From contig NJBF01000073.1 of assembly GCA_003144275.1 (NCBI GenBank), forward strand, positions 1 through 10,667: a stretch of DNA of 10,667 nt. The letters run 5' to 3'. Below, piece after piece: positions 1-10,667 of this stretch. The position numbers and the translations under genes are program-made. Position 1 is the stretch's first letter. Each line of letters starts with the position of its first letter. Origin of the DNA: Candidatus Heimdallarchaeota archaeon B3_Heim (GTDB lineage Archaea; Asgardarchaeota; Heimdallarchaeia; Hodarchaeales; Hodarchaeaceae). The notes beneath the pieces are model-generated. The model did not search any database and was not told where the DNA came from. It was given only the letters and a program-made list of their open reading frames with translations.

Positions 1-94
1 TAGGTTTTTCGGGTCCAGTAAGGTGCTCCACGGCATGAGCGAGAGAATCCTTCGCATTCTCAATCAAATTGAATCTAATTTTCTTATTCTTCAT
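1..94 (-). CDS. 5' part of a CDS running off the window edge, hypothetical protein (MKNKKIRFNLIENAKDSLAHAVEHLTGPEKP...)
   Basis: ATG at 94-92 preceded by a strong SD (AAGGAGGTGA) about 11 nt upstream. The frame is open to base 1 (31 codons). It is not in the ORF track because it is truncated. Confidence 0.75.
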   Translation of the reverse strand, partial: MKNKKIRFNLIENAKDSLAHAVEHLTGPEKP

Positions 95-120
95 GTCTGG
101 TAGCTTCACCTCCTTTCTTC

Positions 121-230
121 AAAATCCATCTATCCCACAACTGGCTTAATTCTTTTAGCCTGATACAACCACTTTAATTTTACCCACGTCAATAGGCTGT
201 CTTATCTTGAGAAAGTGGCTATATGAGCCT
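121..230 (-). repeat. Family A intergenic element, copy 1
   Basis: Shares CACAACTGGCT (136-146), CTTTAATTTTACCCA (172-186) and ATAGGCTG (192-199) with the copies at 1479-1589 and 3868-3948. Also shares AAAATCCATCTAT and TATGAGCCT with copy 2. Confidence 0.9.
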
Positions 231-246
231 CTTTTTTTCTTGTCAA
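218..246 (-). promoter_or_regulatory. Putative sigma70-type promoter TTGACA-N17-TATAGC reading into family A copy 1 and the 1..94 gene
   Basis: Minus strand: -35 TTGACA at 246-241, 17-nt spacer, -10 TATAGC at 223-218. Confidence 0.6.
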
Positions 247-297
247 TTAGCGTAAAATCCTGATTTAGCTCTTTAAAATGCTAAAATTTCTTGGGCC

Positions 298-1413
298 TTA
301 TTTAAGACTCAACAATTTAATCTCTCCCTCGATAGCAACACCTGCATAAGAATTTGAAAGAGAGATTCTTGAAACTTTCTTACCTGGTTTCGTCTGGTAA
401 AGAACCTTTCCGTTTAGTGCATCTAAAATTATAACTGCACTATCAAAAGTACTAATGCCTACAAATTTTCCGTTTGGTGAAACAACGAGTCCTTCAATAC
501 CTCCAGCTACTTCTTGTTGAGACTCCCAAAGAACTTTGCCTTTTTGATTGAGAAGCACAAGATACACTGATTTTGTAGTAGCTATTCTTTCGCTCTCTTT
601 GTCAACAGCAATGTATCCTCCAATATCATCTTTTTCCCATAAAATTTTGCCATTTCTATTAAGAAAAACCATTCCTCCGTCATCTGTTCCTACTGCAATT
701 CTCTCTGCATATTTATCAATCCCAACATCGATAGGTGGCGAGGCAAATTGGACATGTGCTAAAACCTTACCGCTGGGATCAAAGACATATACTGCATTCT
801 CCCCCTTGGTACAGTTAAAATTTTCGTCCCAAGGACCAAATTTTTCTCCAGCTGCTACTACATAGCCTTTTTGATTAATGATCGCACAGGTTAGAAAGAC
901 ATTGAGTTCCTTTTGCCAAGTTATATCACCACTTTGGTCGAATATCCATATGGTTGATGCTGCCAGATTTCCTTTGGAATCCACTGGTATATTTCCAGCA
1001 ACCCCGCATTTGGCTTCATTGGAGTAATCAAGAGACGATGGGTTAAGAGAATCTACTCGTTTAGCCCATAACTGTTTGCTTGGTTTTATCTGAAGTAAAG
1101 AAGATATATTACTGTTATAAGCAGCAAAGACATAGTTTCCTGATACAACCACTCTCTGAGTGCTTGAACATTTCCAGCTTTTAAGAGAATTATCTTTCCG
1201 GTTATAAATACGCATAAAGCCAGCTTTCTTAGTCCCTTCAGAGAAAGCTAGATTTCCCTCTTCTGAAACTGATATGCTAAAAGTTGTATCTGTTTTATAA
1301 CTCCAAATTTCTTTAACATCTGAATCTCCTCTTGCTTGGCCTATAGAAAAAAACTCGACGATTAAAATTATTCCTAATATGCCTGCCAATATTATCCATT
1401 TCTTAATCTTCAT
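298..1413 (-). CDS. Secreted beta-propeller protein (PQQ-like/WD40-like repeats), 371 aa
   Basis: Start reassigned to ATG 1413 (MKIKKWIILAGILGIILIV..., signal-peptide-like; SD GGGAGGG at 1424-1418). The 1614 start in the ORF track only reads through repeat A copy 2. Repeated blade motifs: IWIFDQSGDITWQ, VYVFDPSGKVL, MVFLNRNGKILWEK, LVLLNQKGKVLWES, VIILDALNGKVLYQ. Confidence 0.85.
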   Translation of the reverse strand: MKIKKWIILAGILGIILIVEFFSIGQARGDSDVKEIWSYKTDTTFSISVSEEGNLAFSEGTKKAGFMRIYNRKDNSLKSWKCSSTQRVVVSGNYVFAAYNSNISSLLQIKPSKQLWAKRVDSLNPSSLDYSNEAKCGVAGNIPVDSKGNLAASTIWIFDQSGDITWQKELNVFLTCAIINQKGYVVAAGEKFGPWDENFNCTKGENAVYVFDPSGKVLAHVQFASPPIDVGIDKYAERIAVGTDDGGMVFLNRNGKILWEKDDIGGYIAVDKESERIATTKSVYLVLLNQKGKVLWESQQEVAGGIEGLVVSPNGKFVGISTFDSAVIILDALNGKVLYQTKPGKKVSRISLSNSYAGVAIEGEIKLLSLK

Positions 1414-1478
1414 TTTTCCCTCCCTTTTGATAATAAAAATTCTTGCTAAGCTCAACCTCACTTTTCCTCTTGAGACTA

Positions 1479-1589
1479 AAAATCCATCTATTCCACAACT
1501 GGCTTGATAATAATCTCTCAAGAGAGGAGCTTTAATTTTACCCAGGTCATATAGGCTGCCTTGCCTTAAGAAAGTGCCTGTATGAGCCT
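1479..1589 (-). repeat. Family A intergenic element, copy 2
   Basis: Cores at 1494-1504, 1530-1544 and 1551-1558. Its edge carries a local 9-mer duplication GCCTGTATG (1576-1584 and 1586-1594). Confidence 0.9.
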
Positions 1590-1764
1590 GTATGTGCGTC
1601 TTTCTACTTGCCAATTACCATAAACTCTTAATACAACTTTGACTCGGTCGAAAAAGCTTCATTTTTAAGAGTCTCGTGTCTTAAAACCCCCATAAAATCA
1701 GCCTCGAGCTTTTGAAAAAGAGAGTTTTTCAACAAACCCTCCTCTTATATGCTGTGCTCTTTGT

Positions 1765-2964
1765 TTACCTTATCCATACTTTTCCGAGCGTAACAAGAAA
1801 CAGTGCTATAATTAACCAACCTACAAATCCTTCTATCATAGCCAAAGTGCGAAATCTACAGATTTTTCTTCCTTTAATCTTCAAGAATTGTGCGGTGGGA
1901 TACCAGTCTCCATAACCGACTGTAGTGAAAGTATTAACACTAAAATAAAAAGCATCTGTAAATCTTGGTTTTGAGTCTGGTTTTCCTCTTTCTTTTACCG
2001 CCTTAGGTTGATAATAAAAGCACGAGAAAAGGAAAATAAGAACCAACCCATAAAGGACAGCCCGGAAAGGCTTCACCCCATATCCACAGGACAAATCTAA
2101 AAAGATGTATTCCAGTCCCCTTGTAGGATTGTACCATCTCTTCTCGATTCTTCGCTCACGAACCCTGTACTCATAATAAGCGCTGTCCGCATCTCCAAAC
2201 TCTCCCGATTCTTTGTAATGCTTTATTAACTGGGCATAAAATGTTTCATCCCATACAAGTCTTCCTTTTATTTGCCTCCAATCTATAAACAGCCCCGGGA
2301 AATCAGTATCCCCGAAGTCGACTAGATATTCGAACTGAGCATCCATGAAGAAAGCTCCTTCCTGGAATTGAGCTCCCTCGAAGTAAGCCAGTTTCCGGAA
2401 TTTAGCTTCATAGAAGTTAGCTCCCTCCTGGAATTGAGCTGTCTCGAAGAAAGCTTCTTCCTGGAATTGAGCTCTCCTGAAGTTAGGTTCTTCTTGGAAT
2501 TGAGCTTCCGAGAAGATAGCTCGTTTCTGGAATTGAGCGTACGAGAAGTCAGCTTCTTTCTGGAATTGAGCTTCCGAGAAGTCAGCTCGTTTCTGGAACT
2601 CAGTGAGATAAAAGGAAACTTCTTGAGTTAACAAGATGGGAGAATACCTGTCTGTCTCAGGGATGTAATAGCGAAAAATGGCTATTTCTTGAATAGTTGA
2701 ATTAGTAATCGTTACTTTACTTTTAACAACCCTCATTTCTTTGCCATTAATCTCTTCAACCTCTAGGTTTATTTTACTTAACTTAAGCTCTCCAGTTATT
2801 ATAGCATTGTCTATTTCCACTGGTTCTCCCTTTTCTATCATTTTAAGTATTTTTTCAGCAGGCACTTTTCCCTTTATCTCTTGAGCCAAAAGATCCTGTG
2901 ATAGCCAGACGTTTGAGAAAAAACTAATCAATATGAGCAAAATAAAAGATATGCTTACTTTCAT
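1765..2964 (-). CDS. Pentapeptide-repeat protein fused to a C-terminal two-TM potassium channel pore domain, with an N-terminal signal-peptide-like segment
   Basis: SD AAGGAGG upstream. About 9-10 repeats of FxxAQFQxxAx. The C-terminus has a TM helix, pore helix, the selectivity filter TFTTVGYGD and a second TM helix. Confidence 0.92.
   Translation of the reverse strand: MKVSISFILLILISFFSNVWLSQDLLAQEIKGKVPAEKILKMIEKGEPVEIDNAIITGELKLSKINLEVEEINGKEMRVVKSKVTITNSTIQEIAIFRYYIPETDRYSPILLTQEVSFYLTEFQKRADFSEAQFQKEADFSYAQFQKRAIFSEAQFQEEPNFRRAQFQEEAFFETAQFQEGANFYEAKFRKLAYFEGAQFQEGAFFMDAQFEYLVDFGDTDFPGLFIDWRQIKGRLVWDETFYAQLIKHYKESGEFGDADSAYYEYRVRERRIEKRWYNPTRGLEYIFLDLSCGYGVKPFRAVLYGLVLIFLFSCFYYQPKAVKERGKPDSKPRFTDAFYFSVNTFTTVGYGDWYPTAQFLKIKGRKICRFRTLAMIEGFVGWLIIALFLVTLGKVWIR
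2362..2604 (-). repeat. Intragenic 33-bp tandem repeat encoding the 11-aa (5+6) pentapeptide-type repeat
   Basis: CTGGAATTGAGC-like 12-mer starts at 2362, 2428, 2461, 2494, 2527, 2560 and 2593 (33-bp period; the unit at about 2395 is diverged). Confidence 0.9.
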
Positions 2965-3089
2965 TTTCTGGGTTTCCTCCTTTAACTTTCTGGAAAATAA
3001 TAGCTACAGATAGTTTTCCCTCTAGGCTTTGAATTGATGAGGCCGATTTAATTTTTGATCTTCCATATCTAGTCTCTCTTCGCCCATGC

Positions 3090-3204
3090 TTCTCTCGAAC
3101 CTAGTGTCTTTGGCTTGTTTCCGTCGAGTTTTGAAAATATGCTATATCCTGTGTGTCAACTTTATCTCATATCTCCAGGTCTCATTTCGGGGATACTCCC
3201 CCTC
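3090..3204 (+). repeat. Family B intergenic element, internally deleted copy (D)
   Basis: TTCTCTCGAA (3090-3099) equals 8371-8380. 3110-3125 matches 8406-8421 at 14/16. CGAGTTTTGAAAATATG (3125-3141) is identical to 10064-10080. CTCCCCCTC follows 71 nt after that block here and 70 nt after it in the 10064 copy. Confidence 0.7.
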
Positions 3205-3258
3205 TAGAATCAGAGTAATGTACTCCTGGGTTCTTTATTTTCAAGTGTTTTAGTGAAA

Positions 3259-3287
3259 TTGACTTGCCTTTTCCTAGCTTTTATAGT
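3259..3287 (+). promoter_or_regulatory. Putative sigma70 promoter TTGACT-N17-TATAGT, antisense to the 3311..3793 gene
   Basis: TTGACT at 3259-3264, 17-nt spacer, TATAGT at 3282-3287. Confidence 0.5.
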
Positions 3288-3310
3288 ATAAAGCCTAGCC
3301 CGAGCCTCTT

Positions 3311-3793
3311 TCAGAAAACATCAAGCAGTCCCCATTTATCCTTCCATTGTTTGATCCTCTTTTCATCTATGGCGTGATGCTTTGACTTTGGACTTCTGGC
3401 TCTCTTTCCTCCATGTCTATTTAGATAATCTTGATGGGTTTTGTGAATATTGTTACGAATCCACCAGTCGGGAACGATCCAAAACTCGGGGTGTTTTTTT
3501 GAACTTCCGATATCTATAAACACCCAAAATGCTGTTTCAGGCACTCTAGACTCACACGGTCTTCCTTCATCAATACTGGTATGCCATGTGCCAGAACGCT
3601 TGGTTTTAACCTGTATAGTGACTATGCGGCTTTGGTCAAGATTGCTTGCCATTATATCAATCTTGGGCATGTTACCAGCAAATGTGACCGCATACGCTCC
3701 TCTCCGATTTAACTCTGCAGCGACGTAATATTCCCCAGCTCGAGCAGTTTGTTGATTCTTTGCACCGCGGTTACCTGAAGATTCTTCTGCCAT
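3311..3793 (-). CDS. PD-(D/E)XK superfamily nuclease (stand-alone, Hjc/restriction-endonuclease-like), about 160 aa
   Basis: Motifs GEYYVAAEL ... KIDIMA ... IQVKT (E...D...QxK). ATG 3793 with GGAGA upstream is preferred over GTG 3808. Confidence 0.85.
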   Translation of the reverse strand: MAEESSGNRGAKNQQTARAGEYYVAAELNRRGAYAVTFAGNMPKIDIMASNLDQSRIVTIQVKTKRSGTWHTSIDEGRPCESRVPETAFWVFIDIGSSKKHPEFWIVPDWWIRNNIHKTHQDYLNRHGGKRARSPKSKHHAIDEKRIKQWKDKWGLLDVF

Positions 3794-3867
3794 GATTTGC
3801 TTCTCCACTATATTTGTTTTTCATATTCTTTTATAACATTTTTGACATTGCCAAAAGCTCTGTATTG

Positions 3868-3948
3868 CACAACTGGCTCGATAAAAATTTCTTAATAGAG
3901 GAGCTTTAATTTTACCCAGGCCTTATAGGTTGCTTCTTCTTGAGAGAG
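3868..3948 (-). repeat. Family A intergenic element, copy 3
   Basis: Cores at 3868-3878, 3904-3918 and 3925-3932 (ATAGGTTG). It is closer to copy 2 than to copy 1 in the variable spacer. Confidence 0.9.
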
Positions 3949-4028
3949 GACCTCTTTTATCTAGTCGGCATCAACCCCAATTTTTACTTTATTAATTCTC
4001 TTTTGCTCGTCCTTTCCTGCTTATTGTC

Positions 4029-4367
4029 TTACCTTCTAGCAGATGCAGAGCATTTTTTCTTCTTTCTTTGTTGCCATATCTCTTTTATTGCAGCTCCTAC
4101 CTTTCTGAACTCCTCTTCTGTAAATTTATCACTTTTAGCATTATTACACAGAGAACAAGATAGGACACAATTTTCCTTGCTATAGCCTTTCGCATTATCC
4201 TTACGTTCAAGTTCCAATTTTTTACCCCTCTTATCTTGACCATAAAATTTGTGCCAGATTGGAATAACTTCTTCTTCCTGGATTCCACAGTAGTGGCACT
4301 GTCACCCATCTCTTCTGTAAAGTTTTTCTCGCAATCTATCTTTTTCCTTGTTACTTATTTTCGTCAT
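4029..4367 (-). pseudogene. HNH-type zinc-binding endonuclease interrupted by an in-frame TGA
   Basis: One frame from ATG 4367: MTKISNKEKDRLREKLYRRDG*QCHYCGIQEEE...LELERKDNAKGYSKENCVLSCSLCNNAK. TGA at 4304-4302. CxYC and CxxCN motifs are intact. Confidence 0.8.
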
Positions 4368-4464
4368 CTCGATAGCATCCAAGAAACCTTCGAATTTGGA
4401 AGTACAAGAGGTCAAAGTCAACGAGAGAGAAAGAACAACAATAAAAGACCGCTTTTCTTCTCAC
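4368..4464 (-). pseudogene. Frameshifted lipoprotein signal-peptide fragment in frame with the HNH ORF
   Basis: SD AGGAGGTGA (4478-4470) and GTG at 4464. Removing one T from the T4 run at 4446-4443 gives MRRKAVFIVVLSLSLTLTS-C-TSKFEGFLDAIE, which continues into the HNH ATG. The lipobox-like Cys codon is at 4406-4404. Confidence 0.5.
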
Positions 4465-4594
4465 CTTTCTCACCTCCTGGTGTATAATAGCTGTGCTAGG
4501 GTAAAACTTGTTCACTTTTTCCCATCCAAACTCAGGCTCGGTTGTTGTAGTCTTTATAACTAGTCACCATCTGATCGTGTCACTGGAGTACAGC

Positions 4595-6418
4595 TCAAAA
4601 TTCCAGTTTGCTACTATCCCGGAAGCACCAACTACCATATGTAAATTTATTGTCGTCGCCGTAGTGAACCTTGTATATTAGCGAGCATCCCAGCCAATAT
4701 TTTGAAATGATAGTTTCACCTGCTGAAATATTAATATTACAGTTTCTCTCTCTAGTCGGATCGACGACCGCACTGGGCCCCATTTCTTCGGCTGCCGCTT
4801 CTGCCTCAGCTAGACTGTCTTTGTATTTATCACTTTGGTACGCGGCATTGGTATAGTAGTAGCGAAGGCCAGTTTTACCATCCTCCCATGTACCACCCCA
4901 TTTACCAGGGTCTACCGCCACTACACCCTTCCCAGTAACACCAGAGATCGTGTATTTGACTCGATCATAGTGACCACAAGCTAATGCTGTATCGGATATA
5001 AACTCTCCTGCCTTTTCTCCTACTTCCACTGAAGCGAAATCCACTGAATTGCTAGTCAAAAGATCTCCAGTCCAGGTAGCTCCACCATCTGAGGAAAGTT
5101 TAAACTCGCTAAGGATCAATCTGTAAACACTAGGGGCAGCATAAAATCTTTTTTCTCCAGCTAGTGCTAGTTCGCCAGGTGGCTCATCCCTCCATGCCTC
5201 TAGGGTTAGGTATCCGGTATTAGTACCAGAAGCAATTAGTATCTTGTAATCAATCAATGTTACTTCATAGCCTACTTTTATGAAGCTGAGTATCGTCATT
5301 TTCACACCACCAATGCCTTCTAACCCACCATAAAGTAACCAGGAAGGATTTTGAACATCCAGTTCCAAATATCCATCTACATTTACATAAGGACCCACCA
5401 CACCGTAAATCTTAAAAGCAAGTTTAGGACCTGCGTAACCTTTAATTCCTCCGACAGAAACAATAGATGGTGGATTGTATTCAAAGTCACTGGAGAATTC
5501 ACTAATTGGGGACCATGCTCCGTAGTCATATTCTACTCCGGCTGATAAAGTTGCCTGTTGGGTAATACCTGTGGTTACTTTACAACTAACTTCAGCTTCG
5601 GCCCCTACAACTAAAGAAATCTCAGGAACAAAAACTATCGGACCAATTGGAATCGCAGCGAAAGGAAATTTTGCTAATTCCACCTCCTTCAACAACGATA
5701 TAGCAACTGCTGATTTTATTTCAATTTCCGCTGTCTGCTCGACCGTTTGAATAAACTTGAGTTCTTTTAAGTCAAACCACCTAATTACAAGTTTAAAATC
5801 TATACTGGCTTCGAAAGCTATCGACCCATTAGCAACTATCTGGTCATTTCTGGTATCCAAATTTCCATCACGGTCATATAGAACTACATTGTCTAATTCT
5901 ACAGTAAATCGCCCTAGCGCTCTCGACGGACCCATAGATACTCCCTTTCTGAACATAGGGGCTCTTTGTTGATCGAGATCACTGGGAGTAAGATCTTTTT
6001 TTAATTCAATATTTACATTCTCAAACGCTTCTTCTAAGGTTGTAGTTGCTGTTTCAACTATATACTCATCTGCTGTGATATTAATTGCCACAACTTTACG
6101 AAGAAATCCTTCACCTTCAGTATTTATGATTATATCGCCTGATTGAAGATTTTCAATTTCTGTTGCTTCTTTATTAAAGTAATAAGTGGAGTCTTCTATT
6201 CTCTCTAATTGTTGAACGGTTTCTTCACTGAGAACTTCTGTGTTATCCGCAAGTTTGACTTCATATCCATTTTCTTCTTCATGTTCTCTCTCCCTTAATT
6301 CATCAATCTTCCCCTCTATCGCTGATATTATGCCAAAATGAAGTCCCTTAGCTGACGCTTGATAGGGTAGAATTAAACAAGTAATTATCAAGACTATTGG
6401 TATTATCTTTTTATTCAT
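4595..6418 (-). CDS. Large secreted/surface protein, 607 aa, beta-rich and apparently two modules
   Basis: Start reassigned to ATG 6418 (SD AAGGAGGGAG; MNKKIIPIVLIITCLILPYQASA signal peptide). The C-terminal module (VYRLILSEFKLS...ALACGHYDRVKYTI) is reminiscent of DUF4382-like domains, from memory and not searched. Confidence 0.8.
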   Translation of the reverse strand: MNKKIIPIVLIITCLILPYQASAKGLHFGIISAIEGKIDELREREHEEENGYEVKLADNTEVLSEETVQQLERIEDSTYYFNKEATEIENLQSGDIIINTEGEGFLRKVVAINITADEYIVETATTTLEEAFENVNIELKKDLTPSDLDQQRAPMFRKGVSMGPSRALGRFTVELDNVVLYDRDGNLDTRNDQIVANGSIAFEASIDFKLVIRWFDLKELKFIQTVEQTAEIEIKSAVAISLLKEVELAKFPFAAIPIGPIVFVPEISLVVGAEAEVSCKVTTGITQQATLSAGVEYDYGAWSPISEFSSDFEYNPPSIVSVGGIKGYAGPKLAFKIYGVVGPYVNVDGYLELDVQNPSWLLYGGLEGIGGVKMTILSFIKVGYEVTLIDYKILIASGTNTGYLTLEAWRDEPPGELALAGEKRFYAAPSVYRLILSEFKLSSDGGATWTGDLLTSNSVDFASVEVGEKAGEFISDTALACGHYDRVKYTISGVTGKGVVAVDPGKWGGTWEDGKTGLRYYYTNAAYQSDKYKDSLAEAEAAAEEMGPSAVVDPTRERNCNINISAGETIISKYWLGCSLIYKVHYGDDNKFTYGSWCFRDSSKLEF

Positions 6419-6491
6419 TACTCCCTCCTTCAGACAAAAATTCCAATTGAGCCTACCAAAACAGAACAAATGAAGCTACGTTATGGCTATA

Positions 6492-6944
6492 CTATTTAAA
6501 GTAGAAATTGATACCTAGATTATAAACCCACTCTATTCCACCAACCGATGTATCTTCAGATGATAGACTAATGTAAGCTGGACCTATATCTAGAGAGAAC
6601 GCCATTTTCTTACTGATAAAGCGTTCAAAACCAAGGAACAGCATTCCAAAGGAACCGTCACCTTCGATATCCTCTTTGTCAAAGTTTATGAGGCCAACTT
6701 CTACTCCCGCAAAGGTGACTGTTTTACCCTTAGGGCCGAAACCGCGATAGAGCCTAACACTGTATACACCGATTCCAGAACCAAAAGCTCCTCTTCCTTC
6801 TATAGCGAATCTAGGACTGGTCCAGTACTTCAACGAAATATACGGATTGCCGAGCCCGATGCCCCATCTCCCAGCACTAACTGGAATAGCGGTGATGCTA
6901 ATGAGCAGTGAAGTTAAGACCAACATCACCAATCTTTTTCTCAT
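6492..6944 (-). CDS. Small outer-membrane beta-barrel protein, 150 aa
   Basis: SD GGGAGGTG. Signal peptide ending PVSA. Alternating amphipathic strands rich in Gly and aromatics. Terminal YNLGINFYFK fits a beta-signal. Confidence 0.85.
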   Translation of the reverse strand: MRKRLVMLVLTSLLISITAIPVSAGRWGIGLGNPYISLKYWTSPRFAIEGRGAFGSGIGVYSVRLYRGFGPKGKTVTFAGVEVGLINFDKEDIEGDGSFGMLFLGFERFISKKMAFSLDIGPAYISLSSEDTSVGGIEWVYNLGINFYFK

Positions 6945-7314
6945 GTCTCACCTCCCTAACCCTAAGCTTGTTGGTTAACGCTATCTACTTTGTAACTGTT
7001 TATGGTTGATTTATTGTAAAACAGATTAGCTGTACGCCAAAACTGCGTTGAGAACCTGGAGTGAGTGGGTTTTTGAGCTGCCTTGGGCTGTAGGATAGCC
7101 TGTTGGAGAACTTCTGTGGCTACATTTCAAGGAATTAAGGAGCCAGCACGAAGGGGGTGTCTTTACTTCTGGGGTAGTTGTCTAGGTGTTAAGTTATTTA
7201 CCTTGAATTGAGACTTCCTCTTTTTCCTGACTAGTCTCGAGACAGACGTTAATATGTCACTTCCTTTTTCTTACCCCCTCTTTTCTAGCTATTCTGGCAA
7301 TTTGTAGATCACTC

Positions 7315-7351
7315 AATAAAAAAGCCCATTCTTTTCGTCAAAAGAATGGGC
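7315..7351 (-). terminator. Intrinsic terminator forming the riboswitch expression platform
   Basis: Perfect 12-bp stem GCCCATTCTTTT/AAAAGAATGGGC (7324-7351), 4-nt loop, followed by TTTTTTATT on the minus strand. Confidence 0.9.
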
Positions 7352-7374
7352 GATTGCGGCCCGGTATGTAATTT

Positions 7375-7446
7375 CGGTAATCCAGCTGCCATTTAAAAGG
7401 CCTATGGTTTTGCGCCCTATTCTTTCGAACAGTTTGCCTTTGTCGA
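7375..7446 (-). promoter_or_regulatory. Cyclic di-GMP-I (GEMM-I) riboswitch aptamer
   Basis: Minus strand UCGACAAAGGCAAACUGUUCGAAAGAAUAGGGCGCAAAACCAUAGGCCUUUUAAAUGGCAGCUGGAUUACCG. It has GGCAAA, a stem capped by a GAAA tetraloop, GCGCAAAA, a second stem, and 3' UUACCG. Confidence 0.92.
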
Positions 7447-7529
7447 TTACATCCTTCTTAGCTATTGAACGATTAATCAAAGATCCACTTCTCTAGTAGT
7501 CATGTCCAAGTATCTGATAGCGCATTGTT

Positions 7530-7557
7530 ATCATAGTAAAAAAGGAATATTTGTCAA
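7530..7557 (-). promoter_or_regulatory. Putative promoter TTGACA-N16-TATGAT driving the riboswitch leader
   Basis: -35 at 7557-7552, -10 at 7535-7530. It is divergent from the plus-strand promoter at 7613. Confidence 0.6.
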
Positions 7558-7608
7558 GTGATGTATTCTTTTGGTCTTGATGATTGCCTCAACAGCATAC
7601 CCCTAAAT

Positions 7609-7641
7609 CAGATTGACAAGTGCTGAGATTTGGCTTAGACT
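7609..7641 (+). promoter_or_regulatory. Family B element copy A, which is a near-consensus sigma70 promoter (TTGACA-N17-TAGACT)
   Basis: TTGACA at 7613-7618, TAGACT at 7636-7641. 7609-7636 matches 8385-8412 at 27/28, and its first 24 nt match 10006-10029 at 23/24. Confidence 0.8.
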
Positions 7642-7712
7642 ATCGTCAGAGAATGTAGTTGAGAAGTATCTGGGTTAGGATATACCTGGTTATCAGAGGA
7701 GGAATATTTCAA

Positions 7713-8264
7713 ATGGCGACGAAGAAAAATCAACATCCATTGCACAAGGTCATTGGAGATATGATTCAGGATAGCGAATTGCAAGATTGTGCTGTAATAA
7801 AAGATCCTGCATGCGGCGGAAATCAAAATATACCGTTGTTTTGTTCTGTTGAGAAGTCAAATGAAACAGAATACTGTAATGTGGATTTGTTGATACTAAA
7901 GGATAATAAAATCCGGGTAATTGTTGAAATCGAAGAAGCAGATGTTACCCCAATACAGATATTTGGCAAATTTCTGGCTTCAGCTTTATCATTCTATTTT
8001 ATTCATGGGACCCGAAAGAATGTGCCTGTCGGGATGGGGGATTCGGTATCATTCATCCAAATATTGGATGTGTCTAGATTGATACAGGATAAAACAGCTA
8101 AATTTGGTCAGTGGAAACGTATGGAAAAATCGATAAGAAACATAGTGCCAGTTAGAAACAGCAAAATTAGTGACTACAAAATCTTCTTTGGGAATACTAG
8201 TGACTTTGCCCAAGAGGACAAGAAACGGGAGATCACCCACTACATAAGAAGAGCGCTAATCTGA
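7713..8264 (+). CDS. Restriction-endonuclease-like (PD-(D/E)XK-like) hypothetical protein, 183 aa
   Basis: ATG 7713 after SD GAGGAGGA. The motif NVDLLILKDNKIRVIVEIEE has the D-x(n)-E-x-E layout, with Glu where Lys is usual. Confidence 0.7.
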   Translation: MATKKNQHPLHKVIGDMIQDSELQDCAVIKDPACGGNQNIPLFCSVEKSNETEYCNVDLLILKDNKIRVIVEIEEADVTPIQIFGKFLASALSFYFIHGTRKNVPVGMGDSVSFIQILDVSRLIQDKTAKFGQWKRMEKSIRNIVPVRNSKISDYKIFFGNTSDFAQEDKKREITHYIRRALI

Positions 8265-8367
8265 GTCCGACCTCTGATAGTCCGTAACCTATCCAACTTC
8301 GCTCCGTTAGCCAATGAAAAAACAACATCGATGAATCTGGGTAAGACTCCAAAAACCAAATTTTCCT

Positions 8368-8421
8368 GTATTCTCTCGAAGAACCAGATTGGCAAGTGCT
8401 GAGATTTGGCTTGGCTCCGTC
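8368..8421 (+). repeat. Family B element copy B
   Basis: 27/28 identity to 7609-7636. The upstream GTATT..CTC.AA is similar to 9990-10005. The -35 is TTGGCA and the -10 is lost. Confidence 0.85.
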
Positions 8422-9020
8422 AAATCAAGGAACTAATGGTCGTTTAATAGCAAATCCTACATTCTCTGTTGACCCTCCTATTGTACCATTCCTGCCTCGG
8501 CCGGAATGTCGCGATGGGGGGAGGTCGACACAAAACATAGGATTCACTGTCAAGACAGCTTTGATTGGTTGACATGTAACGAACACTTTCCTATAATAAC
8601 CCAACAATGGATTCGGGTGGTGACTGCGCCTGTCCCTACCGACTGGTGCCAGCCAACGGTAAGACATGCACTGAACTGAAAATGCAAAAAGACCAAATCC
8701 TAAGAGTAAGCCCAGAAGACGGAAACACACTCCAGACAAGTCTTCCAACTGGTTTTCTTTTGTCACCAACTCATACCATTTTATAGGATTTCATACCTCT
8801 TCTGGACACTATTTGGACAGTAAAACTTACTCTTTGAAATAGACCCTCAATATAGAGTAATGAGTACACCTAGTGGTACAGAACAAAGGTTTCTGACGTG
8901 GCTAATCAGACGTGGAGGGATTTCCTTGAGGGAGAGATTTACTAAGTAACCGATGTCTACACACTTCGATACAACCGAGTTAGCTCAAATTAGCGATGGT
9001 ATTACAGGGACATAATTGAT

Positions 9021-9788
9021 ATGAACGTATTTGACGACCTAAAGAAGCCGTTCAATGTCTTTCTTGTCGTTATGGCCGTGGTTGGCTGGATTATCAATGC
9101 TTACTTCTTCTTCAAATCAGAAAGAATCCGAGGCCCAACTTATCTTGTTTCCTCAGAAATAAACAAGGTCTACGATAGCAAGAAGGTGTCTCCAAAGTTA
9201 ATCTTACTAAAGACCCCAGGTGAGAAAATAGAAAAGGATGTATTTCTTGTCACTGTGCATTTCTGGAATTCTGGTAAGCTTCCAATCGAGCCCCAAGATA
9301 TCCGTGAGCCAGTAAAGTTCACAATCCGTAACTGCGAAGAGATCGTAGATTATAATGTAATTTCAGAGACTAATCCAGAGATAACTGATTTCCGCGTATC
9401 ACCCGGAGGTGACCGAAAATCTCTTATATTGAATTGGGCGCATTTGGACCCCAAAAATGGGGCAAAATTCCAGGTATTTTATACTGGTCCACCAAATCCA
9501 GAATACCTGTTCACTGGCAATATCCTTGGAAGCACCGTATTTCTTGATGGAAGATCTTTAGGTAAGAGGGTGCAGAGGACTAAACTTGGCGCAGTGCTTG
9601 TCAGCGTAGTCGTCGGGGCAGGCTCCGGATTATTGGGCTGGTGGGGCAGTACTTTATATGTCGACGTCAAATTAAGAAGAAGGAAAGGTATCCATGTGCG
9701 GGTCGCGATTTTTCTGGCTGCCTTATCAGGATATTTGTTATTCATTTACGTCATGCTTCTTACTAGTGGCAAAATTCCACCGGTATAG
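9021..9788 (+). CDS. Hypothetical membrane protein (one N-terminal and two C-terminal TM segments around a beta-rich soluble domain), 255 aa
   Basis: Long unshadowed ORF with hydrophobic segments VFLVVMAVVGWIINAYFFF, LGAVLVSVVVGAGSGLLGWW and VAIFLAALSGYLLFIYVMLL. Confidence 0.8.
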   Translation: MNVFDDLKKPFNVFLVVMAVVGWIINAYFFFKSERIRGPTYLVSSEINKVYDSKKVSPKLILLKTPGEKIEKDVFLVTVHFWNSGKLPIEPQDIREPVKFTIRNCEEIVDYNVISETNPEITDFRVSPGGDRKSLILNWAHLDPKNGAKFQVFYTGPPNPEYLFTGNILGSTVFLDGRSLGKRVQRTKLGAVLVSVVVGAGSGLLGWWGSTLYVDVKLRRRKGIHVRVAIFLAALSGYLLFIYVMLLTSGKIPPV

Positions 9789-9946
9789 GAGGCCATGCTC
9801 AATTCGGCTAACAGCGGCCAAGAGGAAGGTTAGAGATTTTCCTAAACCCGCTTTCGGTTAGTTCCGTAAATACCGAAAAGTCATGTTCACACTGTCCTAC
9901 TCCCATTAATAGTACCACTTGTTAAGTTAGAGTCAACGGAATAGTA

Positions 9947-9975
9947 GCCTCGGGAGCAGGTGGTCGGTAGTTCAA
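9947..9975 (+). pseudogene. tRNA-Pro(CGG) internal fragment, a possible att-site scar
   Basis: GC-CTCGGGA-GCAGG-TGGTC-GGTAG-TTCAA fits tRNA positions about 30-58: anticodon loop with CGG at 9951-9953 plus G37/A38, 3' anticodon stem, 5-nt variable loop, T-stem and TTCAA. There is no D-arm or acceptor stem. Confidence 0.7.
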
Positions 9976-9989
9976 GACACTGTGCGGCC

Positions 9990-10142
9990 GTATTTCCTCA
10001 AAACCCGGATTGACAAGTGCTGAGATTTGTTTCCCAGTATAACACGAGATCAATCTTACTCTCCGAGTTTTGAAAATATGTTGTATCGTGTTAGTGAGGT
10101 TTTATAGATGATTTTATCGTCCGAGTGGCACTGCTCCCCCTC
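9990..10142 (+). repeat. Family B element copy C (longest)
   Basis: Contains both the GATTGACAAGTGCTGAGATTTG block (shared with 7611 and 8387) and the CGAGTTTTGAAAATATG...CTCCCCCTC block (shared with 3125-3204). Confidence 0.8.
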
Positions 10143-10215
10143 GGCTATGTTCCGTGCCTCCTTAGGGAATGCGACTTTGAACGATTTCATCGATTGGGCA
10201 GGACGGCTAGGTTTG

Positions 10216-10268
10216 GTGTCCATATAGTGTCCATAATAGGTGTAAAATGAGGCAAATTCAGGCAAATT
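10216..10268. repeat. Two pairs of short direct repeats resembling integrase arm-type or RDF binding sites
   Basis: GTGTCCATA at 10216 and 10227 (period 11). AGGCAAATT at 10250 and 10260 (period 10). Confidence 0.55.
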
Positions 10269-10667
10269 GGTGGGGAAAGAGAATCACTTGGAACGGTTGT
10301 CTAAAGCAGGTTTGGTTCTCCAGGACTTACTCTTGTGATTTGTCACCATCGGCTTGGAAGGCCGACCCCTGACCATGTGGGCTAGTCGGTCATCAGGCGG
10401 AGGATATTAAGGTCCAGGAGGGTTATGCCTTCCTTCTCTAGCAACTCACAGATCTGAACTCAAACTAGTGGTTTCACCAACTCGAAGTCACATGTTATAT
10501 TGCGACTATAACATAAGAATACAATGCCTGCCAGAGTTTCCCCACACTTTTTAGCACAATAATACGTCCAACCAATAGATAGTTGTTGCCATTCAAACAG
10601 GATTCCTCATAATGTTCTGGTGAGGCTAAACTGCTATTTAAGATGGTAAGCGTTAGCCTGTGACACG

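Follow-up and report, generated by a model that had tools for sequence, protein, structure and literature searches.

Family A, a modular intergenic element with two conserved boxes, lies between unrelated accessory genes in sediment metagenomes

Family A consists of previously undescribed non-coding elements of about 150 to 190 bases that lie between unrelated accessory genes in sediment metagenomes. Its copies keep two boxes at a nearly fixed distance, share one orientation relative to each other and to their gene context, carry no structural constraint, and contain within them the mosaic breakpoints at which related contigs change partners. Tentatively, and with somewhat less than even confidence, we regard the element as a composite regulatory and boundary cassette that would act as DNA and also provide portable homology for the shuffling of gene modules. 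From these observations we infer protein binding, transcriptional control, and an exchange that is homologous rather than site specific.

Results

The window, by which we mean the whole stretch of 10,667 nucleotides that was analyzed, has exact plus-strand matches to the 11-mer CACAACTGGCT at 136, 1494, and 3868 and to the 15-mer CTTTAATTTTACCCA at 172, 1530, and 3904, with starts 36 nt apart in 3/3 copies. Three matches were reached in 0 of 200 dinucleotide shuffles for either word, which bears out the invariant, evenly spaced pair described in the initial annotation. The copies placed there at 121-230, 1479-1589, and 3868-3948 are real, but these limits are too narrow; the family HMM gives the extents below. 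All three copies are co-oriented.

103..259, minus strand: Family A copy 1, full length, having both the 5' module and the 3' core; family-HMM search (nhmmer), E = 4e-31, and alignments
136..146, minus strand: box 2 (11-mer) of copy 1, sense AGCCAGTTGTG; 11-mer match and family alignment
172..186, minus strand: box 1 (15-mer) of copy 1, sense TGGGTAAAATTAAAG; 15-mer match and family alignment
1454..1628, minus strand: Family A copy 2, full length; nhmmer, E = 1.7e-44
1494..1504, minus strand: box 2 of copy 2; exact 11-mer match
1530..1544, minus strand: box 1 of copy 2; exact 15-mer match
3846..3959, minus strand: Family A copy 3, 3' core only; nhmmer, HMM positions 45-158, E = 5.9e-28
3868..3878, minus strand: box 2 of copy 3; exact 11-mer match
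3904..3918, minus strand: box 1 of copy 3; exact 15-mer match
1..94, minus strand: gene downstream of copy 1, first 31 codons, cut by the contig end; translation, with AGGAGGTGA before the ATG
298..1413, minus strand: gene downstream of copy 2, 371-aa exported beta-propeller (PQQ_2/BamB-like); Pfam PF13360, E = 8e-9
1765..2964, minus strand: pentapeptide-repeat and ion-channel protein; Pfam PF13576 and PF07885
3311..3793, minus strand: gene downstream of copy 3, 160-aa protein; 98% identical to a protein on contig L043

Copy 2 is the window copy nearest the family consensus and holds a perfect 10-nt tandem repeat, CATACAGGCT/CATACAGGCA. Copy 1, whose spacer is atypical, has lost 9 nt from the tandem CATAGAGGCT/CATATAGGCA region and is 100% identical to the copy on contig L048 as far as GTTGTGGGAT, while copy 3 has unrelated sequence in place of the 5' module. 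The 11-mers of copies 1, 2, and 3 lie 42, 81, and 75 nt from the next minus-strand start codons (94, 1413, and 3793), in agreement with the 40 to 80 nt first estimated. Two statements about the neighboring genes did not hold: the 160-aa protein, previously called a PD-(D/E)XK nuclease, matched no Pfam family, and the supposed single-gene unit between copies 3 and 2 contains two genes, the first of which (1765..2964) has no Family A copy of its own.

Gene content around the element is bacterial looking (HU, secretin, GGDEF, solute-binding protein, and a c-di-GMP riboswitch), and the contig probably represents bacterial or mobile DNA that was wrongly placed in an Asgard genome bin. Searches found 64 distinct copies, from nine studies, on about 45 sediment-metagenome contigs. 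There was no copy in the remainder of the 3.9-Mb genome, which like its relatives was scanned as the initial annotation had proposed, in 60 relatives of this genome, in 100 relatives of a second bin that carries the element, or among 2.9 million viral contigs.

The two boxes start 36 nt apart in 51 of 61 copies, 35 nt apart in five, and 37 nt apart in five. In 19/19 multi-copy sources all copies lie on a single strand, co-directional with nearly all genes between them. The units that they bound contain 0 to 13 ORFs, and many copies start 0 to 80 nt past the upstream stop codon. In about two-thirds of cases the 3' end of the element is 0 to 70 nt from the next start codon, with AGGAGG following. 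The 33 distinct first downstream genes have no Pfam family in common, and signal-peptide or transmembrane-like N termini occur in about 16 of 36 downstream genes. At least eight copies face a convergent gene, with no co-directional gene on their downstream side, so a purely 5'-regulatory role cannot account for every copy.

Column information across the family is sharply uneven. The core has two near-invariant boxes, TGGGTAAAATTAAAG and ATCAAGCCAGTTGTGGGATAGAG, 36 +/- 1 nt apart; GCCAGTT in box 2 is invariant family-wide, and the next 4 nt are the most variable core positions. The 25-nt spacer, at first described as variable, does vary inside the window but has its own consensus across the family, with copy 1 as the outlier. 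The tandem 10-nt repeats form one sub-module, and the 5' module exists in two variants, one with ...GAGCTAAATCAAGATTTTATGCTGATTGACAAGAAAAAAG and the other without TTGACA. ATA[GT]AGG occurs at five fixed positions (three direct, two inverted), a 31-fold enrichment over the surrounding loci. The 5' module also has CTAAATCAG...ATTGACAAG in common with the Family B element of the window, one copy of which is TTGACA-N17-TAGACT before a plus-strand gene, and on L076 the same 5' module is fused to another 3' module, a 14-bp perfect palindrome. Such position-specific conservation across copies from nine studies indicates purifying selection. The earlier view that conserved cores with conserved spacing mean a functional site rather than decay is upheld in 60 further copies: orientation and context are not random, no IS or MITE end was matched, and the spacing is kept.

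The "good promoter" first placed before copy 1 (TTGACA-N17-TATAGC) lies inside the 5' module, fails the promoter scan, and has a spacing that other copies do not keep. No canonical sigma-70 promoter passes the scan within any of the three window copies, and the hexamer 16 to 18 nt past the conserved TTGACA does not end in the usual T. The genes near the copies do not consistently include one for a candidate binding protein.

The points at which near-identical contigs switch partners lie within the element or at its edge and occupy no fewer than four different positions. Three of the seven mapped breakpoints fall at box 2, within AGCCAGTTGTGGGAT; two others are in the 5' module, one is just 5' of box 1, and one is 3' of the element. 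Window copy 3 equals L043 from box 2 onward, downstream gene included, and L036 and L059 have the 3' core and downstream gene in common with different 5' halves. Between the window and L048 the beta-propeller gene (protein 99.7% identical) and the element downstream of it are co-inherited, while the region upstream of the L048 gene differs and lacks the element. To judge from these contigs, the 5' and 3' halves are interchangeable, and copies mark points where gene modules were swapped. Since the same ~150 nt stand in one orientation between units, the element would double as portable homology. Homologous exchange in the longest invariant stretch or a specific crossover site would each explain the cluster of breakpoints at box 2.

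A recombination site was among the readings first offered, and module boundaries between related contigs do fall inside the element, but they do so at several positions. It is unlikely, in our view, that Family A is the dedicated site of a non-integron cassette system, with a tyrosine recombinase crossing over in or next to box 2 (between GCCAGTT and GTGG), which would capture, excise, and re-order element-bounded units, or with serial island integration regenerating the element. The co-oriented arrays of element-bounded units, including a 278-nt unit without an ORF on L019, would fit such a site, as would the breakpoints within box 2 and the invariant GCCAGTT followed by variable bases. Tyrosine recombinases make up 6 of about 260 protein clusters of the loci, a short Xer-like recombinase (222 to 239 aa) stands tail to tail with the terminal element in two distinct contexts (L034 and the L014/L041/L063/L069/L072 group), genes for HU-like proteins are found repeatedly in the arrays, and the L021 array lies inside an island that begins with tRNA genes and an integrase. 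Against this, 4/7 breakpoints are away from box 2, no inverted recombinase-binding arms flank it, units comprise 1 to 13 genes, and the bases directly after GTT vary between copies and as an overlap region would block exchange. Moreover, in nine other contigs of the short-recombinase clade (L074, L075, L078, L079, and L089-L093) no element adjoins the gene (0/9), and on L076 the element is 4 kb off.

The structured 5'-leader RNA of the initial annotation found no support. For Family A, Rfam gave nothing at E <= 1 on the whole window or at E <= 10 on a 191-nt query (1440-1630), on which the c-di-GMP-I covariance model (RF01051/RF03167) had no match at E = 10. Three candidate folds are 76 to 93% paired in 52 distinct copies, no better than shuffles; the observed covariation score and percentage paired were reached by 284 to 500 of 500 shuffles. 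RNAalifold returned no consensus structure for the family, and mean folding-energy z-scores, about -0.2 to -0.5, are ordinary (core, -0.23 sense and -0.44 antisense; third value, -0.52). Taken together with the failed attC and IntI tests described below and the lack of any viral contig, these results place the constraint on sequence and not on structure.

We therefore consider it improbable that Family A encodes a structured RNA that regulates in cis (a riboswitch or a leader that binds protein, such as a degenerate relative of c-di-GMP-I) or is a multicopy gene for a small RNA, with box 2 as an exposed loop. The position 5' of genes in sense orientation would suit an RNA, and the consensus allows a long hairpin to be drawn, AAAG-CUCCUCUAUC...GAUAGAGGGA-UUUUU, with a U run after it, but about 23% of the long-hairpin cells are unpaired. 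The motifs AAGGCAA, AAAGC, and AGCCAGUUG occur in an order similar to that of c-di-GMP-I (GEMM-I), although Family A has neither its GNRA loop or receptor nor covariation. A true c-di-GMP-I-GGC (GEMM-I-GGC) riboswitch is found on the same contig (7372-7447, 60.4 bits) and on L063 and L069, and one downstream gene encodes a GAF-GGDEF protein; downstream genes nevertheless lack a common family. RNA-library contigs hold the element joined to flanking genes, which is weak evidence because DNA carry-over is possible.

We also give little credence to the idea that Family A belongs to the 3' side of the upstream unit, as a terminator, insulator, or mRNA-end element, instead of to the 5' side of the next gene. 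Such a role would account for copies that begin shortly after a stop codon or are followed only by a convergent gene, and for the joint inheritance of gene and downstream element in the window and L048. The consensus 3' end is GGGATTTTT, behind a self-complementary segment and with an A-tract upstream. However, the terminator scan is empty in the three window copies, the candidate stem encloses a conserved loop of 27 nt and shows neither covariation nor unusual folding energy, and the best-conserved positions are those of the would-be loop and of box 1, neither of which a terminator requires. The core also travels with the downstream gene in the window and L043 and in L036 and L059.

Finally, a selfish non-autonomous (MITE-like) repeat or a young local duplication without host function is very improbable: the element is patchily distributed and far commoner than its neighbors (depth summed over contigs about 10 to 50 times that of neighboring genes in three DNA metagenomes), and its ends are weakly alike by eye only (GCCTAAATC ... 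GATTTTTAGGC), but its orientation is strictly uniform where MITEs insert both ways, a non-systematic look noticed no convincing terminal inverted repeats or target-site duplications, and conservation is sharply position specific across nine studies with spacing kept to +/- 1 nt.

Discussion

By analogy, the nearest counterpart of Family A is the PeSL (promoter-early stem-loop) cassette of T4-type phages, described as a small, mobile terminator/promoter composite (Arbiol et al. 2010, PMC2839356; Comeau et al. 2014, PMC4122927). When close relatives are compared, insertions, deletions, and replacements end in PeSL motifs, which has been read as a shuffling of gene modules by homologous exchange (PMC2839356, PMC4122927). 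Like PeSL, Family A is a short, conserved, composite non-coding motif that recurs in one orientation in hyper-variable regions, between genes that are small, unrelated, and mostly unknown, with exchange end points in the motif; unlike PeSL, it spans 150 to 190 nt and has two invariant boxes whose distance is fixed. With regard to the terminator and promoter of PeSL, Family A has TTGACA in one 5' variant and a U run, but no promoter or terminator passes the scans and there is no structural signal. PeSL belongs to hyperplastic regions of T4-like phages, whereas Family A has 0 matches in 2.9 million viral contigs and bacterial-looking neighbors.

The arrays also recall integron cassettes, and CALIN (attC clusters without an integrase) have been reported in Asgard genome bins (Ghaly et al. 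2022, PMC9668308). Like attC/CALIN, Family A forms co-oriented arrays of unrelated, mostly uncharacterized, often exported genes, has an invariant GTT triplet and a similar repeat size (attC, ~60 to 140 nt), and bounds units that stand in different neighborhoods in different genomes. Unlike attC, its units are often multi-gene (0 to 13 ORFs versus typically one promoterless ORF, despite co-orientation in all multi-copy sources), its breakpoints lie at several positions, and primary sequence rather than structure is conserved. The attC R''/R' pair (RYYYAAC/GTTRRRY, ~7 nt complementary) was not recovered: the GTT box reads GTTGTGG (variants GTTCTGG, GTTGCGG, GTTATGG, and others), and the sole upstream R'' candidate, GGCAAC, pairs over 4 nt with a variable AAC (A47: A 34, G 18; C49 in 44/52 copies). 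Single-stranded attC folds into a stable imperfect hairpin with L''/L' pairing and extrahelical bases; in Family A an attC-like fold is 85.5% paired versus 85.7% in shuffles, with ordinary energies. A complete integron, unlike a CALIN, needs IntI, with its extra domain, at one end of the array. The seven tyrosine recombinases of the loci all score 68 to 121 bits with TIGR02249 (cutoff, 265) and 37 to 73 with NF011946 (cutoff, 435) and are not integron integrases; this result covers the loci, most of whose contigs are short.

BIME/RIP of enterobacteria are mosaic extragenic repeats with hundreds of copies genome-wide and palindromic units that form real hairpins. Family A resembles BIME as a mosaic of few sub-motifs, with inverted short units around a conserved center, outside genes within transcribed regions, but in this genome its copies stand in arrays on a single contig, and it has no structural signal.

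Of the three readings in the initial annotation, the two-box operator fits best, as a DNA-level site that would regulate. We propose that Family A is a modular intergenic cassette that an uncultured sediment bacterium carries on accessory or mobile DNA. Its 3' core stops a few to ~70 nt short of the ribosome-binding site that serves the next gene. The element would act as DNA, as a shared promoter-proximal or operator region recognized by one or more sequence-specific proteins, for which the fivefold ATA[G/T]AGG may be relevant. Unrelated, often exported, accessory genes would thereby be placed under common control, and recombination within the element would swap, delete, and re-assort gene modules.

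A more specific proposal, which we consider rather doubtful, is a ~150-nt capture site, defined by sequence rather than structure, with crossover between GCCAGTT and NNGR, served by a 222-aa Xer-like recombinase without an N-terminal core-binding domain and perhaps by an HU/IHF-like helper. If true, Family A would represent a cassette-capture system distinct from integrons, one that builds co-oriented multi-gene arrays rich in exported proteins.

Results

The data fit a description of Family A, the three-copy repeat of the window, as a composite intergenic cassette that is read as sequence and consists of exchangeable sub-modules. The initial annotation had reported an invariant 11-mer and 15-mer with starts 36 nt apart in three copies, and both words are indeed exact: the 11-mer CACAACTGGCT (box 2) matches the plus strand at 136, 1494, and 3868 and the 15-mer CTTTAATTTTACCCA (box 1) at 172, 1530, and 3904, three times each in the window and 36 nt apart each time, a number of matches that either word reached in 0 of 200 dinucleotide shuffles. 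The repeats themselves are real, but the lengths originally given for them were too short; HMMs built first from the three copies and then from the family place them as follows.

Family A copies in the window
103-259, minus strand, copy 1
1454-1628, minus strand, copy 2
3846-3959, minus strand, copy 3 (3' core only)

Since the neighboring genes are all on the minus strand, the element is described on this (sense) strand, where a 5' module leads through tandem 10-nt repeats to a 3' core with box 1, spacer, and box 2. Box 2 lies 42, 81, and 75 nt from the next start codon, which bears out the earlier placement of the copies about 40 to 80 nt 5' of minus-strand genes. The HMM scan of the genome that had been proposed as a check returned the three window copies and none further in the 3.95-Mb, 103-contig bin.

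In public metagenome contigs, 55 stretches matched a loosened two-box pattern, 40 of them with the exact spacing of the window, and nhmmer recognized about 75 Family A copies in these loci, 64 of them distinct. The same pattern had zero matches in 2.9 million viral contigs, no true copy was present in 185,579 species-representative genomes, and none of six genome-contig matches is an element by nhmmer. Of 61 copies, 51 have the two boxes spaced at 36 nt, five at 35 nt, and five at 37 nt. The 25-nt spacer had been described as variable, which holds within the window but not across the family, where it has a clear consensus and copy 1 is the outlier. On the sense strand the family consensus runs ...GAGCTAAATCAAGATTTTATGCTGATTGACAAGAAAAAAGACGCACATAGAGGCTCATATAGGCACTTTCTCAAGGCAAGGCAACCTATATGACCTGGGTAAAATTAAAGCTCCTCTATCAAGAGATTTTTATCAAGCCAGTTGTGGGATAGAGGGATTTTT, followed by a variable stretch, AGGAGG, and the start codon. 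A two-box match in a related Heimdallarchaeota bin (L010, which is contig C490 of G023; 2407-2450) was treated as chance, as it lies within a HEAT-repeat gene (...LGKIKDPQAIVPLAS...) and has a 23-nt gap; HEAT-repeat codons imitate the boxes there, and AT-rich codon usage can thus produce the pattern by chance. A 166-nt indel between two metagenome contigs (L028 and L055) likewise proved not to be an element.

A word index of public runs located parts of window positions 1-4200 in metagenomes of sediment and soil (nine studies), and at most 42% of this stretch in any single run. When contigs of three runs were aligned to the window, the element had about 10 to 50 times the summed depth of its flanking genes; the same contigs left about 1680-3080 of 1-4200 without cover and contained the backward joints 1553>233, 3932>201, and 3156>1479, both of which are indistinguishable from the arrangements of other strains. 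One RNA-library contig spans 129-806, which is not proof of transcription. In three DNA metagenomes, two short intergenic segments between the channel gene and the 160-aa gene (3126-3199 and 3231-3269) have a summed depth 10 to 40 times that of the genes beside them; they also occur on several RNA-library contigs and are thus further dispersed repeats. The stretch 3125-3163 resembles 10064-10102.

The orientation of the element is fixed, with all copies on one strand in 19 of 19 sources that hold at least two, a set that includes several overlapping assemblies of the same DNA. Genes between copies in these sources are nearly all on the element's own strand, and a unit between successive copies holds 0 to 13 ORFs. 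In about two-thirds of cases the 3' end of the element is 0 to 70 nt from the following start codon, while at least eight copies face a convergent gene and have no codirectional gene downstream. The 33 distinct first downstream proteins have no Pfam family in common and most are without any; GGDEF-GAF, bifunctional nuclease, NfeD, PLD, BamB-like propeller, SNase, and fn3 proteins are represented by one example each. N termini resembling signal peptides or membrane anchors occur in about 16 of 36 downstream proteins. In one locus (L019, 8038-8562) the 278 nt separating two copies contain no ORF of at least 70 aa, making this an "empty" unit.

Breakpoints were sought by comparing contigs with identity above 93% along part of their length, and of the seven junctions three are at box 2 and four elsewhere. 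The beta-propeller gene and its downstream element are common to the window and L048 as far as GTTGTGGGAT, after which the two diverge; their sequences upstream of this gene are unlike as far as the ribosome-binding site, and L048 lacks an element there. With L043, everything is common from AGCCAGTTGTG of copy 3 onward, gene included; the 24 positions upstream of the box include 5 mismatches between the elements, and the sequence beyond them is entirely different. L019 and L028 have their upstream flank in common, and the element as well as far as CCAGTT. L036 and L059 show 100% identity beginning with GACCTGGGTAAAAT but have two different 5' halves. The pairs L015/L024 and L023/L031 switch within the 5' module, directly after AAGAAAAAAGAC, and L021 and L035 switch directly 3' of the element. 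The 5' module itself occurs in two unrelated variants that meet at an A run. L076 has two elements in which the 5' module containing TTGRCA continues into another, quite dissimilar 3' module, a perfect palindrome of 14 bp. This indicates that such modular cassettes between genes form a wider super-family. The second repeat family of the window is also headed by a Family A 5' motif (CTAAATCAG ... ATTGACAAG), and its copy at 7606 carries TTGACA-N17-TAGACT before a plus-strand gene.

Elements related to Family A by their 5' module
L076, 5328-5460 and 6470-6580: Family A 5' module, then CAGTCAAGGTATATCC AA GGATATACCTTGACTG in place of the two-box core
Window, 7606-7636, 8382-8412, and 10003-10033, plus strand: second repeat family (AATCAGATTGACAAGTGCTGAGATTTGGCTT), 5' of plus-strand genes

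Tyrosine recombinases are frequent in Family A loci (six clusters), and none is an integron integrase. In two contexts, a 222- to 239-aa Xer-like protein without the N-terminal core-binding domain stands tail to tail with a terminal element; the protein is part of a distinct clade of short recombinases, in some of which a PAS domain is fused. That two terminal copies adjoin a recombinase, that junctions cluster at an invariant GCCAGTT, and that the four bases after it are variable would all suit a dedicated recombination site of a nonintegron cassette system, including a variant with serial integration into the element, an explanation that we regard as unlikely. A general link of Family A to the short Xer-like recombinase was rejected: contigs of nine other clade members (L074, L075, L078, L079, and L089 to L093) were read, and none has an element adjoining the gene, so the association is not general. 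The neighborhoods of these nine are phage- or plasmid-like (RecA, RuvC, primase, PolA, TerL, and ParA), and for the member in L076 an element lies at a distance of 4 kb.

The recombinase of L014 (7958-8626) and its homologues P0001 to P0028 form a clade of 222- to 227-aa proteins without the N-terminal core-binding domain, which is not encoded in any frame within 1.5 kb upstream either. Members share 53 to 95% identity, with a sharp fall to about 45% against XerC/XerD. In P0021, P0022, and P0023 (L079, 2301-3377), an N-terminal PAS or dCache sensor replaces the core-binding domain in front of a short Xer-like catalytic domain, an unusual architecture; in L079 the gene adjoins a histidine kinase and chemotaxis genes.

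A structured RNA, which would fit the 5'-leader RNA that the initial annotation had proposed among other roles, is contradicted by at least one test and is quite improbable. Rfam gave no family at an E value of ≤1 (whole window) or ≤10 (191-nt excerpt), and the lack of a covariance-model match rules out a GEMM-I variant. Hairpins can be drawn on the consensus, one from TCATATAGG/CCTATATGA and one from AAAG-CTCCTCTATC ... GATAGAGGGA-TTTTT with a 27-nt loop that includes box 2, and an alternative drawing gives an attC-like fold with CAAC/GTTG at its base. Covariation was tested on an alignment of 52 copies (A4) with 500 shuffles: three folds were paired at 76.5%, 85.5%, and 93.4% against 76.6%, 85.7%, and 94.0% in shuffles, and their scores were equaled by 284 to 496 of the 500, so that nothing rose above shuffles for the P1+P2 hairpins, the attC-like fold, or a small ACCUA/UGGGU hairpin. 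The RNAalifold consensus structure is empty, and mean folding-energy z values against dinucleotide shuffles are ordinary (-0.23 for the 3' core in sense, -0.44 in antisense, and -0.52 for the 5' half). The apparent stems arise because ATA[G/T]AGG, 31-fold enriched over the surrounding loci, recurs at five fixed places, three direct (two exactly 10 nt apart) and two inverted. A 20-codon micro-ORF across the core (MTWVKLKLLYQEIFIKPVVG*) was also rejected, as the same stop is kept in only 27 of 48 copies, the start codon is missing in about half, early stops occur in 10, and there are ±1 indels and no third-position pattern. With structure and codon tests negative, the constraint on Family A lies in its primary sequence.

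No canonical promoter or terminator passed our scans. Several further signals, inspected by eye only, were all unconvincing, and none had support from a tool: sigma-54 (GG-N10-GC present, TTGC missing), GGGTAA as a sigma-B-like site, TAAAAT as an extended -10 with no -35, BRE/TATA of the archaeal type, and the IHF consensus (WATCAANNNNTTR, off by one position). A pure 3' terminator or insulator is contradicted by at least one test, and we give it little credence. A selfish MITE-like repeat, likewise contradicted by at least one test, is the least probable explanation.

The window is a whole contig (C83, 10,667 nt), which has the highest G+C content of its bin (40.5% versus 36.1%). In tetranucleotide composition it correlates with the remainder of the bin at 0.91 (median, 0.989), the seventh lowest value of 103 contigs. 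The short contigs C40, C81, C17, C29, C39, and C89 are similar compositional outliers and may be foreign as well. A c-di-GMP-I-GGC riboswitch on C83 and on related contigs supports a bacterial origin.

c-di-GMP-I-GGC riboswitches
Window, 7372-7447, minus strand: 60.4 bits against an Rfam gathering score of 59
L063, 3080-3155, minus strand: related contig, near the element-plus-recombinase module
L069, 11504-11579, plus strand: related contig, near the element-plus-recombinase module

Related contigs encode HU, a secretin-like protein, GAF-GGDEF, a solute-binding protein, DDE transposases, and tRNA-adjacent integrases, and the solute-binding protein has atlas matches only to "Bacteria" of mixed phyla. 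The second element-bearing public bin (G061, through L076) has relatives that all have small genomes of 0.4 to 1.2 Mb, and Family A is absent from all of those searched. From composition, riboswitch, gene content, and these element-free relatives, we conclude that the DNA with the element is probably of bacterial origin, accessory or mobile, and was assigned to unrelated genomes during binning.

Discussion

Our results lead us to a tentative reading of Family A as a regulatory cassette that is shuffled through repeated homology. The cassette stands in fixed orientation before, and sometimes only behind, unrelated accessory genes, with strain module boundaries falling within it. Its primary role would be regulation at the DNA level, as a shared promoter-proximal or operator region with predicted sequence-specific protein binding, and module shuffling would be a by-product of the repeated homology. 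Such shuffling has been described for the PeSL (promoter-early stem-loop) promoter/terminator cassettes of T4-type phages (PMC2839356; PMC4122927). PeSL cassettes are the closest to Family A in their working, although they reside in phage and Family A does not. We rate Family A as belonging to a kind already known, the mosaic regulatory/boundary repeats.

The array architecture is similar to that of integrons and of CALINs (attC clusters without an integrase), and integrons are reported to be enriched in Asgard bins (PMC9668308). However, attC sites have complementary R boxes, a stable hairpin, and conservation of structure over sequence, all three of which Family A fails, and no IntI is present with its loci. 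Family A should therefore not be classed as an integron or a CALIN.

If the regulatory, homology-shuffled cassette is real, uncultured sediment bacteria would build and reshuffle blocks of accessory genes that are unrelated and in many cases have exported products, by means of a conserved regulatory/boundary cassette, and chromosomal or mobile DNA would use a mechanism so far documented mainly for T4-type phages. Integron-like arrays of this kind land in the bins of unrelated organisms, in this case one Heimdall-type Asgard bin and one with a small genome, and such misbinning is relevant to claims that archaeal bins contain gene-cassette arrays or show cross-domain transfer. The two invariant boxes provide a specific probe for such arrays and their hosts, as well as a defined DNA target for candidate binding proteins.

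Follow-up and report, generated by a model that had tools for sequence, protein, structure and literature searches.

A portable promoter module that probably doubles as a junction for cassette exchange in a clade of Aerophobetes is considered the best reading of a short repeat present three times in the window (the whole 10,667-nt stretch of DNA that was analysed). The repeat belongs to a family of defined anatomy whose copies form arrays carrying diverse genes; one unit of these arrays, unit X, is found among different neighbours, and there is an allele with an empty site. No published description of the module was found in the literature.

The module is recognized by a 26-nt core (consensus CCAGATTGACAAGTGCTGAGATTTGG), which occurs in the window at positions 7608-7633, 8384-8409 and 10005-10030, always on the + strand, with 1, 1 and 2 mismatches respectively, and which was matched in 0 of 200 dinucleotide shuffles; the repeated block that an earlier, sequence-only reading had placed at 7609, 8385 and 10006 is thereby confirmed. 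The cores are spaced by 776 nt (copies A to B) and 1621 nt (B to C). Copy A (7599-7641, + strand) is apparently intact: it comprises a C/A-rich tract, TTGACA at 7613-7618, a 17-nt spacer and TAGACT at 7636-7641, and matches the family consensus at each informative position. The TTGACA-N17-TAGACT promoter proposed for the 7713 gene was thus found at 7613-7641 in both hexamers and spacing, 72 nt upstream of the ATG at 7713, and by its sequence copy A looks functional. Copy B (8375-8417, + strand) is decayed, with TTGGCA as -35 (8389-8394) and TGGCTC in the -10 slot (8412-8417); the A-to-G change in its -35 is also present in locus L089. It lies 119 nt past the stop of the 7713 gene, in agreement with the proposed 776-bp unit closed by a second copy, and no ORF of at least 100 aa follows it. 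Copy C (9996-10038, + strand), also decayed, has a core ending in TTTGT and CCCAGT in the -10 slot (10033-10038), and is fused to a block S, likewise in several relatives. In a sigma-70 hexamer test, copy A passed and copies B and C failed at the -10. Of the "four states of decay" once described, the intact A and the two copies lacking a -10 therefore stand, but the fourth "copy" is a different element.

Hundreds of copies exist in other genomes and in metagenomes. Nine of the 31 genomes of the Aerophobetes phylum carry 42, 19, 13, 13, 12, 10, 4, 2 and 1 copies (counted with at most 3 mismatches; the reversed-pattern control gave 0), and exact matches lie on at least 120 metagenome contigs; none was found in viral contigs. 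The module is about 44 bp long and consists of the C/A-rich tract, TTGACA, a near-invariant 17-nt spacer (AGTGCTGAGATTTGGyy) and TAnnnT. Over 82 copies, conservation covers only about -9 to +34, which contradicts the single ancestral element of roughly 150 bp that had been suggested. The information profile is maximal at TTGACA, near-invariant across the family, and at the spacer, and the -10 is conserved only at its T, A and final T, exactly 17 nt past the -35. TAnnnT stands at that place in 37 of 73 genome copies and 103 of 167 metagenome copies (51-62%, against a background of 1.9%). A co-oriented ORF of at least 100 aa starts within 300 nt of 38 of 73 and 90 of 134 copies (14 of 73 in the mirrored control); a clear downstream ORF or TAnnnT is missing in about one third to one half of the copies. 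Roughly one quarter have a weak, unstructured leader, about 55 nt, after the module. By its hexamers and their spacing, which is 16-18 bp in promoters of this type, the module qualifies as a sigma-70-type promoter look-alike; its promoter activity is inferred. The near-invariance of the spacer is unusual for a plain promoter and points to another constraint, for instance binding of a protein, a recombinase acting there, or gene conversion. Between the window and locus L086, 25 of 26 core positions match and the adjoining leader is clearly more diverged, a contrast that would argue for selection on the core.

The cassette behind copy A is made of a leader (7642-7712, + strand), with a ribosome-binding site AGAGGAGG at 7694-7701, of gene X (7713-8264, + strand), encoding 183 aa, and of a tail (8265-8383, + strand). 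The leader resembles those of about 23 of 89 other copies, with no consensus structure. Gene X has 251 homologues and no sequence match in Pfam, NCBIfam or PDB, and its predicted structure suggests a PD-(D/E)XK-like fold. In Foldseek searches with the model (pLDDT 87.7), the best matches were Can2, BstEII, EcoT38I and BsaWI (E 3e-3 to 3e-2, TM 0.4-0.48), most of the best matches being PD-(D/E)XK nucleases with weak E-values, and D58, E72 and K86 do not vary among 37 homologues. A PD-(D/E)XK nuclease is thus a plausible product of what had been called a nuclease gene, these being the only nucleases that the predicted fold matches, and weakly so. The tail, which contains ttctctcgaagaa, is about 98-99% identical in L086 and L089, and therefore travels with gene X. 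The link formerly drawn through ttctctcgaagaa between positions 3090 and 8368 is a match of 10/11 nt, at the level of chance (an estimated 50 or so such matches are expected per 10.7 kb), and the stretch at 8368 is part of this conserved tail.

Modules are arranged in arrays in which all copies share one strand, at every one of the multi-copy loci L060-L075 and on 49 of 50 multi-copy metagenome contigs. Spacing is mostly 0.3-2.5 kb, with usually one ORF directly downstream of each module, and the gap from a stop codon to the next core may be as short as 26-34 nt. Cargo is diverse: 47 downstream ORFs include 41 singletons, and in another set 137 ORFs make up 101 clusters. HAD, endonuclease V, PhzF, ApeA-HEPN and methyltransferases are among the Pfam families, and the genes have no common functional theme. 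Arrays often terminate in a fixed block E, and the genes beside terminal modules vary (integrase, IS110, AbiEi, HEPN/NT, ATPase). HU/IHF-family genes number 6-15 per genome of 2-2.6 Mb; seven lie, divergently placed, within about 200 nt of a module, and such genes occur on 9 of 80 module-bearing metagenome contigs. Co-oriented single-ORF units with diverse cargo, shared between arrays, amount to an integron-type organisation.

The unit at 7608-8410 is also present, with different neighbours, in L086 and L089, which are two independent assemblies; the spacing is 776 nt in all three, and both bounding modules are kept. Homology between the window and these loci begins about 10 nt 5' of the core and ends with the next core, the flanks being unrelated. 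One unit shared by L065 and L072 (94.5% identity) is module-bounded, likewise one shared by L013 and L029, so that in all four shared-unit comparisons homology starts and stops at modules. Boundaries fall on either module edge and indicate no one fixed crossover: in L061/L070 the variant core accompanies the unit downstream of it, in the window and L089 the unit upstream of it. Such boundaries fit homologous exchange, short of proof. An empty site was found in contig G042:C10, where block P (7565-7607, + strand, 99% identical), which in the window is the short conserved left flank of copy A, is followed by one module and then by the sequence that follows copy B in the window (segment Y, 8427-8488, + strand), without unit X; the match to Y directly after the single module is short (71% over 62 nt, E 9e-6). 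Block P also directly precedes a module in G042:C53 (95% identity). The earlier suggestion that single genes come and go by way of a portable promoter module is borne out, and considerably extended, by the unrelated genes in arrays, the unit in other neighbourhoods and this empty site.

The other repeats near the modules are distinct elements. Block S (9892-9995, - strand) carries a promoter-like site that points leftward (TTGACT-N16-TACTAT, with TG, at 9936-9909), and has many copies in every related genome searched. The "tRNA-Pro fragment" beside which copy C was said to lie was rejected: ARAGORN predicted 0 tRNA genes, Rfam gave no match on 9800-10400 at E up to 10, and the stretch is part of block S. 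A block D copy lies downstream of copy C (10056-10140, + strand, 95-96% identical to G042:C10), and another at 3108-3205 (+ strand). The latter had been taken for a module copy at 3090-3204; its match to the former is real (3125-3163 against 10064-10102, 39 nt, 79%, with a 17-nt exact run), but this linking block is a separate multi-copy element and not a module, and direct reading of the sequence upstream of 3108-3205 revealed nothing module-like. The block D family, also present in G042:C53, G042:C30, G045:C2 and G044:C4, occurs in relatives whether or not these have the module. Relatives also carry multiple copies of the window's c-di-GMP riboswitch leader, of block A and of block S.

Under the preferred reading, each unit would consist of a module, a leader, an ORF and a short tail, unrelated units being joined head to tail in the same orientation. 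The 26-45 bp common to all junctions suggest that the module serves as the site where units exchange, insert and get lost, and a gene arriving between two modules would either bring its promoter along or come to lie behind one already in place. Copy A of the window would drive the 183-aa nuclease-fold gene, copy B would be the module, now mutated, of a following unit that was lost or has degraded, and copy C a third mutated module, fused to block S. Homologous recombination or gene conversion over the shared 26-45 bp would be the most economical mechanism; this length is close to the lower limit for RecA-type recombination.

The module could instead be the site, doubling as a promoter, of an undescribed integron-like site-specific system, in which a dedicated recombinase, perhaps aided by the HU/IHF-like paralogues encoded beside arrays, would insert module-plus-gene units and excise them as circles. 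The co-oriented arrays of diverse single genes, the shared units bounded at the repeat, a 26-nt core conserved far beyond promoter needs, the HU/IHF-family genes near modules and the frequent end of arrays in block E all speak for it; it is nevertheless held to be unlikely. In 5 module-rich genomes the best match to the integron integrase (IntI, TIGR02249) reached 84.6 bits against a cut-off of 265, all such matches being partial and of Xer/phage type, and a tyrosine recombinase homologue was found on only 1 of 80 metagenome contigs, although a missing recombinase is weak evidence because MAGs are incomplete. The sole integrase adjoining a module lies inside block E between 30-nt repeats of its own, and thus seems to target E rather than the module. 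The core inspected has no clear dyad symmetry, no attC-like hairpin was detected (the conserved span is 44 nt, and the junctions do not exceed shuffled sequence in folding, at z -0.17 and -0.30, only 2-3% of copies lying below -2), and the unit boundaries point to no single crossover. A hitherto undescribed gene-capture system in a clade of Aerophobetes, with integron-like arrays, the promoter as junction and dedicated recombination machinery, possibly including the expanded HU/IHF-like paralogues, is rated as doubtful.

Less likely again, the module would be merely the regulated, operator-bearing promoter of one regulon, with a mosaic of units produced by module-independent gene transfer and rearrangement. 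Promoter geometry and orientation towards ORFs would be expected, the invariant spacer could be an operator, and the CCAGAT and ATTTGG ends make up a weak inverted pair with 14 bp between them; yet modules mark both limits of homology in the four comparisons, the 776-nt unit retains both modules in three assemblies, the tandem co-orientation on 49 of 50 contigs is unexpected for a scattered regulon, and a functional theme is lacking in the cargo. Relics of mobile elements or island ends (MITEs, IS ends, or att scars next to a fragment of a tRNA) are short dispersed repeats as well, copy C adjoins a stretch superficially like the 3' half of a tRNA, and a few terminal modules have an integrase or IS110 transposase nearby. 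This origin, including the island terminus first envisaged, is very improbable and largely refuted, as the supposed tRNA is part of block S, no integrase is consistently linked, the neighbours of terminal modules vary, and dozens of copies per genome lie inside arrays rather than at the ends of islands; terminal inverted repeats or extra folding of the MITE or Correia kind were not detected, the conserved stretch has no inverted arms at its ends, and conservation stops about 34 nt past the core start, as promoter logic would have it. Chance similarity or an assembly artefact could be suspected in a short-read metagenome assembly, whose unitigs break at repeats, but is hardly credible given the 0 of 200 shuffles, the 776-nt unit at equal spacing in two independent assemblies and the hundreds of copies elsewhere.

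Chromosomal integron arrays and CALINs are described by IntI, attI and attC, the attC sites being imperfect inverted repeats of 57-141 nt with R''/R' boxes that form a hairpin (Cury et al. 2016, PMC4889954). The arrays described here resemble them in their short co-oriented units with mostly one ORF, in a diverse and mostly accessory cargo that includes toxin-antitoxin and defence-type genes, and in the presence of one unit in several arrays, bounded at the repeat. They differ in that no integron integrase was found with the module, which measures 44 bp, has neither imperfect hairpin nor R''/R' boxes, and is promoter-like and placed 5' of the gene. Integron cassettes, by contrast, mostly lack a promoter and are read from Pc. 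A genome also has many short arrays here, and not a single platform. Near-identical upstream sequence before non-homologous genes, within and between genomes, is likewise the mark of putative mobile promoters ("promoter propagation"; Matus-Garcia et al. 2012; Nijveen et al. 2012, PMC3575422). Their families are mostly pairs, defined by an identity of 80% or more across 50 nt or more upstream of genes that are not paralogues (PMC3575422), whereas the module is shorter, has tens of copies per genome, and forms tandem co-oriented arrays in which whole units are exchanged at the module. With respect to this definition, the genes are not paralogues, and conservation extends over about 44 nt, some pairs exceeding 50 nt with the leader. 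Promoter-bearing miniature elements such as the Correia elements of Neisseria, ERIC and REPIN (PMC3575422) are also short dispersed repeats able to supply promoter elements to neighbours, but they are single insertions with terminal inverted repeats or palindromic hairpins; the module has neither and forms ordered arrays. Reports of integrons in MAGs of archaea extend to Asgard ones (Ghaly et al. 2022, PMC9668308); a cassette-like array in an Asgard-labelled bin is comparable, except that the window points to a bacterial contig and has no attC sites.

The window is probably a bacterial contig (Aerophobetes clade) mis-binned into an Asgard MAG (G000), as indicated by composition, by its bacterial riboswitch and promoters, and by the relatives of its repeats; this would explain why the module looked private to the window. 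The module and blocks A, D, I and R are absent from the remaining contigs of G000, and block S is the only one of these repeats with a second copy there, on contig C29. Contigs C83 and C29 have a G + C content of 40% (36% for G000) and a low tetranucleotide correlation with G000. The stretch 6900-10667 had no match in 40 relatives of G000, and many in Aerophobetes genomes. Among the Logan unitigs listed, none spans copy A or the S-C junction, and segment joins across repeats could be wrong in such an assembly; an error of this kind would affect the order of segments within this contig, the repeats themselves being real.

If the preferred reading is true, accessory genes of uncultured sediment bacteria would be kept as standard parts, one gene per standard promoter, in arrays whose parts pass from genome to genome at the promoter. 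Besides integrons, it would be a second route to the same outcome, one that needs no integrase and solves the problem of expression differently, and the clearest natural case of "promoter propagation" so far. Were the gene-capture system with dedicated machinery true, a captured gene would be expressed on arrival, the junction itself being the promoter. The multi-copy riboswitch leader and blocks A and S suggest that portable 5' modules form a grammar wider than this one family. A cassette-like contig in an archaeal bin may be of bacterial origin, which calls for caution with binning by coverage and composition, and the module provides a sequence tag with which accessory genes of the phylum may be fished from metagenomes.

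In a repeat search of the window, a 31-nt block was found in three co-oriented copies, A, B and C, at 7606, 8382 and 10003 (100, 94 and 81% identity), and a second genuine repeat paired 3125-3163 with 10064-10102 (39 nt, 79%, with an exact run of 17 nt). The 31-nt block belongs to a promoter-like repeat of about 44 bp with a 26-nt core, hereafter called the module; its family consensus matched exactly three places in the window, at 7608, 8384 and 10005 (1, 1 and 2 mismatches), and none of 200 shuffled windows. The sequence-only reading had merged such copies into one ancestral element of 150 bp in four states of decay. This supposed element mixes three different repeat families: two of its parts, blocks S (9892-9995) and D (3108-3205 and 10056-10140), are multi-copy families of their own. 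Its supposed link between 3090 and 8368 is a match of only 10/11 nt, of which about 50 are estimated to occur by chance in 10.7 kb, and the stretch at 8368 is part of the gene unit upstream, namely its conserved tail. The tRNA-Pro fragment of the same reading was recognised as a tRNA neither by ARAGORN nor by Rfam, and the stretch is part of block S.

Copy A (TTGACA-17-TAGACT) deviates from the consensus at none of the informative positions and lies 72 nt upstream of the ATG of a 183-aa ORF, gene X (7713-8264, + strand), with a AGAGGAGG ribosome-binding site between the two. Copy B has TTGGCA and, in the -10 slot, TGGCTC, and is followed by no ORF of at least 100 aa; its TTGGCA change is also present in the ENA contig L089, and is therefore older than the split of the window and L089 strains. 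In copy C the core ends in TTTGT, the -10 slot reads CCCAGT, and the module and block S are fused, a feature shared with module copies in the genomes G041, G042 and G044. Judged by these motifs, copy A is predicted to be a working module and copies B and C to be relics.

From 8412 to 10667 the window has few genes and consists of a patchwork of other multi-copy blocks (S, D and I). Many copies of block S were found in each of the relatives searched, with or without the module; the block carries a leftward TTGACT-16-TACTAT site with TG upstream; the divergent gene adjoining it was considered as a recombinase and rejected, since it proved to be a GTPase, a SIR2-like protein and others. Block D is likewise independent of the module. 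Block I is an inverted pair (8694-8827 and 10209-10342, 134 nt, 68% identical) which brackets a 255-aa membrane-protein ORF (9021-9788). It occurs in multiple copies in relatives, has a TGTCCA-N5-TGTCCA direct repeat at its end and shows no conserved ORF. A perfect consensus promoter-like site (TTGACA-17-TATAAT, 12/12) lies at 8569-8597 (+ strand), beyond copy B where genes are sparse, 420 nt upstream of the ATG at 9021 and with no ORF close behind. Rfam searches on 7560-9020 gave chance-level rows only. On the minus strand, a riboswitch block of about 280 nt (7282-7558) combines a c-di-GMP-I-GGC riboswitch (7372-7447) with a promoter (TTGACA-16-TATGAT) and a terminator, and is present in at least 5 copies per related genome (72-85% identity). 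Family A (121-230, 1476-1632 and 3863-3933) is found upstream of three minus-strand genes and is also multi-copy in relatives, e.g. with at least 10 copies in genome G045, where it adjoins HU/IHF-family genes three times (contigs C20, C6 and C3).

The window is the entire contig C83 of a 103-contig MAG. Its repeat blocks are absent from the rest of the MAG except for one extra block S copy in contig C29, and a search of 6900-10667 in 40 relatives of the MAG gave no match. At 40%, the GC content of C83 and of C29 is above the 36% of the MAG, and few of its contigs resemble it less in tetranucleotide use. The riboswitch of the window is of a bacterial type (60.4 bits), and sigma-70-type promoter-like sites are present. 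When one genome was scanned for each species, an exact 22-mer was found at 24 loci, of which almost all lie in ‘Candidatus Aerophobetes’ MAGs; some were labelled ‘uncultured Clostridia’, and the five of these followed up belong to the same GTDB phylum set. The contig thus most likely belongs to an Aerophobetes-type bacterium and was mis-binned into the Asgard MAG, which would also explain why the repeat seemed private to it. C29 also looks foreign to this MAG, the repeat blocks of both contigs matching Aerophobetes genomes only; its block S copy (4272-4345) adjoins an apparent methyltransferase C-terminus fragment, according to our own translation. In contigs of four sediment runs, summed depth on 6900-10667 was very high at the repeat blocks, where unitigs break; the listed unitig joints have sides of at most 31 nt at 88% likeness and are untrustworthy, and none of those listed confirmed the order of segments across the repeats. 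No RNA run was among the sequencing runs listed for the stretch.

Module copies were counted in the genomes of the Aerophobetes phylum, all incomplete MAGs, allowing up to 3 mismatches in 26 nt. The module was found in 9 of 31 genomes, with 42, 19, 13, 13, 12, 10, 4, 2 and 1 copies (numbers that vary with the mismatch threshold), and the reversed-pattern control gave 0 in every genome. An exact copy is carried by at least 120 metagenome contigs, and viral contigs had no match. An ungapped information profile of 82 distinct copies confines conservation to about -9 to +34, in a fixed order: a C/A-rich tract (nCnCCnAAAA), the 26-nt core with TTGACA at positions 5-10, two pyrimidine-rich positions, T, A, then T four bases on. 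TAnnnT stands exactly 17 nt after TTGACA in 37/73 genome copies and 103/167 metagenome copies, against a background of 1.9%. Conservation in the -10 slot is limited to three positions, which are those that matter most for a -10 hexamer; this fits the prediction of selection for promoter function, not that of a decaying repeat. For 38/73 genome and 90/134 metagenome copies, the next 300 nt contain the start of a co-oriented ORF of at least 100 aa (mirrored control, 14/73). On the basis of this sequence logic and orientation, the module is predicted to act as a promoter. About a quarter of the copies have leaders (about 55 nt) that loosely resemble one another; RNAalifold gave no consensus secondary structure for these, and the folding of the copy A leader had a z of -0.4. 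‘Start-stop’ mini-ORFs were seen in the leaders of a few copies and are not general.

In the multi-copy loci L060-L075, all module copies of a locus lie on one strand, and the same was true of 49 of the 50 multi-copy contigs in an independent metagenome set. Spacing is typically 460-2500 nt in the fetched loci, with up to nine copies per contig, and is concentrated at about 0.8-1 kb in the metagenomes. A typical unit consists of the module, 40-250 nt, one ORF, 26-170 nt and the next module. The ORFs do not form one gene family (41/47 are singletons, and 137 ORFs fell into 101 clusters); the Pfam names among them include HAD hydrolases, endonuclease V, PhzF, homocysteine methyltransferase, glycosyltransferase, OYE reductase, ApeA-HEPN, LigD phosphoesterase, AlkZ-like glycosylase, subtilase, YkuD and methyltransferases. 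The gene X protein belongs to no named family; its 251 homologues are spread over many phyla, and PADLOC, PHROGs and NCBIfam returned nothing for it. Its AlphaFold model (pLDDT 87.7) matches mostly PD-(D/E)XK nucleases, weakly (Can2, BstEII, EcoT38I, BsaWI and SduA, E 3e-3 to 3e-2), and D58, E72 and K86 are invariant in 37 homologues; ‘nuclease-like’ is a fair label for the predicted fold.

Comparisons between loci indicate that units move as wholes. Close relatives of gene X were found in two other assemblies, the Logan contig L086 (protein 87%) and L089 (98%), and in all three sequences the two modules on either side of it have a spacing of exactly 776 nt. The three left flanks have no similarity to one another; alignment starts about 10 nt ahead of the core and runs on to the end of the next core, beyond which the sequences diverge again, the following sequence being an ApeA-HEPN unit in L086, block E in L089 and other sequence in the window. 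Between the window and L086, the core is identical at 25/26 positions and the adjoining leader is clearly more diverged. Identity is about 80% over the first half of this unit and about 99% over the second, and recombination inside units is therefore indicated as well; in the gene itself (7713-8264 vs L086:1258-1809) the step lies near window position 8040 and would mark a recombination breakpoint. Loci L065 and L072 have one unit in common (94.5%) with modules at both bounds, and the common unit of L013 and L029 is likewise bounded by modules. The empty-site allele sought by the sequence-only reading was found in G042:C10, a contig of an Aerophobetes MAG: the left flank of the window and one module (7525-7642; 99% on 7565-7633) are followed directly by sequence homologous to window 8427-8488, the 776-bp unit being absent, and further on by the 10047-10280 block (95%). 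As the match to 8427-8488 covers a short stretch (62 nt, 71%), the support is moderate. In this contig, what we read as a decayed IS3-type transposase OrfA fragment (locus L016, about 3930-4150, minus strand) separates the single module from block D.

Block E, present at L010:4978-5082, L089:927-994 and 33 other places, consists of a small ORF on the reverse strand (about 35-55 aa, with a conserved VRTFFEEDIEIPIYDIP motif). In many arrays this ORF runs towards the last module and has its stop codon inside the -10 slot of that module, and it looks coding because substitutions are conservative. Block E was also considered as the terminal (3') part of an integrase gene, and this was rejected: it is a separate ORF, the genes beside it vary, and the one integrase examined has 30-nt repeats of its own on both sides. 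At L101 (G042:C21, 9949-11617), a split tyrosine-integrase gene lies between two copies of a 30-nt block E piece, an arrangement that suggests a tiny integrase-only element targeting block E.

Integron/CALIN arrays (PMC4889954) are the closest known systems, together with ‘putative mobile promoters’. The latter are described mostly as pairs (PMC3575422), and the module goes well beyond them. Module arrays have the same content and layout as integron cassette arrays, but the module fell outside the integrons when membership was examined: a search for the integron integrase (IntI) in five genomes gave no match over the cut-off, the module junction has no room for an attC, and it folded no better than shuffled sequence. 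Incomplete literature searches found no match for cassette arrays with a shared promoter, which does not prove novelty, and nothing on repeats in Aerophobetes or of relevance on Aerophobetes and integrons. That the arrays represent a separate, new capture system is improbable in our judgement.

Units could be exchanged at the module by a dedicated site-specific system, as the integron-like organisation of the arrays and a core conserved beyond promoter need would suggest. A candidate component is the HU/IHF family, whose paralogues stand out with 6-15 genes per genome of 2-2.6 Mb (G041, G042, G044, G045 and G056), far above the usual number. Seven such genes are divergently placed within about 200 nt of a module (among them those at G041:C70:159, G041:C99:9847, G044:C177:1257, G044:C38:2394 and G056:C40:7966), and the family is present in 9 of 80 module-bearing metagenome contigs. 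However, a tyrosine recombinase homologue was near the arrays in only one of these 80 contigs, and 30-nt repeats of its own, in block E, flank the one integrase studied, which leaves a dedicated system rather unlikely. The alternative is homologous recombination or gene conversion, which would act across the 26-45 shared bases of the module. A variant core travels with the downstream unit in L061/L070 and with the upstream unit in the window/L089 pair, so that unit boundaries are found at either module edge; because of this, and with no recombinase linked to the modules, homologous exchange is favoured. We consider it reasonably probable that the arrays result from such exchange at the module, together with its function as a promoter.
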